Shown: positions 1 through 64,000 of the stretch, piece after piece | Numbering within the stretch: position 1 is the first letter of the stretch | Layout of the letters: each line of letters starts with the position of its first letter | Source: Pseudomonadota bacterium | Lineage (GTDB): Bacteria > Myxococcota_A > Polyangia > Palsa-1104 > JAEUJZ01 | DNA length: 64,000 nt | Reading direction: 5' to 3' | NCBI GenBank assembly: GCA_035340095.1 | Contig: DAORGN010000002.1 | Location: forward strand, 1,160 to 65,159 | The notes under the pieces: generated by a model | The model's database searches: none | The model's input: only the letters and a program-made list of their open reading frames with translations | Told to the model about the DNA's origin: nothing | Program-made: the position numbers and the translations under genes

Positions 1-215
1 CGAGCGCGGCCTGATTTTCGGAACGCAGGGACTTGCACCGCTGTTTGCGTTTCACTTGCACCTGCTGGCGTCGGCGCGATTCTTCGACGAAAAAGGATCA
101 AACGGTCCGCACCAGTTCCTGCGTCTGTAGCCGCTTTTTCGGGTGCTTCCTTTCGTCCGCACGTTTCCTCTTTGTCGGCTGTTTCCCCGGAGCTTTTCTC
201 GCGTAAAGTAAAGAC

Positions 216-1400
216 ATGTCGGCGCTGTCTGTATCGGTACACGGATCCATTTCCGAGCTTCAGAAAGAGGCATGGAATGCACTGCTTACCGATTCCGACA
301 ATCCGTTTGTGCGGTATGAATTTCTGGCTGCGCTCGAACAGAGCGGCTGTGTCTGTCCGGAAACAAGCTGGACGCCGTGCCACTTTGCCATCCGACGGGG
401 AAACACGCTCTGCGCAGTCGTGCCGGCGTACATCAAAGATGGCAGTGATGGCGACTTCAGCCGAGATTGGGAATGGGCCGGCGCAGCGCAGCGGGCGGGC
501 ATTCCGTACTATCCCAAGCTGGTGTTAGGAATTCCTTTTACGCCCGTTTGTGGTCGGCGAGTTTTGCATCCGGAAGGACTTCCCCCGCATGAAATCAGTG
601 ATCTGTTTTCCTGTGTGATCGCGACCGCAAAACAGATCATGAAGCGCTTTTCTTTGGGCGCCATCCAGGTGCTGTTTCCTCCCGCAGATCAGCAGGAGCT
701 GTTCGTCGCACATGGGCTGATTCCGCGGATCGACTTTCAGTATCATTTTTTCAATCCGGGCTACCGCGATCGGGACGAATTTGATGCGCGCTTTTCTTCC
801 AAGCGGCGCAACATCCTCAAGCGCGAACGGAGTGCTCCGGAAAGCCAGGGAATCCAAATCCGCACGCTGCGGGCAGAACAGCTTTTGCGCGATCCGGTTC
901 ACTATGCAAAGCTTGCGCATGCGCTGCACCGCTCGACGGTGGACAAGCTGGTGTGGGGGCGGCGCTGGCTCAATGAAGCGTTCTATGTGCAGCTCTTTTC
1001 GACGTTGCTTGCACCGCTGGAACTGGTGATTGCACAGTCGCAAGGGGACATCATCGCGGGCGCGTTCAACGTCGCTTCGCAGCGTCGCTTGTTTGGACGG
1101 TATTGGGGCTGTTTTCGCGAGCTGCCCTTTTTGCACTTCAACGTCTGTCTGTACCACAGCATCGACGAGTGCATCGCGCGCAAGACCCTGGTATTTGAAG
1201 GCGGCGCTGGCGGAGAACACAAGATCGCGCGCGGTTTTGAGCCCACCGAAACACATAGCGCGCACGCATATGCCGATCCATCTTTTCACGCCGCCCTTGC
1301 GCGTCATGTGAAAACAGAGAGTGAAAACCGCCGTCAAGCGATTGCCGCGTGGCGAAAAAACGATGCGGTCTTAAAACCGTTGGTTCCGTCGATTCCCTGA
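216..1400 (+). CDS. DUF482/FemAB-like GNAT-fold acyltransferase family protein
   Basis: 394 aa ORF with an ATG start. It has conserved blocks (IPYYPKLV, FEGGAGGEHK) that I remember from the DUF482 'peptidoglycan biosynthesis/recognition' family. The family assignment is from memory of the motifs. Confidence 0.5.
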   Translation: MSALSVSVHGSISELQKEAWNALLTDSDNPFVRYEFLAALEQSGCVCPETSWTPCHFAIRRGNTLCAVVPAYIKDGSDGDFSRDWEWAGAAQRAGIPYYPKLVLGIPFTPVCGRRVLHPEGLPPHEISDLFSCVIATAKQIMKRFSLGAIQVLFPPADQQELFVAHGLIPRIDFQYHFFNPGYRDRDEFDARFSSKRRNILKRERSAPESQGIQIRTLRAEQLLRDPVHYAKLAHALHRSTVDKLVWGRRWLNEAFYVQLFSTLLAPLELVIAQSQGDIIAGAFNVASQRRLFGRYWGCFRELPFLHFNVCLYHSIDECIARKTLVFEGGAGGEHKIARGFEPTETHSAHAYADPSFHAALARHVKTESENRRQAIAAWRKNDAVLKPLVPSIP

Positions 1401-1416
1401 CGTATCGTCCCCCCTT

Positions 1417-2628
1417 GTGAGCCTTCTTCGCGCCTACGGTTTTTCGCTGCTTTTGCTTCTGTCGATTGCAATCGGCCTTGTGATTGGACAGGGCGCGCCT
1501 GCATGGGCTCTGCGACTGCGGCCACTTGGTGATCTGTTTTTGAACCTTGTCTTTATGCTGATTGTGCCGCTGACTTTTTTCACGGTGTCCGCAAGTCTTG
1601 GCGCATCCCCAAGTGGGCGGCGCTTGACCAAAATCTCGACGGTGATGCTGCTCGTGTTTTTGGCCACGAGTGTGATTGCGGCGGTTTGGGGACTTGGGTT
1701 TATGTACGTGGTTCATCCTACGCCGGGGGCAGACATCGTGCTGGGCCGATCGAGCGTGCCCTTGCCTCCGGCGCCGGATTTTCTGTCGCAGCTTGTTGCG
1801 ACGTGTACCACTTCGGATTTTCCGCAGCTTGTGTCCCGCAAGTCGATGTTGCCGCTTCTGCTGTTTGCAGTCGGCGTTGGTCTTGCGGCTCGCTCCGTCG
1901 GGGAACCCGCGCTTCCGTTTGTGCGTGTGCTGCAGGGGGGATCCGCCGTATTCATCCGTTTGTTTGATGCAGTGATGTATGTCGCGCCGATCGGTCTGTT
2001 GTCTTTTTTTGCGGCAACCGTGGTGGACACTGGATCGCAGCTCGCGAGTGCATACCTGCGGGTGTTCTGGGTCTATGGCGTGGTTTCGCTGCTCTACTTT
2101 GGCGTTGGTTTTTCGTTTTATGCGTATCTGGCGGGTGGTTGGGAATCGGTGCGGCGTCTGTGGTCGCAGATGCTTAGGCCGTCGCTGACTGCGCTGGGAA
2201 CCTGTTCTTCGATGGCGACCATGCCGGTCAATTTGGAAGCTTCGCGCGACATGGGAATTCCCAAAGATGTCTGCGATGTCGTGATTCCGGTCGGCGCGGT
2301 GTTACACAAAGACGGATCGGTGATTGGGGGCGTGCTCAAAGTGCTGTTCGCACTGAGTCTGTTTCATCTTCCGCTTACGCCAGGGCGGCTCCTTATGGTG
2401 ATAGGAATCGCAATCCTCGTCGGTGTGGTGATGGGGGCGATTCCCAGCGGCGGAATGATGGGAGAGCTTCTCATTCTCTCTGCATTTGGATTCCCACCCG
2501 AAACGCTGCCGCTCTTGGCGGTGATCAGCATCCTGATTGATCCGCTGGCGACACTCCTAAACGCGACCGGAGACAACGTCGCCGCGATGCTTACCGCCCG
2601 CCTTGTCCCAAAGGAACAGCCAGACTAG
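1417..2628 (+). CDS. dicarboxylate/amino acid:cation symporter (DAACS/GltP-like)
   Basis: 403 aa polytopic membrane protein with a GTG start. The motifs SSMATMPVNLEA and IPVGAVLHKDGS are typical of the sodium:dicarboxylate symporter family. Confidence 0.8.
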   Translation: MSLLRAYGFSLLLLLSIAIGLVIGQGAPAWALRLRPLGDLFLNLVFMLIVPLTFFTVSASLGASPSGRRLTKISTVMLLVFLATSVIAAVWGLGFMYVVHPTPGADIVLGRSSVPLPPAPDFLSQLVATCTTSDFPQLVSRKSMLPLLLFAVGVGLAARSVGEPALPFVRVLQGGSAVFIRLFDAVMYVAPIGLLSFFAATVVDTGSQLASAYLRVFWVYGVVSLLYFGVGFSFYAYLAGGWESVRRLWSQMLRPSLTALGTCSSMATMPVNLEASRDMGIPKDVCDVVIPVGAVLHKDGSVIGGVLKVLFALSLFHLPLTPGRLLMVIGIAILVGVVMGAIPSGGMMGELLILSAFGFPPETLPLLAVISILIDPLATLLNATGDNVAAMLTARLVPKEQPD

Positions 2629-3674
2629 CTGTGCGGATGGCTCTGCGCGGCGAGCAGACAGAGCCGGAACAGGAGCCGGGCCCCGACGATGGCATCCCAC
2701 TCTGCATTGCCCGACACTTCGACCAGATCAAAGCCAATCACCTGTCGTCCGCTGTCCACCACCATGTCGAGCAGGAACACCGCTTCATCCCAGGTAAGAC
2801 CACCCGGCACCGGCGTTCCGGTTTCTGGACACAGCGCGGGGTCCAGGCCGTCGATGTCAAAGCTTACGTACACCTGCTGCGGCAGCGTATCGACGATGTG
2901 CTGACAGGTGCGGGCCCACGGCTCGCCATGGAAATTCCGTTTGCGCAGACCACGCATCGGGAAAAAGCTCACGCGATCGCCGGCTTCACGAATCGTCTCT
3001 TCTTCTTCGTCGCAGTAATCGCGGATTCCGACCTGCGTGAGCTTGCTGACATGTGGCAGATGCAGCACGTTTTCCATGATCGATGCGTGCGAATACTGGA
3101 AGCCTTCGTATCCGCGTCGCAGATCCGCATGCGCATCAATATGAAGTACGCCAAATGACTCATATCGGGTCGCCAGTGCGCGAATCAGACCGAGCGGCAC
3201 AGAGTGATCACCACCGAGCACGCCCACTGTCTTGCCGAGCGAAAGGTGCGCTTGCGCTTGTCGTTCCAGCCAGTCGTTTAGCTCACTTGACGCCGCGTTG
3301 ACTTCGCCCTGGTGCAAAAGCAGATCCGGATCATCACCGGCCACGCCTTGTTCCAGTCGTGCGATGCACTTTTGCGCCAGTTGTCGCAGCTTGGCGTTGC
3401 GCTTTTGCCACGCTTTGTCTTCCGGCAGCATGTAAAACCCAGCGCGCCAGCCGTCGGGCCACACCGGATCAAACAGATCCACCTGGGTTGATGCTTCCAG
3501 GATCGCCTGCGGGCCTTTGGCGGTTCCGGTTCGATACGACACCGTGACTTCCCACGGCACCGGAATCACCACCACTTGGCTGTTTTCATAGTCGAACGGC
3601 AGACCAAACAGCTTGCCGTTTTTGACGCCCACATCGCTCGGGCTGAAGGTCTTGTGTGAATCGCTCTTGCTCAT
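2625..3674 (-). CDS. arginase-family ureohydrolase (agmatinase-like)
   Basis: The Mn-binding motifs GGDHS, HIDAHADL and SFDIDGLDP match the arginase/agmatinase fold. The stop codon overlaps the stop of the convergent symporter gene through a shared CTAG. Confidence 0.75.
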   Translation of the reverse strand: MSKSDSHKTFSPSDVGVKNGKLFGLPFDYENSQVVVIPVPWEVTVSYRTGTAKGPQAILEASTQVDLFDPVWPDGWRAGFYMLPEDKAWQKRNAKLRQLAQKCIARLEQGVAGDDPDLLLHQGEVNAASSELNDWLERQAQAHLSLGKTVGVLGGDHSVPLGLIRALATRYESFGVLHIDAHADLRRGYEGFQYSHASIMENVLHLPHVSKLTQVGIRDYCDEEEETIREAGDRVSFFPMRGLRKRNFHGEPWARTCQHIVDTLPQQVYVSFDIDGLDPALCPETGTPVPGGLTWDEAVFLLDMVVDSGRQVIGFDLVEVSGNAEWDAIVGARLLFRLCLLAAQSHPHS

Positions 3675-3692
3675 GCCGGTTTTGATTATCGG

Positions 3693-4379
3693 TCAGGGGG
3701 ATGGTCGCGAGCCAAAGATCGATCGACCGACGCGGACAATCGTCGCGCCTTCCTCGATCGCCACTTCATAGTCTGCGGTGGTGCCCATCGACAGCTCGGA
3801 AAGACCGAGCGACTCGGCGAGCGTGCGCAGCTTGGCAAAGTACGGGCGGTTGTCTTCCGGCGTCCACGGCAAAGGTGGTTCCGGCTGCGGCGGCATCGTC
3901 ATAAGCCCGGTCAGGCGCAGACCCGGCAGCTTGCGAATCTTTTCGCAAAACGGGGAAAGCGCAGACTGCGCGATTCCGCTCTTGCTGTCTTCGCCGGCGA
4001 CGTTCACTTCGATAAGTACATCTATGGGCGGGCCTTGGCGACGACAGCTCAGCTCCTCGGCGATCGCCAGGCTGCACAGCGCGTGAAACACCGACGCTGA
4101 CTTTGCGACGTATTTGACCTTGTTGCGCTGAAGCGTTCCTATCGCATGCCAGCGCAGCGTCGGCAGATCAGCAAGCTCGCTGGCTTTGTCGCGCAGCTCT
4201 TGGGCATAGTTTTCGCCAAAGTCGCGCTGGCCCGCCGCATACGCCGCTCGGATGAGCGTCGACGGTTGCAGCTTGGACACCGCGAGCAGCGTGACGTCTT
4301 TAGGGCTGCGCCCGGCGCGCTGACAAGCGGCAGCAATCTTGGCGTGTACCTCTGCGAGGTGTTGGGCGATGTCCGTCAC
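3693..4379 (-). CDS. yggS: YggS-family pyridoxal phosphate homeostasis protein
   Basis: 228 aa with LLAVSKLQP, GENYAQEL and HAIGTLQRNK blocks characteristic of YggS/PLPHP. Confidence 0.85.
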   Translation of the reverse strand: MTDIAQHLAEVHAKIAAACQRAGRSPKDVTLLAVSKLQPSTLIRAAYAAGQRDFGENYAQELRDKASELADLPTLRWHAIGTLQRNKVKYVAKSASVFHALCSLAIAEELSCRRQGPPIDVLIEVNVAGEDSKSGIAQSALSPFCEKIRKLPGLRLTGLMTMPPQPEPPLPWTPEDNRPYFAKLRTLAESLGLSELSMGTTADYEVAIEEGATIVRVGRSIFGSRPSP

Positions 4380-4400
4380 GGTCTGGCTCGTCTTTGCCGG

Positions 4401-5153
4401 TCAAAAGCCCGGCGTTTCCATCGGTCCTTGGCTGTGGCCGCTGACAAACTGGCGCACCACGGGATCGTCGGTGTTGCGGAACTCATCGGGCGTGCCGAGC
4501 AGGTGAACGCGGCCTTGGTAGAGCAGGGCGATCCGATCGGCGATCGAAAATATGCTGGTCAGATCGTGCGAAACAACCACCGACGTCACGCCTCGGCTGC
4601 GGCTGAGCCGACGGATCAGCGCATCGACGCGACGCGCGCTCACTGGATCGAGCCCCGTCGTCGGTTCGTCGAACAAAAGATAGTCAGGCTTTAGCGTCAG
4701 CGCGCGCGCAATGGCCACCCGCTTGCGCATTCCGTCGGACAGGAGCGCCGGAAGCTGATCGGCAAACTCGCCCATGTGAACTTCGTCGAGAAACTCAAGC
4801 GCGGCTTTGCGAGCTGCGGTGTCCGACATCTGCTGGTGCTTGCGCAGCGGCAGCGCCACATTGTCGACGACCGACATCGAGTCAAACAGCGTCGAGCTTT
4901 GGAACACCATCGCGCAGCGACGGCGGATTCGGTAAAGCTCGTGTTCGGACAGCTTGTCGATGCGTTCCCCGTCGAGCCAGATTTCGCCGCGATCGACCCG
5001 CAAAAGACCGATGACGTGCTTTATCGCAACCGATTTGCCGACGCCGGATGCCCCGATCAGAAACAGGATCTCGCGGTCTTTGACATGCAGCGTCAGACCG
5101 CGCAGGACGGCCTGGCTTCCGAACGACTTTTCGACCGAACGGAACTCCAGCAC
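4401..5153 (-). CDS. ABC transporter ATP-binding protein (MlaF/Ttg2A-like)
   Basis: Walker [12 protein letters not shown] signature [15 protein letters not shown] and Walker B LLFDEPT. The approximately 250 aa size with a C-terminal tail is typical of Mla/Mce-type ATPases. No permease gene is adjacent. Confidence 0.8.
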
Positions 5154-5155
5154 GG

Positions 5156-6667
5156 CTACTTGCCGCTCTGCGCCTGCCGGTAGACGTTGAGATACGCACG
5201 CGCCGACGCCGCCCAGCCGAAATCCGCCCGCATCGCCCGTTTTTGCAGCCCCAGGAAGCTCTGCTCATCGCTGTGGTAGGCAGAAAGTGCGCGGCGAACG
5301 GCATGGCCCAGTGCTGCGACCGAAAACGGCTGGAACGTAAAGCCGGTGCCGCTGCGCGAGCGCGCATCAAAGTCGACGACGGTGTCATAAAGACCGCCGG
5401 TCGCGCGGACAATCGGCACCGTCGCATAGCGCATGCTGTAAATCTGGTTTAAGCCGCACGGCTCGAATCGCGACGGCATCACGAAAAAGTCCGATCCGGC
5501 TTCGATGCGGTGCGCCAAGCCTTCGTCAAACGCCAGCCGCACTGCCAGTCGCGTCGGAAACCGCTCGGACAGCATGCGCAGCCGCTGTTCAAACGCCGGG
5601 TCGCCTTGCCCAAGCAGCACAAACTGGAACTCGGTGCGCTGCGTCAGCTCGGACTCCAGCCACTCAATCAGCAGGTCGATGCCTTTTTGGTCGGTCAGCC
5701 GCGAGATCGTCGCAAGCAGCGGCGTTCGTGGGCGCAGGGGCAAAGACAGCTCGCGCTGAAGTTCGGCTTTGCAGCGGGCTTTTCCGACGAGATCGGCAGC
5801 GAACGCATCTTCCGAAAGGGCGTCCAGCTCTGCCGCCGGCTTGCCAAATCGGGCCGGCAGCGCGCCGTCAGACCACGGGCTCCAGCGATCGTAGTCGACG
5901 CCGTTTAGGATGCCGCTCAAGCGGGCACTGCGCGCTCGCATCACACCGTCGAGACCGTAGCCAAACTCGGGCGTCGCAATCTCCTCCGCGTAGCGCGGGC
6001 TCACCGTTGTCAACCGATCGGCAAGCTGGAGTCCGGCTTTGATGAAAGACGCTTGGCCGTAAAACTCGATGCCGTCGGGCGTGAGCAGATCGTCGCGCAC
6101 GCCCAGGTGGCGCGCTTCGGCAAGCGAAAACAGCCCTTGGAACATCAGGTTGTGGACCGTGAATACCGTCGCTGGTGGCGTATCCCAATCTGCCTTTTGC
6201 GCGTAATACACCGCGAGGCCGGCCTGCCAGTCGTGGGCGTGAATCACATCGGGACGAGGCGTCAGCTCTTTGGCCAGACAGATCGCCGCTTGCGACAAAA
6301 GCGCAAAGCGCAGCGCATTGTCGGGATAGCCTTCGCCGGGATTGCCTGGCGGGCCATAGACACCGGGGCGATCGGCAAACAGCGGATGGTCGATGAGATA
6401 CACCATCACTTGCGGACCGGGACCGGGCAGGCGACCTTCGTAAAGGCCGACTTCAAATGACTGGCCACCGACGGAAACCGCCAGCTTGCGGAGCCGCTTG
6501 GCCAGACCGTGCTGCTGCGGATCAATGGATCCATAACGCGCCGAGACGACCGTCACCCGACCCGCACCTTGTTGGGCCAGCGCTTTTGGCAGGGCCCACA
6601 GCACATCCCCAAGTCCGCCAGTCTTCGAAAAGGGCGCGACTTCCGACGCTACATGCAGAACATTCAT
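5156..6667 (-). CDS. glgA: glycogen (starch) synthase
   Basis: The N-terminal [22 protein letters not shown] block is the hallmark GlgA KTGGL motif. The start is placed at the internal ATG at 6667, not the ORF-track start at 6751, because the longer ORF would overlap the upstream gene. A weak AAGGG sits 9 nt upstream of 6667. Confidence 0.85.
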
Positions 6668-6689
6668 CAGCAAAAACCCTTGTCGAGCG

Positions 6690-7325
6690 TTACGCGCCGC
6701 GCAGATGACCAAGTGCCGAAACGATGCCACTCGGCATCGCGCGCAGGCCAATCACCAACATGTCGTCCTCGGTGGCAAACTCGCGAATCGTCAGGATTTC
6801 CGACACCGCTGCGACGACTCGTTTGGCCATCGCGTTTGTCTTCAGCTTCGGAAGCTGGATCAGATCGAGCACGAACTCATCCCCCGCTGCCGACAGAATG
6901 ACCTGCGGTCGGAACGGCAAAAACGCCAGCATGTCGCCCGGTTTGGACAGGTCCATCATCATCAGCATCGCGGCCATCGGGCTGTCGGCTGGCGGTTTGA
7001 CCTGAAGTTCACGGATGCGGAGGTTCACCCGAATGCTCTCCGCGGAAAGCTGCACACCGTCGACGGATACCACCGCCGAAACAAACAGCGCCGTTCCCAT
7101 CACATTGAACGTCGCCGAAAAGCGCACACCCGGTGGCACCGCGACGAGCGACAGATCCTCGGGCAGCTTGCCCCGCGAGAGCTTTCCAAGCAGCCACGTC
7201 ACCGCGTCCATCGGCAAACCGAAACGGAACCGCGTGGCGTTCACGGCACTGCGCAAGAGATAGTCGGGCTTTGAAACCAAGTAGGCAAAAGCTTGCTGGA
7301 TCTCTTGTAGGGTGATCACTTTCAT
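6690..7325 (-). CDS. hypothetical protein
   Basis: 211 aa ORF in a tight co-directional array, 22 nt upstream of glgA. I did not recognise any motif. Confidence 0.4.
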   Translation of the reverse strand: MKVITLQEIQQAFAYLVSKPDYLLRSAVNATRFRFGLPMDAVTWLLGKLSRGKLPEDLSLVAVPPGVRFSATFNVMGTALFVSAVVSVDGVQLSAESIRVNLRIRELQVKPPADSPMAAMLMMMDLSKPGDMLAFLPFRPQVILSAAGDEFVLDLIQLPKLKTNAMAKRVVAAVSEILTIREFATEDDMLVIGLRAMPSGIVSALGHLRGA

Positions 7326-7444
7326 GCTCCGTAAGCTAGCCCAACCGGGCTTGGGTTGTCACGACGGATAACGCAGGATTGGCTGGTCGTTTGTGCCCGC
7401 GAACCGGGCGGCGCAAGTGCGGTCGGAATGGGGCAGTGTGCGGC

Positions 7445-9787
7445 TCAGTTGGTCTGGATCGGCTCAATGACCGAGATGCCTTTTTCGGTGAGCGCCCAGA
7501 CGCGACCGCGTACATCCACGCCCATGTTGAGGATCTTGTCGTCGAGCAGGCCCGAGCGAGTGCCAATCTGATGGGTTCGCTTTTCCGCCACCACTTCGAT
7601 GACGCCGCGATCGGTGCCGATCCAGATTCTTCCGTCGGGGTCGCGGGCCAGGGCGCTGGCTTTGACGTTGTACGGCGGCTCTTTGGGGAAACCCCAGCGG
7701 TTGCCGTCCCATACACCGATGCCGCGGCTTGTCGCGATCCAGATTTGACCGTTTAGTCCTTCGATCACGTCGTGAACCAGCTCGGATTCCAGGCCGTCGT
7801 TTTCGGTAAAGACCTTGACGGTCTTGTTGTCCTGCAATCGCACCGCACCGGCCCCCGAAGCGAGCCATGCTTCCGTCGATCCCTTCCAGGCAATCGCGGT
7901 GACATCCGACGGGACATTGACACCTTGCGAGACACCAGGCTGGGTTCCGGTTGGCCGCTGACGGTGATAGACCACGCGGCTGTCGTCGACGTACACCTCG
8001 GCGGCACCGTAAGCGCGGGCGTCCTGTTCTTTGTCGACGTAACGCAGACCGACCCAAAGCTGGCCTTTGGGCGAAAAGCTGGCAAACGACAGATCGGGAA
8101 CGCCGGTCGGAACCTCGAGCGGGGTCAGTCCGACGGGCGACCAGTCGCCTTTGTTGCCGACGCGCGAAATGCGGACGCTGCGGCTCGATGCGCCACGGTG
8201 CAGCGCGATCACTGCGCCCATCGGGTCACGAACCACCGCCAGGACGTGCGATCCTTTTTCGGGATCGACGTTGGTGACTTCGAACGTCTGTCCGTCGAAA
8301 CGCCACGACTGCGTGCCGCCGGTTGCGACGTAGCAGTCATTGTTGTTGATGCAGGCCACCGAAAGCCGTTCCGCGCCCGCCGTCAGGTCAAACAGGCGCA
8401 GCGGCGTCTGCTTGCCTTTTTGGATGCGCATCACACCCAGAAAGCGGGTGCCGACGTACAGCGAGTCGGCGTCCGCTGAAACCGATGTGATGCCGTCGGG
8501 GAGCCGAACATCGACCGCGTCAGTATCAAACAGCGGTGCGGTGGCTGCCGTGCCGCCCGGACCGGCAACCAGCCACGGACGATCTGGCCTGATTGCAGAC
8601 GCTGGCTGGGCCACGGCGGCGTACTGGTCTTGCGAAGGAACAAGCAGCGCGCTCGTCTTTTTGCCGCCTTTGTCCTTTTTGCCGCCTTTGCCCTTGGCGG
8701 GCTCTGGTGGCGGCGGCGGTGGGGCTGCTGCTGGCGGTGGTGGCGGCGGGGCTGCTTCTTTGACGAGCAGGCCGGCCAGCGGCTGCGCTTTGGGGGCGCC
8801 CATCGACGGACTGCCCGAAAACGAAAACTTGAGCGGGCCGCGAACTTCTGCCGGCGTTGCGACGCGCTTCATCGTCCATACCGACTGACCCGCGCCAAGA
8901 TACAGTTCACCGCCGACGCGCTGGACCCATTCGATGATGTTTGCGCTGTCGACGCGATAGGACCAAAAGCGGGTGCCGTCGTAAAACGCAATGCGCTGAC
9001 CACCGGGGCCATCACCGACGGCAAGCAGCGAGCCATTGTTGTCGGCGACCATCGCGCGGACGTTGTCGATGTCGTTGCCCTCGGCCATGCCAAACTGGAG
9101 CATGTCGCCTTTGACGACGCGCATGATGCCTTTGCCGCTCGTGCCGATCCAGACGCCGCTGCCGCCGTCATGGACCAGCGCCGTGACCGTCGTTCCCGCT
9201 GCGTAGCGTTCCCACTGGCCTTGGTTTAGCTTCGCAAGTCCGTCGCTGCCACCGACCCAAACATTGTCGGCATCTGGCGTGACGACGATACCCGCGACGA
9301 GGTCACCCACGGGCGCTTTGGGATACTTGGTCCAGCTTCCCGATGCGAAGTGTCCGACGCCTTTCGAGGTCGTGACCCAGACACCGCCTTTGACATCGAG
9401 CGCAATGCCTTCGATGCGATCCGCCGGCAGCCCGTCGATCGTCGTAAGAACTGCTGGCGTCGGGGGTTCAGACGTCGTGCTCCAGCGTACAAGTCCGCGT
9501 GGCGTCCCAACCCAGACCAGACCTGCGGCGGCGGCGAGAGACTTCACCGGGCGTGAATCCGAGAAGCTGCGGACGCGGACGGGGGCACTGCTGCCGCCCG
9601 TGTTTGCCGCCGTCACCGCGCCACCAGGCTTTACATCCGATTTTGCAGACGGACCACAGCCAGCGGTGAAAAACTGGCTCGACAGGAGGCCCAAGCCCCC
9701 CAGCGTCCATGCGGTCACGGAAGACAGGCGCCTATGCGGACCAGCGGCAATTTGCTCGTGGGAGGGGGTTCGCTTGTTCGTGCTCAT
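7445..9787 (-). CDS. lipoprotein with two-component-regulator-propeller (Reg_prop/Y_Y_Y-like) repeats
   Basis: Repeated VWVGT/IWIGT/QIWIATSRGIGVWDGNRW/RIWIGTDRGVIEV blocks are typical of Reg_prop beta-propeller blades. The start is set at the ATG at 9787 (MSTNKR...), which has an AGGAA ribosome-binding site. This gives a signal peptide with lipobox FTAGC. An internal poly-Pro and KGG-rich low-complexity linker is present. Confidence 0.6.
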   Translation of the reverse strand: MSTNKRTPSHEQIAAGPHRRLSSVTAWTLGGLGLLSSQFFTAGCGPSAKSDVKPGGAVTAANTGGSSAPVRVRSFSDSRPVKSLAAAAGLVWVGTPRGLVRWSTTSEPPTPAVLTTIDGLPADRIEGIALDVKGGVWVTTSKGVGHFASGSWTKYPKAPVGDLVAGIVVTPDADNVWVGGSDGLAKLNQGQWERYAAGTTVTALVHDGGSGVWIGTSGKGIMRVVKGDMLQFGMAEGNDIDNVRAMVADNNGSLLAVGDGPGGQRIAFYDGTRFWSYRVDSANIIEWVQRVGGELYLGAGQSVWTMKRVATPAEVRGPLKFSFSGSPSMGAPKAQPLAGLLVKEAAPPPPPPAAAPPPPPPEPAKGKGGKKDKGGKKTSALLVPSQDQYAAVAQPASAIRPDRPWLVAGPGGTAATAPLFDTDAVDVRLPDGITSVSADADSLYVGTRFLGVMRIQKGKQTPLRLFDLTAGAERLSVACINNNDCYVATGGTQSWRFDGQTFEVTNVDPEKGSHVLAVVRDPMGAVIALHRGASSRSVRISRVGNKGDWSPVGLTPLEVPTGVPDLSFASFSPKGQLWVGLRYVDKEQDARAYGAAEVYVDDSRVVYHRQRPTGTQPGVSQGVNVPSDVTAIAWKGSTEAWLASGAGAVRLQDNKTVKVFTENDGLESELVHDVIEGLNGQIWIATSRGIGVWDGNRWGFPKEPPYNVKASALARDPDGRIWIGTDRGVIEVVAEKRTHQIGTRSGLLDDKILNMGVDVRGRVWALTEKGISVIEPIQTN
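8651..8760 (-). repeat. intragenic tandem repeats (2x CTTTTTGCCGCCTTTG; poly-GGC/GGT tract) encoding KGG-rich and poly-Pro linker
   Basis: A direct 16-nt repeat and a GC-triplet run are visible in the sequence. They translate to KGKGGKKDKGGKK and PPPPPPAAAPPPPPP in the propeller lipoprotein. Confidence 0.5.
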
Positions 9788-9961
9788 ACCGATTTCCTGA
9801 GGCTGCGACGGTTCCGCTCGGTTCGACGAGGCGGAAAAACTGAAAAAGCAGCAGCTTGATAGGGCAACATGCCGGATGCTGTAGGCGGGTGTCAAGGCCG
9901 ACGGTAAGGTCTGTGGGTCACTCAGAAAAACGCCGCAAAACGCGACACTAGCTGCGCTGGT

Positions 9962-12463
9962 TTAGTTCCCTCGCGGCTTGATCATCTGGAAGTAGCGCTT
10001 GACGTAGAAGCGATAGCCCGGCGGGACGCGCTGTTTCGACATCACTTCTTCGGACACCGCCGTGTAGTCGCCGTAGACCTTGCGGTACGACGCTGTCGCG
10101 AAGCCTTTTTCTGCTGCGCCCGAGATCGTCTGCGAGCGGCTGGGTCCAGCGCCTTCTTTGCCATAGACCCGCGTCAGCTTGCGCTTGCTTTCAATCTGCG
10201 TCACATCACCGAGGAAGTTCGGATCGTGCTGTGTCCCTGGCCGGTCACCCTCTTTGCCTTGCCCCGGTCCGCCTTGGCCGTTTTGATTGCCCTGACCGCC
10301 TTGCCCTTGTCCGGGTCCGCCCGTCCCTGGTGACGCTTGCCCTGGCATCAGCACGATCGTCGTCTGTCCGTCTTGGCCACTTCCACCGAGCACCAACGTC
10401 TGGCCATCGCCGTCGCCGTTTGCCCGTTTTTTGAAATCCTGCATGTCTTTTTGGCCCTGGCCTTGACCCTGGCCTTGACCGCTTTTGCCAAGCCGCCGCA
10501 GCACCTGCTTGATCTGGTCGAGCGTGACGATGTTCTGCTTCTGCCCGGCTTTCTGTTTGGCCAGCTTGCGGACCTCGTCTTGGTAACGAGAAATCTCGCG
10601 CGACAGCTCTTCCATCGCCTGACGCTGATCCGGCGTCATTTTTTCCAGCGACTGCCGCATCCGTTCTGCCGCTTGCTGCAGATCGCGCTGGAGCTCCCGC
10701 ATCTGCTTTTGTGCTTCCTGTTTTTCGCGCAGCTGTTTTTCAACCTGCGAGAGCTGCTGCTGCTTTTGCGCCAGATCCTTTTGCGCGGCTTTGTCCTGCG
10801 GATTTTTCTTTAGCTGTTCTTGCAGACGGCGAATGTCCTCTTCGAGCTGCTTTTTTTGCTCTTTGAGCTTGCGGATTTCGTCCTCGAACTTTTGCTGCTC
10901 GCGCTCCATTTCCGACAGAAGCTTGCGTGCTTCATTTTGGTATTCGGGACGCTGATTGCCTTCCAGTCGCTGAAGCTGTCGTTCGCCCGGACCGTCGGCG
11001 TTTAGCTTTTGCTCGAGCTGTTCAAGCTGGCGCTGCGTTTTTTTCAGCCGTCGCTCGGTCTCTTCGTCCTGCGGATTTTCCGCCAGCTTCTTTTTGAGCC
11101 GTCGCTCTTCTTCGCGCAGCTCCTCACGGTTTTTTTCCAGCTCGTTTCGCTGCTGCTGCTTTTGCGCAAGCTCTTGCTTCTGCTTTTCCTGTTCTTGCCG
11201 AAGCTGCTCGGCGAGCTTCTGTTCCGCTTGTTTTAGCTCGTCGAGCTTGCGCCGCGCTTCGCTGTCGTTTGGGTTCTTTTCGATCTGCTGCTCAAGCTTG
11301 CGTTTTTCGTCGCGCAGCTCGTTTAGTTTTTGGCTGATTTCCTCGGACTTGTTTTTGGCCTGCCACTCGTCTTTTTGGCTCGCCCCGTCTTGCTTGTTCG
11401 TCGGTGTGTTTTCGTCGGGCCGGCTCGACATCGCTTTGGCGGCTCGCTCGAACGCTTCGGCCATCTGCTGTTTGTCCGCCGCTGCCGCTCTCGCCAGCGC
11501 TTTGTCCGCCAGCTCTTTTAGCTCCGCTTTCGCTTTGTCGAGATCGTCTTTGACCAGCGCTTGGCCAAGCTCCTGCGTCAGTTTCGATTCGCGCAGCTCA
11601 CTGCCGGCGCGGTGCAGTTGTTTTTCCATTTCAGCCAGCGTCGCTTCGGTGCCTTGGCGGACGCGCTGTTCGATTTCGCTGAGCCGTTCGAACGCTTGCT
11701 GCCGGGTCAGTTCACCCCGCTCGACTTGCTGGAGCAGATCGAGCATTTCGCGCAGAAGCTGTGCCGTTTCGTGATCGCCGCGCTGCTCGGCCTCGGCCAG
11801 CTTTTGCAAAAGCTCCTCACGCTCGGGCCCCAGAAGTTCAGGATCGATGTGCAACGTGTCCGCCATCGCTGCACTGGGTGTCGATTTGGCTTTTTCCGTC
11901 GGCAGTTTCGGACGCTCAAAACGCACAAACAGCAGCAGTCCATTGAGCGCGACAAGCACACCCAGCAGCGGCAGAAATGGCGGTTTTTTCCACGGTGCAG
12001 CGACGGAAGGCTGGACCTTTTGGGCGACCTGCGCGGCATCATGGACCGCCAGTTCCGCGAGCCCTTTGGCAAAGTCGGTCGGCGCAAGCGGTGTATGTCC
12101 CGCCGCAAACTGAATGGCCGACGACAGACGATCGTGCAGCGCGTGGCTTTTGTCGATGATCCCCGCCACCCACAGCGGATCGATTCGCCGCAGCGACAGA
12201 CCCACTGCCGTCAGCAGCACACCAACTGGACAGAGCAGCGCAAGTCGCACCAGCCAAAAACGGCTGAGCAGTTCCAGCCGAAACAAGAGCAGCGCGATCA
12301 GCATGACCGTCGCCGCTGCAATCAGTCCATGGACCACGCCGCGCGCCGCCGCTTGCAGCCGGAGCCGCCACCGCACCTTTGCCACCTTGGCCATGACTTG
12401 GGCCAGATCGTCTGCTGCAAAGCGAAATGCGGGCGACTCGTCGCGAGGCAACTGGTTTCCCAT
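9962..12463 (-). CDS. DUF4175-like membrane protein with long Gln/Glu/Lys/Gly-rich low-complexity coiled-coil region
   Basis: 833 aa. It has 2-3 predicted TM helices in the first 180 aa. A roughly 500 aa E/K/Q/R-rich coiled-coil region follows, then GQGQGQ/GQGNQNGQ Gly-Gln tracts. The conserved-looking tail is VYGDYTAVSEEV...YFQMIKP. This architecture matches my memory of TIGR02302/DUF4175. Confidence 0.55.
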   Translation of the reverse strand: MGNQLPRDESPAFRFAADDLAQVMAKVAKVRWRLRLQAAARGVVHGLIAAATVMLIALLLFRLELLSRFWLVRLALLCPVGVLLTAVGLSLRRIDPLWVAGIIDKSHALHDRLSSAIQFAAGHTPLAPTDFAKGLAELAVHDAAQVAQKVQPSVAAPWKKPPFLPLLGVLVALNGLLLFVRFERPKLPTEKAKSTPSAAMADTLHIDPELLGPEREELLQKLAEAEQRGDHETAQLLREMLDLLQQVERGELTRQQAFERLSEIEQRVRQGTEATLAEMEKQLHRAGSELRESKLTQELGQALVKDDLDKAKAELKELADKALARAAAADKQQMAEAFERAAKAMSSRPDENTPTNKQDGASQKDEWQAKNKSEEISQKLNELRDEKRKLEQQIEKNPNDSEARRKLDELKQAEQKLAEQLRQEQEKQKQELAQKQQQRNELEKNREELREEERRLKKKLAENPQDEETERRLKKTQRQLEQLEQKLNADGPGERQLQRLEGNQRPEYQNEARKLLSEMEREQQKFEDEIRKLKEQKKQLEEDIRRLQEQLKKNPQDKAAQKDLAQKQQQLSQVEKQLREKQEAQKQMRELQRDLQQAAERMRQSLEKMTPDQRQAMEELSREISRYQDEVRKLAKQKAGQKQNIVTLDQIKQVLRRLGKSGQGQGQGQGQKDMQDFKKRANGDGDGQTLVLGGSGQDGQTTIVLMPGQASPGTGGPGQGQGGQGNQNGQGGPGQGKEGDRPGTQHDPNFLGDVTQIESKRKLTRVYGKEGAGPSRSQTISGAAEKGFATASYRKVYGDYTAVSEEVMSKQRVPPGYRFYVKRYFQMIKPRGN

Positions 12464-12511
12464 GCGCAGGTTTCTTTCGGTAAAAAGTGTAAAGGTCGCC
12501 GGCCCGGTTGG

Positions 12512-13093
12512 CTACCGCCGCAGCCTGGATTGCGCCGTTTCAAGCGCTGCGGGCGTATCCACATCGACCAGTACTTCGGGATCGTCGACCGGAACGCGCA
12601 GCGGCGGATGTGTATCGCGCAGCGCTCGCAAAGAAGTCGACGACGGCAGCGCCAGCACATCGGCAAACTGTTCCGACGGTAGCCAAACGGGATGTCCGCC
12701 GCGATCAGCAAACGTCGGCACCAGCCAGCGTCGTCGATCTGCGGCCAGCAGTGTTTTGATCGTCGCAGTCTGCACGAGCGGCACGTCGACGGGCCACAAG
12801 AGCACGCCTTCGACGGGAGCCAGCGCTCGCAGTCCGCAGCTTATCGACGACAACATGCCTTCTTCGGGGGCCGGATTCCAGACCAGATCAACCGGCGACG
12901 CGGATTTCTTAATCCAGCGCGCAATCTCGTCGCCGTGTGGTTTCGCCAACACCACTTTGGGCGTGCGGATTCCCAGCTCGTCGAGCACCGACAAAATTCG
13001 ATCGATCACCACCGAGTCACCGAGCGGACAGAGCGCTTTGGGTGTGCCCATTCGACGGGATGCACCTGCCGATAGGATCAGCGCGTCGATCAT
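12512..13093 (-). CDS. MobA-like NTP-transferase domain protein (molybdenum cofactor cytidylyltransferase MocA-like)
   Basis: The N-terminus MIDALILSAGASRRMGTPKAL is the MobA/MocA nucleotidyltransferase signature. It overlaps the upstream xdhC-like gene by 4 nt (ATGA). Confidence 0.65.
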   Translation of the reverse strand: MIDALILSAGASRRMGTPKALCPLGDSVVIDRILSVLDELGIRTPKVVLAKPHGDEIARWIKKSASPVDLVWNPAPEEGMLSSISCGLRALAPVEGVLLWPVDVPLVQTATIKTLLAADRRRWLVPTFADRGGHPVWLPSEQFADVLALPSSTSLRALRDTHPPLRVPVDDPEVLVDVDTPAALETAQSRLRR

Positions 13094-13971
13094 GCCAGCT
13101 TGGATGCCTCGGCCAGCAGTCGTGGCGCTGCGGTGCGTGCGGTTTCGCTGTGCGGCTGTGCGGCGGGTTTCGCTGCGTGGTTTCGACGGGCACTTCGCAC
13201 CGCGGTAAGCTCGGCGGCAATCGCCAGCGCAATTTCAGCCGGGGTTTCGGCGCCGATCGGCAGACCAATCGGTGCATGGATTTGGGCAATCTCCGCTTCG
13301 GGAAAACCCTTGTGAAGAAGTCGCTTTTGAAACGTCGTCACTTTGCGCTGCGAACCAATCATCCCAAGATACGCGAGCGGTTTGCCCAGAAGCTGTTCGA
13401 GGATGGCCTGATCGGTCGCATGCTCGCGCGTCACCACCACCACATACGTCCGCTTGTCGAGCGGGATGTCTTTCCAGTCGCGTACATCGAAGCTGTCGAT
13501 GATCTGGGTATCAGGAAAGCGCTCTGGGTTGCCAAGCTCGGGCAAATCTTCGACGACAATCGGGACAAAATCGAGCGGCCTCAAAAGCGGAACCAGCGCT
13601 TTGGCGACGTGACCTCCACCGCAGACGATCACCAGTTCATCGGGAAACATGGGCTCCAGCAGGATCTCCATTTCGCCACCACAGCACATCGCCAGCTCGT
13701 GTGTCAGGTGATAACGGACGCGCTCGCACTGGGCTTTTTGGCCGAGCGCAAGAAGCTCCGCCGCGCGAAGCAGCACCTGCCGTTCGACGCGCCCACCGCC
13801 GATCGTGCCGACTTGGTCGATGTGACCTGCGACTTTGCGAATCAGCATGCGCGTGGCGTGTTTGCGCGGTGTACTTCCAGCCGTCCTGACGACGGTGCAA
13901 AGCACCATGCTTTCACGGGCTCTGCTCGACGCAAGCAGTGCCTCAAAGACCTCAACCTCGCGGCTCACCAA
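13090..13971 (-). CDS. XdhC/CoxI-family molybdenum hydroxylase maturation factor
   Basis: The XdhC_CoxI N-domain (VLCTVVRTAGSTPR) and the XdhC Rossmann domain (LVIVCGGGHVAKAL) are both present. Confidence 0.75.
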   Translation of the reverse strand: MVSREVEVFEALLASSRARESMVLCTVVRTAGSTPRKHATRMLIRKVAGHIDQVGTIGGGRVERQVLLRAAELLALGQKAQCERVRYHLTHELAMCCGGEMEILLEPMFPDELVIVCGGGHVAKALVPLLRPLDFVPIVVEDLPELGNPERFPDTQIIDSFDVRDWKDIPLDKRTYVVVVTREHATDQAILEQLLGKPLAYLGMIGSQRKVTTFQKRLLHKGFPEAEIAQIHAPIGLPIGAETPAEIALAIAAELTAVRSARRNHAAKPAAQPHSETARTAAPRLLAEASKLA

Positions 13972-14035
13972 ACGCTCCGAAACGACACCGCCCAGGTCTT
14001 AGCACAGCTTGGCGTTCTTGGTCAGGGCGCCCAGC

Positions 14036-15448
14036 TTAGCTGCTGCGTGGTCCGAGCGCTTCTTTGCGCATCATCGCATCGACGAGGAAAAACAGCGCAA
14101 AGTAGGCATCTTCGATGGTCGAGCGGCTGGATTCGGCGCTGTGGCCGGCCTGTCGAAAGCGCAGATAACGATCCGCAGGCAGTCCCAGCACCAGTGCACG
14201 CCAGGCCGGTCCTTCATCCGGTTCGCGCGCGGTATCGCTCACTTGCAGCGAAAAAAAGATGCCAACGGTCCGTCGGACAGCCTGCACGTACTGCGTCGCG
14301 TGGATCAGCCGCTCGACTTCTTGCACTTGCGCGCGCTGCGGACCGGGCGCAAGCAGCATGCTGAGGCCTTGATCGCGGCCCGCGGCTTCCATGCGCGGCG
14401 GCTGCGGCTGTAGCGGCGGTTTGCTCGGCTGCGCCAGCCGCGATCCCGGCATCGTCTTGTCGAGCGCCGCGGCACCATGCGGGCGGGGCGGGGCGGCTTG
14501 CGGCGGCGTATCCACGGCAATGGGACGCGGCGGACGGCTTGCGCGCGGGCGGATGATTTCTTCGACCGCGGGGAGCTGTTGACCGTCGGCGCGAACGGCT
14601 TGCACCACTTCGCTGGACTGATCGGGATTGGGCAGCGGCGGTGCCGACAGACCACTCATCGGCAGAATCTCTTGCGAGCGTCCGGCCTGTTCCCGCAGCA
14701 GTGCCGATTCGTCGATGCGCAGTGGCTGATCGAGCGTGTAGCGCTGGACCAGGCTGCGCAGTGCGGCTTGGGCTTCGTGGGCCGCCAGCATTCGACGCGC
14801 CGTCACCATGTCATTGCCAAACGACAGATCGCTCGTCGGCATCGAACCGGTTTGACCCAGCTCGGGCCGTTTGCGCAGCGCACTGGCTAGCGCTTCGGTG
14901 GCGAGCATCCGGAACGAATCAAACACCCCTTGGCCCGTCGCTGCAATCATTGGAACTGACTGCGACTGCCGGATGCCGAACGCCGGTTCCAGATCCGACA
15001 GCGCCACCGCGTCCGCGAGATCGCGCTTGTTCCATGCGACGACGAGCGGCACATCTTGAAGCCGCATCCCCAGATCGAGCAGGCAGTTGCGCAGCTCCTC
15101 GAGCGCGGCGGCACATTCGTTTTCGCGGCCTCTGCGGCTGTCCCAGACAAACAGAATTCCGTCACAACCCGCGAGCAGCGCCCGTCTGGTCGATTCGTTT
15201 TGTACGCTGCCCGAACCGGCAAAGACCTGCGCGTGTACCGGGGCTCCCAAAAGCGGTGGTGGCGGCGGATAAAAGTCGAAAAACAGGGTCCGGTCGGCAC
15301 CTGTGTTCACCGAAACAATTTGGCCGCGTACCTCGGGGCGCAGCAGCTTGTGAAGCTGTGTCAGCGCCGTGGTTTTTCCAGCTCCTGCTGGCCCGTAATA
15401 CACGAGCTTGAGGAGCACTTCGCGAGCCTGCGAATAAAGCTGCGCCAC
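14036..15448 (-). CDS. MglA-family Ras-like GTPase with ~280 aa C-terminal extension
   Basis: The N-terminal 190 aa align block-for-block with Myxococcus MglA. KLVYYGPAGAGKTT matches KIVYYGPGLCGKTT, and DRTLFFDF, GILFVWDS, NKRDL and GVFDS have counterparts. A Pro-rich linker and a C-terminal globular region of about 100 aa follow. Confidence 0.8.
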   Translation of the reverse strand: MAQLYSQAREVLLKLVYYGPAGAGKTTALTQLHKLLRPEVRGQIVSVNTGADRTLFFDFYPPPPPLLGAPVHAQVFAGSGSVQNESTRRALLAGCDGILFVWDSRRGRENECAAALEELRNCLLDLGMRLQDVPLVVAWNKRDLADAVALSDLEPAFGIRQSQSVPMIAATGQGVFDSFRMLATEALASALRKRPELGQTGSMPTSDLSFGNDMVTARRMLAAHEAQAALRSLVQRYTLDQPLRIDESALLREQAGRSQEILPMSGLSAPPLPNPDQSSEVVQAVRADGQQLPAVEEIIRPRASRPPRPIAVDTPPQAAPPRPHGAAALDKTMPGSRLAQPSKPPLQPQPPRMEAAGRDQGLSMLLAPGPQRAQVQEVERLIHATQYVQAVRRTVGIFFSLQVSDTAREPDEGPAWRALVLGLPADRYLRFRQAGHSAESSRSTIEDAYFALFFLVDAMMRKEALGPRSS

Positions 15449-15558
15449 AATTTAGCAGCTTATCACATGGGAGTTTGTGCGGTTACGACGTTTGCAGCGA
15501 CGGGATTAGCGGGGCAAACCGTGGTTCGAAAGGCTGCAAACCAGGCGAAGGACGAGGA

Positions 15559-16173
15559 CTAGGGCAGGTAGATGCGGGTGAGCGCCTGACCGCCCGCGTA
15601 GTGGCAGAGGTTGCAATCGACGCGGACTGTGGCGCCGGTGGCCGGGTCCTGACCGACTTTCTGGATCATGGTCTGGACTCGTTTTGCGGTGCTACAGTCG
15701 GGGCCGGTCGTCTCACAGACGCGGGCAATCATCGGCGCGGTAAACTTCGTCGCGGTATAGAAGTTACCGACGGAGTTGGTCGTTAGACGTCCTTTCGGCT
15801 GGACCTGACCGTACTTGTAGGCGCCTTGCGGATCGTCTTGTCCGTAGAGGATCTCGACCACCATGTTTGGCAAGCCCTCGCCGGAATTACAGCCCGAGGT
15901 CTTGTTTGCAAACAGCGTTCCCGAGACAGTCCACGGTGAGTTTTTTGCCTGTCCACCTGTGCTATGGCATGCGCCGCACACCCGACCGGGCAGCATCGTG
16001 GCAGTTGCCATTTTCATGGCATCGGTAGGGTCTTCCCCCTGACAACTGGCCTGCGCTTCGGCTGGAACTGTCAGTCCGTCGGTATCTCCGCATGCACTTG
16101 TCCCAAGCAGAGCCAGGCCCAGGCCCAGAGCCGACAGCCAACCAAGCGGCCTTCTCCCACGATGCGAACTCAT
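15559..16173 (-). CDS. lipoprotein with two CXXCH haem-binding motifs (putative c-type cytochrome)
   Basis: Start taken at MSSHRG..., which has a GGAG ribosome-binding site 6 nt upstream. The signal peptide carries lipobox LGTSAC. CGACH and CNLCH motifs are present. It is paralogous to the adjacent upstream gene. Confidence 0.6.
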   Translation of the reverse strand: MSSHRGRRPLGWLSALGLGLALLGTSACGDTDGLTVPAEAQASCQGEDPTDAMKMATATMLPGRVCGACHSTGGQAKNSPWTVSGTLFANKTSGCNSGEGLPNMVVEILYGQDDPQGAYKYGQVQPKGRLTTNSVGNFYTATKFTAPMIARVCETTGPDCSTAKRVQTMIQKVGQDPATGATVRVDCNLCHYAGGQALTRIYLP

Positions 16174-16195
16174 ATTGACTACTCCTTTTCTGTCA

Positions 16196-16705
16196 TCATT
16201 GGATGTAAATGCGGTCCGCCGCCAACCCACTGGCGAAATGGCAACTCGCGCAGCCGGTGGTGAGGTCAACTGCTCCGGTCATCTTGAGCAACATCGCGCC
16301 CTTCGAGACTCGAGCGGTTGCGTTTTTGAAGGCGGCGTTCGTCGGGAAGTGGAAATTTCCGACGGAATTCGTCATGGTGCTGGCGATGACGTTGCCCGCG
16401 GTGTCAAGGATGTCGACTTTGACGTCGGCAACTCCACCCGTGTTGCAGGTCTTGCTGTTCTTGGCTCCGTACACCGTACCACCCGTGCCGAGGATCTTGT
16501 CGGCGGCTTGCTGACCGGCTGCGTGGCAAGTCATGCAGTTGCGGCCCGGTAGCATTGCGTCCGACGCCTTCAGCATCTCGGCGGTTGGCTCTTCGCAGCC
16601 CGCTTTGGCTTGCGGTGCCGCATTGAGGTCCGCGGTATCGCCACAACCAACACCAAACAGGGGCATCGCAAACAGCAGGGCACAAGCAATGGTTCGTAGG
16701 TTCAT
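16196..16705 (-). CDS. lipoprotein with two CXXCH haem-binding motifs (paralogue)
   Basis: Start at MNLRT with a GGAG ribosome-binding site. Lipobox FGVGC. CMTCH and CASCH motifs are present, and an NSVGNF block is shared with the downstream paralogue. Confidence 0.6.
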   Translation of the reverse strand: MNLRTIACALLFAMPLFGVGCGDTADLNAAPQAKAGCEEPTAEMLKASDAMLPGRNCMTCHAAGQQAADKILGTGGTVYGAKNSKTCNTGGVADVKVDILDTAGNVIASTMTNSVGNFHFPTNAAFKNATARVSKGAMLLKMTGAVDLTTGCASCHFASGLAADRIYIQ

Positions 16706-16973
16706 CGTCACATCTCCTTTTCTCAGCAGTGCGAGCGCGTGCATCCTACGCTTTGTGCCCCCACGCCAATCTTATCTTCAAAGCCTAGGTGGCGAATAGG
16801 GGGCCTTGCGTTTGTGCGGCGGCGCTCCTTCGGTGCGACATCGCAAAACGGAGTGGTTCTGCGATTCGACCAGTGGTGCGCTTGGTTTCTGCCTCTGCGA
16901 GAGAAGGCCTGTTTTCAGGCGCCGCTTGTCCCGCACTTTGGGGTTTGGCACCTGCCTTGCTGATTGCAGCGGC

Positions 16974-18248
16974 ATGACCAACGACCAAACATCGACCCCT
17001 TCCTCTTCTTCTTCACCGGGCACCGCGTCCCACCGCTCGATTGGCATTGATGCCATCGCGTTTGCAGTGCCGCGGGCCTACGTTGAGCTGGCCGATCTGG
17101 CGGCTGCCCGAGGCGTTCCTCCGACCAAGTACATTCAAGGCTTGGGCGTCGTTCAGATGGCTGTGGCCCATCCGGACGAAGATCCCGTCACGCTCGCCAC
17201 CGAAGCGGCGCGGCGCTGTCTGATGGCGGCGGGGCGCTCTCCAGCGGAAATCGGCCTTTGCATCGTCGGTACCGAAACCGCGGTCGATCACTCCAAGCCG
17301 GTGTCGTCCTATCTGCACGGACTCCTTGGTTTGCCGTCGGCGTGCCGTGTGTTCGAAACCAAGCATGCTTGCTTTGGTGGCACTGCCGGTCTGCTCAATG
17401 CGGTCGACTGGCTGGCGGCGGGCTCTGCACGGGGCCGCTGTGCGCTGATCGTCTGCACCGACATTGCGCGGTATTCGGTTGGCACTGCGGGCGAGCCGAC
17501 CCAAGGCGCCGGCGCGGTCGCGATGCTGATCAGCGAAAATCCGCGACTTCTTGAGCTGGAACCGGGGATCACCGGCTGCTTTTCACAAAACGTCCACGAC
17601 TTTTGGCGACCGCTCTATCGAAAGGATGCGCTGGTCGACGGCCAGTTTTCGGTGCAGTGCTACCTCGACGCGCTCGCTGGAGCCTATGCCGAATGGCAGC
17701 GCCTGAGTGAAAGCAGCGAGCCGCTCGTGCGCACCTGCTACCACGTTCCTTACGGCAAAATGGCGCGCAAGGCCCATCAGCGCCGCTGCCAGCTCGACGG
17801 CATGACCGATGAAGCCGCCGACAAGAGCTTTGCCGTTGAAGTCGAGCCCTCGCTGCGGGTTCCTTCACAGGTCGGCAACATCTACACTGGCTCGCTTTAT
17901 CTTGCGCTCCTTTCGCTCCTCTACCACCAAGCGGCGGAGCTTTCGGGCAAGCGGATCGGACTATTTAGCTACGGCTCGGGCTGCGCCGCGGAGTTTTTCG
18001 CTGGCCGGGTGATGCCGACCGCTGCGGCCCAGATCGCGCGGGCTGGTGTCGATACAACGCTCGCCAATCGGCATCGGCTGGACATTCCGGTCTACGAGGA
18101 GCTGCGCAAAAACGACATTCATGTCGATCAGCGTCCATCCGAAATGCCGTCAGCCGCGGAAACCGGTGCCGCGCTCGCCATGGTCGATCGATCGCCGCGA
18201 TTTAACGGCATCGACAACCAAGAGCGCCGCATCTACACCGTCGCCTAA
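16974..18248 (+). CDS. mvaS: hydroxymethylglutaryl-CoA synthase
   Basis: The active-site block ETKHACFGGTAGL and overall HMGS architecture are present. The start is chosen at the ATG at 16974 (MTNDQ...). The ORF-track start at 16806 adds an implausible Cys-rich leader. Confidence 0.8.
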   Translation: MTNDQTSTPSSSSSPGTASHRSIGIDAIAFAVPRAYVELADLAAARGVPPTKYIQGLGVVQMAVAHPDEDPVTLATEAARRCLMAAGRSPAEIGLCIVGTETAVDHSKPVSSYLHGLLGLPSACRVFETKHACFGGTAGLLNAVDWLAAGSARGRCALIVCTDIARYSVGTAGEPTQGAGAVAMLISENPRLLELEPGITGCFSQNVHDFWRPLYRKDALVDGQFSVQCYLDALAGAYAEWQRLSESSEPLVRTCYHVPYGKMARKAHQRRCQLDGMTDEAADKSFAVEVEPSLRVPSQVGNIYTGSLYLALLSLLYHQAAELSGKRIGLFSYGSGCAAEFFAGRVMPTAAAQIARAGVDTTLANRHRLDIPVYEELRKNDIHVDQRPSEMPSAAETGAALAMVDRSPRFNGIDNQERRIYTVA

Positions 18249-18337
18249 TTCGGCAAGTGACGGCAGCCCGCTTTGCCTGCTCCGCATCGGAAAAGCGGGC
18301 CCGTTCAAGAAAAAATCAGCGCAGAGAGGGATTTTTC

Positions 18338-18367
18338 TTTACAGCGAAAAATCGGCCATGGTAGTAA
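18338..18367 (+). promoter_or_regulatory. candidate sigma-70-type promoter for tRNA-Ile (TTTACA-N18-TAGTAA)
   Basis: AT-rich hexamers stand out in GC-rich DNA. The -10 element ends about 21 nt before the tRNA 5' end. Confidence 0.35.
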
Positions 18368-18388
18368 GCCAATCCTCTCTCGCGTTTT

Positions 18389-18462
18389 GGGTGCATAGCT
18401 CAGGTGGTTAGAGCGCAGCCCTGATAAGGCTGAGGTCCCTGGTTCGAATCCAGGTGCACCCA
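18389..18462 (+). tRNA. tRNA-Ile (anticodon GAT)
   Basis: A cloverleaf can be drawn. The acceptor is GGGTGCA/TGCACCC, the D-arm GCTC...GAGC, the anticodon stem CAGCC/GGCTG with loop CTGATAA (anticodon GAU), and the T-loop TTCGAAT. The discriminator is A. No CCA is encoded. Confidence 0.85.
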
Positions 18463-18466
18463 CTCG

Positions 18467-20038
18467 TTAGTATCCCTTGGTATCTAAGGGAAAACTTGGT
18501 CCTTTGGGTGGGGCAGGTTTGGCTCGGTGGCGATGCCGGCGTGTCTTCGTTGCCTTGCTCGTTTCCTCAGTTCCCGTTTCGGGCTCGGCTGAGGGGGCTT
18601 TTTTCGCGACTGCGTCTGCTGGTTCCGCTGATGCGACGCTTGCGGTCACGGGCGCTGGTTCGCTGCCTGGTCGCGCTTCCGGTACAAACAGTACTTTTTG
18701 CGCGGCTTGTTCTCTTTGGGCGGTTTGTTGACTGGCGAAGCTTGGTGTGGGCGGCGGTCGCTTTCGGAGCCAGACGCCCCACAGCACGGTCAGAATCGCA
18801 ACCACAAGCGATGCCACAGCGAGCGTTCGCGCGCGGCGTGCCGCAGTCTGGTGTGCACCGTTGGTTAGCACCGCCGTTGCCATTCGCAAAGGCCGCGTCG
18901 CTCCTGAACTGCTGATGACCGTCGGAGGGGCTCCTGAATCGCCAGGCGCGAGCGTAGGCGGACCTGACCCAGTAGAAACCTCGCCGGGACTGGCTGCTGG
19001 CTGGGGCAAGGCGGGCCGAATGGTCTGACCACTTGTCGACGGAAGGAACTGGATCAGGATCTGGAGCGCTACCGCACAATCGACGGGCCGGTTTTCCAGG
19101 GACTGCGACAGAAACTGATCGAGCGCGGGCTGCAAGTCTGGTGGAAACGTAGTGCCTGGCAGAAGCTCGGTCAGACGCAGCGGCGGCGAAACCATGCGCG
19201 CCATCACCATCGACACTTCCGATCGACTCGTTTCCCCCCACGGCAGTTTTTTGGTCAGCATTTCCGTCAAGATGACCCCGACGGCAAACACATCTGATTG
19301 GGGGCTGGCTTCGTCGCCTTGCAGCGTTTCCGGCGCCATGTAGTGCGGCGTTCCGAGCGCTGTTTGCGTCGATGTCACCCGTGTCTTGCGACCGAGTACG
19401 CGCGCGATGCCGAAGTCGAGCACCTTGACGACCTCTTCCGCCCCAACCGAAAGCGGCTTGCGCGCGACGAAGATGTTGTCCGGTTTGACGTCGCGGTGGA
19501 TGATCTGCCGAGTGTGCGCCGCCGCGAGTGCACGCACCGCCGGGATGAGCAGCTCCAGCGCCCGCAGCAGCGGCATCGGGGCTTCCCGCTGAATCAGTCG
19601 GTCGAGCGTTTCCCCCCCGAGCAGCTCCATTGCGATGTAGCTTTGGCCGTCGCTGGTGTGGCCGCTGTCGAAGATGGTCACCGCGTTTGGGTGGTCCAGG
19701 CTGCTCGCAATTTGGGCTTCCCGCTCGAAACGTTTGCGCATTTCGGCGCTCTGTCGATGCTCGCTGCGGAGCAGTTTCAGGGCGACGCGACGACCGATGC
19801 CGGCTTGGGTGGCGACGTAGACCTCGCTCATGTGGCCGTAGCCAAGCGGCTCACCCAAGACGTACTTGCCGCCGAACACGCGCTGATCGCCAAGTAGTTG
19901 TGCGCCATCTTTGGCACAAAAATTGGCGTCCCCGTCGGGTGGTAGATAAACAGAGTGGCAACTCGGGCAGTATTTGCCCAGCACGGTGGGTGGCGGATCG
20001 AAGTTTTGCGCCACGTTGTGTGCTGCAGTTTCCGTCAT
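18467..20038 (-). CDS. Ser/Thr protein kinase with N-terminal zinc-ribbon and C-terminal TM/low-complexity tail
   Basis: Hanks motifs are HRDVKPDNIF, DFGIA and GTPHYMAPE. The N-terminus has CPSCH...C. One TM helix is followed by a Pro/Ala-rich tail. The stop lies 5 nt from the tRNA 3' end on the opposite strand. Confidence 0.85.
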   Translation of the reverse strand: MTETAAHNVAQNFDPPPTVLGKYCPSCHSVYLPPDGDANFCAKDGAQLLGDQRVFGGKYVLGEPLGYGHMSEVYVATQAGIGRRVALKLLRSEHRQSAEMRKRFEREAQIASSLDHPNAVTIFDSGHTSDGQSYIAMELLGGETLDRLIQREAPMPLLRALELLIPAVRALAAAHTRQIIHRDVKPDNIFVARKPLSVGAEEVVKVLDFGIARVLGRKTRVTSTQTALGTPHYMAPETLQGDEASPQSDVFAVGVILTEMLTKKLPWGETSRSEVSMVMARMVSPPLRLTELLPGTTFPPDLQPALDQFLSQSLENRPVDCAVALQILIQFLPSTSGQTIRPALPQPAASPGEVSTGSGPPTLAPGDSGAPPTVISSSGATRPLRMATAVLTNGAHQTAARRARTLAVASLVVAILTVLWGVWLRKRPPPTPSFASQQTAQREQAAQKVLFVPEARPGSEPAPVTASVASAEPADAVAKKAPSAEPETGTEETSKATKTRRHRHRAKPAPPKGPSFPLDTKGY

Positions 20039-20333
20039 GCGTCCGCTCAGCGAGGGCAGGGCTGCGCGCCGTCGGCAAGCCCCCTTTTTTCTACGATAGC
20101 AGGATCGACCGCCGGCTGTCTCGTCGCCCGAACGCGGCTGTCAGTTCCAGCAAGTTGGATGTTTGGGCCAGGCCGAACAGTGCGGATGCGCGCGGCTTTT
20201 TGTGTCACTGCGGACTTCGCCGATACAACGACCGTTTTTCTGCGCTCGCCAAGCGAAATTCCTGCGGCTCAAGCGACGGCAAATCGCGATAAACAATTGG
20301 TTGAGTTCGCATTTTTCGCTTGCCGCGAATCTA

Positions 20334-20352
20334 TTGAATGGAATACATTCAA
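20334..20352. promoter_or_regulatory. perfect 7-5-7 palindrome TTGAATG-gaata-CATTCAA, flanked by two CAATTG sites (20294-20299, 20358-20363)
   Basis: An AT-rich dyad lies 23 nt upstream of the MerR-like gene's ATG, within the 336-bp divergent intergenic region shared with the kinase gene. Confidence 0.35.
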
Positions 20353-20374
20353 GCTATCAATTGGGGCGGCACGG

Positions 20375-21100
20375 ATGGGCCAAAAACGCGACGAGAAGCT
20401 TTCGAAAGCGAGGAATGGCAGCCGTGAGACGACAACGAGGAACGAAGCTGTGTTGAGCGAAGAACTTCTGACACCAAGCGCGCGAACGCCATCCCGACTG
20501 GGGATGAGCCGTCGTCCGCTGCGTGGTCGGCCAGTTCCCAGTCGCTCACGCAGTCATTTGCTCGAGGCCGAGATGGTCGAAATCGAGCAGCAGCACCCAG
20601 ACGGGATGACGCTTACGCAGGTGCTTTCAGCGTTCGGTGATCGCGGGATTCATCTGTCGGAAGCGACGTTTCGCAAATACGTGCAGCTTGGTCTGCTGGG
20701 CCGGAGCCGGCGCGTGGGACGCAAAGGCAAGCACCAGGGTTCGCTCGGGATGTATCCGGCGACGACGGTGCGGCGGCTTAACACGATTCGGCAGATGCTC
20801 GGGGCCCACTACACCATCGAAGACATCCAGCGCTCGTTTTTGCGCTTTGCCGACGAGATCGACAGCTTGCAGCGGGGACTTGCGGGGCTGCTCGATGGTC
20901 TTTCGCGGGAGCTCGATGGGGGCCAGTTTGCAGCCGATCGGAAGCGCGCGATGACGAAAGAGCTGCTGGCGATTCGCAAGCTCGGCAGTGATGTGGTGCA
21001 GCGCATTGAGGCGCTCGAGCGAGAGCTGGTGTCACCGCTCGAACGTGCGGCACGACAGCGAACCTTTGGCACAAGCAGCGGCAGCGACGAACTTTTGTAG
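20375..21100 (+). CDS. MerR-family-like HTH transcriptional regulator with Arg/Ser-rich N-tail and coiled-coil C-terminus
   Basis: MTLTQVLSAFGDRGIHLSEATFRKYVQLGLL followed by RVGRKGKHQGSLGMYPATTVRRLNTIRQM fits the MerR HTH and wing pattern (TL..Y...GLL...R...GYR.Y......RL..I). The ORF-track start at 19955 would overlap the kinase, so the ATG at 20375 is used. An alternative ATG lies at 20573. Confidence 0.55.
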   Translation: MGQKRDEKLSKARNGSRETTTRNEAVLSEELLTPSARTPSRLGMSRRPLRGRPVPSRSRSHLLEAEMVEIEQQHPDGMTLTQVLSAFGDRGIHLSEATFRKYVQLGLLGRSRRVGRKGKHQGSLGMYPATTVRRLNTIRQMLGAHYTIEDIQRSFLRFADEIDSLQRGLAGLLDGLSRELDGGQFAADRKRAMTKELLAIRKLGSDVVQRIEALERELVSPLERAARQRTFGTSSGSDELL

Positions 21101-21143
21101 ATGAGGTGGTTTTTCCACCGGGCGGAATGCAGGGAGACGCAGT

Positions 21144-21647
21144 ATGCAAGACATTACCCAACCACCGGACGCGACTCCGTCGGAGTGCAATGAAACAGAC
21201 GGCAACACGACCCCCGAGGTCAGCCGCAAGGTTCGCAAGCATCACAAGCGATCGCGCAGCAAGACGATAGCGCCGCGGCGGCTCACCAAAGAGGAGCTTC
21301 GCGAGGCTGCACTTCTCCCGGTGATCGACGATTCAGAACGTCCGCAGACGCGGGCCGACTGCGCGGGTGGGGCGCGTCCGTGCCCGTGGGTGTCTTGCAA
21401 GCATCACCTGTTTTTGGATGTGAATCCGGAAACCGGCAGCATCAAGCTCAACTTTCCGGACAAAGAGCTGACCGAGATGCGAGAGACATGCGCGCTTGAC
21501 GTTGCCGATCGCGGTGGAATTACGCTCGAAGAAGTGGGCGCGATTTTGAATCTCACCCGCGAGCGCATCCGCCAAGTCGAAGTCCGTGGTCTGCTCAAGC
21601 TGCGCGCCGTGAGCCCCGATGGTGACGTCGGGCGTGACATGCCCTAG
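21144..21647 (+). CDS. sigma-70 region-4-like HTH protein (region 4 only) with Cys/His-rich segment
   Basis: [29 protein letters not shown] is a sigma-70 region-4 HTH signature. [11 protein letters not shown] cluster lies upstream. A GGAG ribosome-binding site sits 8 nt before the ATG. Confidence 0.5.
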
Positions 21648-21853
21648 CCGTCCCCCTGCCATCCCCGACCTTTTTTCACTCTGCGGTCCGCTCGGGCCGT
21701 GACGACTTCCACCCCAACATGAATCGCGCTGCGCCGCTTTGCTGCTGCGGCCTGCTTTTTTCGCATGCGAAAGCGACGCGCTCTCTCGATGAGAGCGGGC
21801 GTAGGTTGTGCGGCTTTGGGAGCGAGAGCGCTGCGCGGAGGGAGGCGGGGAGG

Positions 21854-23548
21854 TTAGTACTGGTAGCCGATCTGAACGACGCCGCCGAAGTAGGTGTCGC
21901 TGGCGCCGGCAGCGAGGTGGCGGGCATCGCGGCCCGTCGCTACGTCACCCGGCGTCTGATCCACGAGCGTCTTGCCCAGGTCGAACGTGTAGTTGAATAG
22001 CTCGTAGTAGCCGCTCAGCCGGATCGTCAGACCCTTCCACACCATCGCTTCGAGGAGAGTCAGGCTGGCGCGCAGACCGTAGCCGCTCGCCGGGCCAAAG
22101 CCACCGTTGCCGTACAAATCGGCAACCGGGCCCGATGCGGTGTCGGTGTTGGCGGTGCCAAAGCGCTGGCCAATTTCACCGTAGCTTATCGGAATGTGGA
22201 CGTTCACGTCGACGACACCGGCGAAGTAGACCTTGTCGTTCACAAAATACGGGAAGCGGCCACCAAGACCGAGGGTGAAGTACTGATACAGGATGTCGGG
22301 CAGACCGTGATCGTTTACACCGTCGGCGGTCTTGTCGATGAAGTTTTCATCCTGGTACGGGTACTGCTTCTGCTCTTTCGCCACTGCAAAGAAGTGCGCG
22401 CCGTACTGGGCATTGAACAGAATCGACGGCATGTTCCGCTTGTTGAGCAGGTTGATGTGATAGCGGAGACCGCCTTCCACCTTCCACTCGCGGGTCGCCA
22501 AAAGAACCTGGCTTGTGCCCGAGCCGTACTTCGAATCCGGCCAGAAGAAGTAGTCGAACGTGGCACCAATGCCGAGACCTTTGATGGCGCCAATCCGCAT
22601 CATCGCCAGCGGGTAGGCCGTCAGATCGACGCGCACGCCGGTTGCAATCGACGTCGCAAAGCCAGGGCACGCCGCGGTGGTGCCGCGCTTATACGGCAGA
22701 TAGTGCGAAACGTAGCCGCGACCGAGCGGCATCTTGGGATCGGGAACGCGCTTTTCCAGGTCGTAGCACTTGAGCGGCGAGTCTGGACTTGAGTCTTCCG
22801 TATAGCTGAAGCTACGGCCACCGACGATCACGCCCGCGCCCGCATCAATGAACGGATAGTAAATCGGGCGAAGCAGCTCGCGCTCTTTGCGGCGTTTTTC
22901 GGCCTCGTCGCGAGCGAGCTTGGCAATCGGGTCTTCTTCCTTGCCGAGCTTGGACGTTGGGTCCGATGGCGGAGGTTCTGCCTGGGCAACCGGTGCTGGC
23001 CTGTCTTCCGGTGGGCCGGCAATTGCCGCGACTACGGCGGGACCAATCTCGCTTTCGACCGTGGTGATGGTGGCCGGCTCAACCTTGTCGTTTTTCAGAT
23101 CGTAAGTGAGCTTGCCGACCGGCTTGCCGCTCGCGCCATGGCGGGCCGCGATGTTGAGCTTGTATTGACCGGAGTCTTTGTCGGTCTTGAGCTTGCCGGT
23201 GATGACGACGTCGATCTTCTGGTCATTGGCGATGAGCGCGACGTCTTCGGTACCGTGGCCGGTGACGTTGAGCTTCTTGGCCGCCGCGTTCCACTTGGCT
23301 TCCGGAACGACGGTGTAGTCCTTCTTGAGCGCGTTTTCGATCGCCTTTTGCAGCTTCGGCGGCGCTCCCTCAATCGGGAGTACGACGACGCTCTTTTTTT
23401 CCTGTGCGGCGACGACGCTGGGATGAAGTGACAGCGCCCCAAATCCTGTCAGACCGACCAGCAGGGCGCGGCCCACTGTCCGAGCTGTGAGGAAGGACGC
23501 GAGACCGAATTCGATTCGATTGGGACTTCTGCGCAGCAAGCTCACCAT
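21854..23548 (-). CDS. outer-membrane beta-barrel protein (putative) with Lys-rich periplasmic N-domain
   Basis: N-terminal signal peptide. The C-terminal ~300 aa show alternating aromatic/hydrophobic beta-strand patterning, many G/Y/F residues and a terminal ...GYQY. Confidence 0.5.
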   Translation of the reverse strand: MVSLLRRSPNRIEFGLASFLTARTVGRALLVGLTGFGALSLHPSVVAAQEKKSVVVLPIEGAPPKLQKAIENALKKDYTVVPEAKWNAAAKKLNVTGHGTEDVALIANDQKIDVVITGKLKTDKDSGQYKLNIAARHGASGKPVGKLTYDLKNDKVEPATITTVESEIGPAVVAAIAGPPEDRPAPVAQAEPPPSDPTSKLGKEEDPIAKLARDEAEKRRKERELLRPIYYPFIDAGAGVIVGGRSFSYTEDSSPDSPLKCYDLEKRVPDPKMPLGRGYVSHYLPYKRGTTAACPGFATSIATGVRVDLTAYPLAMMRIGAIKGLGIGATFDYFFWPDSKYGSGTSQVLLATREWKVEGGLRYHINLLNKRNMPSILFNAQYGAHFFAVAKEQKQYPYQDENFIDKTADGVNDHGLPDILYQYFTLGLGGRFPYFVNDKVYFAGVVDVNVHIPISYGEIGQRFGTANTDTASGPVADLYGNGGFGPASGYGLRASLTLLEAMVWKGLTIRLSGYYELFNYTFDLGKTLVDQTPGDVATGRDARHLAAGASDTYFGGVVQIGYQY

Positions 23549-23677
23549 GGGGTCTCCACGAAAGACAGAGGGCAGCTCATCCGGAACAAGCGGTTTCTGC
23601 CACAGGCCAATACCAAACGTGGAAGCATAGTATCACAGGAATCACCTGCTACTTCGGGGAATCTCTGCACATCCCTT

Positions 23678-24784
23678 GTGATAGATTTTCCCGACATGGT
23701 GCCGTTGGTGTGTCCCACCTGCCATACGGAGTCTCCGGAAGGGAGCCGCTTTTGCAGCATGTGCGGGCAGCCGCTTTCGGGTTCGAGCCTTGTGCGGGCT
23801 TCATCCCCTGATAGACGGGTGCAGACGTCTCCTGTGGGAACGGTGCTACCGAGCGCGGTGCTTTCGGCGTTGTCGGCGGCATCATCGGATGGCCAGCGGA
23901 CGGTGTCAGCCCGCGCAGCAAGTGGGTCCAGCGGGGCGATCGGGGATCTTGCGCAATCGGGGGAAACGGTCAAAACGATCCGCGACAGCAGCGATTCGGG
24001 GGCGCTGGGTCGCTCGGTCCCGCGTGTCGTGGCCGATGAGCCAACGCTGCCGGTGCGCTATCGTCCGACACGCAAGCGCAGTGCGGCACGGGCCCTGCGA
24101 TCGGTTTTGTTTGGTCTTTTGTGGCTGCTCTTGGCGGGGCTTGTCGCGATGTCTGTGGTGTGGCTTTTGCCCGAACGCCAGGCGGGGCCAGCGAAAGAGA
24201 CGCCGGCGACGGTGATTGCGTCTGTGAAAGAACCGAGCAAGCCACCGCGAATGACTGCCCGACCGGCGGTGCCGGCTGTACCGAAAGCAGCGACTCCAAG
24301 TCCGGTTGCCGCTCCTGGCTCCGAATCGCCGCGAGTAATCCCGGCTCCCGATTCCGTCCCTAAAGCCCCTGCGGTGCCATCGCCTGTACCAGCGGAAGCG
24401 GTCGAAACCGTCCATTCCCCATCGACTACGCCAACGTCGACCGACTTTTCTGCCGTACTCAGCGGCGCGGCGCGGGCGGCGTGGCAGCAGGATCTGGCCA
24501 ACATTGAGTTTGTGGCAACCACCTATGCCGCACAGGTCCGCGCTTGCTACGAGCGGTCGATCCGCGGCCTTGGTGGAGAGGCTCCCAGCGGGCGCGTTGT
24601 TGTGCTGTTTTCGCTGACCGATGACGGAAAAGCGCAACAGCCTGTGATCAGCGAAGACTCGCTCGGTTTGCCGGTGCTGGGACCGTGTCTGACCCAGCGA
24701 CTTTCAGAATGGCGCTTTCCTCGCCCCGTAGGTCCCATTCGCACCTTCCGGTTTCCGTTTGTGTTCGCGGGCAGTCGTCCCTAA
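23678..24784 (+). CDS. zinc-ribbon/TM protein with C-terminal TonB-C-like (AgmX/PglI-type) domain
   Basis: The N-terminal double zinc ribbon is CPTCH...CSMCG. One TM helix is followed by a Pro/Ala-rich periplasmic linker. The C-terminal ~90 aa (GRVVVLFSLTDDGK...LSEWRFPRP...FRFPFVF) follow the TonB_C pattern. This is the architecture of the Myxococcus AgmX/PglI C-terminal domain family. An alternative start ATG lies at 23696. Confidence 0.55.
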   Translation: MIDFPDMVPLVCPTCHTESPEGSRFCSMCGQPLSGSSLVRASSPDRRVQTSPVGTVLPSAVLSALSAASSDGQRTVSARAASGSSGAIGDLAQSGETVKTIRDSSDSGALGRSVPRVVADEPTLPVRYRPTRKRSAARALRSVLFGLLWLLLAGLVAMSVVWLLPERQAGPAKETPATVIASVKEPSKPPRMTARPAVPAVPKAATPSPVAAPGSESPRVIPAPDSVPKAPAVPSPVPAEAVETVHSPSTTPTSTDFSAVLSGAARAAWQQDLANIEFVATTYAAQVRACYERSIRGLGGEAPSGRVVVLFSLTDDGKAQQPVISEDSLGLPVLGPCLTQRLSEWRFPRPVGPIRTFRFPFVFAGSRP

Positions 24785-24849
24785 ATCCGCTACTTTCCGC
24801 TTTCGGTTCCTGATTTTGCGATTCCAAGCCGCCCAAAATTGGGCTGATA

Positions 24850-25968
24850 ATGGAGCAACACAGCGCTGAAAGCGGTCGCTGTGCTTGGGGGTCTTTGACC
24901 ATGAGCGGCAAGACGGGGGACGAAAAGCAGTCTTCGACACTGGTCGCGTCGGCGCTGGTGATCTCGCAGCGAGAGCAGGTGCAGGCCGAGCTACAGCGGC
25001 TGCTTGCGGAAGCTGACGTAAACGCCGTCTTGGTCAGCGACTCGGATTCCGCTCGGGCACAGGTGGCCAAGACGCAGTATCCGGTTGTGCTGATTGATGT
25101 GGACTCGATTTCTTTGTCGCAAGCCGTGGTGCTGCTTGGCGACGTGCGACGTTTGGCGCCGCGGGCGGAGCTGATTGTGCTGCTCGATGAGCCGAACTTC
25201 GACGCAGCGGTACAACTGGTGCGGCGCGGTGCTGTCGACGTAGTCTGTCGTTCATCGGACGATTTGCGGCTGCTGGGGCCGCGGGTGGCGTCGGCCATGC
25301 GCGATGCCAAACAGCGAGCGGATCGCAGTCAGATGCTGCGTGACTACAGCATCTTGACCGAAGACCTCCTGTATCGGCTGACCGATACTGCGCGACGGAT
25401 TGGCGAGCTCAAAGCACAGATCCATAGCAGTGCCAAAGGATCGGGTTCGCCCGCGTCGCCGATTGACGATTATGTCAGCGTTCTGATCGTGGAAGAAGAC
25501 GGCTGGCTGTCGCAGTCGCTTTCGCCGCTTGTGTCGAGCTCGTTTTCGCTGACGACGGTGGTAAGCGGTGGTGCGGCGCTCGATCGAGTGTCAGAACGGC
25601 CTTTCGACTTGGCACTTATCAAGGAAACGCTGCCGGATTTGCCGAGTCGGACGGTGATTCGTTCGCTGCAAGCGCAGTCGCCCGAAACGCTGGTGATGCT
25701 GTATCTGCCTCCGACGCGCGGCAAGCCAGGACGGATCGATCGGCTGGAAGCCGGTGGCGGCAAAGTGACGACGCTGGTGAGCGCGTTTACATCGCCCAAA
25801 CAGCTGGCCGAACGGCTCTCCGAGCTTCAGCAAGCGCAGGCGGCACGCCGACGCGAGCGCCGTTATTTGGCCGAGTTCCGCCAAGAAAACTACGAGCTTT
25901 TGCGGCGCTTGTCCGAGCTGCGCAAACGCTACCGCGAGGTCGACAGCACACAGGGACGAGGCAAGTAG
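24850..25968 (+). CDS. tandem pseudo-receiver (REC-like) domain protein with C-terminal coiled coil (FrzS-like architecture)
   Basis: There are two REC-fold segments (VVLIDVD..., VLIVEEDG...FDLALIK). The second has Lys where the phospho-accepting Asp is expected. The tail LSELQQAQAARRRERRYLAEFRQENYELLRRLSELRKRY is a coiled coil. Confidence 0.55.
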   Translation: MEQHSAESGRCAWGSLTMSGKTGDEKQSSTLVASALVISQREQVQAELQRLLAEADVNAVLVSDSDSARAQVAKTQYPVVLIDVDSISLSQAVVLLGDVRRLAPRAELIVLLDEPNFDAAVQLVRRGAVDVVCRSSDDLRLLGPRVASAMRDAKQRADRSQMLRDYSILTEDLLYRLTDTARRIGELKAQIHSSAKGSGSPASPIDDYVSVLIVEEDGWLSQSLSPLVSSSFSLTTVVSGGAALDRVSERPFDLALIKETLPDLPSRTVIRSLQAQSPETLVMLYLPPTRGKPGRIDRLEAGGGKVTTLVSAFTSPKQLAERLSELQQAQAARRRERRYLAEFRQENYELLRRLSELRKRYREVDSTQGRGK

Positions 25969-25977
25969 GCCCGCATC

Positions 25978-26009
25978 TTGACTGACCTAGGAAAATAGCG
26001 TGTCATAAT
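25978..26009 (+). promoter_or_regulatory. candidate promoter: TTGACT ... extended -10 TGtCATAAT
   Basis: An AT-rich island lies about 95 nt upstream of the kinase ATG at 26104. A TGn-extended -10 is present. The spacing to the -35 hexamer is long at 20 nt. Confidence 0.35.
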
Positions 26010-26103
26010 ACTGGGTTTTTCTATCGCTAATGCGCTCTGACCTCTCTTTGAAATCAGGGTCCAAAGGACGGTCGGCTTGGTCCCAAGCCGCGCGACGTGC
26101 CGT

Positions 26104-27864
26104 ATGAACGATGTTCCAACCACGGGCGTCACTCGGGTGTGCGTGACCTGCCAGCAGGTCTATAACTACAAAGACCAGCACGTCTGTCCCAAAGGCGGCA
26201 AAGCCGAGGTTCCGCCAGACCCTCTGGTGGGGGCCACGATCGGCGGGCGCTACCTTATCGAGTCGTTTTTGTCCTCGGGAGGGATGGGCGTAGTCTATCG
26301 AGCCAAGCATACGGTGCTCGATAAGCCGCTCGCGATCAAGCTGCTGCGGGAAGCGCAAGATCCGATGATGCAGCAGCGCTTTCTCCTCGAAGCGAAGAGC
26401 GCGTGCCACATCGGACACGAAAACATCGTCGACATCACCGATTTCGGTGTTCTTCACGATGGCCGTCCGTATCTGGTGATGGAATTTTTGCAGGGCCAGT
26501 CGCTTGAGGCGGTGATTGCCAAAGGCGCGCTGCCACCTTTGCGGACCTGCCGAATCGCCGAACAAATTGCCCGCGGACTGCACGCCGTCCACAGCAAGGG
26601 CATCGTCCACCGAGACCTCAAACCGGGGAACATCTTTATCCTCGAGCGTGGGCGCAAAGACTTCGTCAAAATCCTCGATTTTGGCATCGCCAAGGTGATG
26701 GCCGGTACGCGCGAGTCGTTGTCTGGTGGCAGCGCGAATTTGCCGAATTTGCGGGCGACAGCGACGGGGACGGTGTTGGGAACGCCGGAATATCTGTCGC
26801 CCGAGCAGGGTGCCGGGGAAGCGTTCGATGCCCGCGTCGATCAATACGCGCTCGGCTGCATCATGTACGAAATGCTGACGGGGCAGGTGCCTTTCCGCGG
26901 CAATGGACCGATGTCCACACTGATGAAGCATCTGACGGAAAAGCCGATTCCACCGCGGAAGCGCCGTCCCGAGCTGAACATTTCCGAAACGCTCGAAAAA
27001 ATCGTGCTCAAGGCGATGGCGCAGCAGAAGGAAAGCCGCTACGCCAACATGGACGAGCTGGCCAACGTCCTTCAGGAACTCATCGACAGTGGGACGCTGC
27101 CTGCTGATCCGGTGGTTCCTCGTCCGTCGGCGTCGCTGCAAACGGTGGCGGCGAGTCTGTCGGCTTCGTCGGCGCCGCCGGTTGAGCTGTCGCCGCTGAC
27201 ATCGGGCGATATGTTTGCACCGACGCTGCAAGCCGCGATTCCGACCAAAGACGAGATCGCCAAAGAGCGCGCGAAGACACAGCCCGAATCGACCACCGCG
27301 ACGATCGATCGCGGCAACAAACCACCGTCAGAGAACCGAGAAAAAGCGCCGCTTGCGACCGAGCAGGTTCGTCCCATCGTCCTTGCGAAACCGAATCGGC
27401 TGCCGCTGCTGTTGCTCGGGGTGGCGGCGGTGATGGTGCTGCTGCTGATTGGCGTGCTTGTCGTAAGGCTTGGGCCCGGCAGCAAACCGTCACAGCCTGT
27501 GCCGGCGGTGGACCTTGGCGAACGCAAAGTCGAAACGCCAGTGCCGGTTGAATCGCCGCCCACCGATGAGCACAAAGTCGAGCTGGAAAACAAGACGGCG
27601 GGCAAAGTGACTGTTCTGTGTGGTCCGAAAAAAAGCTGCATTCTCGACGCGGGAAAGACCTGCGAGCTTGCGCTTTCGCCGGACGCGCGATGTGAAGCGA
27701 GCGCCACTGGGTTTGTCAGCCGCAGCCTGGATGTCGGAAGCGCCGTCAAGCACGCGGGCAAAGGACAAACCGCGCATCTGGCGGTTCACCTTGACGCCGA
27801 AAAGCCGGTGGGCAAAGTCAAAAAGTCCAAGGGCTCCAAGGCGGGCAAGGGCAAAAAGCGCTAA
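26104..27864 (+). CDS. Ser/Thr protein kinase with N-terminal zinc-ribbon, one TM, Cys-rich periplasmic C-domain
   Basis: GRYLIESFLSSGGMGVVYRAKH, HRDLKPGNIF, DFGIAK and GTPEYLSPE are Hanks motifs. The N-terminus has CVTCQ...CPKG. A TM helix sits at ~aa 445. The C-terminal domain has four Cys and a Lys-rich tail. The start is set at the ATG at 26104. The ORF track uses a TTG at 26077. Confidence 0.85.
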   Translation: MNDVPTTGVTRVCVTCQQVYNYKDQHVCPKGGKAEVPPDPLVGATIGGRYLIESFLSSGGMGVVYRAKHTVLDKPLAIKLLREAQDPMMQQRFLLEAKSACHIGHENIVDITDFGVLHDGRPYLVMEFLQGQSLEAVIAKGALPPLRTCRIAEQIARGLHAVHSKGIVHRDLKPGNIFILERGRKDFVKILDFGIAKVMAGTRESLSGGSANLPNLRATATGTVLGTPEYLSPEQGAGEAFDARVDQYALGCIMYEMLTGQVPFRGNGPMSTLMKHLTEKPIPPRKRRPELNISETLEKIVLKAMAQQKESRYANMDELANVLQELIDSGTLPADPVVPRPSASLQTVAASLSASSAPPVELSPLTSGDMFAPTLQAAIPTKDEIAKERAKTQPESTTATIDRGNKPPSENREKAPLATEQVRPIVLAKPNRLPLLLLGVAAVMVLLLIGVLVVRLGPGSKPSQPVPAVDLGERKVETPVPVESPPTDEHKVELENKTAGKVTVLCGPKKSCILDAGKTCELALSPDARCEASATGFVSRSLDVGSAVKHAGKGQTAHLAVHLDAEKPVGKVKKSKGSKAGKGKKR

Positions 27865-27938
27865 GCCAAGCGCGCTGGCGATGACGCGGCATGGTCGGCG
27901 GTTGCCTCCGGGGGGCGATCTGCGGTACACCGCTTCGC

Positions 27939-29633
27939 ATGGAGACTGCTGCCAAGACCGAACCTACGCACCCGGTGCCTGCGTCTTTCGAGACGTCGCC
28001 TGACCGATACCGCCACTGGCGGCTCGAGTTCGACGGGGATGTTGCCCGTTTGCTCATGTCCGTTCGCGAAGACGAGCCGCTTGTTCCGGGGTACGTCCTC
28101 AAGCTCAACTCGTATGACCTGGGCGTCGATATCGAGCTGTGTGACGCGGTGCAGCGGCTGCGGTTTGGCCATCCGGAAGTTCGCACCGTCGTGGTGAGCT
28201 CGGGCCGCGATCGCATCTTCTGCGCCGGTGCCAACATCCACATGCTGGCGCAGTCGTCCCACGGCTTTAAGGTCAATTTCTGCAAGTTCACAAACGAGAC
28301 GCGCCTGTCGATCGAGGACGCCTGTGCAAGCAGCGGCCAAAAGTATCTGGCCGCAGTCTCAGGCCCCTGCGCTGGTGGCGGTTACGAACTGGCGATGGCG
28401 TGCGACGAAATCGTTCTCATCGACGATGGATCGAGCACGGTGGCGCTTCCTGAAGTGCCTTTGCTTGGCGTGTTGCCGGGGACAGGTGGTCTTACGCGGC
28501 TCGTCGACAAGCGCAAAGTCCGGCGAGATCGCGCCGACATTTTTTCGACGCTGGCCGAGGGCATTCGTGGCAAGCGCGCCGTCGAGTGGCGTCTCGTCGA
28601 TCAGACGGTGCCGCGCAGCCGTTTTGCCCAAGCCGTGAGCGATCGGGCCCACAAACTGGCACAAGAGTCGAAAAACCAAGTCGTCAGCGCACCCGGACCG
28701 CAGACGGGGATCTCGCTTGAGCCGCTGCATCCGACGGTCGATGGTGACTCGATTTCGTATCGTTTTGTCTCGCTGCGGGTGGACAAGCCGCACCGCACAG
28801 CCCACCTGACGATGCGCGGACCCGGCGCGGGCCAGGACGTGCGCACCGCCGAGGAACTGCATGCGCTGGCAAGTCGCGGCGAGCTGTGGGCGCTGCGGGC
28901 ATATCGCGAACTCGACGATGCAATCTGTCGGCTGCGTTTCCACTATCCGACGGTGGGCCTGGTGATGCTGTCGACCCGTGGGGATCAGGCAGAAGTGCTC
29001 AAGGCGGACGCGGCGGTGGCAGCGCTTCGCGATTACTGGCTGGGCCGGGAAGTGCTGCTGCACATGGCGCGGGTGCTGCGTCGGCTCGACATGACCGCGA
29101 AGTCGTTTTTCGCCGTGGTCGATCCCGAAAGCTGCTTTGCCGGTTCGCTGCTGGAGATCCTGCTGGCGTCGGATCGCAGCTACGTTTTGGAAGATCCTGG
29201 GGTGAAGTTTTCGACGGGAACTCTCAACGGTGGGGCGCTTTTGTGCGGAAACGGGCAGACCCGTCTTTCGCTGCGCTGTTATGACCAGCCGGGGCGCGCC
29301 AAAGAAATCCTCGCACGGGGCGAAAAAGGTCCGATCTCGGCAAGCGAGGCCGATGCGCTTGGGCTTTGTACGGTGCTGGCCGACGACCTTGATTTCGAAG
29401 ACACGCTGCGACTTGCCGTCGAGGAGCGCGTGAGCTTGTCACCGGACGCGCTGACGGGCATGGAACAGAACCTGCGCTTCCCTGGCCCCGATCTCTCGGA
29501 AGGCAAGGTGTTTGGTCGTCTGTCGGCCTGGCAGAACTGGATCTTCATTCGCGAAAACGCCACAGGGCCGCTCGGCGCGCTGACCTGCTATGGCCGACCG
29601 GAACGGCCAAGCTTCGACTGGCGCCGCACCTAG
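27939..29633 (+). CDS. boxC: benzoyl-CoA-dihydrodiol lyase-like protein (BoxC-like, crotonase superfamily)
   Basis: ~565 aa. The N-terminal crotonase fold carries IFCAGANI...GPCAGGGYELAMACDEI, with a second crotonase-like half. The size and architecture fit BoxC, and it sits next to a BoxB-like gene. The start is the ATG at 27939. Confidence 0.55.
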   Translation: METAAKTEPTHPVPASFETSPDRYRHWRLEFDGDVARLLMSVREDEPLVPGYVLKLNSYDLGVDIELCDAVQRLRFGHPEVRTVVVSSGRDRIFCAGANIHMLAQSSHGFKVNFCKFTNETRLSIEDACASSGQKYLAAVSGPCAGGGYELAMACDEIVLIDDGSSTVALPEVPLLGVLPGTGGLTRLVDKRKVRRDRADIFSTLAEGIRGKRAVEWRLVDQTVPRSRFAQAVSDRAHKLAQESKNQVVSAPGPQTGISLEPLHPTVDGDSISYRFVSLRVDKPHRTAHLTMRGPGAGQDVRTAEELHALASRGELWALRAYRELDDAICRLRFHYPTVGLVMLSTRGDQAEVLKADAAVAALRDYWLGREVLLHMARVLRRLDMTAKSFFAVVDPESCFAGSLLEILLASDRSYVLEDPGVKFSTGTLNGGALLCGNGQTRLSLRCYDQPGRAKEILARGEKGPISASEADALGLCTVLADDLDFEDTLRLAVEERVSLSPDALTGMEQNLRFPGPDLSEGKVFGRLSAWQNWIFIRENATGPLGALTCYGRPERPSFDWRRT

Positions 29634-29656
29634 AGCGTCACTTCCTTCCCCCGCAG

Positions 29657-29682
29657 GTGTACCCGATCGGTACACTTTTCTC
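29657..29682 (+). terminator. hairpin GTGTACC-cgatc-GGTACAC followed by TTTTCT (intrinsic-terminator-like or operator)
   Basis: A 7-bp perfect inverted repeat lies 24 nt after the boxC stop and is followed by a T-run. Confidence 0.35.
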
Positions 29683-29787
29683 GTCGCAGAATTCAATTTC
29701 GAAGTCTAGTTCTCACCCGCGAAGCGTGATAAGACCGCTCCATAGAGTCCGAGTGCGGAATCTCAACCTGCAGCTTCGCTACGAAGC

Positions 29788-31266
29788 GTGACGAAACGAA
29801 AGGTCAGAACCCCGATGACCGTAGAGCTTTTCGAAAAGATCCCGAACAACGTCAATCTGTCGGCGGACAAGCGGCTCCAGCGGGCGCTTGAGCAGTGGCT
29901 TCCGAACTACATCTCATGGTGGAAAGAGATGGGTCCGGACCAGTTCCAAGAGAGCGATGTCTACCTGCGGACCGCTATCAGCGTCGAAACCGACGGTTGG
30001 GCGCACTTTGACTACGTGCGGATGCCGGAATACCGCTGGGGAATTTTCCTCGAGCCGGCGATTGCCGGTCGCACGATCGGTTTTGGCGATCACTACGGCC
30101 AGCCGGCGTGGCAGGAAGTTCCGGGCGAATACCGCAACACGTTGCGTCGGATCATCGTCACGCAAGGCGACACCGAGCCCGCGTCGGTTGAGCAGCAGCG
30201 CATGCTGGGCCACACCGCGCCGTCTCTGTACGATCTGCGCAACCTGTTCCAGGTCAACGTCGAGGAAGGCCGTCACTTGTGGGCGATGGTCTATCTGCTT
30301 CACTCGTACTTTGGCAAAGACGGTCGCGAGGAAGCCGAAGCCATGCTCGAGCGCCGCTCGGGCGATCGTGACAAGCCGCGCATCCTCGGGGCGTTCAATG
30401 AACCGGTGAAGTCGTGGCTCGACTTTTACATGTTCACGATGTTTACGGACCGCGACGGCAAGTTTCAGCTCTGCGCGCTGAGTGAGTCGGGATTTGATCC
30501 GCTTTCGCGCACCTGTAAGTTCATGCTGACCGAAGAAGCGCACCACATGTTCGTCGGTGAAACCGGCGTCGATCGCGTGGTGCAGCGCGCCTGTGAGCTG
30601 ATGCTCGAGACGCGCTCCGATTCGCCGGACGTGATCACCAAGGCGGGTGGTATTCCGCTCGACATGGTGCAGCGCCACCTGAACCTGTGGTTTTCGCTGT
30701 CCGAAGACCTGTTCGGTGGCGAAATTTCGTCGAACGCCGCTGAGTTCTTCGCCGCCGGTCTCAAGGGCCGATACAAAGAAGACAGCTACAGCGAGCACAC
30801 CGGGCTAAACCAGTTCTACGAAATGCCAGTCCCCGCCGAGGGCGGCAAGATCGTGACGACCCAAGTGCCGCTGCGCAATGCGATGAACGAAGTGCTGCGT
30901 GATGGCTATGTCACCGACTGCCAGCGCGCCGTCGACAAGTGGAATCGCACGATCGACAAGCAGCTTGGTGAGCGTGGGGCTCAGTTCAAGCTCGCCCTGC
31001 CGAGCCGTCGCTTCCATCGTCACATCGGCATCTACGGCATGAACTCGGGCAACTACTTCGACCCGACCGGCAACCCGATTTCGCAAGGCGAGTTCATGGC
31101 CAATCGGAACAAGTGGCTGCCGACCGACGCCGACCGCGAGTATCTCAAGCAGATCATGCGGCCTGTGACCGAGCCGGGGAAAATCGCAGCGTGGATTGCG
31201 CCGCCGGCACGCGGCATAAACGGTCAGACCGTCGAGTTCGAGTACGTCCGTCACCTGCCGGCGTAA
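29788..31266 (+). CDS. boxB: benzoyl-CoA 2,3-epoxidase subunit B-like di-iron oxygenase (BoxB-like)
   Basis: ~480 aa soluble protein. It has two EExxH di-iron ligand blocks (VEEGRHLWAM and TEEAHHMF). The size and order after boxC fit BoxB. An alternative start ATG lies at 29815. Confidence 0.55.
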   Translation: MTKRKVRTPMTVELFEKIPNNVNLSADKRLQRALEQWLPNYISWWKEMGPDQFQESDVYLRTAISVETDGWAHFDYVRMPEYRWGIFLEPAIAGRTIGFGDHYGQPAWQEVPGEYRNTLRRIIVTQGDTEPASVEQQRMLGHTAPSLYDLRNLFQVNVEEGRHLWAMVYLLHSYFGKDGREEAEAMLERRSGDRDKPRILGAFNEPVKSWLDFYMFTMFTDRDGKFQLCALSESGFDPLSRTCKFMLTEEAHHMFVGETGVDRVVQRACELMLETRSDSPDVITKAGGIPLDMVQRHLNLWFSLSEDLFGGEISSNAAEFFAAGLKGRYKEDSYSEHTGLNQFYEMPVPAEGGKIVTTQVPLRNAMNEVLRDGYVTDCQRAVDKWNRTIDKQLGERGAQFKLALPSRRFHRHIGIYGMNSGNYFDPTGNPISQGEFMANRNKWLPTDADREYLKQIMRPVTEPGKIAAWIAPPARGINGQTVEFEYVRHLPA

Positions 31267-31290
31267 ACTGCCAGTTCTTGGGCTTTCGCC

Positions 31291-32547
31291 TTAGCCGGCG
31301 GGCTTGTTGTCGGACGCCAGTTCTTGGGCTGCCGAGTGAGCCCGCTGCGAACCAAGCGGCGCAATCAGCAGCCCACCGAGCGCTGCCACCGACGCCATCG
31401 CTCCCCACTGCCACAGCAAATTTCTTTCCAGCAACAGCCCCGCCAAAAACGGTGCCACGATCTGCGCCACCGACTGGAGCGACTGCGTAAGTCCAATCAC
31501 GGTCCCTTGCTCCGATCGATCGGCGCTCTGGGAGATCAGGCTGCTCAGCGTGGGTCGCAGCACCGCGTTGCCAAAGGCTGTCACCGTCGCTGCGACCCCA
31601 AGCCATTGCAGTGAGTTGCTCGCCGCGATGATGCCAAATCCCATCACCAAAGACAGGTAGCCGGCATTGACCAGTGATCGCTCGCCGAAGCGCTTGACCA
31701 GTCGACCGATCAGACCGCCCTGAAGCAAGAGCCCGAGGAAGCCGCTATAGGCAAACAGATAGCCGATTTCGCGCGGACCAAACGGGTGGCCGTGCCAGAC
31801 GTAGCGCCGCTCGGCGTAGAGCGAAAAACCCGACGTGAAGACCGAAAAACACATCGAGTAAAACAGAAACTGAAACAGCATCGCTGCCAGAACCGGACGG
31901 TCAAAGTACGCCCGATACGACCGCCACTCGAGAATCGACAGCCGCTTGCCACCGGGAAGCGCCGCGTCGGGTTGCTGCGCGCGGATCGCCACGCCGCCGG
32001 GCAAAAGCAGCAGCGTGCAGACAATCGACACAAGCGACATCCCCGCCGCCAGGAAAATAGGCGCCGCCAGCCCATGTTTTACAAGCACGCCGGTGACGCC
32101 CGGTCCGATGAAAAACCCGAGTCCGAACGCCACGCCGATCACCGCAAAGGACTTGGCGCGATCTTTGGCTTCGGAATGATCGGCAATGTAGGCCTGGGCA
32201 ATCGACAGGTTTCCCGCCGTCGTGCCTTGAATCACCCGCGCCAGATAAATCATCCACAGCGACGTCGCTGACGCCATCGCCAGGTACCCGAAGAGCGCGC
32301 CGATTTGGCTAAACAGCAGCACCGATTTGCGCCCAATCCGATCAGACCAACTGCCGAGCAGCGGACTTGCGACGAGCTGACAGATCGCGAACACCGAAAC
32401 GAGCAGCGTTGCTTGCAGCGGCGTCGCGCCCAGGTGTTCGGCATAGATCGCTTGCAGCGGCAGCACCAGCGTCAGGCCGAACACATCGACAAGCACGATG
32501 AGAAAGATGGGGATGAGTGCGCGATTCAATGGAACTCCGAGGCCCAA
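31291..32547 (-). CDS. MFS transporter
   Basis: 12-TM pattern with the MFS motif GSWSDRIGRK between TM2 and TM3. Confidence 0.8.
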   Translation of the reverse strand: MGLGVPLNRALIPIFLIVLVDVFGLTLVLPLQAIYAEHLGATPLQATLLVSVFAICQLVASPLLGSWSDRIGRKSVLLFSQIGALFGYLAMASATSLWMIYLARVIQGTTAGNLSIAQAYIADHSEAKDRAKSFAVIGVAFGLGFFIGPGVTGVLVKHGLAAPIFLAAGMSLVSIVCTLLLLPGGVAIRAQQPDAALPGGKRLSILEWRSYRAYFDRPVLAAMLFQFLFYSMCFSVFTSGFSLYAERRYVWHGHPFGPREIGYLFAYSGFLGLLLQGGLIGRLVKRFGERSLVNAGYLSLVMGFGIIAASNSLQWLGVAATVTAFGNAVLRPTLSSLISQSADRSEQGTVIGLTQSLQSVAQIVAPFLAGLLLERNLLWQWGAMASVAALGGLLIAPLGSQRAHSAAQELASDNKPAG

Positions 32548-32588
32548 AGCGTGGCGGGCCGTTCTACAGACTACTTCGATTGGTGGGC

Positions 32589-33605
32589 TTAGGCGTGCGG
32601 TCGGGATGACTGGAGCAAAATGGCGCGACGCATGCAGCGTGCGGCCTGACGATGCTGAGCAAGCGCTGAGTGCGCCACCGCGAGGTGCAGCCAGCTTACG
32701 TGGTGTTCGGGCTGCTGGGTGACGACTTCGGTCAGAAGTTCGACCGCGACATCAAACTGCGCCGCGCTGAGCGCCGTTACCGCCGGCAGCAGCTTGTCGT
32801 GATGCGTCGGCTTTGCGCGTCCTTCCGAAGTTGCCAAACGACGACGGACGGGCAGGGCATCCAGCAGGCTGCGAGGTGACGACGGACGCGGCATCTTGGC
32901 TTTGCCACTGCGCCGCACCGCGTGGGGTTTGGGCAGCGGATTTTGGGCGGTCTTGCCCAGCAAGGCGCCTTCGCGCGTCGGACGGGTCAGTGGGATCAGC
33001 TCGACAGCAACCGCGTGTGGGGTGCGCGCATCGAGCATGACCATTTCGAGCAGCGCCGTGCCGATCTCGCCGCCGTGGCGCACCACTTCGCGCATCACCG
33101 ACGCCAGTTCATCCGGCGGCACCGATCCGAGAAGATCATCGACCGTGCGCCGCAGATCGTCCGCGCAAGCAATCGTCGCCAGAAGCTGCGCCACCGAACG
33201 CGCAATAAAACCGTCGGGGTCTTGGATCGCCACGTCCACCGGGGGCGACACGCCCAAGTCCGACATCACCGACAGCGCACGCGCTTTCACGGTGTCGCTT
33301 TGCGTGCTTTGACACAGCAGCTTGCGCAGTCGCGTCGTCACATCGGTCACATCGGCGCGCGCCAGAAGCTGCATCGCCCACTGGGCTTCGCTGTCGCTGT
33401 TCGACGCGAGCGAGCGCAGAAGCTGTGGCAAAAGGACGCTGCCCAAACGAGGCACCAGATGCAAAAGCCGTTGCTTGTGCTCGCCAGTCGGGAGTTCGCC
33501 GTCACGGGCCCTACGCAGCGACGCCGCTACCTCCAAAAGAGGGGTGAGCGCCACGGCTTGGTCTTCGCGTTCTGTCACGGACTGGGCCACACCGGCAAAC
33601 GTCAT
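32589..33605 (-). CDS. hypothetical protein (alpha-helical, HEAT/TPR-like repeats)
   Basis: The start is placed at the ATG at 33605 (MTFAGV...), which has AGGAG 6 nt upstream. The ORF-track start at 33653 is rejected. No catalytic motif was recognised. Confidence 0.4.
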   Translation of the reverse strand: MTFAGVAQSVTEREDQAVALTPLLEVAASLRRARDGELPTGEHKQRLLHLVPRLGSVLLPQLLRSLASNSDSEAQWAMQLLARADVTDVTTRLRKLLCQSTQSDTVKARALSVMSDLGVSPPVDVAIQDPDGFIARSVAQLLATIACADDLRRTVDDLLGSVPPDELASVMREVVRHGGEIGTALLEMVMLDARTPHAVAVELIPLTRPTREGALLGKTAQNPLPKPHAVRRSGKAKMPRPSSPRSLLDALPVRRRLATSEGRAKPTHHDKLLPAVTALSAAQFDVAVELLTEVVTQQPEHHVSWLHLAVAHSALAQHRQAARCMRRAILLQSSRPHA

Positions 33606-33768
33606 GCTGGCTCCTAACGTGAAACGACCGACTTGCACCAAGGTACATGACATATATGGTCATTCTTCGTCAACGATTCCCTGGACTTGCGTGCCGGGTG
33701 GGGCTTGGTTTTCGTCGGATTGCAATTTTTCGGCTTGACAGGTGGGCGCCTATGCTAGTTTGCCCGAC

Positions 33769-35094
33769 ATGATGGCCGAGAGTTTTCACAAAAAGGCGCT
33801 GGCTCGTGAGCTCCGCCCGGCGCTATCGAAGGATGAGGCGCTCACCGAGGCCAATCGGTGCTTGTTTTGCTACGACGCGCCGTGCATGCGGGCGTGTCCG
33901 ACGCACATCGATGTGCCGCTGTTTATCAGACAGATTTCGACGGCAAATCCGACGGGTGCGGCGCGCACGATTTTGGCCGCCAACATCCTTGGAGCAAGCT
34001 GCGCGCGGGTTTGTCCGACGGAAGTGCTGTGCGAAGGCGCCTGCGTGCTTTCCGACCAGCACAAACCGATTCAGATTGGACCGCTACAGCGCTACGCGAC
34101 CGATCATGCGATGCAGACGGGAATGCCGATTCTCAAACCAGGGAAAAAGCAGCCTGGATCGGTTGGAATCATCGGGGCTGGACCGTCAGGACTGGCCTGT
34201 GCGGCAGAGCTGCTCAAGCTTGGCTACGAATCGGTGATTTATGAAGCCCACGACCGGCCCGGCGGGCTCAATTCGGTCGGGGTTGCGCAGTATAAAATGA
34301 CGCCGGATGTGGCCCTGGCCGAAGTCGACTGGCTTGTGCGATCCGGGGTGCAGATCCGCTGCGGTGTCACCGTCGGAAAAGACGTAAGTTTTGCCGAATT
34401 GGAAAGCCGCCACGACGCGATGTTTATCGGCGTCGGCATGGGCGGAATTCCGGGCATCGGCGTGGCTGGGGAAGACATTTCCGGCGTGTGGGATGGCCTG
34501 GATTTCATCGCGGCGCTCAAACAGGGCGACAGCGAGGTGTTCGATGCGCTACGTGGCGCGCGTGTCGCGGTCATTGGCGGCGGCAACACCGCGATTGACG
34601 TCGTGACGCAGGCGGCCCGGGCCGGCGCGTCGAAAGTGTGGCTTCTGTATCGTCGTGGTCGCGAGCAGATGTCGGCCTATGCGCACGAGATCGAGCTGGC
34701 CAAGCAGCATGGCATCGAGCTTCTGCTGCATGCCGTGCCGCATCGCGTGCTTGGTCCGTCGCGGGGCCTGTCACCGCGCAGCAGCCGCGTCGCTGGACTG
34801 GAGTTTGGTCGCAAGCTTCCCGACGGTGGTGAAAGACTGGAAACCCTGCCTGCCGACCTGGTGATTCGGGCGACCGGACAAAAAGGGGCCAAGCTGACCG
34901 CGGAACTGCCGGTGCGTACAGACGGTGGAAAAGTGCTGGCTGACGAGTCGGGGCGGACTTCGAATCCGCGCTACTTCGCGGGTGGTGACTGCGTGTCGGG
35001 CGGCCAAGAAGTGGTCAACGCCGTGGCTGAAGGCCAGCGGGCAGCGCGGACGATTGTCGCTGAAGTGCTGTCTTTGCGTGGAGGGGCGCGGTAG
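33769..35094 (+). CDS. preT: NAD-dependent dihydropyrimidine dehydrogenase subunit PreT (glutamate-synthase small-subunit-like)
   Basis: The 4Fe-4S ligand blocks are CLFCYDAPCMRACP and CARVCPTEVLCEGAC. The dinucleotide-binding block is IGAGPSGLACA. Confidence 0.75.
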   Translation: MMAESFHKKALARELRPALSKDEALTEANRCLFCYDAPCMRACPTHIDVPLFIRQISTANPTGAARTILAANILGASCARVCPTEVLCEGACVLSDQHKPIQIGPLQRYATDHAMQTGMPILKPGKKQPGSVGIIGAGPSGLACAAELLKLGYESVIYEAHDRPGGLNSVGVAQYKMTPDVALAEVDWLVRSGVQIRCGVTVGKDVSFAELESRHDAMFIGVGMGGIPGIGVAGEDISGVWDGLDFIAALKQGDSEVFDALRGARVAVIGGGNTAIDVVTQAARAGASKVWLLYRRGREQMSAYAHEIELAKQHGIELLLHAVPHRVLGPSRGLSPRSSRVAGLEFGRKLPDGGERLETLPADLVIRATGQKGAKLTAELPVRTDGGKVLADESGRTSNPRYFAGGDCVSGGQEVVNAVAEGQRAARTIVAEVLSLRGGAR

Positions 35095-35111
35095 CGCCGG
35101 AGGAGTTCGCG

Positions 35112-36398
35112 ATGGCCGATCTTTCCGTCGATTTTTGTGGAATCAAGTCGCCCAATCCGTTCTGGTTGGCTTCGGCGCCACCGACGAACACAGGCGATCA
35201 AATCATGCGTGCCTTTGACGCTGGCTGGGGCGGAGCGGTGTGGAAGACGCTCGGGCAGCCAATCGTCAACGTGTCGTCGCGCTATTCATCGGTCGACTAT
35301 GCCGGACGACGCATGATGGGGCTTAACAACATTGAGCTCATCACCGATCGACCGCTCGACGTGAACTTCCGCGAAGTCAGCGAGGTCAAAAAGCGCTATC
35401 CCAAAAACGCGCTGATCGTGTCGCTGATGGTCGAGTCGAAGCGCGAAGCCTGGCACGAAATCGTCCGTCGTGCCGAAGACGCTGGTGCCGATGGCCTGGA
35501 GCTAAACTTCGGCTGTCCGCACGGGATGAGCGAGCGCGGCATGGGCAGCGCCGTCGGACAGGTGCCCGACTACACCTGCCAAATCGTCAAGTGGGTCAAA
35601 GAAGTCGCCAAGACGCCGGTGATTGTGAAGCTGACGCCGAACATCACCGACATCACGTTCCCGGCGCGCGCGGCAGAGCAGGGTGGGGCCGATGCGGTGT
35701 CGCTCATCAACACGATCAACTCGGTGACGGGAATTGATCTGGAAACGATGACGCCGCGTCCGGCGGTCCATGGTGCATCGGCGCACGGCGGCTACTGCGG
35801 TCCCGCGGTCAAACCGATAGCGCTGTCGATGGTCGCGTCCGTTGGCCAGACGGTGAAGATCCCGATATCTGGCATCGGTGGCATTGCCAACTGGCACGAC
35901 GCGGCAGAGTTCATTCTGATGGGCGCGACGACGGTGCAGGTCTGTACTGCGGTCATGCACCACGGCTTCCGCATCGTGCTCGACATGATTGACGGTCTGT
36001 CGTCGTATCTGGACCGCAAAGGGCTGGCCAGCGTAAGTGACTTGGTGGGCCGCAGCTTGCCGACCTATCAGCGCTGGGAACAGCTGGACCTAAACTACCG
36101 CGTCATCGCCGACATCAAGCAGGACAAGTGCATCGGCTGTGGCGTCTGTTATGCCGCTTGCTACGACGGAGCGCACCAGGCCATCGCTGCCAAACCGGAT
36201 GGGCGGGGTCGTTCGGCGGTGCAAGTCCTAGAACACAAGTGCGTCGGGTGCAACCTCTGTAGCTTGGTCTGCCCCGTCGAGGATTGCATCACGATGAAGC
36301 GGGTCGACACGGGTTCTGACACGCGCGTGCCGTGGACGGAATACAGCAAGAACCCGTCTTTGTATCCGCACATCCGATCCAATCGTCACGACCAGTAA
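35112..36398 (+). CDS. preA: NAD-dependent dihydropyrimidine dehydrogenase subunit PreA (DHODH-like + 2x[4Fe-4S])
   Basis: DHOD/DHPD TIM-barrel blocks (LELNFGCPHG, PVIVKLTPN) are present. A C-terminal ferredoxin domain carries CIGCGVCYAAC and CVGCNLCSLVCPV. Confidence 0.8.
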   Translation: MADLSVDFCGIKSPNPFWLASAPPTNTGDQIMRAFDAGWGGAVWKTLGQPIVNVSSRYSSVDYAGRRMMGLNNIELITDRPLDVNFREVSEVKKRYPKNALIVSLMVESKREAWHEIVRRAEDAGADGLELNFGCPHGMSERGMGSAVGQVPDYTCQIVKWVKEVAKTPVIVKLTPNITDITFPARAAEQGGADAVSLINTINSVTGIDLETMTPRPAVHGASAHGGYCGPAVKPIALSMVASVGQTVKIPISGIGGIANWHDAAEFILMGATTVQVCTAVMHHGFRIVLDMIDGLSSYLDRKGLASVSDLVGRSLPTYQRWEQLDLNYRVIADIKQDKCIGCGVCYAACYDGAHQAIAAKPDGRGRSAVQVLEHKCVGCNLCSLVCPVEDCITMKRVDTGSDTRVPWTEYSKNPSLYPHIRSNRHDQ

Positions 36399-36401
36399 GC
36401 C

Positions 36402-37892
36402 ATGTTGCCGTCGCTTGTGACCGTGGCGCAGGGCCTTTATGGGCTTCTTCTCCTCGGACTGTGGCTGCTTTTGATCGCGGCGAGCGCGCATCTTTTGCGG
36501 CTTGGACTGTGGGCGCTTGCGCATCCGCTGGCTTCTGTGTCGGTTCGGAAGCTGGCTGATGGTGATTTGCCGGTTGTGACCGTGCAGCTACCGATGCGAA
36601 ATGAACGACTGGTGGCGGCGCGGGCGATTCGGGCTGCGTGTGCGCTCGACTGGCCCAAAGATCGGCTGCAAATTCAGGTGCTCGATGACAGCGATGCAAC
36701 CGACGAAACGGTGGCGATTGTCGATGCGGAAGTGGCGGCGCTGCGATATGCCGGATTTGACATCAGCGCGGTGCGTCGTCCCGACCGACGGAGCTTCAAG
36801 GCGGGCCATCTGGACTTTGCGCTGCCGTCTTCGCGCGGTGAATTCATTGCCGTGCTCGATGTCGATTTTGTGCCCCAAGCGGATTTTCTGCGACAGCTCG
36901 TGCCGCATTTGGTTGCGCAACCGCAGCTTGCGTTTGTGCAGGGTCGCTGGTCGTTCCTCAACGAAGACGACAGCCTGCTTTTGCGGCTCCAAGCGCTGAT
37001 CCTGCATGGTCTTTTCCTCGTCGAGCAGTCCTATCTTTCAGCGCACCGGCAGCCGGTTCAGTTCAACGGGTCGGGCGGAATTTGGCGCAAAGCGGCGCTT
37101 TCGCAAGCGGGCGGCTGGGTCGGTGGCGACAGCGATACCGAAGCGTCGGTGACCGAAGACCTCGATCTGTCGTTTCGCGTGCGACTGTTTGGGTATGAAT
37201 CGCTGCTTTTGCCGCAGGTTGCGGTGCCCACGGAGCTTCCGGAATCGATGGCGGCGTTTCGCAGCCAGCAGAAGCGCTGGGTGCGCGGTGGGGCCCAGGT
37301 GCTGCGCAGTCTGCTGCACAAGCTGTGGTCGCCGGGGCGTTCGCTTGGCGAGCGGCTGACGATGCTGCTCCATCTGTTGCGGCATGCGCGGCAGCCGTAT
37401 CTGGCGCTGGCGCTTTTGTTTTTGCCGCTGCCACCGCTTGGCGTGCTGCATGGTCTGTTTGCGCCACCGGGAGGCATGCTCGCAGCGGTGCTGATCCTGT
37501 GGACGGCGCTTTCGGTGTATTACGGGGCGGCGCTCTTGCGACTGCAGCGCTCGCCGTTTTGGGCGGTGCTGCTGGCCCCGCTTGTGATGGCACTGTCGAT
37601 GGGCTTGTGTGTATCGCTCACCGTCGAGCTTTTGCGTGGCGTGCTGTCCTCGCGCACCGGCGCGGAGTTTGTTCGCACGCCGAAGACGGGAGGACAGAAA
37701 GAACCTGCCAAGCAGTACCGACCCGTGTTTGATAGGCTCGCGCGGATCGAAGTCGGGATCGGCGGGGCGTATCTGGCGCTGTCGTTTTGGCTGTTTTGGC
37801 GCGGCGACTACCTGACCGCGCTCGGCTTTGGGCTGCTGATTGGGGCCGGGCTTCTGTGGGTCGGCGGCGGTAGCTGGCGCATTTCGCGCTAG
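36402..37892 (+). CDS. family-2 glycosyltransferase, membrane-embedded processive type
   Basis: An N-terminal TM helix is followed by a catalytic domain with DDSDATDE (DxD-like) and QQKRW (QxxRW), then a polytopic C-terminal region. It starts 3 nt after the preA stop. Confidence 0.75.
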   Translation: MLPSLVTVAQGLYGLLLLGLWLLLIAASAHLLRLGLWALAHPLASVSVRKLADGDLPVVTVQLPMRNERLVAARAIRAACALDWPKDRLQIQVLDDSDATDETVAIVDAEVAALRYAGFDISAVRRPDRRSFKAGHLDFALPSSRGEFIAVLDVDFVPQADFLRQLVPHLVAQPQLAFVQGRWSFLNEDDSLLLRLQALILHGLFLVEQSYLSAHRQPVQFNGSGGIWRKAALSQAGGWVGGDSDTEASVTEDLDLSFRVRLFGYESLLLPQVAVPTELPESMAAFRSQQKRWVRGGAQVLRSLLHKLWSPGRSLGERLTMLLHLLRHARQPYLALALLFLPLPPLGVLHGLFAPPGGMLAAVLILWTALSVYYGAALLRLQRSPFWAVLLAPLVMALSMGLCVSLTVELLRGVLSSRTGAEFVRTPKTGGQKEPAKQYRPVFDRLARIEVGIGGAYLALSFWLFWRGDYLTALGFGLLIGAGLLWVGGGSWRISR

Positions 37893-37895
37893 CGG

Positions 37896-38681
37896 TTACG
37901 CGGAGCTCGCCGACGGAGCCGCCGGGGCAGCGCCCGGATCAGGCAGGGCAGATGCGGCATGACCGAGAGCCACTTTGGCGCGCTTGCCAAACGGTGTCTG
38001 CGGATAGGCTGCGGCTCGTTCGTAGCGACGACGGGCTTCCACGGGCTTGTTTTCAGCTTGTGCCACTTCGCCCAGCCAAAACCAGCGCTCGGCGGTGCGG
38101 CCCGGATCGACCTGCCATTCGGGATCGAACTGGAGCGACACCGACTCTTCTTCGGAACGCAGCGCCGACAAAAGCGCCGCTTCCGATGCTTGGTAGTTTT
38201 TGCGATGCAGCTCGGCAATGCCGCGGGTGCCACTGATACAGGCTGACAAAAGCGGATCTTTCGATGGTCCATCGTCGCCCGCCAGCAGCTCGACCGCATC
38301 ATCCAGGTGTCCGACCGCATCATCGGGCTTGCCCAGAAATGTCAGCGTATACGCCCGGTTGTTGAGCCACAGCGCGACTTCGACCGGGCTTAGCTGCTGA
38401 AGCTGCACTTTGTCGAGCTCCTCCAGTGCTTCGCGGTGATCGCTGACAGCATTGAGCGCACACGCCAGGTTGATGCGCAAAAGCTGTTCTTCGCGCAGTG
38501 GCATCGTGCGGGCAAGCGCGACGCGGTAGTACCGGATGAGCAGCGCCGGGTCGTCGCTCGGCAGGCTGGGCGGATCGTCGTCGGCATGCTCGCTGAGCAG
38601 CAGCGCCGAGCGATTGCGCTCGTGGCTGGTCAGCGCCGCGATGACGGTCACCCAGACAAGCAGGAAGAAGATTCCCAGCAC
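37896..38681 (-). CDS. membrane-anchored TPR-like repeat protein (hypothetical)
   Basis: An N-terminal TM helix is followed by alpha-helical repeat-like segments and an Ala/Pro-rich tail. Confidence 0.4.
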   Translation of the reverse strand: MLGIFFLLVWVTVIAALTSHERNRSALLLSEHADDDPPSLPSDDPALLIRYYRVALARTMPLREEQLLRINLACALNAVSDHREALEELDKVQLQQLSPVEVALWLNNRAYTLTFLGKPDDAVGHLDDAVELLAGDDGPSKDPLLSACISGTRGIAELHRKNYQASEAALLSALRSEEESVSLQFDPEWQVDPGRTAERWFWLGEVAQAENKPVEARRRYERAAAYPQTPFGKRAKVALGHAASALPDPGAAPAAPSASSA

Positions 38682-38726
38682 GACTCTAGTTTACTCCGCT
38701 TAGGTGCCCTCGCTCCGACGATCTTG

Positions 38727-39065
38727 TCACGAAATGCCGAGCCTGATGCTGCGGGCAAGCAGCGCCGACAAGACGGTTTCCAGCGTCGAGACAAGCTCGG
38801 CATCGGCGGTCTTCCACAGCTTGCCGTCCGCATCCGGATCGAAGTGCCACGCCTTGCGCTGCGCCGCCATCCAGATTTGCCGAGCCGCCCGGTGCCGGTT
38901 GATGACAATTTTTTGCCCGTTGCCGAGCGTCAGATTCAGCACGTCGCCGGACATCTCGACGTCGACTTCATCGGGATCAAAGGTGGAAACCGCTCGCTCG
39001 ATGCGACGGATCATCGCGTCGGCGAGCTTGTCAAACTCTGCGTCCTGTTTTTCGCGCGGATTCAT
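38727..39065 (-). CDS. cyaY: iron donor protein CyaY (frataxin homologue)
   Basis: 112 aa. The blocks FDKLADAMIRRIE, GDVLNLTLGNGQKIVINRH and QIWMAAQRKAWHFD line up with CyaY. Confidence 0.8.
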   Translation of the reverse strand: MNPREKQDAEFDKLADAMIRRIERAVSTFDPDEVDVEMSGDVLNLTLGNGQKIVINRHRAARQIWMAAQRKAWHFDPDADGKLWKTADAELVSTLETVLSALLARSIRLGIS

Positions 39066-39147
39066 AGCGTTCCGTGAGCCTAGCGCGCCTTGCGCTTTCC
39101 GATAGATGAAATGTCACCAAAGCGCCAGCTGCGTCACCTGCTGTGGC

Positions 39148-41652
39148 CTACTGGCGGAGAGCGATGGGAACTTTTTTGCCCAATTGATCGATGACTTTTT
39201 GGTGGGCTTTCTGGACTTCGTCATCGGTCAGCGTCCGCTGGTCTGATTGATAGGTCAGGCTAAACAGCAGCGCTTTCTGTCCCGCCGGAACGTGTCCTTG
39301 GGCGCGATAGTCTTCGAGCAGTGCCACATCACGGAGCAGCGGCTCTTCCGACTTTTGCATCGCATCGAGAAGCGCTGCCGCGGACACATCCTGCGCAACG
39401 AAGAACGACAGATCACGGCTCGTCGCTGGGAATCGCGAGTGTGCCACGTAGTTGGGCTTGCTGATTGGCAGGTCCGGCACCGCAAGTTCCAGCGCAAACG
39501 CTGCCCCAGGCAGATCCAGCTTGCTGCGCAGATCCGGATGCAGTTCACCAAACGTCCCGATGACCGCACCGCTGTGCGCAAAACACAGTGCCGCTGCCGC
39601 ACCAGGATGCAGCATCGGGGCTTCGTCTGCCGTCGCTGCGCGCACAAACACGGCACGCGCGCCGGCACTTGGGTCAGGCTGCCACACAAGCGAAAGACCG
39701 AGCCCTGCGACAAGCTGCTCGACCAGGCCTTTTGCATCGTAAAAGTCGAGCGCATCGCCCGGTGTCGGTTTGAGAAAGTGATCGCGATGACCGCAGAGCA
39801 CCGCCGCAACGTGGGTTTGTTCCGTCGGCAGGACTTCGTTGGCACCGGACGGCTGAAACACTTCGCCCACTTCAAACAGCCGCAGGTCGGTCTGTCCGTG
39901 CGAAAGGTTTTGCCGCACAAGCTCGACCAAACCGGGTAGGAGCTTGCTCCGCAGCACCGAAAGTTCTTCGCGCAGCGGGTTTTCGATGCAAAGCGGTGCA
40001 AGCTCGCGCCGACCTTCGCCGAGCTTTACCCGATCGGGACTCGTCATCGAAAACTGAATCACTTCGAGCAGCCCAAGCGACGCACAGATCATTCGTGCGC
40101 GGTCGGCATTGCGGTAGCGCGTCATCTGCACAGACGGCGGCTGTGGCTCGCTCATCGGCATGTTCGGCAGCGTGGTCGGAATGTGGTGCAGACCGTAGAC
40201 GCGCGCGACTTCTTCGATCAGATCAATTTCGCGGGTCAAATCGGGGCGGCGGGTCGGAATCTCGACCGTCAGAAGTTTCCCGTCGCTGTGTACGGGCAAA
40301 CCGATCGCTTCCAGACACTCCTTTTGCATCGCTGCGGAAATCGTCAGCCCCAGCATGGCCGTCGTGCGCTCCGGGCGCAACGTCAGCGTCGGCAACGACA
40401 GTTTTTTCGGGTACACATCGGTCGCCGCAGCAGCCAGTTGTCCACCCGCGAGCTTCACAATCAGTGCGGCGCAGGCATCGGCGACTTCGGGAATTGCATT
40501 GGCATCGGTGCCACGCTCAAAGCGATGCGACGCTTCGGTGTGCAGCTTCAGCTTTTTCGCGGTGCGACGAATCATCGCCGGTGCAAAGTACGCGCACTCC
40601 AGCAGCACATCGGTCGTCGATTCACCGACTTCCGAAGTCTGTCCGCCCATCACACCCGCTACGGCGACGCCCTTTTCGGCATCGGCAATCAGCAGATCAG
40701 ATGGACCCACTTCGCGCTCTTGTCCGTCGAGCGTTTTGATCTTTTCTTCTGGCTTGGCCCGTCGCACGACAATTTTCTGTCCCGCGAGCTTGTGCAGATC
40801 AAATGCATGGAGCGGATGCCCATACTGAAGCAGCGCCAGGTTGGTCGCATCGACGACATTCGACAGTGCTCGCACCCCGAGTCGCTGGAGTCGCAGACGA
40901 TAAAACAGCGGACTTTTGCCGACTTTCACGCCGCGGATGAGGTGGCCCAGATAGCGCGGGCAAGACTCGCTGTCTTCGACGACAATTTGCGCTGGTTCGG
41001 TTTGTGCCTGATTGCCGCGAAGTGCCGCCAGATTGACCGACTGCTGCCGAAGTCGCACGCCTTCGTGACGGAACAGCGCCGCAATTTCACGCGCGACGCC
41101 TGTGTGACCCAAAAGGTCTGGCCGATTGGGCGTAATGTCCAGCTCAAACACCCAATCAGGCAGTCCGGCGGCTTGCGCAACATCGCCGCCAATGTCGATG
41201 CCGTCATCGGGCGACAGAATCACAATCCCGTCGTGGTCTTCGGAAAGCCCCAGCTCGTCTTCGGCACACAGCATGCCGGGCGACGGAATGCCGCGCACTT
41301 CGCGAACGCTCAGGACAAGTCCGTTTGGCAGCGTCGCGCCGGGCTTTGCCCACAGCACCCGCGGACTGCGCCCCGGCTCACCGGGGTTTGGCACATTGGG
41401 CGCTCCGCAGACGACCTGCGTGACTTCTTTTCCATCAAAGACATCGACCAGCGTGAGCTTATCGGCCTTGGGATGTGGACGCTTGCCTCGCACTTCTGCG
41501 CAAATGACGCCCGAAAGACCTTTGCCAATCGGATGCAGCGCATCGACCGCCACGCCGGACACGCTCAGTCGGTCGGCGACCGCTTGCGGGGTCACGCTCG
41601 ACGGAATCTCCAGTAGCTCACAGAGCCAGTTCCAAGAGACTTTCATTGCCAA
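39148..41652 (-). CDS. pheT: phenylalanine--tRNA ligase beta subunit
   Basis: 834 aa. The N-terminal MKVSWNWLCELLEI block is conserved in PheT, and the full B3/4, B5 and FDX-ACB domain order is present. Confidence 0.9.
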   Translation of the reverse strand: MAMKVSWNWLCELLEIPSSVTPQAVADRLSVSGVAVDALHPIGKGLSGVICAEVRGKRPHPKADKLTLVDVFDGKEVTQVVCGAPNVPNPGEPGRSPRVLWAKPGATLPNGLVLSVREVRGIPSPGMLCAEDELGLSEDHDGIVILSPDDGIDIGGDVAQAAGLPDWVFELDITPNRPDLLGHTGVAREIAALFRHEGVRLRQQSVNLAALRGNQAQTEPAQIVVEDSESCPRYLGHLIRGVKVGKSPLFYRLRLQRLGVRALSNVVDATNLALLQYGHPLHAFDLHKLAGQKIVVRRAKPEEKIKTLDGQEREVGPSDLLIADAEKGVAVAGVMGGQTSEVGESTTDVLLECAYFAPAMIRRTAKKLKLHTEASHRFERGTDANAIPEVADACAALIVKLAGGQLAAAATDVYPKKLSLPTLTLRPERTTAMLGLTISAAMQKECLEAIGLPVHSDGKLLTVEIPTRRPDLTREIDLIEEVARVYGLHHIPTTLPNMPMSEPQPPSVQMTRYRNADRARMICASLGLLEVIQFSMTSPDRVKLGEGRRELAPLCIENPLREELSVLRSKLLPGLVELVRQNLSHGQTDLRLFEVGEVFQPSGANEVLPTEQTHVAAVLCGHRDHFLKPTPGDALDFYDAKGLVEQLVAGLGLSLVWQPDPSAGARAVFVRAATADEAPMLHPGAAAALCFAHSGAVIGTFGELHPDLRSKLDLPGAAFALELAVPDLPISKPNYVAHSRFPATSRDLSFFVAQDVSAAALLDAMQKSEEPLLRDVALLEDYRAQGHVPAGQKALLFSLTYQSDQRTLTDDEVQKAHQKVIDQLGKKVPIALRQ

Positions 41653-41661
41653 ACTCCTCGC

Positions 41662-42795
41662 CTAACGAAACTGCTCGGTGAAGCGGGCATCCCCCGCGAA
41701 AAACAGACGCAGATCGCTAATGCCATAGCGCAGCATCGTCATGCGTTCCAGGCCGGTGCCAAACGCAAAGCCCGAATACTTTTCGCTGTCGTAACCGACG
41801 TGGCGGAAGACTTCGGGATCGACCATGCCGCAGCCCAGGATTTCGATATAACCCGAACCTTTGCAGGTGCGGCAGCCCGAGCGCTTGCAGAAAAAGCACT
41901 CGATGTCGACTTCGGCGCTCGGTTCGGTAAACGGGAAGAACGACGGACGCAGTCGCAGGCCAATCCCCGGACCAAAGAAGCGCTGCACAAAATAAAGCAG
42001 CGTGCCTTTTAAGTCGGCCATTGTGATGCCTTCGTCGACGCACAGCCCTTCGATTTGCTGGAACATCGGCGAATGCGTCGGGTCGTCGTCTTTGCGATAG
42101 ACTTTGCCCGGCGAGATGATGCGCACGGGCGGTTTCTGCGCAAGCATGGTTCGGATTTGCACTGGCGAGGTGTGCGTGCGCAGCACCAGCGGTTCGTGCC
42201 CCGGCTTGCTTTGCAGATAAAACGTATCCTGCATATCGCGCGCGGGATGGTCTTTGGGCATCGCCAGCGCTTCAAAGTTGTGAAAATCGGTCTCGACCTG
42301 CGGACCCGTGGCGACGTGAAAGCCCAGCTCGGCGAAGATGCCTTCCAGTTCCAGCCGCACTTGGGTCAGCAGATGCAAGCCGCCCAGCTTGTGCTGCCGA
42401 CCCGGAATCGTCACATCGAGCCGCCGCTGGAGATCGGCTTGGCGCTTTTGCTCGTGCAGCTCCGCGAGCCGGGCCGCAAACAGTTCCTCGGCTTTTTGCA
42501 GTGCAACATTTCCGAATCGACCGATCTCAGCTTTCGGGTGCGTGTACGGATGGTTTGTGGGTGCGGCACCCCTCGGAAAGTTGGGATTCTGCTCCGCGCG
42601 TTTTTCCGGCCCGGGGGCGGCTTTTAGCGCATCGGCGAGACGCTTGCGAATCTCGCCTTCTTTGCCGGCAAAGCGCGCATAAACGACCCGCAGCGCAGGT
42701 TCGTCTTTGGCCAAGGCCAGCTCTTTTTCAAAACGAGAAAGGGATTCATCGAAGAGGCGGGCCAGCTCGCCCGCGCGGCTGTCATTTTGGTTCAT
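41662..42795 (-). CDS. pheS: phenylalanine--tRNA ligase alpha subunit
   Basis: Class II aaRS motifs FPFTEPS and GCGMVDPEV are present. It lies 9 nt upstream of pheT. Confidence 0.9.
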
Positions 42796-42874
42796 CGCGA
42801 TACCTTACCCCAGAAATGACAATGCCCGCCGAAGCGGGCATGTGTGACAGACAAGATGGGCCAGGACTTGTGCG

Positions 42875-43234
42875 TTACGCCTGAGCCTTGATTCCTGCCT
42901 GCGCGGCAATTGCTTTAAAGCCAGCCGGATCGCTGATCGCGAGATCCGAGAGGATCTTGCGGTCGATCTTGATGTTGGCCTGCGCAAGCGCGTGGATCAG
43001 CTTCGAGTAGGTGGTGCCAATCTCACGGGCTGCCGCATTGATCCGGATGATCCACAGGCGGCGGAAATCACGCTTGCGCTCGCGACGGTGCCAGGTGGCA
43101 AATCGCCACGCATGACGCACCGTTTCGACCATCGCTTTCCACAGTGTGGACCGACCTCCGCGGTAGCCTTGGGCAAAGGCCTTGATGCGGTTGCGACGGC
43201 GACGTGCTTTAAAACCTCGTTTTGCTCTTGCCAT
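42875..43234 (-). CDS. rplT: 50S ribosomal protein L20
   Basis: MARAKRGFKARRRRNRIKAFAQGYRG... is the canonical L20 N-terminus. A GGAAG ribosome-binding site lies upstream. Confidence 0.9.
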   Translation of the reverse strand: MARAKRGFKARRRRNRIKAFAQGYRGGRSTLWKAMVETVRHAWRFATWHRRERKRDFRRLWIIRINAAAREIGTTYSKLIHALAQANIKIDRKILSDLAISDPAGFKAIAAQAGIKAQA

Positions 43235-43418
43235 GACTCTTTGTCTTCCTCAGTCGTATCGGCATCGGGGCTGCTTGAACAAAAGCAGCTTGGAACCCTG
43301 AGCCTGATGTTAGAAGGGCCGACCCGAGGCCGACCCATACGAGAGGCCACTTGGTAACACAGTGGCCCTCGATTTGTAAAGTCCGATGAGGACTTCGGAA
43401 ACGGCTGCTTGGGCCGCG

Positions 43419-43958
43419 CTACTTCTTTTTGCCGGGGCCGTTGTGGTACTTCATCAGGCGCTTTTCGCCGATGGTGTGGATCTTGTTGTCGGCGACCAGC
43501 TCACCGAGCGGCTGGCGCAGCTTGTTGGCCAGTTCCGCACGATCGACACCCACGTTGGCGAGCAGCTCGTTGTTGATGTTGTCGGCGATTTCGCCACGGC
43601 TCAGGCCATCTTTGGCATTCGAGAGCACGCTGGTGATGATGCCTTTGAGCGAGTTCTTCTGCGCTTCCGACAGGCGGGTGCGCTTGGCTGCGGCCTTGCC
43701 CGGCTTGCTTTCCGTCGGACGCTTGCCACCGATCGCTTCCACAAAGTCAATGATGCCCATGGTCGACACTGCCGCCCAGACATCCTTGTGCTGCTTGAGG
43801 CTGGTGATGAACTCCTCGACCGTCGTCTTGTTGGTCGGGTGCAGTTTGAAGAACATCGTCATCGCAGCTTGGCGACGCAGATCCTCGTTACGCGCCTGAA
43901 GCTCTTGCTCAAACAGGGCGGTAATGTCAAAAGCGGTTCCAGTCTTTTTTCCAGCCAT
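43419..43958 (-). CDS. hypothetical Lys-rich protein (possible nucleic-acid-binding)
   Basis: 179 aa with Lys-rich N- and C-termini. It occupies the position where infC and rpmI usually sit upstream of rplT. I did not recognise a family. Confidence 0.4.
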   Translation of the reverse strand: MAGKKTGTAFDITALFEQELQARNEDLRRQAAMTMFFKLHPTNKTTVEEFITSLKQHKDVWAAVSTMGIIDFVEAIGGKRPTESKPGKAAAKRTRLSEAQKNSLKGIITSVLSNAKDGLSRGEIADNINNELLANVGVDRAELANKLRQPLGELVADNKIHTIGEKRLMKYHNGPGKKK

Positions 43959-44138
43959 TGTGATCTCCTATGTGATTGCCAGATGTCCTGGCCTGGTTTG
44001 ACCAACGTTTTCTTCTACTAGTACAACTTGATACGCAATTTGCAACCGGTTTGTGGTCTGCGAAACGCGGGCGCATTCAAAAACTGATGTGACTTGCTGT
44101 CAAGCGCCAAAATCTGACCCTCCAGTCGATGCCATCTG

Positions 44139-45785
44139 TTGGAAGCAGACTGTGGTAGGATGCCTCCTCCTATGAAGATTCGCCGCCAGCTCTCACCGCT
44201 CTACTTAAGTTTTCCGCTGGTCTTGATCGCGGCGCTGGCGCTGGCTCGCTACTCGTATCGCAACGCCCGACAACTTGCGCAGAACAGCGAAGGATCGGTG
44301 ATTGCAGGTTTGTTCGCACTTGGTGATCAGACCCGCAGTCGCGTCGAGAGCTTCATCATTGACTCCGACCGCGAGCTATTTAATCTCGTCGACCTCGAAC
44401 ACCTGCAGGACTTTTCGCGTCGCTGGTCGGAAATTGTTCGCTTATCGCATGCAGTCGAAGCCGCGATTGTGCTCGATGAAAACCAGCAGCTCGTGCGCGG
44501 CGGCTATGTCAATAAGCGACGCAACAAGCCCGAGGCCGAAGCGTTTCTGCGTCTGTTCATGGATCGCATTCGACCCGAGCTGCCGCTCGCCGAGCAGCGC
44601 CCCGACTTCCACCGCCATCTGCACACCAATGTGGATGGTGTCGATTACCTGCTCAGTTACATCAAGCGCTATGACGCCGCCCGCAATCGCGTCTTTTACA
44701 TCATCCTGAAGGTGAACCTCGACTACTTGGTGGGCACGAGCTTCCCCGAGATGTTCGAGCCGATCGCCGGTCGCTTCCTGGTTTCGGTGATTGGCAGTCG
44801 CGGCGAAGTGATCTTTGGTCAGCCGATCTCGGGGGCGGGCAAATACCTGTACGACAAGCGGTTTGAATCGACCGTCTATCAGTGGCGCTTGCAGATGGCG
44901 CCGCTCGATAACGTCAAGCTGCGCGCTGGGAGCCAAAAACAAGCACTCGCAGATACCATTTTGATTGGTCTGATGCTTGGACTGATTCTGATTGGTACGG
45001 CCTTCCTTGTGTACTCGATCTCAACCGAGCAAAGGCTATCGGCGCTCAAGTCGGAATTTATCTCCAATGTCAGTCATGAACTAAAGACGCCGCTGTCGCT
45101 GATTCGGATGTTTGCTGAGCTGCTTATGCTTGGCAAAGTGAAGACGCCGGAAAAAGGCCGTGAGTACGCGGGAATCATCACCCGTGAGTCCGAGCGGCTG
45201 TCGCGACTTATCGACAACGTGCTCGACTTTTCGCGGATGGAGCGTGGCAAGGCGGCCTACGAGATGAAGCCCGGTGATCTGGGTGAAGTGGTAGAACGGG
45301 CGCTGGATTTTTTCCGCTATCGCCTTGAGCGCGAAGGGCGGCAGCTTGAAGTCGACATCGCAGAGTCCATACCGCGCACGCTGCTGGATGAAAATGCGAT
45401 GACCCTGTTGCTGCTCAATCTGGTGGATAATGCGGTCAAATATGGCGGAACCGGACCGATCGCGGTAAGGCTTTGTGTCTCGCCGCGCGGCAAGGAGATT
45501 CTTCTGAGCGTGACCGACCACGGACTGGGGATTGCCCCCGACGAGCAGCGCAAAATCTTCGAGCGCTTTTATCGAACCCGCGCAGTCCGCAACACCAACA
45601 TTCGCGGATCGGGCATCGGTCTGGCGCTCGTCAAACACATCGCGGAAGCGCATGGTGGCCACATCACTGTCGACAGCCAAGGCGGCAAAGGATCGACATT
45701 TACGCTGACGCTGCCGGTTTCGGCGATCAAAGAAGAACCAGACGAAGCGGGTGGCGACGCCGCTTTTGACAAGGGAGACAGCTAG
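44139..45785 (+). CDS. sensor histidine kinase (membrane, HisKA + HATPase_c)
   Basis: Two TM segments flank a periplasmic domain. The H-box is [12 protein letters not shown]. The N, G1 and G2 boxes are LVDNAVKYG and [12 protein letters not shown]. An alternative start lies at 44172 (MKIRRQ). Confidence 0.85.
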
Positions 45786-46544
45786 ATGGCACTGCCGTCA
45801 TCTGGACCGGCCAGCGCCAGCAGCCCACCGCAGAGTGGCTCTGGCGAGCTTAGCAAGCGCGCCCGGATCCTGCTTGTCGAGGATGAGCCCGACATTGTCC
45901 GTGGTCTCACCGATGTCCTTGAGTTTGAAGGCTACGAGGTCGTCACCCACATGCAGGGTCGCGCGGGCGTGCGCGAAATGAAGGAGCGTGGTGCCGACCT
46001 CGTGATCCTCGACCTGATGCTTCCGGACATCAACGGATTCCAAGTCTGCGAGGAGATCCGTGCCGAAAACCAAGTGGTGCCGATCATCATCCTGACGGCA
46101 CGCGGCCAAGAACTGGACAAAATTCGTGGTCTGGAAGCGGGCGCTGACGACTACGTGACCAAGCCATTTGGCGTCGGTGAGCTGCTTGCGCGGATCAAAG
46201 CCATCCTGCGCCGCCTGACCCGCGCCCAAGTCAGCAAAGAGCCCGAAACCATCCGCATCGGTAGCTGCGAGATCAACCTGCGGACCCACACCCTTGTGCG
46301 CGCCCGCAAAAGCCACATGCTCACGTTCTACGAAGTCGAGCTGCTGAAGCTCCTGTACGAGCGCGAGGGGCAACCGGTTTCACGCGACGAGATTCTCGAC
46401 AAAATTTGGGGCATCGAAGCGTATCCGTCGAACCGGACGGTGGACAACTTCGTCGTCAAGCTGCGCAAGAAGCTCGAAGAAAACCAGCACCACCCGCGCC
46501 ACATCCTGACGGTCTACGGCTTCGGCTACAAACTGGTTCCCTAG
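45786..46544 (+). CDS. OmpR/PhoB-family response regulator
   Basis: REC domain with [12 protein letters not shown]...[11 protein letters not shown]. The C-terminus is a winged helix. It starts immediately after the kinase stop. Confidence 0.85.
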
Positions 46545-48388
46545 CCTCGGCTTGGTCTGCCTTCGTTCCAACTGGGGGAATCCCTGCGCGTGCCTTCGGG
46601 AAACTGTGGGGTGCTGCGGTGGGATAGCGTGCCGCGATCGAAGCGCAGATAGATCGTCAAAAACAGCATGACGCCGTAAGTTAGATTGAGGTGCAGCCGT
46701 CGACCAGCCGGCCAGACGACTTGCAGCAGCACCGAAAAAAGGCACAGCGCCACGATCCATCCGTACCGACGTCCAACGTGCGGCATCTCGCTTGCGAACA
46801 GTGCGCCCAGGCCCACCGTTTCTTGAATCAAAAAACGATCGGCGGGAATGTCGAGCCACACACCAATCGATCGTCCGAATACCAAATAGGACATCGTGGC
46901 GAGCATGAAGTAGCCAAGTCGCCGATAACCGGGCTGCTGGTGAATCTGCTGGCGGAATCCAGCCACGCTGAGCGATGTAACAGAGAGCAGCGCTGTTGCG
47001 ATGAGCAGCGCGGGTCGCAGATCGCTGCGATGCACTCCGCCCAGCGCGAGCAGCACGCCCAGCACAATCACCGAAAAGCTGCTCAGCATGACGTGCAGGA
47101 AGCGGCGTTTGTTTTGCCGCATGCTTTCCGAATCGGCATCCGGCAGCAACCCCGCTTGCAGCGCTTCGGTCAGCTCTTGCATCGACGGAAAGCGCTCCAT
47201 CGGATCGATGGACAGACCACGCATGAGCGCGGCGTGGATCACAAGCGGCACTTCGTAGCCATGCAGCGTTTTGGTGCGCGTGCTGGGCTTGCCGCTGCGG
47301 ATGCTGGCGGCGTATTCCTCTAGCGTGGTGCCGGCAAATGCGGGGAATCCGTAGATGGCTTCAAACAGTGCTGCGCAGAATCCGAACTGATCACTGCGCG
47401 CATCGGCCTGCTCTCCGCGTACTTGCTCGGGAGCCATATAGCCGGGCGTGCCCAGGATGGCACCAAACTGCGTCAGTCTTTCGCTGGTGGTTCGCAGCTT
47501 GGCTTGGCTTGCTTCAGGTGATTCATTCTTGTGGGAATGGGAATCATCAGGGGCTCTGGCAATGCCAAAGTCCATCACCCGCGCCCGCCCATCGCTGCCC
47601 ACGATCACGTTGTCAGGTTTAAAATCTCGGTGGATGAGACCGGAATTGTGGGCTGCGGACAGACCGGCTGCGGCTTGCAAGTAGGTGCGCAGACAGTGGT
47701 CGAGCGAAGTCGCATCGCGGACCGGATGCTGATTTTGCCACTCGACGAGATCGCTGCCGGGGACAAACTCCATAGCGATGAAGATTTGTCCCTGCGGCGA
47801 CTCGCGATCTTCCCCGACTTCGTAGACGTGCACCACGTTGGGATGGGCAATCCGCGCCATCGCCTTGGCTTCTTTTAGCAGCCGCTCGCGTGCGATTTGA
47901 CCCCGGTGTACGTCGTCTCGCACGACCTTCACTGCAACCTTGCGATCCAGATCGGGATCGTAGGCCGCATACACGGTTCCCATTCCGCCTTGTCCCAGGC
48001 AACGCACGACCATGTAGCGACCGATCCGCACCGGGTCGAGAAGCTGAGGATTGACGACGATCGGCACGATGGCCTGCGCTCCGGTTGACGATCCGGGCGC
48101 CTTGATCGCTGTCTCGGCGCGGGAAATGGGCGGCGACTCTACTGGCGTCGCGGCGGTTCGACGGTCTGCCTGGCGATCGATGGTCTTGGCCGATAGATCA
48201 ACGAGCTGATGCGGCGTCGACTCGATGGTCGCGCTTTCTCGCTGTGGCGTCCCGTCGCCAGGCTCTCGGCGGAGATTTTCCACGATCGGCACATCCAGAT
48301 CGTACCATGCAACGACAGCAGTTTTCCGACGGAAAAGTGGGTATGCACGACGAGCAGGTTGGGGGCGTGCCGACGCCAGCCCGGACAC
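46541..48388 (-). CDS. Ser/Thr protein kinase fused to C-terminal polytopic membrane domain
   Basis: [27 protein letters not shown] and GTPGYMAPE are Hanks motifs. Six or more hydrophobic helices fill the last ~230 aa. Its stop shares CTAG with the convergent response-regulator stop. Confidence 0.8.
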
Positions 48389-48617
48389 CTATCCGGCTTG
48401 CGGTACGGCGCGCCGACATACCCTGCGATGGCTTGGCATGTCACCACGGGAAGACTGCAAGTGGTGCCGAGCAACACCCAGCGTTTGCGCGCGAACGTTG
48501 AGCGTCGTCCAGCACCACTTGCGGAGTCCCTGCGGATACTTTGCCAGTCGACCACTGGTACTTCAGCCTTGGTTTTTATCCGATGACAGGTGCCGCCGCG
48601 TACTTTGCATGTAGTTC

Positions 48618-48824
48618 CTAGTACTTCGGGCCTGCGGGGACCATCGGGCGGGTGTCCCACGGGCTCGGAGTACGGACAGGCTTTTGGACTTTGTCTTTGT
48701 CTGCACGCGCCACTTTGTCGCTCTTGACGTCTTCTTTGTCAGACGCCGACGCGGGAGCAAACGGAAGAAGGAGGCAAGACGTTACGCCGACAAGAATGCC
48801 AACCAGCAACTGCTTGAATGACAT
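48618..48824 (-). CDS. small secreted Lys/Asp-rich protein (hypothetical)
   Basis: 68 aa. It has a strong GGAGG ribosome-binding site 7 nt upstream of the ATG. The signal peptide is LLVGILVGVTSCLLLPFAPASA. A 13-bp palindrome, CGAACCAGGTTCG, lies just upstream. Confidence 0.35.
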   Translation of the reverse strand: MSFKQLLVGILVGVTSCLLLPFAPASASDKEDVKSDKVARADKDKVQKPVRTPSPWDTRPMVPAGPKY

Positions 48825-49105
48825 GGCGAACCTCCGCGAACCAGGTTCGTTTGTTCAGAGCGAGCGGCCCCATGCCGATGCTCAAACCAAACGACCGCCG
48901 ATTCAAAAGTCCAAAGGACCTATCCGGTACCTTTAGTGCGCACATTTGTACGGCTTGTGGGCGGTGTCAAGGGTCATTTTTCAAACATCGCAACTTTTTT
49001 TCTGCCCCGTCGCCCAGATCACCACAAACTCGCAGAAGGTCGGACCGCCATCCAGACTTCGCAGCAGCCGGCCCGCTGTGTTAGGTTGCCCCGCTTGGAA
49101 GTCTG

Positions 49106-50170
49106 ATGCGCATTGCCAACCTTGTCGTCGATACCGAAGTTCTGCTGGCTCCGATGGCGGCGGTCACTGATCTGCCGTTTCGCACCATCTGCGAGGAGCA
49201 TGGCGTGGGTCTGACCATCACGGAGTTTCTGTCGGCCCGGGCGCTGTGTGAAGGTGCTAAGAAGACGACGCAGAAGCTTACGGCATCGCTTGGTGGACGG
49301 CGTTTCGGCGTGCAGATTTTTGGGCGTGAACCCGATGCACTGGCCAAGGCGGCGCAGCTTGCCAAAGAGATTGGGGCTTCGCTGGTCGACATCAACATGG
49401 GCTGTCCGGCCAAGCGGGTGGTCGCGGGCGCCTGTGGGTCCGCTCTCATGAAAGAGCCAGAGCTTGCGCAAGTGCTGGTGCGGGCTGTCCGTTCTGCACT
49501 GCCGGCTGACATTCCGGTCACGGTGAAGCACCGCGCTGGCTGGGATGAAAAACACCTCAACGCGCCAGAGTTTGCCTGCGCCATGGTGGAAGCCGGGGCG
49601 GCGATGATCACGGTGCATGGACGGACCCGGACCCAGGGTTTTTCTGGCAAGTCCTCGCTCGACATCATTCGCAAAGTACGGGACGCGGTGCCGCGCCATG
49701 TGCCGGTGGTGGGCAATGGCGATGTGATCACGCTGCTCGACTACGTGCGGATGCGAACAGAGACGGGCTGCGACGCGGTGATGATCGGACGCGGTGCGCT
49801 TGGCAACCCCTGGCTGTTTCGTGACATCGGTGCGTGGCTGCGTGGCCAGCCGGTGCCAGGGGCGCCCACGGTGGAGGAGCGCAGCGAGGTGTTTTTGCGC
49901 CACGTTGCGCTCATGCGCGGACGGACCGAAGACAAACGACTGATCCATGAGGTGCGCAAAGCCGTCGCTTGGTACACAAAAGGACTGCCTGGCTCTGCCG
50001 AGCTGCGCGATCAACACAAAGCCCCGCGCGAACCAGACGCCTTGGTCGCCGCGACGGTTGCATATTTTACGGAGCTGGCCAAAGGCAGGCCGCGGCTCAA
50101 AGTTGCGCTGGATGCATCCGCGGCTCAAGCGGGCACCGATGAAACCACCGCAAAGGCGGTCTGTGCATGA
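49106..50170 (+). CDS. dusB: tRNA-dihydrouridine synthase (DusB/NifR3 family)
   Basis: LLAPMAAVTDLPFR and INMGCPAKRV (FMN/TIM-barrel) are Dus signatures. Confidence 0.85.
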   Translation: MRIANLVVDTEVLLAPMAAVTDLPFRTICEEHGVGLTITEFLSARALCEGAKKTTQKLTASLGGRRFGVQIFGREPDALAKAAQLAKEIGASLVDINMGCPAKRVVAGACGSALMKEPELAQVLVRAVRSALPADIPVTVKHRAGWDEKHLNAPEFACAMVEAGAAMITVHGRTRTQGFSGKSSLDIIRKVRDAVPRHVPVVGNGDVITLLDYVRMRTETGCDAVMIGRGALGNPWLFRDIGAWLRGQPVPGAPTVEERSEVFLRHVALMRGRTEDKRLIHEVRKAVAWYTKGLPGSAELRDQHKAPREPDALVAATVAYFTELAKGRPRLKVALDASAAQAGTDETTAKAVCA

Positions 50171-51195
50171 AAGCGGCAAGTCTGGCTCCCTGCATCGCGC
50201 TGTTGGGCGAAGCGCCGGTGACGCTGCGCCTGCGGGCTCTTGTCGAACAGGCTGCGCAGGTCGAAACCCCGCTGTTTGTCGAAGGTGAGCGCGGATCGGG
50301 GCGCGAGCACATCGGTCGTTACATCCACTCGACATCCCCGCGGCGCAGCGCGGCGTTCATTCGGATCGACGCCGAATATGCCGACACCGAGCGGGCGATT
50401 GGCAAGCTCCGACGATCGCACGGCGGAACGCTGCTGGTAAAAGACGTGCCTTATGGGCCGCTGCGGCTGCGCAAAGTGCTGCAAGGGCTGCTGGAGCGGC
50501 AGGAACTGGAATCCGGTCAGCTACGCAGCGAAGGCGAGGGCGCAGAGCTGCCGCGGCTGATTCTGACAAGTGACGTGGAACTGCCACGGCTGCGTGAGTC
50601 GGGCTTTGCGCTGGCGGAACTTTTGCTTTTGCATCAGGTGACGCGGCTGCGGATTCCGCCCCTGCGTGAGCGGGTTTCTGACGTGCCGCTCCTGGCTGAA
50701 CACTTCTTGCAGCTTCTGGGCGAACAGATGGGGCGTCGACACAAGCTGTGCAGCCGCGCGGTCGATCAGCTCATCCGCTATAGCTGGCCCGGCAACTTGG
50801 CGGAGCTGCGCGATGTGATCAGTCGTTCGGCGCTGCGCAGCCGGGGCGAAACCATCGAACTTGGCGAAGTCGAAGCGGTGCTGCCACCGCTGCAAGAGCG
50901 TGTACCGATCGAACAGCTGTCGCTAGAGGAAACCGTGCGGGCCAAGCTACGGGCGCTTTTGTCGCGGCTGGAAGGCTGCCCGCTCCACGACTTGAACCTG
51001 TACGAAGAGGTGCTGGGTCACGTCGAGCGGCCCCTGCTAAAAGAAGTGCTACAGCGGACCGAAGGCAATCAGGTGCGCGCGGCGGCCATTTTGGGAATCA
51101 ATCGCAACACGCTGCGCAAAAAGCTGCGCGAGCGCGGCCTGGGCAGCGAGTTCTTGGACACACCGACGGATTCGCCTTTGCGCCATCTGCCGTAA
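50167..51195 (+). CDS. degenerate enhancer-binding-protein-like AAA+ domain fused to Fis-type HTH
   Basis: The Walker A-like block is GERGSGRE, with Lys replaced by Arg. No GAFTGA motif is present. The C-terminal GNQVRAAAILGINRNTLRKKLRE is a Fis/NtrC-type HTH. The start overlaps the dusB stop (ATGA). Confidence 0.6.
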   Translation: MKAASLAPCIALLGEAPVTLRLRALVEQAAQVETPLFVEGERGSGREHIGRYIHSTSPRRSAAFIRIDAEYADTERAIGKLRRSHGGTLLVKDVPYGPLRLRKVLQGLLERQELESGQLRSEGEGAELPRLILTSDVELPRLRESGFALAELLLLHQVTRLRIPPLRERVSDVPLLAEHFLQLLGEQMGRRHKLCSRAVDQLIRYSWPGNLAELRDVISRSALRSRGETIELGEVEAVLPPLQERVPIEQLSLEETVRAKLRALLSRLEGCPLHDLNLYEEVLGHVERPLLKEVLQRTEGNQVRAAAILGINRNTLRKKLRERGLGSEFLDTPTDSPLRHLP

Positions 51196-51269
51196 GCAAC
51201 TGCCAACGCTCGGCAGTTGACGAAATGCGTGCGGAAGCGGAATCTCACCGCCTACGGAGAACTTCACCC

Positions 51270-52202
51270 ATGGCGCTTAGTCCTGACACTCGCTCGCAAA
51301 TCGAGACGCTGCTGCGGCAGCACACCATCGTTCTGTTTATGAAGGGGAGCCGGCAGATGCCGCGCTGTGGCTTTTCCGCCAAGGTCATCGAGATCCTGGA
51401 AGGCCATGGCATCGACTATCGGGATGTCGACGTCCTTAGCGACCCGGCGCTGCGCGAAGGCATCAAAGAGTTTTCCAACTGGCCGACGATACCGCAGCTG
51501 TTTTTCCAGGGCAGCTTGATCGGCGGCAGCGACATCGTGCGTCAGCTCGACGAAAGCGGAGAACTGCTCCAGGCATTGGGCATTGACCCGAGCAAGGTTT
51601 CGATCGAGCCGCCGCGCATCTCGATTACGCCTGAAGCTGCCGCTGCCATCAAAGACGCCGGCAAAGAAGCCGAACCCGGACAGCACCTGCGCATGGTGCT
51701 TAGCCGCGGCGGACAGAACATCGACCTGTACTTCGATGCCGCCAAAGCCAGCGATCTGCGCGTCGAGCAGCACGGCATCACGGTGCTGTTTGACCGGGCT
51801 TCGGCGCGGCTCGCGAGTGGCATTTCGATAGCGTATGTGGATGGACCGGGCGGTGGTTTCCGCATCGACAATCCGAACCTGCCCGCGCAGGTGGGCACGC
51901 TGACGCCGGCAGAGCTGCGCAAGATGATGGATGCCAAAGTGCCGCTGCGGCTCATCGACGTGCGGACCGAGCGTGAGCGGGCGATTGCGCGCATTTTGCC
52001 GGATGTGACGCTGGATCAGATTGCGCCGGAGCTGGACAGCCTGCCAAAAGACACGATGCTGGTGTTTTACTGCCATTCGGGCGTGCGCAGTCGGGCAGCA
52101 GCGGAACAGGCGCTTGCGCGTGGCTTCCGCAACGTCTGGAACCTAAATGGAGGCATCGACGGCTGGTCTCGCCAGGTCGATAAAGACGTGCCCCGTTACT
52201 AA
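51270..52202 (+). CDS. monothiol glutaredoxin (CGFS) - HesB/IscA-like - rhodanese fusion protein
   Basis: The Grx4-type block is QMPRCGFSAKV...WPTIPQLF. The middle segment resembles an A-type carrier without Cys. The C-terminal rhodanese fold contains FYCHSGVRS. The start is chosen at MALSPD. The ORF track starts at 51225. Confidence 0.6.
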   Translation: MALSPDTRSQIETLLRQHTIVLFMKGSRQMPRCGFSAKVIEILEGHGIDYRDVDVLSDPALREGIKEFSNWPTIPQLFFQGSLIGGSDIVRQLDESGELLQALGIDPSKVSIEPPRISITPEAAAAIKDAGKEAEPGQHLRMVLSRGGQNIDLYFDAAKASDLRVEQHGITVLFDRASARLASGISIAYVDGPGGGFRIDNPNLPAQVGTLTPAELRKMMDAKVPLRLIDVRTERERAIARILPDVTLDQIAPELDSLPKDTMLVFYCHSGVRSRAAAEQALARGFRNVWNLNGGIDGWSRQVDKDVPRY

Positions 52203-52217
52203 GCGAAAGCCAACACC

Positions 52218-53108
52218 GTGAAGGGCATTATCCTCGCCGGGGGAAGTGGGACGCGGCTTTATCCACTGACCAAGACGCTGAGCAAACAGCTTCTGCCGGT
52301 CTACGACAAGCCGACGATTTACTATCCGCTGTCGACGCTGCTTTCGTCGGGAATCCGCGAGATCCTCATCATCAGCACGCCGCGCGATCTGCCGATGATC
52401 CGAGCGCTGCTTGGCGACGGGCATGAACTGGGGATCTCGCTGTCGTATGCCGAGCAGCCGCGGCCCGAAGGGATTGCCCAGGCATTTGTGATTGGCGCTG
52501 ACTTCATCGGCCAAAGCCCGGTGTGCCTGATCCTGGGGGACAACATCTTTTTTGGGCACAACTTGGTCGACGATCTGAAGCGATCGGCGGGGCTGACCAC
52601 CGGCGCGGAAGTGTACGCCTACCACGTTCATGATCCCGAGCGGTACGGGGTGATTGAGTTCGATGCGACGGGCAAGGCGATTTCGATCGAAGAAAAGCCG
52701 CGCGCGCCGCGCTCGAACTGGGCGGTGACGGGGCTTTACTTTTACGACGCCAGCGTGGTGGACATTGCGCAACGACTTACGCCGTCGGCGCGTGGCGAGC
52801 TGGAAATCACCGATGTGAACCGCGCGTATCTGAAGAAAGGCGAGCTGCGGGCGCACAAGCTGGGGCGCGGGGTCGCGTGGCTTGACAGCGGGACGTATGA
52901 CTCGCTTTTGCAAGCTTCGCAGTTTGTGCAGACCATCGAGCAGCGCCAAGCGCTCAAGATTGCGTGCCTGGAAGAAATCGCCTATCTCCAAGGTTTCATC
53001 GACGCGGCGCAGCTTGAAAAGCTCGCCGACAGCTACAGCAAAAGCTCTTACGGTGCGTATCTGCGGCACGTTCTGAGCGAAAACCGCGGCCAGGCCAGCG
53101 CCAGCTAA
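52218..53108 (+). CDS. rfbA: glucose-1-phosphate thymidylyltransferase
   Basis: [18 protein letters not shown] and [10 protein letters not shown] are RmlA signatures. Confidence 0.9.
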
Positions 53109-53156
53109 TTTGTTCGCGCCGTTGTCGTTGACAACGATGGGTGCGGCGACGCAATC

Positions 53157-54002
53157 TTGCGCCACATCATGTCCCCTGCCGCGGCCTCCCAGGAGGACCA
53201 AACACTGTCTATGCCGAGCGATACCACCACTCGAGTCGGTGCAAACACCCAGTTCGATTACGAAGGGATTCCCGCCGGCTACTACGACCGGGTGATGCGC
53301 GAAGGCAACCCGATTCGGCGGCTGTGGCACGTCTCGAAGTTCGAGCGCGTACTCGACTATCTGCCGCAGCCGTCAGATCCGCACGCAGAGTCGTCGATAC
53401 TCGACATCGGCTGCTTTGCCGGGACATTTCTGTCGCTTGTGCCCCAGGATCGTTTTTCGCGTCAGCTTGGCGTCGACATTTTGCCGGCGCAGATTGACTA
53501 CGCGAACCGCACGTATGGGACGCCATTTCGATCGTTTCGGCACGTTCCGAGCATCACCCACCTGCGCGACATCGAAGGCCACTTCGACTGTGTGACGCTG
53601 ATTGAAGTGATTGAGCACCTGACCGCTGCCGAGATTCACGCGCTGTTTTCCGAGCTGGCGCGGCTGATTCGGCCCGGCGGCAAGCTGGTGCTGACGACGC
53701 CAAACTACCTAAGCTGCTGGCCGCTGCTCGAAGTCATCTTGAACCGGATGTCCGAAGTCAGCTACGAGGAGCAGCACATCACGCGCTTTACCTACTTCAA
53801 CATGGAGCGACGGCTTTGCGAGCTGTATCCATCGTTTGCGGCAGAGTTTGCGCTGGATCTGAAGACGACGACGCACCTTGTGACCCCATTTCTCGCCGGG
53901 CTTTCGTATGATCTCGCGCGCAACTTGTCGCGGATGGTGCCGCATACGAGCTGGCGGATGCCGTTTGGCAACTTGGTGCTGATGGTCCTGACCCGTCGCT
54001 AA
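53157..54002 (+). CDS. class I SAM-dependent methyltransferase
   Basis: Motif I is ILDIGCFAGTF. The post-I acidic residue and motif II/III spacing fit the class. Confidence 0.6.
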   Translation: MRHIMSPAAASQEDQTLSMPSDTTTRVGANTQFDYEGIPAGYYDRVMREGNPIRRLWHVSKFERVLDYLPQPSDPHAESSILDIGCFAGTFLSLVPQDRFSRQLGVDILPAQIDYANRTYGTPFRSFRHVPSITHLRDIEGHFDCVTLIEVIEHLTAAEIHALFSELARLIRPGGKLVLTTPNYLSCWPLLEVILNRMSEVSYEEQHITRFTYFNMERRLCELYPSFAAEFALDLKTTTHLVTPFLAGLSYDLARNLSRMVPHTSWRMPFGNLVLMVLTRR

Positions 54003-54026
54003 GCCAGCTTGGTTTGTGCGTCTGGG

Positions 54027-54608
54027 TTATTCGTCGTCGCTTTTGGGCGAAAGCAGGTACTGGTAGACCTCTAAGACGTCGAACAGCGACGGCACGGCGG
54101 GGGGCCGTTCATACTGGGTGTTCGACCAGCGCAGCGAATGCTTGCCGTCTTGGATTTCGATGTAGAAGTCGATGCCTCCGTCGTCGCTTGGATGCACTCG
54201 GCGCGGCAGCCGATGGAACATGTGCTTGCGATAGTCGCGGATGACATCTAGCGCGTCGCGGAGGTCGTTTTTCTGCTCTGCACTGAGCCGAAATTCGCCT
54301 TGGTGCCGCGTCGTCTTCACCGCCACGGTGTCGTCTTGACGCACGACCAGCACCGCGCGATACGGCTTTTTCCCCGACGGTGTGGTGATTTGGCTTACCC
54401 GGACCATGCGAATGCGTTCGCCGGGACAGACATGGACCACGGCTTCAGGTGGGAGCGTGTCTTGTAGCTGGTTCCAGCTGATGCAAGCCAGAGGAAGCAG
54501 GGCCAGCGGCAGCAGCATTTCTTGATCATACAGCGGTTTTTGCACCGCCACCGGCTTCGCCGTCTGCTCGAGTGGCTGGTCATCAAAATTGTGAGGCTCT
54601 GTGTACAA
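54027..54608 (-). CDS. hypothetical membrane-anchored protein
   Basis: 193 aa with one N-proximal hydrophobic helix. No family recognised. Confidence 0.35.
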   Translation of the reverse strand: MYTEPHNFDDQPLEQTAKPVAVQKPLYDQEMLLPLALLPLACISWNQLQDTLPPEAVVHVCPGERIRMVRVSQITTPSGKKPYRAVLVVRQDDTVAVKTTRHQGEFRLSAEQKNDLRDALDVIRDYRKHMFHRLPRRVHPSDDGGIDFYIEIQDGKHSLRWSNTQYERPPAVPSLFDVLEVYQYLLSPKSDDE

Positions 54609-54737
54609 AAAAATACATCAAATGAGGTACGATATGTTTAGCGGAGCCTCCAATCGGTGGCATCCATCTCAGATGTAGAAAGCGCTGCTCAGCAATGGGT
54701 AGCCAAAGTACCAAAACCACTCGGCAAGGATTAGACG

Positions 54738-57700
54738 ATGGCAAGTAAGTGGGTTGGATCGCGAATCTTCTTGGGGGCTGTTTGTAGTGTGCTGGGCGCC
54801 TGCGGGATGCCGAGCGCAGAAAGTCCGACGGAGCCGCTTGTGCAACCGCAGAAGCCGATCGCCGTTTCGGTTCGCCCGCTTCACAACAAGCAGGGGGCAC
54901 CGTCTTTGTCATCGGTCGCGACGGCCACGAAAGTGGTTTCCGATTCGCCCGAGCAAGTGGCTTGGGCGACGCTGCGCGGTATCAAGGACGGTCACAAGCT
55001 GTCCGGAGAAGCGGTCGAGAGTGCCAAGCTTCGCGAGGTGCACGACGCTGGCAACGGGCCGCTGATTGCGCGGTTTGAGCAAGAGGTAGACGGCCTGCCG
55101 GTGTTTTTGCAGAGCATGAACATCGCCATGGATCGCAACATGCAGCCGACGATGGCCAGTGGTCGGCTGGCGACCAAGCTGCGCAAGGTTGCCGAGCGCT
55201 TCCAGCTCGATGAGTCGGTCGCGGTGGAGTCGGCGCTGCGTGCGATGTCGGGCGAGCGCGGCTCGGCGGTATCGATGGGGGCGGCGCAGGCGGCACCTGG
55301 TGGCTATCAGAATCGCCAGTTTGTCGCACAGCTGTCCGGATCGGGGGCCCAGGCGTCGGTCAGCTCGCGCAGTCGGAAAATCTACTTCCCGACCGACAAG
55401 GGGCTTGTGCCTTCGTACTACGTCGAGCTGGATGTCGCGCCGCTCGATTCGACCAGCAGCACGATGCGGGCGTTTGTCGTTTCATCTATCGACGGCAAGG
55501 TCCTGTTTGAAAAGAGCCTGACGGAAGACGTCGCGTACAGCTATCGCGTATATTCCGACGGTGCACCGGGTTACGTGCCGTGGGATGGCGCGCAGGGCAA
55601 CGACTACACCCCGTATCCCAAGGCTGCGCCGGACGGCAGTGCTCCGGCGCTCGGGGTAAGTTCGCTCGTCACGCTCGAAAATGTGCCGTTCCGCCGCAAC
55701 GATCCGTGGCTGCCACCGGGCGCTACGGAGCTGTCGGGCAACAATGGCTGGGCCTACGTGGATCAAATCGCCCCCGACGGTTATTCCGCAGGGGACTTGC
55801 TGGTCACACCGACAAGCGCTGGATCGTTTGACCGCACGTTTGACCTGAGCACGACGGCGCCGTCCGCCAACGACACCGCCAAGCGCACCGTCGCGACCAA
55901 CTTCTTTTATATCGTCAACTACCTGCACGACGTGACCTATGACGCCGGCTGGACCGAAGCGGCGGCCAATCCGCAGAAGTCGAACTTTGGCCGTGGCGGC
56001 GTCGAAGGCGACATGATCCGGCTTGAAGCGCAGGACAACAGCGGTCGCAACAACGCCAATGCCAGCACGCCTGCCGACGGTGGTATGCCGCGCATCCAGA
56101 TGTATCTGTGGGATGCTTCCTCGACATCGCTGACGGTGACTGCGCCGGCTGGCGTCGCGGGTACGTATCAGAGCGGCGGCGCTTCGTTTGGGGCCAAGAG
56201 CTACAACATCACCAATTCGGTGATTCCTGCGACGGATGCGCCCGGCCCTGCTGGTTCCACGACGGATGGATGTGATGCCATCACCAATCCGGCAGCGATT
56301 GCCGGCAAGATCGCACTTGTCGACCGTGGCAACTGCAACTTCAGCGTCAAGGCGGTCAATGTCCAAAACGCTGGCGCGGTGGGTCTCCTTATCGCGAACA
56401 CCATGGCCGGAGCGACGGCGTTTGGCCCTGGCGGGACTGACCCGACGGTAACCATTGGCGTCCAAGGCATAAGCTACGCCGACGGCGTGAAGCTGCGGAC
56501 GGCGGCGATGTCCGGCACGGTCACGGCCAAGATGACGGCAAGCTACAACGAGCGCGACAGCTCGCTCGATGGCTCGATCGTCTCGCACGAGTGGGGCCAC
56601 ATCCTGTCGAACCGCCTGATTGGCAACGGATCGGGACTTGGCAACAACCAGGGCCGTAGCATGGGCGAAGGCTGGTCCGACTTTAACGCGATGCTGATGA
56701 CCGTTCGTCCCGAAGACGCGGCGGTCGCGAGCAACAACAACTGGTCTGGCACGTATTCGACGGGCGCGCCATCGGTGTTTTCGCCGGGGAACAATGCTTT
56801 CTATGAAGGCATTCGTCGCTATCCGTACTCGACGGAAAAGACCAAGAACCCGCTGACGTTTAAGCACATTCAGGAAGGCGTGGCGCTGCCGGCCACCCCG
56901 GTTCCAACCTTTGGTGCAAGCGGCGTCGGCAATTCCGAAGTTCACAGCTCGGGCGAAGTTTGGGCAAATGCGCTGTGGGAATGCTACGCAGCGCTGCTTC
57001 GCGACAACACGCGGCTTTCGTTTTCGCAGGCCCAAGAGCGGATGCGCCGCTACCTTGTTGCGTCGCTGAAGCTGACGCCGAACAACCCGACGTTTACCGA
57101 AGCCCGCGATGCGATGTTGTTCGCAGCGTTTTCGAGCGACCGCAAGGACTACGATCTGTTCGTCGATGCCTTTGCCAAGCGTGGCATGGGTTCGGGCGCA
57201 GTTTCGCCTGACTCTGCATCGACCGACCACGCAGGGGTTGTCGAAAGCTTCGCCACCGGCGCCGCGCTGTACATTGACAAAGACTCGCTTGCGGTCGACC
57301 AGTCGCTTATGGCGTGCGATACCGACGGCGTGCTCGACAACGGTGAGTCGGGCTACCTGAGCTTCCGCATCTACAACACCGGCAGCAAAGACGTGCAAAA
57401 CGGCACCGTCACGATCACGACGCCGACGGGTAGCTCGGTGACTGTCAATGGCCAGCCGACGGCCACGCTGAGCCTGCCGCCGATTCCGCCGTTTTCGTCG
57501 AATCTGGTCCAGGTCAAAGTCGCGATGGCCGGGGCGCAGAGCATCGTCCCGGTGCAGTTTGACATCGAGGCCAAAGCCGACAATCTGGTGGGTCCGTCGC
57601 CGATCACCGCGTCGTATATGGACATCGGCAACTACGACATGAAGGCGGCCTCATCGACGGTGGAAAAGTTCGCCGGTCGTCCGACGCTGTGGAAAGTAAG

Positions 57701-58673
57701 CAACGATGCAAACCTTGACACGTCGGAAGCATGGACGCCGGTGATAAACGCAAACGCTGGCTACATGCACGGACCGGATACCGGCGTGCCGGCGGATCAT
57801 TATTTGGTGTCGCCAACGATAGATGTCGGCACTGGCAACTTTACGCTGTCGCTCAAGCATCGCTACAGCTTCGAGACCGACACGACCGTCACGCCGCCCG
57901 ATTACTACGACGGCGCTGTCGTCGAGTACAGCCTTGATGGCAAGACCTGGACGGACGCAAAGGATGTGCCGGGTGTCATCGTGATGGGCGGTTACACCGG
58001 AACGCTTGCGACGTATACCGGAAACCTCAATCCGCTCACCAATCGCAGTGCTTTTGCGGGGGCGACCGCAGGGTATGCCACTGGCGCGTGGGTCACGAGC
58101 AGCTTCAATTTCGGAACGGCGCTGGCTGGCAAGAAGTTGACTCTGCGCTTCCGCATCGGCAGTGACAACGCTTCGGGTGACGAAGGCTGGGACATCGACG
58201 AAGTGGCGGTGACGGGAGCCAATGCGCCGCCGTTCCAAAGCCAAGTCCTGCAGAGCGCTGCGGCGGTCTGCAAGGCCAAGCCGGTGTTTTCCATCACGCA
58301 AGCTGACCTAAAGAGCATCCCGACCGGCTTCCAAGTCCGGCTCGACCCGACGATCGCCAACGCGCCGGGCGCAATCAGTTGGACCTGGACGCAGCTCGAT
58401 GGCACCCCGGTGCAGCTCGGAAACTCGGATACGCCGAATGTGACGTTTACCGCGCCAGATTCGGGGACGGTGATTCGCCTCAAGTGGGCGGCGGTTTCGG
58501 CGGGCGTGACGCTTGAAGGCACGGTCGCCATCGAGGTCGTCAAAGCCGGTGATTCTTCATCGGGCACCGCTGCGACGGGCTGCCAGATGGGTGGTCAAGC
58601 TGCGCCTTCGCTGTGGTCTGGACTGGTCGCGTCGGCGCTTCTTCTGCTCGGTCGCCGTCGTCGCAAGAGCTAA
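54738..58673 (+). CDS. secreted zinc metallopeptidase (M36/M4 thermolysin-clan-like) with PA domain and MYXO-CTERM-like sorting tail
   Basis: 1311 aa with a signal peptide. An FTP-like propeptide region is present. The PA-domain block is GKIALVDRGNCNFSVKAVNVQNAGAVGLLIAN. The zinc site is HEWGH. The C-terminus ...GCQMGGQAAPSLWSGLVASALLLLGRRRRKS has Cys, then a hydrophobic helix, then an Arg cluster. Confidence 0.65.
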   Translation: MASKWVGSRIFLGAVCSVLGACGMPSAESPTEPLVQPQKPIAVSVRPLHNKQGAPSLSSVATATKVVSDSPEQVAWATLRGIKDGHKLSGEAVESAKLREVHDAGNGPLIARFEQEVDGLPVFLQSMNIAMDRNMQPTMASGRLATKLRKVAERFQLDESVAVESALRAMSGERGSAVSMGAAQAAPGGYQNRQFVAQLSGSGAQASVSSRSRKIYFPTDKGLVPSYYVELDVAPLDSTSSTMRAFVVSSIDGKVLFEKSLTEDVAYSYRVYSDGAPGYVPWDGAQGNDYTPYPKAAPDGSAPALGVSSLVTLENVPFRRNDPWLPPGATELSGNNGWAYVDQIAPDGYSAGDLLVTPTSAGSFDRTFDLSTTAPSANDTAKRTVATNFFYIVNYLHDVTYDAGWTEAAANPQKSNFGRGGVEGDMIRLEAQDNSGRNNANASTPADGGMPRIQMYLWDASSTSLTVTAPAGVAGTYQSGGASFGAKSYNITNSVIPATDAPGPAGSTTDGCDAITNPAAIAGKIALVDRGNCNFSVKAVNVQNAGAVGLLIANTMAGATAFGPGGTDPTVTIGVQGISYADGVKLRTAAMSGTVTAKMTASYNERDSSLDGSIVSHEWGHILSNRLIGNGSGLGNNQGRSMGEGWSDFNAMLMTVRPEDAAVASNNNWSGTYSTGAPSVFSPGNNAFYEGIRRYPYSTEKTKNPLTFKHIQEGVALPATPVPTFGASGVGNSEVHSSGEVWANALWECYAALLRDNTRLSFSQAQERMRRYLVASLKLTPNNPTFTEARDAMLFAAFSSDRKDYDLFVDAFAKRGMGSGAVSPDSASTDHAGVVESFATGAALYIDKDSLAVDQSLMACDTDGVLDNGESGYLSFRIYNTGSKDVQNGTVTITTPTGSSVTVNGQPTATLSLPPIPPFSSNLVQVKVAMAGAQSIVPVQFDIEAKADNLVGPSPITASYMDIGNYDMKAASSTVEKFAGRPTLWKVSNDANLDTSEAWTPVINANAGYMHGPDTGVPADHYLVSPTIDVGTGNFTLSLKHRYSFETDTTVTPPDYYDGAVVEYSLDGKTWTDAKDVPGVIVMGGYTGTLATYTGNLNPLTNRSAFAGATAGYATGAWVTSSFNFGTALAGKKLTLRFRIGSDNASGDEGWDIDEVAVTGANAPPFQSQVLQSAAAVCKAKPVFSITQADLKSIPTGFQVRLDPTIANAPGAISWTWTQLDGTPVQLGNSDTPNVTFTAPDSGTVIRLKWAAVSAGVTLEGTVAIEVVKAGDSSSGTAATGCQMGGQAAPSLWSGLVASALLLLGRRRRKS

Positions 58674-58700
58674 TCCCGCCCCTTCTCTGCGGCGGCCTCG

Positions 58701-59087
58701 TTATTCGACGACGATGGCGCCGCGGAGCATGTTCATTCCGCACGTAAACGTCACCTCGCCCTTCTCTTGTGGAAGATGAAGGGCGATTTCCGTCGGTTTT
58801 TCCTCCGTCAGCGTCTTTTTGATGTTCTGCGAAGGCAACACCACTTCACGCCCGCACTCGCCAGCGCTTTTGTCGTAGCGGAAGCTCAGCGTCAGATCCT
58901 CACCGGGGCGTCCCATGATGCGCGGCGGCGTAAATCCTTGGTTGCTCACCGTCACTTCGATGCGGCGCGGTCCACCGCTTGCGGGTGGTGGTGGCTCTGA
59001 TTTGCGGCATCCACCGCCGAAAATGCCTGTCGTTAGCAACGTCACAAGCAGCGCTGCCTGTTGCACGCTTCGCACAAGGGTCTTCAT
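58701..59087 (-). CDS. cupredoxin-like lipoprotein (putative metal-binding)
   Basis: Start taken at MKTLV. Lipobox FGGGC. The beta-sandwich-like domain ends ...EVTFTCGMNMLRGAIVVE, a Cys/Met cluster as in cupredoxin-type sites. Confidence 0.45.
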   Translation of the reverse strand: MKTLVRSVQQAALLVTLLTTGIFGGGCRKSEPPPPASGGPRRIEVTVSNQGFTPPRIMGRPGEDLTLSFRYDKSAGECGREVVLPSQNIKKTLTEEKPTEIALHLPQEKGEVTFTCGMNMLRGAIVVE

Positions 59088-59266
59088 AACCACCCACTTT
59101 AGTCAGAAGCCGGCCAATCCCAAATTTTCCACCCAGACGGGCCGGACACAGGCTCGCAGTTGCACTTGCAAAATCGCGCGGCGGCGGGGTAACACTGCCT
59201 GCTTCATCGCTTGGACGCTCGCTCGTCGGCGATGGCTTAGCGAAAAGCTTAGAAGGAGAACCCAAC

Positions 59267-59728
59267 GTGACCTTGCAAACCCTGCCCGACATCCTGACCG
59301 AAGCCAGCCGCCGCAAGTCCGTGATCGCTGACTGTGTGCTGCTCATCGAGGAAGAAGTGGCCAAAAAGGGCGGCCTTACGGGAATCGCCATCAAGGGGGC
59401 GTTCGCCATCGTCAAAGCTGTCAAGCCGGGCTTCTTGGCCGAAGCGGTGGATCACATGCTCGACGACTTCGCGGCGCGGCTCGATCCGTTTTATCAGTCA
59501 CAAAAGCAAGCCGCGGGACGTTCCCTGCCGAGTCACTTTGCCGAAAACAGCGGACCGATTGCCGAAGCGCTGCTTGGCATCACCGATCAGCGGGCGCAGC
59601 GGGCGCAAAACCAGACGCTCAAGAAGACGTATGAAAAGCTGCGTCCGACGGCAAAGAAACACGTAGAAGAAGCAGTCCCCGGCATTGGCCGTCTGGTCGA
59701 AAAATACGCTGCCAAGGTGGCCGCCTGA
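59267..59728 (+). CDS. hypothetical protein
   Basis: 153 aa, alpha-helical and Lys/Ala-rich. No family recognised. Confidence 0.4.
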   Translation: MTLQTLPDILTEASRRKSVIADCVLLIEEEVAKKGGLTGIAIKGAFAIVKAVKPGFLAEAVDHMLDDFAARLDPFYQSQKQAAGRSLPSHFAENSGPIAEALLGITDQRAQRAQNQTLKKTYEKLRPTAKKHVEEAVPGIGRLVEKYAAKVAA

Positions 59729-59883
59729 GTCTTCTCGCAAAGCTTCGCCATCTGGCGAGTCGCCTGGCCTTTACGCTTGGGGCTCGCTTCTATGCATGGC
59801 AGACCTGGCACGAGGTCTGGCGTCAGCACTGCGGCAGTCTGGCAGCCCACTTTCCTCCGCCACTTCCATCGGGACGGCTCTCT

Positions 59884-60456
59884 GTGCTCGACCTGGGGAT
59901 TGGTCCGGGGGTTTCGGGCATTGGCATCTTGCAGCGGCGTCCGGATTTGTGGCTTGTCGGGCTCGACTTTTCGGCGGACATGCTCGACCTGGCGCGGCAC
60001 TACCTGCGGATTTCAAACCATGGATTTCCGCTGGTCCATGGCGATGTCACGCACCTGCCGTTTGCTGACGAGTGCTTCGATGTCATCACCCATCACAGCT
60101 TCCTGTACCTGTTGGGCAACCGCGACGCTGGGCTAAAAGAAATGGCCCGCGTGCTAAAGCCCGGCGGCTGCTACGTGATGCTGGAACCGAATCGGCGCGG
60201 CAGCGTGCTAGCGGTACCCAAGTTAGGTGGGCCGTTCCGCTTTCGGCTGTCGATGCTGTTGTGGCGGATTGTTTCGACGGGCTTTGGCCAGTTTTTGCGC
60301 GAAGAACTTGCCGCGCTGCTCGAAACGCACGGCTTTGTCTGTGAACGTTTCGAAGACACCTTGGGCGGCATGGGCTTCATCGTCGTGGCGAAAAAGCCGC
60401 TGTCTTCTGCGCCGCCTTCCTCTTTCCCCAAACCAACCGATTTGCAAGGAGCCTAA
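59884..60456 (+). CDS. class I SAM-dependent methyltransferase (Methyltransf_11-like)
   Basis: GTG start. Motif I is VLDLGIGPG. DFSADML, LPFADECFDVI and LKPGG blocks are present. Its stop TAA is followed by G and then the hemB ATG. Confidence 0.6.
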   Translation: MLDLGIGPGVSGIGILQRRPDLWLVGLDFSADMLDLARHYLRISNHGFPLVHGDVTHLPFADECFDVITHHSFLYLLGNRDAGLKEMARVLKPGGCYVMLEPNRRGSVLAVPKLGGPFRFRLSMLLWRIVSTGFGQFLREELAALLETHGFVCERFEDTLGGMGFIVVAKKPLSSAPPSSFPKPTDLQGA

Positions 60457-60457
60457 G

Positions 60458-61453
60458 ATGCAGTTTCCTGAATACCGACCGCGCAGGATGCGCCGAAGCG
60501 ATGGCCTGCGCCGCATGATTCGCGAAACCCGTCTGTCGGTCGACAACCTCGTGTATCCGATCTTTGTCTGTCCTGGTCGGGATACCCGTCGTCCGATTTC
60601 GTCCATGCCGGGACAAGCGCAGGTGTCGGTCGACCAGGCCGTCATCGAAGCAAAAGAGTGCTTCGATCTCGGAATTCCGTCCGTGATCCTGTTTGGCGTT
60701 CCCGACGATGCCAAAAAAGATCGCGTCGGCAGTGATGCCTGGAACGGTGACGGACTGGTCCAGCAGGCGTGTCGTGCGATAAAGCGTGCTTGCCCCGAAC
60801 TGGTCGTCATCCTTGATTCGTGCTTTGACGAGTACACGACCCACGGGCACTGCGGCGTCGTGATGCCTGAAGCGGGCTGGCCGGATGTCGACAATGACGC
60901 GACGCTCGAAAACCTCGGGCGGGTGGTGGTGTCTCAGGCCAAGGCCGGCGCTGACATGGTGGCGCCGTCGGGCATGATGGATGGCTTTGTGACTGCCAGT
61001 CGTGAAGCGCTCGACGAAGCGGGCTACTCACACGTTGGCATCATGGCCTATTCCGCCAAGTACGCGAGCTGCTTTTATGGCCCGTTCCGTCAGGCCGCCG
61101 GCACTGCCAGTGGCTTTGGGCACCGCAAGAGCTACCAGATGGACCCGGCAAACAGCAACGAAGCGATTCGCGAAGCGGGTCTTGATGAAGGCGAAGGCGC
61201 CGACGTGCTGATGGTCAAGCCGGCGCTTGCGTACCTGGATGTAATTGCAAAGCTCAAAGCGGAATACGACCTGCCGATTGCCGCCTACAACGTCTCGGGT
61301 GAATACGCGATGCTGAAGGCTGCCGTGGAAAAGGGTCTGCTCGGCGAGGAGCAAGCCGTCCTTGAAGTGCTGACTTCGATAAAGCGTGCCGGCGCTGACA
61401 TCATCTTGTCCTATCACGCCAAAGACGCCGCCCGCTGGCTCGCCAAAAAGTAG
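60458..61453 (+). CDS. hemB: porphobilinogen synthase (delta-aminolevulinic acid dehydratase)
   Basis: MQFPEYRPRRMRR...LVYPIFV is the HemB N-terminus. Active-site Lys blocks are present. A GGAG ribosome-binding site lies 7 nt before the ATG at 60458. The ORF-track start at 60227 is an out-of-context extension. Confidence 0.9.
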   Translation: MQFPEYRPRRMRRSDGLRRMIRETRLSVDNLVYPIFVCPGRDTRRPISSMPGQAQVSVDQAVIEAKECFDLGIPSVILFGVPDDAKKDRVGSDAWNGDGLVQQACRAIKRACPELVVILDSCFDEYTTHGHCGVVMPEAGWPDVDNDATLENLGRVVVSQAKAGADMVAPSGMMDGFVTASREALDEAGYSHVGIMAYSAKYASCFYGPFRQAAGTASGFGHRKSYQMDPANSNEAIREAGLDEGEGADVLMVKPALAYLDVIAKLKAEYDLPIAAYNVSGEYAMLKAAVEKGLLGEEQAVLEVLTSIKRAGADIILSYHAKDAARWLAKK

Positions 61454-61539
61454 CGCTTGCGCTTAAACCCGATCCACTGCGCCGGCAAAACCGCTACGAT
61501 CACAAACCACACGATGCTTGGTGACTCTCGGGAGGACGT

Positions 61540-62559
61540 ATGAAGACTCGGACGTATCGTTGGCTGCGCGGGCTTACGGCGGCAGCGCTTTTGTGGGGTG
61601 GTTCCGGCTGTCTGAAGCTGACGCTTTACAATGCGTCGGTGATGAAGCCAAGCCAGGTCGCCGTCTACTTTTCGGTGACGGACTCGGGCGGCAATCCGGT
61701 CGCCAATTTGACCGCCGACAAGTTCCGCATCTACGAAGACAACGGCCTGGTGTCGGTCTACGAATCAAAGCAGACGATCCTAAACCCCGAAGTCGCTGCG
61801 GTTCACTACACCCTGCTGCTCGTCGACCTTTCGGGTTCTATCACCCAGTCCGGCGCGATGGAACAGCTCAAGCCGGCGGTGCAGAGCTTTGCCGATCGTG
61901 TCGGTAGCCTGCAAAAAGTTGCCATCTACGGCTTCGACGGCAGCAAGGAAATCTTCCCGATCATCGGCTTTACCGATGGTGAAGGCGGTGTCCGTGCCGC
62001 GGCAGAGCGTCTGGCTTCGTTCAAGGGCCGCGATCCATCGACCAACCTAAACGGCGCCGTCATCGAAGGGCTCAAGGTACTCGACAAGAGCCTCGAACAT
62101 GCCTCGACGCCGCTGAAGTTTGGATCGCTTGTGGTGTTTACCGATGGCACCGACCGCGCAAAACGTGTGCTGCGGCCCGATCTGGACAAGTCGCTCGACG
62201 AAGCACAGCAGAAAGACACCGCGCTGTACGTCATCGGCGTTGGCAAAGAAATCGACAGTGGCGAGCTACGGAACATCGGTCGCACCGCATCGTTTCTGAG
62301 CACCGATCCTGCCGCGCTTGCCAAAGCGTTTGACTCGATCGCGAGCCGCGTCGAAGCCTACACCAAGAGCTTTTACCTTCTGTCGTACTGCTCACCGGCC
62401 CGCGCGCAAGAACACGACCTGAAAGTCGAATCGGGCGGCGGCCTTTCCAAAGGCAGCTTGAGCTACCACTTCGACGCCGCCGGCTTCGGCCCCAACTGCG
62501 ACTCGAACCGCATGCCGAAGTTTGACATCCACCGCCCCATCCTCAAGTCCAAAAAGTAA
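61540..62559 (+). CDS. von Willebrand factor type A (VWA) domain lipoprotein
   Basis: Signal peptide with lipobox GGSGC. The MIDAS motif is LLVDLSGSI. Downstream T and D residues are present. Confidence 0.65.
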   Translation: MKTRTYRWLRGLTAAALLWGGSGCLKLTLYNASVMKPSQVAVYFSVTDSGGNPVANLTADKFRIYEDNGLVSVYESKQTILNPEVAAVHYTLLLVDLSGSITQSGAMEQLKPAVQSFADRVGSLQKVAIYGFDGSKEIFPIIGFTDGEGGVRAAAERLASFKGRDPSTNLNGAVIEGLKVLDKSLEHASTPLKFGSLVVFTDGTDRAKRVLRPDLDKSLDEAQQKDTALYVIGVGKEIDSGELRNIGRTASFLSTDPAALAKAFDSIASRVEAYTKSFYLLSYCSPARAQEHDLKVESGGGLSKGSLSYHFDAAGFGPNCDSNRMPKFDIHRPILKSKK

Positions 62560-62776
62560 CAACAGACCGGGCAGCGGCTGCTCTTCCTTTGCGTCGTTCT
62601 CTGCGACGCGCAAGCCCGCTGTGCCGAATCTACGTTGTTACTTTTTCTTCCCATTTCTGACATAAGCTGGCTCATCCGTTTGATTTTTTACCGATCGGAA
62701 CTTCTGCGCCGCGTTCGTTTTGTCGCACCGATCGAACTGAGTCCGCTTTCCCAACCAAAACCCGAGGAGAAATACG

Positions 62777-64000
62777 ATGAAGATGACACTTGGCACATCG
62801 CTTGGACTTGTGGCGGTAGCCTTCGCAGCGGCTTGTGGTGAGCCCGAGCCGAGCGACAGCTTGGACCCGGTGCTAAAAGGTGAGATCGAAGACGCGCTGG
62901 CCCGCTTTGATGCGGACCCGCGTTCGTTTATGAATGCGCTGCCGCAAAAAGTGGGCGCACCAAGTCCGGCGTTCTCTCCATCGGTGGTAAAGAGCCTGGA
63001 CTACATCTCGGCGAAGAATGCGCGGCGTCAAGACGGACCCGCCGATGCACCGGGCTCCAATGATCAGGCCAAAAACCTGGTCGACAACTTGCAACTGACA
63101 AACCTTGCCGACATGCACAGCATCCGTTCGGCATCGCTTCCCGAGTCGGCCTGGTCGAGCGACTACTGGGCGATTTACGCCGGTGTGATCGCGAAGCGTT
63201 ACACCGACCCGAACTTTCCATCGAGCGAAGACTGGAAAGTCCTGACCGACTACGTGAGAAGCAAGCAGCCGTCGAATCCCGACGATCTGTCGCCCGCGGA
63301 AAAGTACGACTTGCTGGTGGGTGACACGAGCAAGACGATGACCAAGCACAACCTGGACGAAGGCCAGTACTACTACTCAAGCTATGGCAAGGTCGAAACC
63401 TGGATGGGCATTTGCCATGGCTGGGCACCGGCGTCGTTTATGATCCAGCGCCCGACCAAGGCGATCGAAGTCCTGGCGGCTGACGGCAAGACCAAGATCA
63501 AGTTCTATCCGTCCGATGTCAAAGCACTGGCGAGCCTTCTGTGGGCCAACGCCAGCCCCACGACCAAGTTCATCGGCGGTCGCTGCAATGTCAAAAACCC
63601 GGCGACCGATGCAAATGGCCGCATCAAGGATCAGGCCTGCCGCGACACCAACGCCGGCACCTGGCACTTGGCGGTCGTAAACCAGATTGGCAAGTCGCAG
63701 CGCTCGATGGTCATCGACGCCACCTACGACTACGAAGTCTGGAACCAGCCGATGTATAGCTATTCCTACTCGTACTTTAATCCGCAGACCAACAAGGCGT
63801 ACTCGACGCTAAGCTACGCCAAGGTCGCGGTGGCCGATTACACCACCGACAAGTTCAAGTCCTATCGCGCGCCTGGCACGACGCACATTGTCGGTGTGTC
63901 GATGGATGTTCGCTGGACCGTCGAAACGTATCCGTCGCACTCGACGACTGACAGCGCGTCACGCGATGCGATCTCGGGCGCCCGCTACCTGTACACGCTA
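62777..64000 (+). CDS. lipoprotein, putative papain-like cysteine peptidase-like (partial, runs off window end)
   Basis: A GGAG ribosome-binding site is followed by ATG at 62777. Lipobox AAACG. The conserved-looking block is WMGICHGWAPASF, which resembles the CxxCWAF catalytic context of clan CA peptidases. The ORF is open to the last base. Confidence 0.4.
   Translation, partial: MKMTLGTSLGLVAVAFAAACGEPEPSDSLDPVLKGEIEDALARFDADPRSFMNALPQKVGAPSPAFSPSVVKSLDYISAKNARRQDGPADAPGSNDQAKNLVDNLQLTNLADMHSIRSASLPESAWSSDYWAIYAGVIAKRYTDPNFPSSEDWKVLTDYVRSKQPSNPDDLSPAEKYDLLVGDTSKTMTKHNLDEGQYYYSSYGKVETWMGICHGWAPASFMIQRPTKAIEVLAADGKTKIKFYPSDVKALASLLWANASPTTKFIGGRCNVKNPATDANGRIKDQACRDTNAGTWHLAVVNQIGKSQRSMVIDATYDYEVWNQPMYSYSYSYFNPQTNKAYSTLSYAKVAVADYTTDKFKSYRAPGTTHIVGVSMDVRWTVETYPSHSTTDSASRDAISGARYLYTL

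Follow-up and report, generated by a model that had tools for sequence, protein, structure and literature searches.

The window, a stretch of 64,000 nucleotides, carries on its minus strand a complete open reading frame at 14036..15448, which starts with GTG, ends with TAA and encodes a protein of 470 aa. The N-terminus of this protein, MAQLYSQAREV, agrees with the MAQLYSQ starts of its homologues. The codon-position GC is even over the entire frame, including the part for a 280-aa extension behind the G domain, and this uniformity indicates that the extension is coding sequence. Our searches of NCBI, ENA, JGI and Logan assemblies identified about 50 homologue clusters of 430-550 aa with the same architecture. 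Many of these clusters align across 96-100% of the query at 43-99% identity; in the others the best local alignment is broken by a variable linker, and the C-terminal domain (C-domain) is still found. A locus search with a narrower C-domain alignment located the gene family in 24 GTDB species genomes. MAGs with the gene include GCA_046351595.1 and GCA_964460115.1. The original prediction had named a frameshift artefact as the finding that would overturn it, and a frameshift, or a chimeric fusion between an mglA-like gene and the ORF behind it, would indeed produce a false long ORF. In favour of such an artefact, a T7 homopolymer, a typical indel site, lies at about 14262-14268 within the part of the gene that encodes the C-domain. 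However, this run encodes IFFS, and the aligned homologues read IFFS or IFYA at the same place. The C-domain that it helps to encode is predicted to fold with pLDDT above 90, the codon-position GC does not change along the frame, and the same layout recurs in full-length homologues from independent assemblies and in the 24 species genomes. The ORF is therefore real and intact, being neither a frameshift nor a fusion artefact, and the chance that it is spurious is negligible.

Residues 1-195 (14864..15448, minus strand) form an MglA-type Ras-like G domain, as judged from PDB sequence matches, Foldseek and secondary structure. Residues 7-188 match M. xanthus MglA (PDB 6hjh and 5ymx) at E=7e-32 and T. 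thermophilus MglA (3t12) at E=1.5e-26, and the first PDB sequence match outside MglA is an Arf-like protein at E=7e-4. When the predicted model is compared with the PDB by Foldseek, the best 14 matches are all MglA, with target-normalised TM-scores of 0.83-0.89, and Ras and Arf trail them by about five orders of magnitude. In the model, residues 11-193 show alternating beta and alpha secondary structure. Searches of Pfam and NCBIfam with the full protein gave only sub-threshold or marginal matches to generic P-loop and Arf families. Thus, the original claim of an MglA-family paralogue is well founded both by sequence and by fold, and the nearest relatives of this Ras-superfamily G domain are MglA proteins.

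The further claim that residues 1-190 match MglA in every G-motif block needs to be corrected, as the motifs are retained in part only. The G2/switch I core DRTLFFD (residues 52-58; 15275..15295, minus strand) contains the arginine finger R53 together with T54 and D58, all invariant in the clade, and R53-T54 is invariant across 27 aligned homologues. G4, NKRD (residues 140-143; 15020..15031, minus strand), is invariant in the alignments and fits the pattern [NT]KxD. The P-loop GPAGAGKT (residues 19-26; 15371..15394, minus strand) keeps GKT and fits GxxxxGK[ST], despite an Ala21 in place of Gly21 of the MglA sequence GPGLCGKT, i.e. at the position of Ras G12. The clade-wide pattern is GPA[GSA]AGK[TS], and the P-loop Ser/Thr is absent in some clade members, such as P0043 and P0050, which have GKAS and GKGS. 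In place of TVPGQ of MglA the protein has a degenerate G3, AGSGS (residues 77-81; 15206..15220, minus strand; codons gcc ggt tcg ggc agc), recognized by alignment with MglA and by a clade-wide table. Here Thr78, Pro80 and the catalytic Gln82 of MglA are replaced by Ala, Ser and Ser, respectively, which are Ala77, Ser79 and Ser81 in the numbering of the window protein. Only 2 of the approximately 50 clusters have anything other than S, G, A, T, E or R at the Gln82 position. Two residues downstream of the lost Gln, the clade has a specific Q83-N84 pair, and the window protein has a poly-Pro run within the interswitch (FDFYPPPPP).

These differences can be weighed against what has been described for Group 1 MglA proteins, whose hallmarks are an intrinsic arginine finger next to the G2 Thr and a highly conserved G3 TVPGQ (PMC4316618). 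The window protein has the former as R53-T54 and lacks the latter together with its catalytic Gln. In M. xanthus MglA, G21, P80 and Q82 correspond to G12, A59 and Q61 of Ras; the protein loses its function with any of the substitutions T78A, T78D and P80A, and the kcat of T. thermophilus MglA drops 7-fold with G21V (PMC3000849). Compared with MglA of M. xanthus (MXAN_1925; 5ymx, 6hjh) and of T. thermophilus (3t12), the window protein shares the Ras-like fold, R53-T54, DRTLFFDF with D58, NKRD and GK[TS], and differs by its length of 470 aa versus about 195 aa, by AGSGS, Ala21 and the interswitch poly-Pro, by a conserved C-terminal helical domain and by having no linked mglB.

The gene neighbourhood agrees with the last point. 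As the original prediction had noted, no mglB-like gene is adjacent: a Pfam scan of the 10 flanking genes, about 5 on each side, revealed no roadblock (Robl_LC7) gene, and none was found in the neighbourhoods of 9 homologues. A tblastn search for MglB in the whole window also returned nothing, which is weak evidence as the query was an approximate MglB sequence. The gene therefore lacks the Group 1 trait of an mglB within four genes, a trait that is typical and not obligatory, since 59 of 449 Group 1 members are orphans (PMC4316618). Neither did the 9 neighbourhoods reveal a conserved operon partner, and this candidate was set aside because the neighbourhoods differ from clade to clade. The sole recurrent neighbour is a divergently transcribed lipoprotein of about 100 aa, which is not a roadblock protein and is missing from the window. 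Genes for Ser/Thr kinases lie nearby in 15 loci, which fall into just two synteny groups of a kinase-rich phylum, and their proximity is possibly due to chance.

It could be argued from these data that the protein is an ordinary MglA orthologue, working as a normal polarity switch with an unlinked MglB to cycle it, and that the tail is a lineage-specific decoration. MglA is its best match by both sequence and fold, one homologue, P0007, is named 'Gliding motility protein MglA' by one source, and orphan MglA genes exist, such as those for B. bacteriovorus MglA and SofG (PMC4316618). However, its G domain shares only 36% of identity with M. xanthus MglA, in comparison with 53-59% for other MglA-like matches and for the TVPGQ members of its own family. 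The Group 1 hallmark TVPGQ is missing, and T78A or P80A alone is enough to inactivate MglA. We consider this explanation highly improbable, and the conservation of the tail described below also speaks against it.

The extension consists of three parts. The first is a conserved helix at residues about 210-236 (14741..14821, minus strand; D.VT.RR.LA..EAQ.AL), which is specific to the clade of the window protein and was overlooked in the original prediction. Its mean pairwise identity is 56%; R218 and A222 are invariant, D213, V215, T216, R219 and L221 are near-invariant, and residues 214-236 are helical in the AlphaFold model with pLDDT of about 55-64. The second is a Pro-rich linker at residues about 237-358 (14375..14740, minus strand), predicted to be disordered from pLDDT (below 50 in the model), composition and low identity. 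Residues 241-355 contain 23 Pro and 11 Gln in 115 residues, and the linker, with a mean pairwise identity of 26%, varies in both length and sequence except for a few short conserved islands. The third part, at residues about 359-467 (14048..14374, minus strand), is a predicted helical bundle delimited by pLDDT, pairwise identity and profile searches. Hence the original description of a Pro/Gln-rich linker with a globular end of about 100 aa fits well with what we find, namely a Pro-rich linker that varies between homologues and, behind it, a conserved globular end of about 110 aa.

The C-domain carries the signature VRR...F, a REPDEGPAWR loop, RYLRFRQ and ED..FALFFL.DA..RKE. It is modelled as five helices, with pLDDT of 86-98 in the helices and a domain pTM of 0.80. 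Its mean pairwise identity is 70%, compared with 68% for the G domain, and conservation as strong as that of the G domain indicates that this domain is not decorative. Searches with the C-domain profile gave no match in Pfam or among PDB sequences even at E<=10, and when the C-domain model was compared with the PDB by Foldseek, the best E-value was 0.48; the structures listed are generic four-helix bundles only, such as PsbQ, HEPN, HPt, FAT-like and 14-3-3 fragments. As modelled, the C-domain is a small, confidently folding orphan domain without an annotated relative. A roadblock/LC7 fold, which is alpha/beta, was rejected for the tail, which is all-helical in the AlphaFold models and has no Pfam match at the above threshold, in line with the earlier remark that it is not an obvious roadblock fold. 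HEPN domains are four-helix up-down bundles with an Rx4-6H motif starting the last helix. A HEPN-like bundle was also rejected, as the likeness in fold is weak (2hsb, TM 0.50, E=1.6; 1jog, 1wty and 1wwp, E=2.9-4.0) and the last C-domain helix has [ST]x[ED]D[AG]xFALFF in place of Rx4-6H. Another lead to HEPN, from the non-GTPase protein P0174 with a C-domain-like region and an Rx4H in its N-terminal part, found no Pfam support.

A profile search of 1.84 billion representatives detected the C-domain in 60 clusters, and 121 of the 178 sequences that we collected have it. In nearly all complete proteins it is C-terminal, with an MglA-like domain ahead of it. Stand-alone C-domain proteins were considered and dismissed, as the short matches are gene fragments with remnants of linker or G domain. 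A word-indexed search with a broad C-domain profile returned only 3 fragments, one of which, P0178, is 100% identical to the window protein over the covered part of the C-domain. The window protein itself has all the elements of the family, i.e. an MglA-like G domain, a disordered linker and a C-domain, the last scoring 142.8 bits (E=1.9e-44) against the C-domain HMM. Judged from these sequence comparisons, this is a Myxococcota-restricted family of uncultured Polyangia-type myxobacteria, in which a long disordered tether connects a G domain derived from MglA with the C-domain. Literature searches found no description of such an architecture of an MglA-like G domain with a helical C-domain.

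Members of the family with a canonical G3, such as P0054, P0130 and P0141, help to order these events. They belong to the same phylum, have the same three-part architecture and carry a homologous C-domain (hmmsearch E of 1e-30 to 1e-40). They differ from the window protein in keeping GPGLGGKT and TVPGQ, with 53-56% identity with MglA, and in having neither the 210-236 helix nor the REPDEGPAWR loop nor Q386 of the window clade. One of them, P0054, is named 'gliding motility protein [Myxococcales bacterium]' in its source, and a PATAN-domain gene adjoins one TVPGQ-type member. In a neighbour-joining tree of the G domains, built without support values, all bearers of the C-domain fall in a single group, in which the TVPGQ forms are basal, P0138 (TVPGP), P0124 (TTPGD) and P0050 (TTTGE) are intermediate and the window protein is on the longest branch, so that its G domain is placed in the most derived clade of the family. 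Since the C-domain also sits behind canonical TVPGQ G domains, this suggests that the C-domain was acquired first and that catalytic erosion came later.

SofG, the orphan MglA paralogue of M. xanthus, is said, in a 2013 study by Bulyha and colleagues, to have extensions beyond its G domain. The C-domain, however, is absent from all MglA-like matches of 300-340 aa. SofG works with the bactofilin BacP and acts via this kind of landmark protein (PMC4316618; PMC4085708). When compared by description, the two proteins are alike as MglA-family paralogues without a linked GAP, SofG not being served by MglB (PMC4316618). They differ in that SofG retains its arginine finger and needs GTPase activity (PMC4316618; PMC4085708), while the window protein has no catalytic Gln. 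The layout also resembles that of RomR, whose signalling domain, a REC domain, leads through a disordered Pro-rich linker to a small helical module at the C-terminus. As a small helical bundle, the C-domain recalls RomX, a three-helix bundle that binds MglA-GTP (bioRxiv 10.1101/2024.02.20.581209), but it has five helices, not three. No similarity of the C-domain to RomR or RomX was detected by sequence or fold: no PDB sequence matches at E<=10, and RomX (8ZNA) is not among the 50 Foldseek matches listed.

The substitutions in the G domain shift the question from where the GAP is to whether the protein hydrolyses GTP at all. The eukaryotic GTPases Rnd and RhoH are GTPase-deficient because they have no G12-equivalent glycine or have an altered G3/switch II (PMC13236570). 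The window protein has both features of an atypical GTPase, a residue other than Gly at the G12 equivalent (Ala21) and loss of the Q61 equivalent (Ser81), and like Rnd1-3 and RhoH it is predicted to be GAP-insensitive and constitutively GTP-bound; the likeness is functional only and is read from sequence, as the kinship is no closer than the Ras superfamily. Our favoured explanation, which we believe has about an even chance of being right, is that the protein derives from MglA, works without a GAP, is probably impaired in hydrolysis and is tethered to a docking module. With GKT, T54, D58 and NKRD intact, the G domain would still bind guanine nucleotide, would hydrolyse GTP poorly and would use no MglB-type GAP, behaving much as Rnd and RhoH do. 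Such a G domain would account for the lack of a linked mglB. The C-terminal bundle may then act as a module for constitutive docking, be it to localise the protein, to form oligomers or to bind a partner, and would keep the switch I 'head' flexibly tethered close to its target. What determines the output would be the abundance of the protein, its placement or its modification, not a GAP/GEF cycle. We infer the docking role of the C-domain by exclusion and analogy.

Several observations count against this explanation. A dead enzyme would have no need of the arginine finger, yet R53 is invariant; the clade-specific Q83-N84 could serve as a relocated catalytic residue; and two invariant C-domain features of the window clade, Q386 and the REPDEGPAWR loop, are absent from the TVPGQ relatives, which may mean that the tail provides a catalytic residue in cis. 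The last point leads to a different explanation, a built-in regulator or GAP, in which the C-terminal bundle folds onto the switch regions and takes the place of MglB by providing catalytic residues in cis or by positioning them, so that the loss of the Gln in the window clade would be offset by a residue of the tail. The C-domain is nearly exclusive to proteins with an MglA-like G domain, and the loss of Gln82 coincides with clade-specific invariant Q386, R408 and E412 and with the REPDEGPAWR loop; the TVPGQ relatives carry Asp where the window clade has Q386, and their loop varies. R53 is kept, and helical bundles can bind MglA-GTP, as exemplified by RomX. However, the co-occurrence of the two domains amounts to a single evolutionary event, the C-domain is older than the catalytic losses, and GKAS and GKGS in P0043 and P0050 point to relaxed catalytic constraint, not to a rescued mechanism. 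The C-domain is unlike roadblock/longin, other GAPs and RomX, and, as for docking of the tail on the G domain, the full-length AlphaFold model has a pTM of 0.40 and a disordered tether of about 120 aa, with no confident inter-domain packing. We regard a built-in regulator of this kind as unlikely. In its specific form, in which the C-bundle is a new tethered cis-acting regulator that docks on a remodelled switch II and supplies the missing catalytic residue, with the clade-invariant Q386 and the REPDEGPAWR loop as candidate suppliers, we regard it as improbable. Thus, among the roles first proposed for the extension, a regulatory, GAP-like or localisation module, localisation or docking fits the data better, and the built-in GAP has found no support, as the tail resembles no known GAP or solved fold.

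MglA is the model Ras-like polarity switch of bacteria; what is known of its biology hinges on the GAP MglB and on a catalytic Gln/Arg pair. The family described here appears to be an evolutionary branch of MglA in which the G domain is obligately fused to a new helical module, and in which the clade of the window protein later lost the hydrolysis residues, while its surfaces for nucleotide binding and of switch I were retained. If the cis-acting regulator were true, the protein would be a self-contained bacterial small-GTPase timer that works without MglB, and its GAP fold would have no kinship with roadblock/longin or any eukaryotic GAP. If instead the hydrolysis-impaired, tethered G domain that we favour holds, the protein would be a bacterial counterpart of the GTPase-deficient Rnd and RhoH of eukaryotes, and the family would offer a natural series, from TVPGQ through TTPGD and TTTGE to AGSGS, for studying how a switch changes into an adaptor. 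Motility, polarity and envelope processes are candidate cellular roles in which these uncultured myxobacteria may employ it.

The gene under study (window 14036-15448, minus strand) is a real open reading frame of 470 aa with a GTG start, and its extension of about 280 aa truly is coding. Over the whole ORF, GC amounts to 0.74, 0.50 and 0.70 at codon positions 1, 2 and 3, and the dip at position 2 is present in each 40-codon block. The same architecture recurs in proteins of 430-550 aa that form about 50 clusters and stem from NCBI, ENA, JGI and Logan assemblies. At 43-99% identity, many of these clusters cover 96-100% of the query; in the remaining ones the variable linker splits the best local alignment and the C-terminal domain is still detected. 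A T7 run at about 14262-14268 is translated as IFFS, and the homologues have IFFS or IFYA there. The uniform codon-position GC, the homologue clusters from independent assemblies and the agreement of the T7 run with the homologues together refute the reading of the long ORF as a frameshift or fusion artefact, an outcome that the original prediction had itself raised. The layout of the protein, drawn from an alignment of 27 homologues (A1) and a full-length AlphaFold model, comprises a G domain of alternating beta/alpha secondary structure (residues 1-195), a conserved helix D.VT.RR.LA..EAQ.AL (residues ~210-236; pLDDT about 55-64) limited to the clade of the window protein, a Pro-rich linker (residues ~237-358; pLDDT below 50) whose length differs among homologues, and an all-helical C-terminal domain, the C-domain (residues ~359-467; pLDDT 86-95). 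Residues 241-355 include 23 Pro and 11 Gln, and the extension has the predicted form of a Pro/Gln-rich linker with a globular end. Modelled alone from 31 sequences, the C-domain gives five helices with a mean pLDDT of 85.9 and a pTM of 0.80. Within the family, the C-domain averages 70% pairwise identity and the G domain 68%, against 56% in the helix and 26% in the linker, so the tail domain is constrained as much as the GTPase. Around window residues ~275-300 (nt ~14549-14626; A1 columns ~345-420) the otherwise variable linker carries, in many clade members, the short conserved islands P[MI]H[VA][LV]P[IVM]R.[DE]V and RV..EP, with the weaker form EVVQAVRADGQ in the window protein; these could be short linear binding motifs.

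The G domain and MglA share a common scaffold. Over residues 7-188 the alignment has no large gaps, either with M. xanthus MglA (PDB 6hjh, 6h17, 5ymx; E=7e-32) or with T. thermophilus MglA (3t12; E=1.5e-26), and the next solved relatives by sequence are Arf-like proteins at E about 1e-3. By Foldseek, the top 14 matches of the AlphaFold model are all MglA (target-normalised TM-score 0.83-0.89), and Ras and Arf trail by about five orders of magnitude. The original prediction was right that the protein is MglA-related, with a real extension and no adjacent mglB, but wrong that it matches MglA in every G-motif block. The HMMER alignment places A77-G-S79-G-S81 opposite T78-V-P80-G-Q82 of MglA, giving a G3 of AGSGS instead of TVPGQ, and the P-loop is GPAGAGKT instead of GPGLCGKT. 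Throughout the window's clade (clusters P0001-P0050) the P-loop is GPA[GSA]AGK[TS], its Ser/Thr being lost in some members (GKAS in P0043, GKGS in P0050), and the Gln82 position holds S (25), G (12), A (6), T (3) or E/R/D, with Q in two clusters only. Invariant or nearly so in A1 are R41-G-Q43, T49, G50, D52, R53, T54, F56, F57 and D58, as are K25 and N140-K-R-D143; R53 occupies the position of the MglA intrinsic arginine finger. In this conserved two-domain protein the nucleotide-binding and switch I elements of MglA are kept and the catalytic/switch II side is rewritten. Group 1 MglA proteins are defined by the intrinsic arginine finger and a highly conserved TVPGQ (Wuichet and Sogaard-Andersen, PMC4316618); the window protein has the former and lacks the latter. 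Because it fails on TVPGQ and is not MglB-coupled, we treat it as a derived branch of the MglA family and not as MglA. That it is an ordinary MglA orthologue is highly improbable, a reading that conflicts with the G3 and P-loop changes, with the 36% identity of its G domain to MglA and with the conserved tail.

Mutagenesis work equated Ras G12/G13/A59/Q61 with M. xanthus MglA G21/L22/P80/Q82, found that T78A, T78D and P80A abolish M. xanthus MglA function while T78S alone is tolerated, and reported a 7-fold lower kcat for G21V in Thermus MglA (PMC3000849). The natural window sequence is thus altered at four sites at each of which one substitution is enough to disable or lock MglA. Changes of a similar kind leave the eukaryotic proteins Rnd and RhoH GTPase-deficient and GAP-insensitive (PMC13236570), and it is in its predicted poor hydrolysis and GAP insensitivity that the window protein would resemble them. 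The clade-specific Q83-N84, two residues past the lost Gln, could serve as a relocated catalytic residue, a caveat to the term hydrolysis-impaired. The interswitch turn after beta2 (15254-15277, minus strand; residues 58-65) reads FDFYPPPPP, versus FDFLPLSLG in MglA; P61 is invariant, and P63 and P64 almost are. Since the GDP/GTP transition of MglA involves a register shift of beta2, a rigid poly-proline turn at this place might alter or block that movement.

The C-domain matches no Pfam family (all 11 members scanned, E<=10) and no PDB sequence at E<=10. A Foldseek search of the C-terminal part against the PDB, as first proposed, gives no significant fold (best PsbQ, E=0.48), and the all-helical tail is, as expected, not a roadblock fold. 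Weak matches include the HEPN-type bundles 2hsb, 1jog, 1wty and 1wwp (TM 0.4-0.5) and HPt, FAT-like and 14-3-3 fragments, as any up-down helical bundle would give. A HEPN identity was rejected, the Rx4-6H motif being absent and the fold likeness weak. Within the C-domain, E379, R427, R430, F450, F454 and D457 are near-invariant family-wide and D447 is invariant; the window's clade adds VRR391-393, a REPDEGPAWR loop and Q386.

An exhaustive C-domain profile search of 1.84 billion cluster representatives (E<=1e-3) found only 60 clusters that carry it. It lies at the C-terminal end of the matched protein in all but cluster P0174, and in every complete protein inspected it follows an MglA-like G domain, save in P0146, a probable chimera, and P0174, a weak non-GTPase match (E=8e-5); short matches are fragments retaining linker or G-domain remnants. 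P0174, a metagenomic protein of 392 aa from outside the window, is the sole non-GTPase with a C-domain-like region, which lies mid-protein; it has no Pfam match, and its N-terminal part contains LRVPLKH (Rx4H), recalling HEPN domains. The distant members (P0051-P0063, P0130-P0166) have canonical GPGLGGKT and TVPGQ motifs and 53-56% identity to MglA. A neighbour-joining tree of the G domains, which carries no support values, places every C-domain bearer in one group, with the TVPGQ forms basal, the window protein on the longest branch and P0138 (TVPGP), P0124 (TTPGD) and P0050 (TTTGE) as intermediates. The simplest history is that the C-domain was acquired once and the catalytic site then eroded stepwise.

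The GTPase gene sits among same-strand genes. Directly upstream lie tandem paralogues encoding small CxxCH proteins (15559-16269 and 16196-16744, both minus strand), each with an N-terminal signal/lipoprotein-like sequence and two CxxCH motifs; the first has no Pfam match and the second only weak ones (Paired_CXXCH_1, MtrC-like, carboxypeptidase-regulatory-like domain). The pair may be dihaem lipoproteins. Their ORF calls share 74 nt, so that the 236-aa ORF probably begins in truth at the internal MSSHRGRR. Downstream, after a 64-nt gap, come two genes whose stop and start codons overlap (12512-13971, minus strand), one of the XdhC/CoxI family and one for a MobA-like nucleotidyltransferase, a pair associated with molybdenum-cofactor maturation, whose linkage to the GTPase is seen in close relatives only and is therefore probably not functional. 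An 833-aa protein (9962-12463, minus strand), kept there by close relatives only, has N-terminal TM helices, a very long charged E/K/Q-rich coiled-coil, a Gly/Gln-rich tail and no Pfam match. An HMG-CoA synthase gene of the mevalonate pathway, which fits a myxobacterial origin of the window, lies at 16806-18248 (plus strand) and a Ser/Thr protein kinase gene at 18467-20038 (minus strand). The gene order from the CxxCH pair to the coiled-coil gene is kept only in close relatives of at least 77% identity (L003, L010-L015), and the other neighbourhoods examined, those of more distant homologues, are unlike the window's and unlike between clades. In 15 loci, and in two arrangements, the GTPase gene has a Ser/Thr kinase gene no more than 3 kb away, immediately downstream in L007 and L022-L028; as these loci make up just two synteny groups and the phylum is rich in kinases, this proximity may be coincidence.

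As the original prediction held for mglB, none of the ten flanking genes scanned against Pfam has a roadblock domain; the window has no second MglA-like gene and, as weak evidence, no match to an approximate MglB query sequence. The sole recurrent neighbour is a divergently transcribed gene for a ~100-aa lipoprotein at eight non-redundant loci, including a TVPGQ-type locus, which span both clades (on the minus strand at L001:8119-8580, L005:9422-9979, L008:7322-7828, L018:1397-1834, L019:2079-2498, L025:1014-1460 and L034:6577-6999). It has an LxGC lipobox, two conserved Cys, a C-terminal DPNGK...F.R and no Pfam match, and is missing both from the window and from the closest relatives of the window. 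The TVPGQ-type members show a partly conserved neighbourhood on the P0057 JGI contig (sample 3300047160) and L034, with an FHA-sigma54 activator on both contigs and a PATAN (PatA_N) domain gene on one; earlier work on genome context has connected PATAN proteins with MglB-type systems.

The C-domain is thus found essentially only together with an MglA-like G domain, and no GAP is linked. We give about an even chance to a G domain that is predicted to bind GTP, hydrolyse it poorly in the manner of Rnd and RhoH and no longer use MglB, joined to a C-terminal bundle that would serve as a constitutive docking module in localisation, in oligomerisation or in binding a partner, and would keep the switch I head on a flexible tether. 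The earlier idea of a built-in regulator or GAP draws on the obligate fusion of the two domains, the retained R53 and the co-occurrence of tail residues invariant only in the window's clade with loss of the cis-Gln; however, the C-domain resembles neither a GAP nor RomX and is older than the catalytic losses, the signs are of relaxed, not rescued, catalysis, and the full-length model, judged by its pTM of 0.40, shows no confident inter-domain packing, and we consider this idea unlikely. The most novel possibility, that the bundle is a GAP tethered in cis and with a new fold, is less likely still. The nearest characterised concept, compared by description, is SofG, an orphan MglA paralogue that works through a landmark protein and is not MglB-stimulated; SofG needs its own GTPase activity, whereas the catalytic site in the window's clade is degenerate. 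RomR, like the window protein, is built of a signalling domain, a disordered Pro-rich stretch and a small helical module.

Among 185,579 GTDB species, scanned with one genome each, the C-domain occurs in 24 genomes, all uncultured MAGs labelled Polyangia, Myxococcales, Deltaproteobacteria or Pseudomonadota, the last label being probably wrong; an NCBI fragment from a 'Pseudomonadota' MAG is 100% identical to the window C-domain over the covered part (86% of the query). An uncultured myxobacterium of Polyangia type is therefore the most likely source of the window. In our literature searches, no MglA-like GTPase was described that carries this C-terminal domain or whose G3 is degenerate. In summary, this is an uncharacterised, myxobacteria-restricted family that joins an MglA-like GTPase to a helical domain, with a degenerated catalytic site in the window's clade. 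It does not fall outside known categories, but it would be surprising and interesting to specialists in bacterial small GTPases and makes testable predictions.

Follow-up and report, generated by a model that had tools for sequence, protein, structure and literature searches.

Two adjacent genes, here called cytA and cytB, come from an uncultured myxobacterium, whose assembly also holds HMY58412.1 and HMY58413.1. They lie on the minus strand of a 64-kb window (the whole stretch of DNA that was analysed), and each encodes a lipoprotein with two CXXCH motifs. An earlier note on this DNA had already described them as such, and all the features that it listed were found again on this strand. The genes, their mapped parts and the neighbouring gene downstream are as follows:

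16714..16723, minus strand: cytA Shine-Dalgarno region AGAAAAGGAG, ending 8 nt before the ATG
16705..16196, minus strand: cytA coding sequence, 169 aa, putative A-type dihaem beta-sandwich lipoprotein cytochrome c (open reading frame and translation, family alignments)
16643..16705, minus strand: cytA lipoprotein signal peptide, residues 1-21, with lipobox Cys21 as last residue (conservation of Cys21)
16523..16555, minus strand: cytA putative haem-1 site MLPGRNCMTCH, Met51 and Cys57-His61 (invariant residues)
16262..16486, minus strand: cytA predicted central beta-sandwich, approximately residues 74-148, GTVY ... TNSVGNF ... ARV ... Met142 (AF2, Foldseek, sub-threshold Pfam matches)
16238..16252, minus strand: cytA putative haem-2 site CASCH, Cys152-His156, with the C-terminal strand RIYIQ after it (invariant residues)
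16182..16191, minus strand: cytB Shine-Dalgarno region AGAAAAGGAG, ending 8 nt before the ATG, within the 22-nt cytA-cytB spacer
16173..15559, minus strand: cytB coding sequence, 204 aa, B-type paralogue (open reading frame and translation)
16090..16173, minus strand: cytB lipoprotein signal peptide, residues 1-28, with lipobox Cys28 (LLGTSAC) as last residue (alignment and translation)
15964..15996, minus strand: cytB putative haem-1 site MLPGRVCGACH, Met60 and Cys66-His70 (alignment and translation)
15667-15669, minus strand: cytB conserved Met169, upstream of the haem-2 site
15601..15615, minus strand: cytB putative haem-2 site CNLCH, Cys187-His191 (alignment and translation)
14036-15448, minus strand: small-GTPase-like gene, 470 aa, downstream of cytB (Arf and DO-GTPase2 matches)

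An export signal and a lipobox are present in both products. In translation, CytA starts with MNLRTIACALLFAMPLFGVGC followed by GDT, and CytB likewise continues with GDT after ...LLGTSAC; the lipobox context is FGVGC in the former and TSAC in the latter, with LVGC, IAGC and LSAC among orthologues. The CytA motifs CMTCH (57-61) and CASCH (152-156) are 95 residues apart, and CGACH (66-70) and CNLCH (187-191) are 121 residues apart in CytB, which carries a longer sandwich insert and an additional cysteine pair (C153 and C160). The NSVGNF core and the RIY(L/I) C-termini that the two proteins had been said to share are indeed found in both translations, the latter as RIYIQ in CytA and RIYLP in CytB.

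The pair is flanked, as reported, by the small-GTPase-like gene and by the HMG-CoA synthase gene (mvaS), which lies upstream of cytA and diverges from it. Pfam support for the GTPase is marginal: the Arf match scores 22.7 bits against a cut-off of 22.3 without any separately significant stretch, and DO-GTPase2 stays below threshold. Its adjacency is ordinary local synteny, and a functional connection with the GTPase, XdhC and MobA-like genes downstream was dismissed, this synteny being confined to close relatives. The neighbourhoods of relatives are unrelated to one another, and no recurrent partner genes were found at the loci of 20-odd of them, except for mvaS synteny and the pairing of A- and B-type genes. 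Other c-type cytochromes adjoin some relatives. One paralogue begins 19 nt after the gene for a protein with four transmembrane segments, which has sub-threshold similarity to DUF4079/cytochrome b561 and, as read off its translation, several histidines in hydrophobic segments. Apart from cytA and cytB the 64-kb window has no plausible ORF for a CXXCH cytochrome, and no cytochrome c maturation (Ccm/Ccs) genes or respiratory complexes were found in its scanned part.

The genes cytA and cytB, which are 22 nt apart and each have a strong ribosome-binding site, are probably co-transcribed; no promoter-like or terminator-like sites were found around the pair. The sequence context before the two start codons had been described as duplicated, and the identical AGAAAAGGAG does stand 8 nt before each ATG. 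This 10-mer occurs exactly twice in the window, once per cyt start codon, when shuffled sequence gives 0.13 matches on average and one shuffle in 100 reaches two. Outside the Shine-Dalgarno core, however, the upstream similarity is not convincing, and the stretch before the cytB start codon is made up of the 22-nt spacer and, upstream of it, the 3′ end of the cytA reading frame. Among orthologues, AAAGGAG is kept at the A genes of loci L001, L013, L014, L015 and L017 and ahead of the B genes of L001, L009, L014 and L018; the B copy of L001 reads CAAAAGGAG, and this variant, together with the retention of AAAGGAG in B orthologues, is the pattern expected under selection on a Shine-Dalgarno site. 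To judge from these sequences, the 10-mer is a strong ribosome-binding site under selection and conserved in orthologues, and not a duplicated leader.

How old, then, is the duplication itself? CytA and CytB are 35% identical over 178 columns (BLASTP, E 6e-19), a match that makes them true paralogues and not a chance resemblance. The A-type and the B-type fall into clades of their own, both with orthologues in further lineages; cytA orthologues are 98-64% identical, and 37 B-type clusters were found. A-B pairs recur at L001-4, L014-18, L009/L028, L079 and L080, distant lineages included, and usually beside mvaS. Separate clades and orthologous pairs in distant lineages make the duplication an old one, from which no neutral non-coding sequence could still survive. 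By these comparisons the event is ancient, not recent. The earlier note had proposed a whole-gene duplication carrying the UTR, and such a recent event, copying the 5′ UTR and ribosome-binding site with the gene, would fit the 10-mer at identical 8-nt spacing and nowhere else in the window; it is nevertheless scarcely credible in view of the low identity of the two proteins, the two clades with their own orthologues, the cytA coding sequence upstream of the cytB ribosome-binding site, and the divergent L001 copy beside conserved B orthologues. The retention of both forms as a pair suggests non-redundant roles, although a B-type gene without an A partner at L078 indicates that pairing is not obligatory.

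The two proteins belong to a large family that has neither a curated model nor a solved structure. A profile search of 1.84 billion representatives gave 1722 matches at E<=1e-10, the small ones mostly spanning the whole module with two CXXCH motifs 85-95 aa apart, and a second search returned 563 proteins within the same E-value limit, the majority of them from MAGs of Myxococcota. The family is distributed mostly in Myxococcota, with some members in Holophagaceae/Geothrix; the 61 genomic loci, which include Corallococcus, Citreicoccus, Anaeromyxobacter and Geothrix/Holophagaceae, are a taxonomically biased sample, since the search for related loci from alignment A1 used a single peptide pattern. 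Cultured hosts of the family include Corallococcus sp. CA053C and Citreicoccus inhibens M34. Multi-module relatives contain two to five modules fused in a single protein, with up to about 10 haems, and one fused variant bears an extra class-I-like CXXCH domain. Giant repeat proteins free of CXXCH match the profile only at the sandwich.

The remark that no family could be named for these proteins holds: in a Pfam and NCBIfam scan of CytA, CytB and 66 relatives no model reached its cut-off, and the NCBI label for the exact proteins is "hypothetical". Sub-threshold matches to several cytochrome c families were seen in up to 51 of the 66 members, and the pipeline labels of relatives include "cytochrome c553" and "mono/diheme cytochrome c". 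Searches of PDB sequences, whether started from one sequence or from a profile, turned up nothing beyond the SdrD B sandwich and trivial matches local to CXXCH, and no description of the architecture was found in the literature.

Conservation across homologues, the lack of which the earlier note had named as a refutation, is complete at the CXXCH motifs. Both are invariant, histidine included, in alignments A1 (21 sequences), A3 (66) and A4 (103, single-module members), and in the 103 sequences the invariant residues are C21, M51, G54, C57, C60, H61, M142, C152, C155 and H156 (CytA numbering). The lipobox cysteine is thus present in 103/103 members, and a lipobox-like motif in 94/102. Paired CXXCH motifs were counted in 234 modules from 203 proteins, where a methionine occupies position -6 of haem 1 in 226 modules and another precedes haem 2 in approximately 223, a conservation of about 95-97%; the gap from the latter to CxxCH is about 9-10 residues, or 17 in the B-type.

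This conservation makes it very probable that CytA and CytB each bind two haems covalently. Mature CytB has two histidines in all, each inside a CXXCH motif, which excludes bis-His ligation and makes His/Met ligation likely. The candidate distal ligands are the invariant M51 and M142, and both haems are most likely His/Met-ligated through these two family-invariant methionines. Ligation of this kind would make them six-coordinate electron carriers and not catalysts.

Between the two haem sites a transthyretin/SdrD-B-like sandwich is predicted. The AF2 model of CytA, which contains no haem, is beta-rich (strands 74-79, 96-100, 106-111, 117-120, 129-135 and 138-141; pLDDT 87.7, pTM 0.80), and its haem segments at the N- and C-terminal ends are modelled with confidence. 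Foldseek comparison with the PDB matched only the sandwich (SdrD-B, UafA, transthyretin and CarboxypepD_reg-type domains), with poor and good models alike; probabilities of about 1.0 were obtained for SdrD, UafA and the beta subunit of pyrogallol transhydroxylase, and the PDB profile match to the SdrD B domain has an E of 5e-4. Of 103 members, 99 have both one linker cysteine and one sandwich cysteine and 2 have neither, a co-occurrence that fits a disulfide; a C37-C87 bond is probable.

We consider it likely that CytA and CytB are anciently diverged paralogues from a family, not described before, of c-type cytochromes with two haems and a lipid anchor, which serve periplasmic electron transfer. 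Each would be exported by Sec, then cleaved and acylated at the lipobox cysteine, and the cell's cytochrome c maturation system would attach two haems covalently at the CXXCH pair. In the predicted structure, an N-terminal extension bearing MxPGxxCxxCH and a C-terminal extension bearing Met-x(about 9-10; 17 in B-type)-CxxCH...GRIY would pack together on a seven-stranded transthyretin/SdrD-B-like sandwich. Tethered to a membrane and facing the periplasm, both proteins could carry electrons from one respiratory or redox enzyme to another; the A/B pair may form a heterodimer or relay resembling the fused relatives with two to five modules, or else the two may be carriers for different partners. 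Hints of electron transfer come from the sub-threshold cytochrome c matches, the fused modules, the b561-like neighbour with four transmembrane segments and the class-I-like fusion. A bolder and more tentative proposal, to which we give somewhat less than even weight, is that the family represents an unrecognised structural class, in which an Ig/transthyretin-like sandwich scaffolds the His/Met haems of a two-haem module used singly, as an A/B heterodimeric relay or in fused forms of two to five modules across Myxococcota and Holophagaceae.

Other locations and functions can be imagined for such proteins. They might be outer-membrane or surface cytochromes, modules of an extracellular electron-transfer chain (to metal, to an electrode or between cells) instead of periplasmic shuttles. 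Both proteins have glycine and not lysine after the lipid-modified cysteine (CGDT), which under the sorting rules for Myxococcus lipoproteins would favour the outer membrane. Family members also occur in Geothrix/Holophagaceae and Anaeromyxobacter, groups that have been linked to extracellular cytochromes (PMC11495043). Concatenated proteins of two to five modules, with up to about 10 haems, and the weak match to MtrC/MtrF domains II/IV point the same way, but cytA/cytB and most relatives have no genes for porin-cytochromes or multihaem conduits next to them, and most hosts appear to be aerobic predatory or saprophytic Myxococcota. The haems of known extracellular conduits are mostly bis-His, so that His/Met haems would be atypical of them, and we regard this location as unlikely. 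Small haem enzymes or sensors, peroxidase-like or ligand-binding with one open or exchangeable haem site, are more doubtful still. One relative is called "cytochrome-c peroxidase" in NCBI nr, but this label is automated and backed by no model; another adjoins a gene for a putative peroxidase of the DHOR family. Signalling is hinted at by an ECF sigma factor and a FecR-type anti-sigma factor after one paralogue, and by ECF sigma genes within a few kb at several other loci, but such factors are very common in Myxococcota and their proximity is weak evidence. Against catalysis, CytA, CytB and the 66 relatives match neither CCP_MauG nor any other catalytic haem family, and there is one invariant methionine per haem with no further conserved polar residue as a catalytic candidate.

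The earlier note had left the choice between a haem carrier and a thiol- or metal-binding protein undecided; dihaem c-type cytochromes now appear much more likely than non-haem cysteine proteins. In the latter case CXXCH would form structural zinc or copper sites or redox-active disulfides, and CXXC pairs on either side of a domain could clamp a metal; Foldseek does give a weak match to CueP, a copper protein (E 6e-3, TM 0.28), and a hit on Zn-bound Zcp. Yet all members examined have, at both sites, the histidine after the second cysteine, each motif has its invariant methionine, Cys4 zinc sites are rare in the oxidising compartment to which the proteins are exported, cytochrome c similarity recurs below threshold beyond the five-residue motif, and a class-I-like cytochrome domain is fused to one member. 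A non-haem role for the motifs is therefore very improbable.

The c-type cytochromes are very well catalogued, yet this family, with its hundreds of clusters, is annotated "hypothetical protein". If haem binding were confirmed, a beta-sandwich dihaem module would join the few non-helical cytochrome c architectures, annotation would gain the signature lipobox ... MxPGxxCxxCH ... TNxxGNF ... M ... CxxCH ... GRIY, and a part of how Myxococcota move electrons in the periplasm that is still unstudied would come into view. The practical value of the family is moderate.

How do these proteins compare with known cytochromes? Like the small class I c-type cytochromes of the c551, c552 and c553 types, electron carriers that are membrane-anchored or lipoproteins, they are small, Sec-exported, lipid-tethered CXXCH proteins, probably with His/Met haems and often encoded by stand-alone genes. 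Unlike them, they score only 11.1 and 16.3 bits with PF00034 and PF13442 (cut-offs 21.3 and 27), are predicted to be nearly all beta and not a three-helix fold, and have two putative haem sites about 90 residues apart that flank the sandwich. Local similarity near the PGxxCxxCH haem-1 motif is shared with Paired_CXXCH_1 (PF09699/TIGR01905) and with TIGR03806. For PF09699, CytA scores 19.6 bits (cut-off 20.6) and CytB has no match; in that family a single domain of about 41 residues holds both motifs, whereas the spacing here is about 90 residues and a domain intervenes. TIGR03806 (the SO2930/HNE_0200 dihaem family) is matched in 4 of 66 members, at best with an E of 1.8e-7, and membership was rejected, CytB scoring 11.8 bits over model positions 202-238 of 314 where 313 bits are required. 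CCP_MauG (PF03150) and DHOR (PF06537) were rejected likewise, neither model matching CytA, CytB or the 66 relatives.

A combination of haem-binding segments with beta domains in a lipoprotein is also seen in MtrC/OmcA/MtrF (PF22113), whose domains II/IV are matched at 17 bits against a 30-bit cut-off, with 25 of 66 members sub-threshold; those proteins are, however, bis-His decahaem cytochromes of about 650-700 aa, and cytA/cytB have no porin partner. Cytochrome f, whose c-type haem sits on a predominantly beta-sandwich scaffold, offers a precedent for such a non-helical design; the PDB searches gave no sequence or fold match to it, and it has a single haem with an N-terminal amino ligand and a transmembrane anchor, and is part of b6f. 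A further likeness is to the SdrD B, CarboxypepD_reg and transthyretin sandwiches, to which the central 75 residues or so appear homologous or isostructural (CarboxypepD_reg/SdrD_B-type Pfam scores of 19 bits against cut-offs of 30-32 bits). Those domains have no CXXCH or haem, whereas the sandwich of CytA and CytB would have gained haem-binding extensions at both its N- and C-terminal ends.

Two adjacent minus-strand genes, cytA and cytB, encode paralogous lipoproteins with two CXXCH motifs each, and are separated by a spacer of 22 nt.

Features of the cytA-cytB pair and of its products
16705 (ATG) to 16196 (stop), minus strand: cytA coding sequence, 169 aa
16173 (ATG) to 15559 (stop), minus strand: cytB coding sequence, 204 aa
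CytA, N-terminus: signal peptide leading to the lipobox cysteine, FGVGC/GDT
CytB, N-terminus: signal peptide leading to the lipobox cysteine, TSAC/GDT
CytA, residues 57-61 and 152-156: CXXCH motifs CMTCH and CASCH
CytB, residues 66-70 and 187-191: CXXCH motifs CGACH and CNLCH

In both products MLPGR directly precedes the first CXXCH, and a TNSVGNF core and an RIY(I/L) C-terminus are shared. With coordinates and motifs checked and 35% identity between the two (BLASTP, E 6e-19), the sequence features that the earlier note listed for the pair are all real. The window holds no other credible CXXCH cytochrome ORF. At NCBI the exact proteins (HMY58412.1 and HMY58413.1) are labeled hypothetical. These identical entries are filed under “MAG TPA: Pseudomonadota bacterium,” a label that is probably too coarse or wrong, since relatives with a taxonomy belong mostly to the Myxococcota/Polyangia.

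Each start codon is preceded, 8 nt ahead, by the end of a copy of AGAAAAGGAG, and these are the only two copies in the 64 kb window (shuffles gave a mean of 0.13 matches, and two were reached in 1/100). The 10-mer consists of a perfect Shine-Dalgarno core, A-rich on its 5′ side; AAGGAG stands before a start codon at only about five sites in the window. The earlier note saw here a duplicated 5′ leader or UTR, which is not borne out: ahead of the 10-mer at cytB lies the 3′ end of the cytA coding sequence, and aligning the four available flanks revealed no convincing similarity outside the core. Because orthologues keep AAAGGAG before both genes, while the cytB version at L001 (the locus of a close relative) reads CAAAAGGAG, a relic was rejected, and the shared 10-mer is, on sequence grounds, a selected strong ribosome-binding site.

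How old, then, is the duplication? Homologues of cytA and cytB lie side by side in close relatives (loci L001-4 and L014-17), and also in L018, L079, and L080, which are more distant, with A-type proteins ~46–54% identical. At L009/L028 a homologue pair is likewise adjacent, but its first gene comes from yet another subclade; at L078 the B-type gene is solitary. A direct search with CytB returned 37 B-type clusters, and in a bit-score matrix and a neighbor-joining tree the B-type proteins of different genomes group together, apart from the A-type. Since the two types cluster separately and the pairs recur across lineages, the duplication is evidently older than the split of these lineages, with both copies retained, which contradicts a scenario of recent duplication.

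The divergent mvaS gene (HMG-CoA synthase, about 16950-18248, plus strand) accompanies the pair in L001-4, L013-18, L009/L028, and L079. It is kept divergently upstream even where the remaining neighborhood differs between lineages, and at L009/L028 the two are separated by an inserted gene for an Ig-domain protein of 668 aa. The downstream GTPase, XdhC, and MobA-like genes are common only to close relatives. A functional link of the pair to any of these genes was not adopted, and the arrangement is read as synteny. The GTPase-like gene (14036-15448, minus strand, 470 aa) encodes an N-terminal small-GTPase domain with the P-loop GPAGAGKT, and a long, Pro-rich C-terminal half. Its Arf match is marginal (22.7 bits vs. 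a cut-off of 22.3, with no separately significant stretch) and its DO-GTPase2 match sub-threshold; it is 76–79% identical in close relatives and is not found beside the pair in more distant ones. The genes for XdhC (13090-13971, minus strand) and the MobA-like NTP_transf_3 protein (12512-13093, minus strand), both molybdenum-cofactor maturation factors, overlap and have no adjoining molybdoenzyme gene; beyond them lie two large genes, for 833 aa (no Pfam match) and 816 aa (Reg_prop repeats). On the other side, a tRNA-Ile (GAT; 18389-18463, plus strand) separates mvaS from a Ser/Thr kinase gene (18467-20038, minus strand), whose product carries near its N-terminus a CPSCH that looks like a zinc ribbon and not a haem site.

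The earlier note could not name the family, and indeed neither CytA, CytB nor any of 66 diverse relatives passed a Pfam or NCBIfam model. Sub-threshold matches fell to beta-sandwich families in mid-protein (CarboxypepD_reg, SdrD_B, bMG3), around the motifs to Cytochrome_C7 (51/66), Paired_CXXCH_1 (32/66), and Cytochrome_CBB3 (23/66), and locally to the SO2930 dihaem family. A first, word-indexed search yielded only 20 clusters; a profile run against 1.84 billion representatives gave 3939 matches at E<=1e-3 and 1722 at E<=1e-10, counts inflated by CXXCH-free giant proteins. These giants (1–7 kaa, 8–32 repeats) match only profile positions of about 87-120 and, having no CXXCH at all, carry plain sandwich repeats; they reveal a common adhesin-type sandwich as the source of the cytochrome core. 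Some, including P0021, P0022, and P0024, have SdrD_B/CarboxypepD_reg-like repeats with very high scores against the family profile. The other matches are small proteins spanning the whole CXXCH-sandwich-CXXCH module, their two motifs typically 85–95 residues apart. A second search, with a diverse alignment as query, found 563 proteins at E<=1e-10. Genome matches are mostly from Myxococcota (Polyangia and Myxococcales MAGs, Anaeromyxobacter, a Sorangium MAG, Corallococcus sp. CA053C, Citreicoccus inhibens M34), with others in Holophagaceae/Geothrix and Persicimonas, and related genomes hold several paralogues, such as MAG-84 (L017 and L020) and CALMML01 (L016 and L021).

In 103 single-module members, C21 (lipobox), M51, G54, C57, C60, H61, G76, T77, G116, F118, M142, C152, C155, and H156 (CytA numbering) are invariant; a lipobox-like motif is present in 94/102. 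Across 234 modules from 203 proteins, a Met stands 6 residues ahead of the first Cys of haem site 1 in 226, and 9–10 residues ahead of that of haem site 2 in about 223. Mature CytB has just two His, both within CXXCH, so that bis-His ligation is, judging from the protein's composition, impossible; CytA has one extra His, H119, which is not conserved. With one invariant Met per haem, His/Met ligation would be the natural reading. Linker C37 and sandwich C87 occur together in 99/103 members and are jointly absent in 2, a co-occurrence which suggests a disulfide. AlphaFold, at pLDDT 61 with a shallow alignment, reached pLDDT 87.7 and pTM 0.80 with 103 sequences, the segments around both CXXCH being confident. 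The CytA model has strands at 74-79, 96-100, 106-111, 117-120, 129-135, and 138-141, and short bridges connecting the N-terminal segment with the C-terminal RIY strand, which implies that on the sandwich the two predicted haem-bearing extensions are packed against each other.

Gene context offers no guide to function: most relatives are stand-alone genes with unrelated neighbors; the scanned parts of the window hold housekeeping and regulatory genes, and no respiratory or maturation genes. Four indirect hints favor electron transfer: some proteins string together two to five modules (P0035, P0023, P0087, P0047); a fused variant (L005:6175-7095) carries an added class-I-like CXXCH domain; a paralogue of the P0012 type starts 19 nt after the gene for a 4-TM protein; and a candidate sixth ligand is available for each haem. 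For these reasons we favor CytA and CytB as putative lipid-anchored periplasmic electron carriers, whose A and B forms might work jointly, in a relay or heterodimer, or else serve different partners. One rival reading places the proteins at the outer surface, in extracellular electron transfer; another is an enzymatic or sensor role, although the candidate sixth ligands argue against an open catalytic site. The invariant His and Met make it unlikely that CXXCH forms a non-haem metal or thiol site, a possibility that the earlier note had entertained.

Tandem-module proteins also include P0038, P0046, P0049, P0100, and P0106, with up to about 10 predicted haem sites per polypeptide; the last module of P0047 (702 aa) has CSNSGCH (CX4CH) as its second site. 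The three-CXXCH variant, an N-terminal class-I-like cytochrome c domain (CLACH) plus one sandwich module, has 306 aa at L005 (minus strand), where it adjoins the P0012-type paralogue divergently, and recurs at L021:3594-4637, L022:5273-6223, and L026:6103-7059. The 4-TM protein (213 aa, L005:7341-7982, plus strand; same position in L006-L008) has several His in hydrophobic segments and weak, sub-threshold DUF4079/cytochrome b561 similarity; the locus continues with an uncharacterized 351-aa protein, an ECF sigma factor, and a FecR-type anti-sigma factor. The 4-TM protein may be a b-type membrane partner that has its own regulator.

No description of the family's architecture was found in Pfam, NCBIfam, the PDB or the literature searched. 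The c-type cytochrome lipoprotein is already known as a kind of protein; what appears to be new is a repeatable module of CXXCH, a predicted transthyretin-like sandwich, CXXCH, and two invariant Met, which gives the family a clean and testable definition.

Follow-up and report, generated by a model that had tools for sequence, protein, structure and literature searches.

Three neighboring genes in the window, the whole 64,000-nucleotide stretch of DNA that was analyzed, encode a conserved and previously undescribed module, in which an outer-membrane (OM) β-barrel, an inner-membrane (IM) protein with a GltJ/GltG-type, TonB-C-like tail, and a degenerate tandem receiver (REC-REC) together span the envelope. 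So far, this three-protein module occurs only in metagenome genomes of uncultured Polyangia/Myxococcales. We infer a GltJ-like trans-envelope relay or tether with a probable link to pilus or surface functions. A sequence-only reading of this DNA had described a signaling cluster of seven genes acting as one unit. That observation is confirmed in part and its interpretation is partly supported: the joint encoding of barrel, IM protein, and receiver goes far beyond chance, but the seven genes are not borne out as one unit, and their order is not the one given in its text. Seven open reading frames and one tRNA-Ile(GAU) are found in the region 18338–27864, in the following true order:

18389–18463, plus strand: tRNA-Ile (GAU), found by ARAGORN and matching the Rfam tRNA model with 73 bits
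18467–20038, minus strand: STK1, a membrane Ser/Thr kinase of 523 aa
20504 or 20573 (two possible starts) to 21100, plus strand: MerR-like gene
21144–21647, plus strand: sigma-r4-only gene
21854–23548, minus strand: OM β-barrel gene, core gene 1, 564 aa
23549–23677: divergent intergenic region between the barrel and ZnR-AgmX genes
23678–24784, plus strand: ZnR-TM-AgmX/PglI-tail gene for the IM protein, core gene 2, 368 aa
24901–25968, plus strand: tandem-REC gene, core gene 3, 355 aa (372 aa if the start is at 24850)
26077–27864, plus strand: STK2, a membrane Ser/Thr kinase of 595 aa, the clade-specific fourth gene

The tRNA-Ile bounds the region on the left and lies outside the module; its position is kept only in the collinear relative L012.

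The module emerges from 30 non-redundant loci with a REC-REC homolog, namely the window and 29 relatives, all of which come from uncultured Polyangia/Myxococcales. Seventeen of the 30 share one layout, with the barrel gene on the minus strand and the ZnR-TM-AgmX-tail gene followed by the REC-REC gene on the plus strand; three loci are cut by contig ends and ten do not have the arrangement. The trio survives at 29–40% identity of the REC-REC protein and 20–29% of the barrel, with differing flanking genes. The ZnR-AgmX and REC-REC genes are spaced by 43–116 bp, and in L006 they overlap start to stop, which suggests translational coupling. Moreover, losses are joint: L002 has no barrel gene, and its IM protein is cut to zinc ribbon and TM helix with the periplasmic tail gone, while in the other barrel-less loci the IM protein is entirely absent.

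The OM barrel assigned earlier holds, with an N-domain that is TolB-N/LpoB-like:

residues ~1–49 (nt 23402–23548): signal-peptide-like N-terminus
residues 50–178 (nt 23015–23401): TolB-N/LpoB-like periplasmic α/β domain
residues 234–564 (nt 21857–22849): β-barrel, ending ...GYQY

A linker and a helix connect the periplasmic domain to the barrel. The protein carries neither a Plug domain nor a recognizable TonB box, and the barrel is likened to small 10–12-strand barrels, not to TonB-dependent transporters. The intergenic region upstream contains strongly conserved blocks, e.g., GGAAGCATnnTATCACAG and CCACTTC (window, L007, L008, L011, L012, and partly L001), and presumably holds the promoters of both the barrel and ZnR-AgmX genes; a consensus promoter scan of 23549–23677 gave nothing above chance. 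Because promoter and terminator scans stayed at chance level, operon structure is deduced from spacing alone.

The product of core gene 2 is a predicted bitopic IM protein with the zinc ribbon in the cytoplasm and the TonB-C-like domain in the periplasm, joined to the TM helix by a Pro-rich periplasmic spacer:

C12–C29 (nt 23711–23767): cytoplasmic single zinc ribbon
residues 38–58 (nt 23789–23851): conserved cytoplasmic linker motif
residues ~143–164 (nt 24104–24169): TM helix
residues 274–363 (nt 24497–24766): AgmX/PglI (TonB-C-like) C-terminal domain with two invariant Cys

L011 and L012 likewise have an ATG where the start of this gene is placed, which backs its start codon. The zinc ribbon (CPTC-x10-CSMC) is single, not double as first read: Zn_Ribbon_1 passes (25.4 bits; cutoff 25), but the match to the DZR model covers just half of that model and stays below cutoff. 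For the tail, NF033768, the model of the AgmX/PglI C-terminal domain, scores 52.9 bits (cutoff 40), and the family profile matches the solved TonB C-domains 6i97 and 6fip (E = 5e-4), although Pfam TonB_C on the single sequence remains below threshold (13.2 bits; cutoff 24.6). The family alignment contains an invariant CPxC...FCxxCG, R40/A41, C290, and C337. In the L001/L010 lineage, the zinc ribbon is gone although barrel, tail protein, REC-REC, and STK2 all remain; the ribbon therefore cannot be the sole docking site. For the kinases, the idea of zinc ribbons as a docking mode common to these proteins finds no support.

The REC-REC protein is divided as follows; the Met at 24901 corresponds to the start of its homologs:

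residues 17–116 (nt 24949–25248): REC1
residues 122–178: long helix
residues 192–296 (nt 25474–25788): REC2, a pseudo-receiver
residues 299–352 (nt 25795–25956): conserved C-terminal helices with the motif RERRYLAEFRxENYELLRR

Response_reg matches in two stretches (31.9 bits; cutoff 30.2), and the AF2 model (pLDDT 88) displays the order REC, long helix, REC, long helices, with a helix of ~55 residues after each of the two CheY folds. Its best PDB fold match is the REC-REC pair of PleD (Foldseek E = 1.5e-9). The tandem receivers called earlier are confirmed, whereas the degenerate acceptor sites apply to REC2, which never carries the acceptor Asp and has a Lys at CheY position 57 in the window, but not to REC1, which retains it. 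At the CheY sites, REC1 of the window has S/Q at 12/13, D at 57, L at 87, and R at 109. In ten loci, the REC-REC gene is present with neither barrel nor tail protein, and its C-terminal helix motif is still conserved; the receiver accordingly has a partner or a role outside the trio.

Both kinases match Pkinase (STK1 with 162 bits, STK2 with 157 bits), but the N-terminal zinc ribbons ascribed to them find no HMM support: STK1 starts with CPSC...FCAKDG and STK2 with CxxC...HxC, each with three Cys, and no zinc-ribbon or 4-Cys-prefix model matched. STK1 further has one TM helix and a low-complexity tail. STK2 comprises a kinase domain (residues 63–323), a TM helix (residues ~455–478), and an extracytoplasmic tail of ~115 aa with four Cys. 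An STK2 ortholog directly follows the REC-REC gene in L001/L010, L007, L008, L009, L011, and L012, and the four-gene block from barrel to STK2 in L001 has both flanks different from those of the window.

Distant versions of the cluster independently back the motility and polarity flavor that had been proposed. In all seven of the most distant loci, the barrel and ZnR genes flank a gene for a pilus-retraction-type ATPase of the PilT/PilU family (462.9 bits on TIGR01420; cutoff 319); six of these seven also have a PilZ protein gene nearby, and bactofilin genes are near the cluster in two distant loci. Within the 64-kb window, no PilT, PilZ, or pilus gene is present. PilT is absent from the cluster in the entire clade of the window, where STK2 follows the receiver gene instead. 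REC1 of the PilT-linked members has D12, D57, and K109, whereas the combination S/Q, D57, L87, and R109, in which the Mg2+/phosphoryl-site residues are lost, coincides exactly with the STK2-carrying clade. This link between REC1 decay and kinase gain stems from a single clade and represents one evolutionary event.

From the folds, predicted topology, linkage, and co-loss patterns we infer the physical contacts, the direction of signaling, and the output. The IM protein would be a cut-down GltJ. Its zinc ribbon and the short, conserved motif of its linker would face the cytoplasm, one TM helix would cross the membrane, and the Pro-rich spacer would span the periplasm and so bring the AgmX/PglI domain up to the TolB-N/LpoB-like domain of the barrel, whose gene is divergent. 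The putatively co-transcribed REC-helix-pseudoREC-helix protein, probably a dimer via its long helices, would dock on the IM protein from the cytoplasm and set its state. In the distant lineages, which probably reflect the ancestral state, REC1 looks Asp-phosphorylatable and the PilT/PilU-family ATPase is part of the cluster; the module would therefore be likely to control a type-IV-pilus-like or surface/motility function. In the clade of the window, the PilT gene would have left the cluster, REC1 would have lost its Asp phospho-chemistry residues, and the added membrane kinase STK2 would probably rewire the input to Ser/Thr phosphorylation, with STK1 and the MerR-like/sigma-r4-only genes as mere neighbors. 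We give this composite reading, i.e., an envelope-spanning trio with pilus or surface output and rewired input in the window clade, an even chance of being correct.

A second reading takes the module as accessory to a type IV pilus or to a PilT-driven machine, with the IM protein as a ZitP-like membrane landmark, a receiver that tunes the PilT-family ATPase, and the barrel as a pilus-associated OM component; the PilT-less version in the window would then be a remnant or serve a PilT encoded elsewhere. This explanation overlaps with the envelope-spanning relay and differs mainly in taking PilT as the obligatory effector. It draws on the seven PilT-containing clusters with their PilZ and bactofilin neighbors, and on ZitP, a bitopic zinc-finger protein required for pilus biogenesis and motility (PMC5182063), whose zinc ribbon is resembled by that of GltJ (PMC11135422). 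We consider it unlikely, as PilT is missing from the cluster in 10 of the 17 trio loci, window included, no listed cluster contains a secretin, PilC, PilMNOP, or pilin gene, and the periplasmic domain is TonB-C-like, not ZitP-type.

An energized system of the TonB/TolA type, in which the IM protein is a transducer driven by a proton-motive-force motor encoded elsewhere and acts on the barrel for substrate import or export, is distinctly improbable. The TonB-C-like domain and the Pro-rich spacer do resemble TonB and TolA, and the family relative GltG interacts with the motor subunit AglR in a two-hybrid assay (PMC3169522). Yet no ExbBD/TolQR/AglRQS-type motor gene lies within 8–10 kb in the eight loci listed with Pfam labels, MotA/ExbB, ExbD, and TolQ/R genes being absent from all eight, and the barrel is plug-less. 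TonB and TolA use a His of the SHLS type in their TM helix, which the TM helix VLFGLLWLLLAGLVAMSVVW of the IM protein does not contain. Further, Ton/Tol systems have no cytoplasmic zinc ribbon or receiver partner.

We assign a small probability to the trio being inherited gene order devoid of physical or regulatory coupling. All loci derive from one class (Polyangia/Myxococcales MAGs) and the REC-REC gene stands alone in ten, as such inheritance would allow, but the order persists at 29–40% protein identity with every flank different, barrel and periplasmic tail are lost jointly in L002, and the L006 overlap points to coupled translation.

As for the remaining genes, the MerR-like (MerR_1, a marginal 23.1 bits; cutoff 21.6) and sigma-r4-only assignments (Sigma70_r4, 37.5 bits; cutoff 24.1; region 2 absent) hold, and the two form an independent conserved gene pair outside the module. 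A search for r4-only homologs gave at least 8000 matches, the best 120 of which are 164–203 aa long and 63–92% identical. In L036, genes for NusB and CTP synthase flank the same pair, whose MerR-like protein is 59% identical there; on another contig, the pair has AAA/CsgG and purine genes next to it. Like the STK1 ortholog, the pair adjoins the trio only in L008, L011, and L012. Metabolic genes on the right flank (BoxC/BoxB-like) are common to these three and the window, and in L012, which is collinear on both sides, HMG-CoA synthase and tRNA-Ile are shared on the left as well; the adjacency is therefore plain synteny, and STK1 counts as a neighbor, not as a proven member of the module. Consequently, a single seven-gene trans-envelope unit ending in transcription control, for which the contiguity, the full layout in these three loci, and the output that a DNA-binding pair would supply to a signaling cascade can be cited, retains only a very small probability and is largely refuted by this synteny, by L007 and L001 (79% and 73% REC-REC identity), which keep barrel to STK2 without STK1, MerR-like, and sigma-r4 genes, and by the MerR-like/sigma-r4 pair itself, which is far better conserved than the trio and elsewhere occupies unrelated housekeeping contexts.

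Among known systems, FrzS and AglZ share with the REC-REC protein a degenerate CheY-like domain, helical, probably coiled-coil segments, a non-enzymatic nature, and a myxobacterial motility context. The FrzS architecture assigned earlier is nevertheless wrong: in FrzS, a single Asp-less pseudo-receiver is combined with a degenerate DNA-binding domain and a coiled coil of great length (PMC9811614, PMC1974792), whereas the REC-REC protein has two receivers, the Asp in REC1, and short helices, and no search returned a FrzS-specific match for it. PleD is closer, with a phosphorylatable REC followed by an adaptor pseudo-REC, but the REC-REC protein has no GGDEF or other enzymatic output, and its ~55-residue helices and the conserved motif RERRYLxxFRxENYELLRR, which has no PleD counterpart, set it apart. 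ZitP, the polar regulator of pilus biogenesis in Caulobacter, matches the IM protein in topology, with a zinc ribbon in the cytoplasm, one TM helix, and a domain in the periplasm (PMC5182063), and, via PilT in the clusters of distant relatives, in its pilus link; the periplasmic domain differs. GltG (PglI, MXAN_4867) and TonB/TolA are likewise bitopic with a TonB-C-like periplasmic end, but the IM protein has no FHA domains and reaches 29.1 bits on the GltG model (cutoff 650); moreover, ExbBD/TolQR-type genes are absent from the loci listed with Pfam labels, and in place of a TonB-dependent transporter or TolB the OM partner is a small barrel without a plug. The GltG-GltD contact has been compared to TolA binding TolB (PMC11761067), an analogy that fits a TonB-C-like domain meeting the TolB-N-like domain of the barrel. 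GltJ (AgmX, MXAN_4862) of the Myxococcus xanthus Agl-Glt machinery differs in length (674 aa versus 368 aa), in its GYF domain, which is absent here, and in its equivalog model, on which the IM protein scores 16.9 bits (cutoff 450); moreover, the locus is not a glt cluster, GltD/E/C/I-type TPR proteins and AglRQS genes are not nearby, and the partners are a tandem receiver and an OM barrel. Both proteins nonetheless combine an N-terminal cytoplasmic zinc ribbon, a flexible linker, a single TM helix, a long periplasmic segment that is disordered, and, at the C-terminus, a TonB-C-like domain of the NF033768 family (PMC11135422, PMC11761067). In the gliding machinery, GltJ (zinc ribbon, linker, and GYF, TM, TonB-C domain) and GltG connect regulators in the cytoplasm with periplasmic and OM parts (PMC11135422, PMC11761067, PMC3169522).

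The outer-membrane (OM) barrel gene and, divergent from it, the genes for a zinc-ribbon inner-membrane (IM) protein and for a protein with two CheY-like receivers (REC-REC) form a trio that is conserved across distant genomes, while the neighboring genes join it only among close relatives. The region and its features are arranged as follows, all seven open reading frames having coding-type GC3:

18389-18463, plus strand: tRNA-Ile(GAU), the only Rfam match
18467-20038, minus strand: membrane Ser/Thr kinase STK1
20504 or 20573 to 21100, plus strand: MerR-like protein
21144-21647, plus strand: sigma-70 region-4-only protein
21854-23548, minus strand: OM-barrel candidate
23678-24784, plus strand: protein with zinc ribbon, transmembrane (TM) helix and AgmX/PglI tail
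24901-25968, plus strand: tandem-receiver protein; the frame opens at 24850, and homologues begin at the Met of 24901
26077-27864, plus strand: membrane Ser/Thr kinase STK2

Gene linkage was surveyed in 29 further non-redundant loci, scored by tblastn and by HMMs from the orthologues. The genome pattern search was run with the closer alignment set A2, the 40-sequence alignment A1 being too diverse; five Microcoleus loci that it returned (L031-L035) were dropped as weak single-REC matches. A minus-strand barrel gene followed by plus-strand genes for the IM and REC-REC proteins occurs in 17 loci including the window, three loci are truncated by contig ends, and ten lack the arrangement. The trio is kept at 29-40% receiver and 20-29% barrel identity despite differing flanking genes. 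An STK2 orthologue directly follows the REC-REC gene in seven cases, all with at least 73% REC-REC identity (window, L001/L010, L007, L008, L009, L011, and L012). Since both flanks of the four-gene block in L001 are unlike those of the window, STK2 stays linked to the trio within this clade. All-against-all clustering of the locus ORFs gave no additional family co-conserved across clades, although shadow ORFs of the high-GC DNA added noise to its output.

The sequence-only reading had taken seven genes as one trans-envelope signaling unit. The survey bears out conserved neighborhood for the trio, but STK1, the MerR-like gene, and the sigma-r4-only gene adjoin it in only four loci (window, L008, L011, and L012). 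The same four share the right-flank genes, and L012 also has the left flank of the window, with the MglA-like gene, HMG-CoA synthase, and tRNA-Ile. In L007, at 79% receiver identity, all three genes are absent, and the MerR-like/sigma-r4 pair recurs in unrelated contigs; the seven genes thus do not behave as one unit. As judged from gene order, the adjacency of STK1 and the pair to the trio is ordinary synteny.

The pair itself is a conserved unit separate from the trio. It recurs in L036 (2861-4023; MerR-like protein 59% identical to that of the window) between NusB and CTP synthase genes, and on another unrelated contig the same upstream gene precedes the r4-only gene, beside AAA/CsgG and purine-synthesis genes. 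The MerR assignment holds marginally (MerR_1 23.1 bits versus 21.6, with partial coverage of positions 11-65 of 69), and no effector-binding domain was identified. The region-4 assignment holds for the second half of the model only (Sigma70_r4 37.5 bits versus 24.1; 20-50 of 50), while regions 2 and 3 were not found with Pfam or NCBIfam. NCBI names relatives “sigma factor-like helix-turn-helix DNA-binding protein”. The r4-only protein is conserved far more strongly than the trio: the best 120 of at least 8000 homologues have 164-203 aa and are 63-92% identical. It also carries a conserved Cys/His patch. Both kinases are confirmed, with Pkinase (PF00069) above the gathering score (STK1 162.3 bits, STK2 157 bits). 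Their proposed N-terminal zinc ribbons did not hold up against NF045510 and the Pfam zinc ribbons, with no HMM match for STK2 and about 13 bits, below threshold, for STK1; the N-terminal motifs CPSC...FCAKDG and CVTC...HVCP contain three Cys apiece.

The surroundings are metabolic, with HMG-CoA synthase on the left and, on the right, an enoyl-CoA-hydratase-family gene and a PaaA/PaaC-like gene, which we take to be BoxC/BoxB-like. The tRNA-Ile(GAU) gene (18389-18463, plus strand) stands isolated between HMG-CoA synthase and the kinase gene, outside any rRNA operon spacer. Neither integrase nor repeat evidence of an island was found at this site, and a PHROGs search returned only generic sigma and REC matches; nothing points to a mobile element, even with a tRNA gene adjoining. 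Some 3 kb to the left of these genes, and collinear in L012 alone, a minus-strand gene (14036-15448) encodes a 470-aa protein with an MglA-like part of 194 residues followed by a Pro-rich extension of ~275 aa. The first 194 residues are 36% identical to M. xanthus MglA; Pfam matches are weak (Arf/DO-GTPase2). Two overlapping or adjacent minus-strand ORFs of 236 aa (15559-16269) and 182 aa (16196-16744) appear to be paralogous, each being 32-38% identical to both L012 copies and 67-73% to its own orthologue; the 182-aa product has weak bMG3 and paired-CXXCH matches.

A promoter and terminator scan gave matches no better than chance. The 129-bp divergent intergenic stretch between the barrel and IM protein genes (23549-23677) is conserved near coding level among relatives at 73-79% protein identity. 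Blocks common to these relatives include GGAAGCATnnTATCACAG and CCACTTCGGGGAATC, possible promoter or operator elements.

The 564-aa OM-barrel protein belongs to no described family: it has no Pfam or NCBIfam match, and all 38 homologues are unnamed or “hypothetical”. An AlphaFold2 model from a 29-sequence alignment (pLDDT 79) comprises an N-terminal hydrophobic helix serving as signal sequence, an alpha/beta domain (residues 50-178), a Pro-rich disordered linker with one helix, and a barrel (residues 234-563) with a near-invariant Gln-Tyr terminus. The signal sequence, the closed antiparallel barrel, and the C-terminal aromatic residue together support the OM beta-barrel call. A 555-576-aa gene convergent with REC-REC in L002 and L005 was considered as a barrel analogue and rejected; it encodes an unrelated putative lipoprotein that gave no hit with the barrel HMM or with any family.

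The IM protein belongs to the AgmX/PglI-tail domain family. Its residues 274-363 match NF033768 (myxo_SS_tail, 92 positions) with 52.9 bits over model positions 4-91 (curated cutoff 40), and the orthologue in L006, a distant locus, reaches 76.4 bits. It is neither GltJ nor GltG: the GltJ equivalog NF033761 scores 16.9 bits against a cutoff of 450, the GltG equivalog NF033760 scores 29.1 bits against 650 and covers the C-terminal 87 residues alone, and GYF and FHA domains have no Pfam match in the protein. The proposed TonB-C-like character of the periplasmic end is supported by NF033768 and by the family profile, but not by Pfam TonB_C (PF03544) on the single sequence, which stays under threshold (13.2 bits, E = 0.12, cutoff 24.6) as the sole Pfam family reported. 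A profile of 14 orthologues (A5) matches solved TonB C-terminal domains (PDB chains 6i97_D, E = 5e-4, and 6fip_A, E = 6.5e-4) and thus supports this nature of the tail, in agreement with published work on GltG and GltJ (PMC3169522, PMC11761067). On the cytoplasmic side, the supposed double zinc ribbon is actually a single CPxC-x10-CxxC unit (Zn_Ribbon_1 25.4 bits, cutoff 25).

Four features are conserved across the family: the ribbon CPxC...FCxxCG, a short motif near R40/A41 on the cytoplasmic side, the TM helix, and a tail domain with two Cys. The linker and periplasmic spacer range in length from ~60 to >300 residues. L002 has no barrel gene, and its IM protein is cut down to zinc ribbon and TM helix, with the periplasmic tail gone. 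This co-loss fits a partnership of the tail with the barrel and of the ribbon with the receivers. The IM orthologue of L001/L010 (9031-9873; 73% REC-REC identity) has no zinc ribbon but retains TM helix, spacer, and tail, which counts against a strict role of the ribbon. Downstream of STK2, these two loci also encode two FHA proteins, one of them with a double zinc ribbon.

The REC-REC protein is a receiver-family member with PleD-like REC-pseudoREC order and without enzymatic output. Response_reg (PF00072) matches in two stretches (31.9 bits, cutoff 30.2), and the AlphaFold2 model (pLDDT 88) shows two (beta-alpha)5 units: REC1 (17-116), a 57-residue helix (122-178), a short Gly/Ser/Pro linker, REC2 (192-296), and a C-terminal helix of ~55 residues (299-352). 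Foldseek matched receiver domains with TM up to 0.89 on target, the top PDB fold matches being the REC-REC pair of PleD. Within the family, conservation peaks in the C-terminal helix, RERRYLxxFRxENYELLRR. Site positions were assigned by alignment to CheY. At the equivalents of D12/D13, D57, T/S87, and K109, the window has S, Q, D, L, and R in REC1 and E, E, K, P, and S in REC2; neither carries the full signature of a phosphorylatable receiver. The acceptor Asp of REC1 is invariant across the family, and that of REC2 is absent in every member and mostly replaced by Lys. The reading of two receivers with degenerate phospho-acceptor sites is therefore right about the two folds and about REC2, but REC1 retains its Asp. 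Distant members carry D12, D57, K109, and often T87 in REC1; the window clade has S/Q, L87, and R109. The comparison with FrzS fails, since FrzS combines one N-terminal pseudo-receiver lacking the acceptor Asp with a degenerate DNA-binding domain and a very long coiled coil (PMC9811614), whereas two receivers, REC1 with Asp, and helices limited to 122-178 and 299-352 are found here.

Homologues fall into 106 clusters at 90% identity, and exhaustively searching the representatives at 50% identity yielded 171 proteins at E <= 1e-30, the top-scoring ones mostly full-length; the organism names are Polyangia or Myxococcales MAGs only. Rosetta-stone fusions were not among them: the longer members P0269 and P0278 are extended N-terminally by acidic low-complexity sequence alone, and P0395 is an unrelated triple-REC protein. 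The REC-REC protein also exists without the trio. In one sub-clade of this kind (L003, L016, and L018-L022), barrel and tail genes are absent. Its members have a Pro-rich insert of 40-60 residues between the receivers and a Gly/Ser-rich tail, and their own conserved neighbors encode an AAA ATPase, a 147-aa protein (faint TerB), a MoCF_biosynth protein, and a HAMP-guanylate-cyclase.

The seven trio loci most distant from the window (L006, L025, L027-L029, L037, and L038; receivers 28-37% identical to its own) all have a gene for a PilT/PilU-family ATPase between the barrel and zinc-ribbon genes. TIGR01420 scores 462.9 bits in L006 (cutoff 319), and the cluster copies are mutually 63-85% identical. 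L006, L037, and L038 share receivers at ~40% and barrels at 22-29% identity and have rearranged flanks, so the linkage is old. A PilZ-domain protein (PF07238, 41.7 bits) adjoins the barrel gene in L037 and lies ~3 kb off in five other loci, and bactofilin genes are close by in L006 and L037. No PilT or PilZ homologue is present within the 64 kb of the window. The PilZ protein is conserved near the PilT-containing clusters of L037, L006 (~3231-3533, an uncalled gene), L025, and L027-L029; in L037 (1275-3980, minus strand), its other ~800 residues form an extreme acidic Pro-Glu-Ala repeat. The two most distant loci have a second conserved bitopic family close to the cluster (L037 9076-10284, minus strand; L038 2692-4092, plus strand), with the common motif ...RY.L.C....A.R...FPWPFG... 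and no Pfam match.

From folds, topology, linkage, and co-loss we infer the contacts, direction of signaling, and output of an envelope-spanning relay or tether, by analogy with GltJ/GltG (PMC11135422, PMC11761067) and TolA-TolB. The TonB-C-like tail would dock onto the TolB-N-like domain of the barrel, and the cytoplasmic ribbon and linker would dock a dimeric REC-pseudoREC adaptor. A classical energized Ton/Tol mechanism would use the same tail, its stator possibly being encoded elsewhere. Several features argue against it: no ExbBD/TolQR-type gene and no MotA_ExbB, ExbD, or Plug family occurs in the eight Pfam-labeled cluster gene tables or among the scanned window neighbors, the barrel is plug-less, and the TM helix of the IM protein has no His. 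For the relay or tether, the state of the distant PilT-linked members is probably set through Asp phosphorylation of REC1 and probably read out via the PilT-family ATPase or a pilus or surface function. In the window clade, PilT is gone from the cluster, the phospho-chemistry residues of REC1 are lost, and a membrane kinase lies downstream, which suggests that the input was rewired to Ser/Thr phosphorylation. Taken as a whole, we put forward as a speculative and rather improbable model that a GltJ-like trans-envelope module of barrel, IM protein, REC-pseudoREC protein, and ancestrally PilT couples a cytoplasmic phospho-signal to OM or pilus function, with the input in the lineage of the window moved from Asp phosphorylation of REC1 to control by the adjacent membrane Ser/Thr kinase.

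In Myxococcus gliding, GltJ connects cytoplasmic polarity regulators to the envelope, and to our knowledge AgmX/PglI-tail proteins are known functionally only from this machine. A much simpler three- or four-gene version would give a minimal system in which a TonB-C-like domain relays force or information through the periplasm with no large Glt scaffold. The PilT linkage in distant members hints at an unrecognized connection between a GltJ-type transducer and a pilus-type motor, and the apparent passage from an Asp-phosphorylatable receiver to a degenerate receiver plus Ser/Thr kinase would exemplify natural rewiring of signaling. All trio members come from uncultured organisms, and no trio protein has a named homologue; a literature search retrieved only work on Glt, FrzS, and ZitP and no description of the combination. 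Tidy and minimal, the trio is kin to a machine that has been studied in depth and has an intriguing PilT link, but it is known from metagenomes only.

We place the trio among the TonB-C-like trans-envelope couplers (Ton/Tol/Glt type), from which it differs in defined ways. GltJ has a cytoplasmic architecture of zinc ribbon and GYF and 674 aa, whereas the IM protein has 368 aa and no GYF; GltG carries cytoplasmic FHA domains, which the IM protein lacks. TonB and Tol systems combine an ExbB/ExbD or TolQ/TolR stator with a plug-containing or TolB-type partner, whereas the clusters in the eight Pfam-labeled gene tables show no MotA_ExbB, ExbD, or Plug family. PleD has a similar REC-REC arrangement, but the REC-REC protein carries no enzymatic output.

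Follow-up and report, generated by a model that had tools for sequence, protein, structure and literature searches.

A boxC–boxB gene pair without neighboring pathway partners in an uncultured Polyangia-like myxobacterium: a probable module of a dispersed benzoyl-CoA pathway

Organization of the boxC–boxB Locus

The window analyzed here is a 64 kb stretch of DNA, in which two adjacent open reading frames (ORFs) on the same strand match the BoxC (TIGR03222) and BoxB (TIGR03225) profiles (Table 1). This agrees with an earlier note on the sequence, which had described such a pair flanked by genes for a Ser/Thr kinase and an MFS transporter; both flanking genes were also found as described. The boxC ORF opens either at ATG 27891 (580 aa) or at its second Met, 27939, the latter being the likely start because the alignment to Burkholderia xenovorans BoxC (2W3P) begins at ORF residue 23. 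The boxB ORF opens at GTG 29788; the downstream ATG 29815 is preceded by GAAAGG, likely the boxB ribosome-binding site, and is itself the likely start, both on account of this motif and because the gene called on six public contigs likewise encodes 483 aa. An identical 483-aa BoxB is encoded on those six contigs, with the same gene arrangement in six independent assemblies; metagenome-assembled genomes with this identical BoxB include GCA_035333665.1 and GCA_035339155.1.

Table 1. Positions of the boxC–boxB pair and of other features discussed in the text
Feature	Position in window	Strand	Characteristics
ORF with AgmX/PglI C-terminal domain	23678–24784		52.9 bits (cut-off 40)
Ser/Thr kinase	26077–27864	+	upstream flank of boxC
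boxC	27939–29633	+	TIGR03222 profile match, full length
boxC–boxB spacer, 181 nt	29634–29814	+	sequence reading
boxB, predicted di-iron benzoyl-CoA 2,3-epoxidase oxygenase component, 483 aa	29815–31266	+	TIGR03225 match
MFS transporter	31291–32547	−	downstream flank of boxB
PreT-like Fe-S flavoprotein	33742–35094		2×[4Fe-4S] + FAD/NAD(P)H

The spacer between the two genes, which in related loci ranges from −7 to a few hundred nt, contains a 7-bp hairpin (GTGTACC-CGATC-GGTACAC) followed by TTTT. A regulatory RNA or terminator in this spacer was rejected, given a non-significant RNA fold z-score (−1.04), no match of the spacer in Rfam, and promoter and terminator scans at chance level.

The myxobacterial-type context proposed earlier is supported by the AgmX/PglI domain, by a match to a myxosortase-type M36 peptidase (1282 bits, under its 1500-bit cut-off), and by the closest BoxB relatives, which occur in Polyangia metagenome-assembled genomes. 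The GC content and GC3 of boxCB are the same as those of the flanks; there is thus no sign of recent acquisition as an island, and a horizontally acquired island was rejected. The flanking genes (kinase, MFS, PreTA) are syntenic with no related locus and offer no functional support.

Identity and Conservation of BoxB and BoxC

BoxB scores 747.5 bits against TIGR03225 (cut-off 499.1), with PaaA the second-best family at only 20.6 bits, and aligns over its full length with Azoarcus evansii BoxB (3PER; 634.6 bits, phmmer), bearing out its description as a BoxB-like di-iron oxygenase. In the 3PER alignment, with residues numbered as in A. evansii and listed from the benzoyl-CoA-bound structure (PMC5489048), all six di-iron ligands (E120, E150, H153, D211, E240, and H243) are identical, as are all seven residues that orient the benzoyl group (Q116, T119, S123, F193, F203, F206, and T210).

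BoxC likewise proved to be a double crotonase, with two tandem crotonase-fold domains end to end in both the profile match and the alignment to 2W3P (555.7 bits, E = 1e-165, phmmer; chain residues 3–555). Its TIGR03222 score of 705.4–705.6 bits, over profile positions 2–547 of 548, falls 7 bits short of the cut-off (712.3), and since the next-best family reaches only 85 bits, BoxC is not a member of some other crotonase family. The earlier concern that the pair might prove to be of a different crotonase/di-iron family on profile scores thus touches BoxC narrowly and only formally, and BoxB, far above its cut-off, not at all. BoxC proteins encoded next to boxB in related loci score 700–944 bits on TIGR03222, the most divergent of those tested being that of the window and that of its nearest relative (L001, 699.9 bits). 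Divergence from 2W3P lies mostly in the linker and the C-terminal non-catalytic domain, with the N-terminal catalytic domain highly conserved. The GGGYELA and LPEVPLLGVLPGTGG motifs are kept in this alignment, as is LPEV; the two active-site Glu residues presumably lie in GGGYELA and LPEV. The active site of BoxC has been described as two Glu residues of the N-terminal domain, at crotonase positions (PMC4498308).

Strain variants show that both genes are under purifying selection, with 7–10 synonymous and no non-synonymous changes in boxB and 11–13 synonymous versus 3–4 non-synonymous codon changes in boxC. These counts bear on whether the pair is a decaying, no longer functional relic of a formerly complete box cluster from which boxA, boxR, and the ligase gene have disappeared. 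In favor of this are the low BoxC score, among the lowest tested, and the lack of boxR, a gene that 12 of the 13 well-flanked Myxococcota-like loci possess. However, neither ORF is disrupted or truncated, all catalytic residues are retained, and the arrangement recurs in the six assemblies; we regard decay as very unlikely.

Partner Genes in the Window

Every BoxR, benzoate-CoA ligase, BoxD, flavodoxin, BoxA, and FprA-like protein from 80 related loci was used as a tblastn query against the whole 64 kb (E ≤ 0.01). Within the window, no homologue of BoxA (TIGR03224-type), benzoate-CoA ligase, BoxD, or flavodoxin was detected, nor did any of the 41 BoxR query sequences find a match. The absence of BoxA, the ligase, and a BzdR/BoxR-type regulator, reported earlier for the flanks, therefore extends to the entire window. 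The 64 kb also encodes no adenylate-forming enzyme of any kind, and consequently no NRPS-type adenylation domains.

The sole match to any partner query was to the PreT-like gene, in its FAD domain; the product of this gene has cofactors resembling those of BoxA and a weak likeness to the FprA-like gene found after boxB in two related loci (L049 and L072). As a stand-in BoxB reductase it was rejected as the default reading, because a strong PreA (675.9 bits versus a cut-off of 335) accompanies it, an arrangement that looks like dihydropyrimidine dehydrogenase, and because it is not near boxCB in any related locus. A ferredoxin-type Cys motif, sought in six frames of the 64 kb, occurs only in PreA. 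Replacement of BoxR by the upstream Ser/Thr kinase or by a response-regulator-like gene is not supported, these genes being unconserved in relatives; the window holds two kinases, and kinases are abundant generally.

The earlier note had also raised the idea that the pair acts on another aryl-CoA or has a biosynthetic, secondary-metabolite role in place of benzoate catabolism. Myxobacteria do produce natural products derived from benzoyl-CoA, and such a role would fit the lack of a ligase, a regulator, and any lower-pathway gene nearby, as well as the divergent, slightly sub-threshold BoxC. Nevertheless, the evidence speaks against this proposal, which we regard as very unlikely: all 13 BoxB residues compared are as in A. 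evansii, including every residue that holds the benzoyl ring; in relatives, boxCB is accompanied by BoxR, a regulator of the BzdR family whose inducer is benzoyl-CoA; and the annotated genes of the 64 kb, besides including no adenylate-forming enzyme, are housekeeping or signaling genes. In addition, A. evansii BoxB is reported to be highly specific and not to accept phenylacetyl-CoA (PMC4498308).

Related Loci and BoxB Clades

The boxC>boxB order is shared by 68 of the 80 related loci, so the adjacency of the two genes is not due to chance. In the same set, boxA was present in only three of the 80 and was seen only in betaproteobacterial loci. Among the 23 Myxococcota-like loci, neither boxA nor a ligase gene occurs within 10 kb of boxCB, boxD is found in three, and boxR in 17; dispersal is thus the norm in these relatives. 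A lack of partner genes nearby is the usual arrangement in Myxococcota-like loci, making the locus largely ordinary and less unusual than the earlier note had thought, and its only atypical feature among them is the lack of a divergent boxR. That note's suggestion of a pathway split across the genome gains indirect support: the relatives suggest it, and the window's own genome was read over 64 kb.

In a neighbor-joining tree, the BoxB of the window groups with Polyangia inside a large, mostly non-proteobacterial clade—comprising Myxococcota, Planctomycetota, and many Acidobacteriota—without a linked reductase gene. In a separate BoxB clade, a MioC-like flavodoxin gene adjoins boxR-boxCB, again without BoxA, and in L049 and L072, which belong to this clade, a gene for an FprA-like NADPH flavoprotein directly follows boxB. 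These observations raise the possibility that the lineage of the window lacks BoxA altogether and that BoxB receives its electrons from a partner not homologous to BoxA, for example a general ferredoxin/flavodoxin with an NADPH reductase, with chemistry and substrate unchanged. No boxA was found within 10 kb of boxCB in any of the 57 Myxococcota-like, Acidobacteriota, or Planctomycetota loci, and the flavodoxin/FprA-like clade makes partner replacement plausible. Furthermore, BoxA does not co-purify, minor amounts of it suffice, and its interaction is transient (PMC4498308). However, a gene missing from 10-kb flanks may still be present in the genome, dispersal of pathways is frequent in myxobacteria, no flavodoxin or ferredoxin gene was found near boxCB in the window, and a benzoate-CoA ligase of the myxobacterium Chondromyces has been reported in the context of an aerobic Box cluster (PMC10803450). 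A BoxA-free lineage is therefore conceivable but, on balance, doubtful.

A search for BoxA homologues in a collection of 5.8 billion proteins was uninformative on Myxococcota: every one of the 8000 scored candidates passed, and the 120 matches listed shared at least 76% identity with the betaproteobacterial query, with named organisms of Burkholderiales type. Literature searches returned nothing for boxB, boxC, and flavodoxin together and, for boxA-lacking Acidobacteria, only unrelated usages of "boxA."

Proposed Function

Overall, judging from sequence comparison, the pair is probably a functional boxC–boxB module, part of a dispersed Box pathway for aerobic, CoA-dependent benzoate degradation that belongs to an uncultured Polyangia-like myxobacterium. 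BoxB would use O2 and two electrons to convert benzoyl-CoA to 2,3-epoxybenzoyl-CoA, which BoxC would open hydrolytically to 3,4-dehydroadipyl-CoA semialdehyde and formate. BoxC co-purifies with BoxB and is required against product inhibition (PMC4498308); we propose that the two genes are kept together because the enzymes would act as a complex in which BoxC relieves product inhibition of BoxB. Genes for the reductase that delivers electrons, for BoxD aldehyde dehydrogenase, for a route to benzoyl-CoA, and for a regulator, if there is one, would lie elsewhere in the genome, with electrons reaching BoxB through a distantly encoded BoxA or a general ferredoxin/flavodoxin system.

The question of what reduces BoxB in the absence of a clustered boxA concerns the whole Myxococcota/Planctomycetota/Acidobacteriota BoxB group rather than the window alone. 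The Box pathway of this mostly non-proteobacterial clade might run without a dedicated BoxA, on a general or other redox partner, a view put forward here only tentatively. If so, the clade would parallel the second one, where the place of BoxA is taken by a MioC-like flavodoxin that is in some loci joined by an FprA-like reductase, and BoxA would be a lineage-specific add-on, not one of the subunits that define benzoyl-CoA epoxidase. The locus extends confident BoxB and BoxC orthologues to an uncultured Polyangia lineage, and pipelines demanding a complete boxABC-boxR-bcl cluster miss the potential for aerobic benzoyl-CoA degradation in Myxococcota, Planctomycetota, and Acidobacteriota.

Comparison with Known Systems

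The BoxB of the window resembles that of A. evansii (PDB 3PER/3PF7/3PM5/3Q1G) in size and in the position of its gene directly downstream of boxC; it differs in lacking an adjoining boxA, in falling into a different neighbor-joining clade (with Polyangia, Acidobacteriota, and Planctomycetota), and in small indels near residues 395–425 (numbering of the 492-aa ORF). Canonical betaproteobacterial clusters, which comprise boxR, boxC, boxB, boxA, bclA, and boxD (L063 and L080; Azoarcus/Paraburkholderia, PMC10803450), have the same boxC–boxB order and orientation, whereas in the window boxA, boxR, bclA, and boxD are absent from the 64 kb and the flanks are housekeeping and signaling genes. The Myxococcota-type boxR<>boxC-boxB loci of Sorangium cellulosum So0157-2 (L034) and Sorangium sp. 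So ce726 (L027) carry a divergently transcribed BoxR gene, unlike the window and its nearest relative; their boxCB is likewise isolated, without a nearby boxA or ligase gene, and their genomes are large, with the pathway genes scattered. Closed Sorangium genomes include NC_021658.1 and NZ_CP150349.1. Sedimenticola selenatireducens CUZ, a gammaproteobacterium likened to the window by its published description, also has a cluster described as boxB and boxC only, and its BoxB and BoxC peptides were highest on benzoate plus O2 (PMC4453571).

Family Assignment of BoxC and BoxB

The BoxB product was found to match TIGR03225 with 747.5 bits (cut-off 499.1) and PaaA with only 20.6 bits, and to align along its full length with the BoxB of A. 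evansii (PDB 3PER and related entries; 634.6 bits). Its start is most likely the ATG at 29815, 11 nt past GAAAGG, giving a 483-aa product that is the same as the gene-caller output on six public contigs. A. evansii BoxB binds iron through E120, E150, H153, D211, E240, and H243, and orients the benzoyl group through Q116, T119, S123, F193, F203/F206, and T210 (PMC5489048); 13 of these 13 residues are identical in the window BoxB. This identical pocket argues against the alternative, raised in the earlier note, that the pair acts on another aryl-CoA or has a biosynthetic, secondary-metabolite role.

BoxC scored 705.4–705.6 bits against TIGR03222 (profile positions 2–547/548; runner-up family, 85 bits). 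Thus, the adjacent, same-strand BoxC-like and BoxB-like genes proposed from the sequence were recovered, with BoxB above its curated cut-off and BoxC 7 bits below its own (712.3), a real but small shortfall. The boxB-adjoining BoxC of the nearest relative, the Polyangia locus L001, scores 699.9, those of other Myxococcota 722–801, and those of Acidobacteriaceae and Alphaproteobacteria 885–944; therefore, the window and L001 lie at the divergent extreme of a single, continuous family. The alignment to B. xenovorans BoxC (2W3P; 555.7 bits, chain residues 3–555 covered) opens at ORF residue 23, so the previously proposed start at the second Met fits. In its N-terminal catalytic crotonase domain, the window BoxC is almost identical to 2W3P, and the GGGYELA and LPEVPLLGVLPGTGG motifs, which we take to be the sites of the two active-site Glu residues, are kept. 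Pfam returned only generic ECH and PaaA/PaaC domains for the pair. The 181-nt boxC-boxB spacer, the length of which varies widely among relatives, contains no significant structure or known RNA.

Features of the pair and its surroundings
Feature	Coordinates	Strand	Remarks
849-aa ORF	9962–12511	−	no family match
Protein with two weak receiver-like domains	24850–25968	+	upstream of kinase
Ser/Thr kinase	26077–27864	+	upstream of boxC
boxC	27939–29633	+	TIGR03222
boxB	29788–31266 (likely start 29815)	+	TIGR03225
Tet-like MFS transporter	31291–32547	−	downstream of boxB
PreT-like + PreA	33742–36398 (PreT-like 33742–35094)	+	PreT-like: Fer4_20 + FAD/NAD(P) domains; PreA: NF006183, 675.9 bits
Frataxin/CyaY homologue	38727–39065	−	PF01491, on 112-aa product in strain contigs L081/L082
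M36 metallopeptidase, 1312 aa	54735–58673	+	NF038112, 1282 bits (cut-off 1500)

Partner Genes and Genomic Neighborhood

Query proteins were taken from 80 related loci (the best of at least 599), with their groups confirmed by NCBIfam: BoxR/BzdR type (NF006015, 282 bits), benzoate-CoA ligase (TIGR02262, 635 bits), BoxD (NF008868, 634 bits), MioC-like flavodoxin (NF005989, 136 bits), and BoxA (TIGR03224, 713 bits); the FprA-like flavoproteins matched no specific family above cut-off, the best being glutamate-synthase small-subunit-type FAD/NAD(P) domains. All members of the six groups were searched by tblastn against the whole window (E ≤ 0.01). BoxR, ligase, BoxD, and BoxA gave zero matches, so the absence of boxA, ligase, and regulator described earlier for the flanks extends to the full 64 kb. 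The window therefore holds no adenylate-forming enzyme, and no other recognizably biosynthetic gene was found among its annotated genes, a second point against a biosynthetic role. The remaining genes serve housekeeping and signaling (glgA, MlaF-like ABC ATPase, HMG-CoA synthase, pheST, rmlA, hemB, two-component systems, kinases, and the M36 peptidase).

The sole substantive match was that of FprA-like proteins to the FAD domain of the PreT-like gene; one flavodoxin gave a negligible match (31 residues, E = 0.009). The PreT-like Fe-S flavoprotein, encoded with PreA 2.5 kb downstream of boxB, has the cofactor set of BoxA. It was not adopted as the default BoxA stand-in but treated as an NAD-dependent dihydropyrimidine dehydrogenase: its neighbor scores strongly as PreA, and other boxCB loci do not have it close by. 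Neither a dihydropyrimidinase nor a beta-ureidopropionase gene adjoins the two genes, and across six frames of the window the ferredoxin-type motif CxxCxxCxxxC occurs in PreA alone.

The kinase and MFS transporter flank the pair as previously described, without synteny between the flanking genes and related loci; GC and GC3 of boxCB are in line with those of the flanks. The receiver-like gene, kinase, and boxC lie on one strand, separated by 108 and 74 nt, an order also present in strain contigs L081 and L082 (L083 begins inside the kinase) and absent from other species' loci. The kinase carries a C-terminal region of ~270 aa without a family. The frataxin/CyaY gene is found 7.5 kb downstream of boxB, whose product is the di-iron enzyme; this nearness is probably coincidental. 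Farther away, the 849-aa ORF encodes a membrane-anchored, extremely E/K/Q-rich coiled coil with a Gly/Gln-rich tail and coincides with a strong AT-skew dip (−0.456 at 10001–12000). The M36 metallopeptidase best matches, below cut-off, the myxosortase-dependent subfamily, with a further match to the rhombosortase-dependent type (940 bits), and supports a Myxococcota origin.

Conservation among Strains and Relatives

The exact window BoxB is encoded on six contigs that were assembled independently (JGI 3300045290, three from ENA, and the MAGs GCA_035333665.1 and GCA_035339155.1), and the gene neighbors on the longer contigs (L081–L083) are the same as in the window. Across the four contigs compared, boxB strain variants carry 1–10 synonymous codon changes (7–10 on three contigs) but not a single non-synonymous one; for boxC, the two divergent strains show 11–13 synonymous and 3–4 non-synonymous changes. 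This synonymous excess is the pattern of purifying selection and argues against the pair being a decaying remnant.

One genome per species was scanned for relatives. Among the best 80 of at least 599, the closest BoxB, from a Polyangia MAG, is 78% identical. All-against-all ORF clustering identified boxC>boxB as the invariant core (68 of 80 loci), with other genes variable. Of the 80 loci, just three, all betaproteobacterial (L060, L063, and L080), have a neighboring classical boxA. Burkholderiales sequences saturated a protein search for BoxA homologues. The 23 Myxococcota-like loci include none with boxA or ligase, three with boxD, and 17 with boxR (12 of 13 where flanks are large); absence of boxA and ligase is therefore the rule in this lineage. 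Two closed Sorangium genomes likewise carry an isolated boxR<>boxCB. The adjoining BoxR gene of relatives also speaks against another aryl-CoA substrate, leaving that alternative disfavored. The sole atypical feature of the window pair is its lack of a divergent boxR, also missing in L001.

In 12 of the 80 loci (L047, L049, L053, L056, L059, L060, L071, L072, L073, L075, L077, and L079; for example, L075:1353–1898 (−) and L072:11626–12888 (+)), a divergent MioC-like flavodoxin gene adjoins boxR-boxC-boxB, and in L049 and L072 the gene immediately after boxB encodes an FprA/adrenodoxin-reductase-like NADPH flavoprotein. Of the 12 loci, L060 alone has classical boxA; it also carries boxB in a second copy. 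The flavodoxin arrangement may supply benzoyl-CoA epoxidase with an alternative reductase system; no paper tying boxB/boxC to flavodoxin was found in the open-access literature. In Pyrinomonadaceae and related Acidobacteriota (L009, L013, L015–L017, L021, L023, L024, L028, and L032), boxC-boxB precedes a gene judged TetR-family-like from its sequence, two more crotonase-family genes, and an SDR-like gene, without boxA, ligase, or boxD, which looks like a compact lower-pathway operon with TetR in place of BoxR.

The earlier note had also suggested a phylogeny against bona fide BoxB. A neighbor-joining tree of 82 BoxB proteins (that of A. evansii and 81 drawn from the window and the loci), built without support values and indicative only, showed three groupings in step with cluster organization: A. 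evansii together with L063 and L080, both boxA-linked; a clade of their own for the BoxBs of Alpha-/Betaproteobacteria and Acidobacteriaceae whose boxR-boxCB adjoins a flavodoxin gene; and a large Myxococcota/Planctomycetota/Acidobacteriota group without a linked redox gene. The window BoxB falls in the third, with the Polyangia loci L001 and L002, apart from A. evansii.

Proposed Function and Comparison with Known Systems

Judged from sequence, the locus probably encodes a functional part of a dispersed pathway, namely the module that epoxidizes benzoyl-CoA and opens its ring. BoxB would epoxidize benzoyl-CoA with O2 and two electrons, and BoxC, an enzyme with two active-site Glu residues, would then open the ring (PMC4498308). 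BoxC co-purifies with BoxB and is required to lift product inhibition, whereas BoxA does not co-purify and suffices in small amounts (PMC4498308). The tight tie of BoxC to BoxB would explain boxC-boxB as the conserved unit, and the looser need for BoxA a reductase gene free to sit elsewhere or be replaced. That BoxB in the Myxococcota/Planctomycetota/Acidobacteriota clade works without BoxA is a tentative and rather unlikely proposal; it is the sole point of wider interest, and a question for the clade rather than the locus. The window BoxB and BoxC are new members of well-characterized families, in an arrangement usual for the phylum. In Sedimenticola, the products of a box cluster were most abundant on benzoate plus O2 and, as in the window, that cluster consists of boxB and boxC only (PMC4453571).
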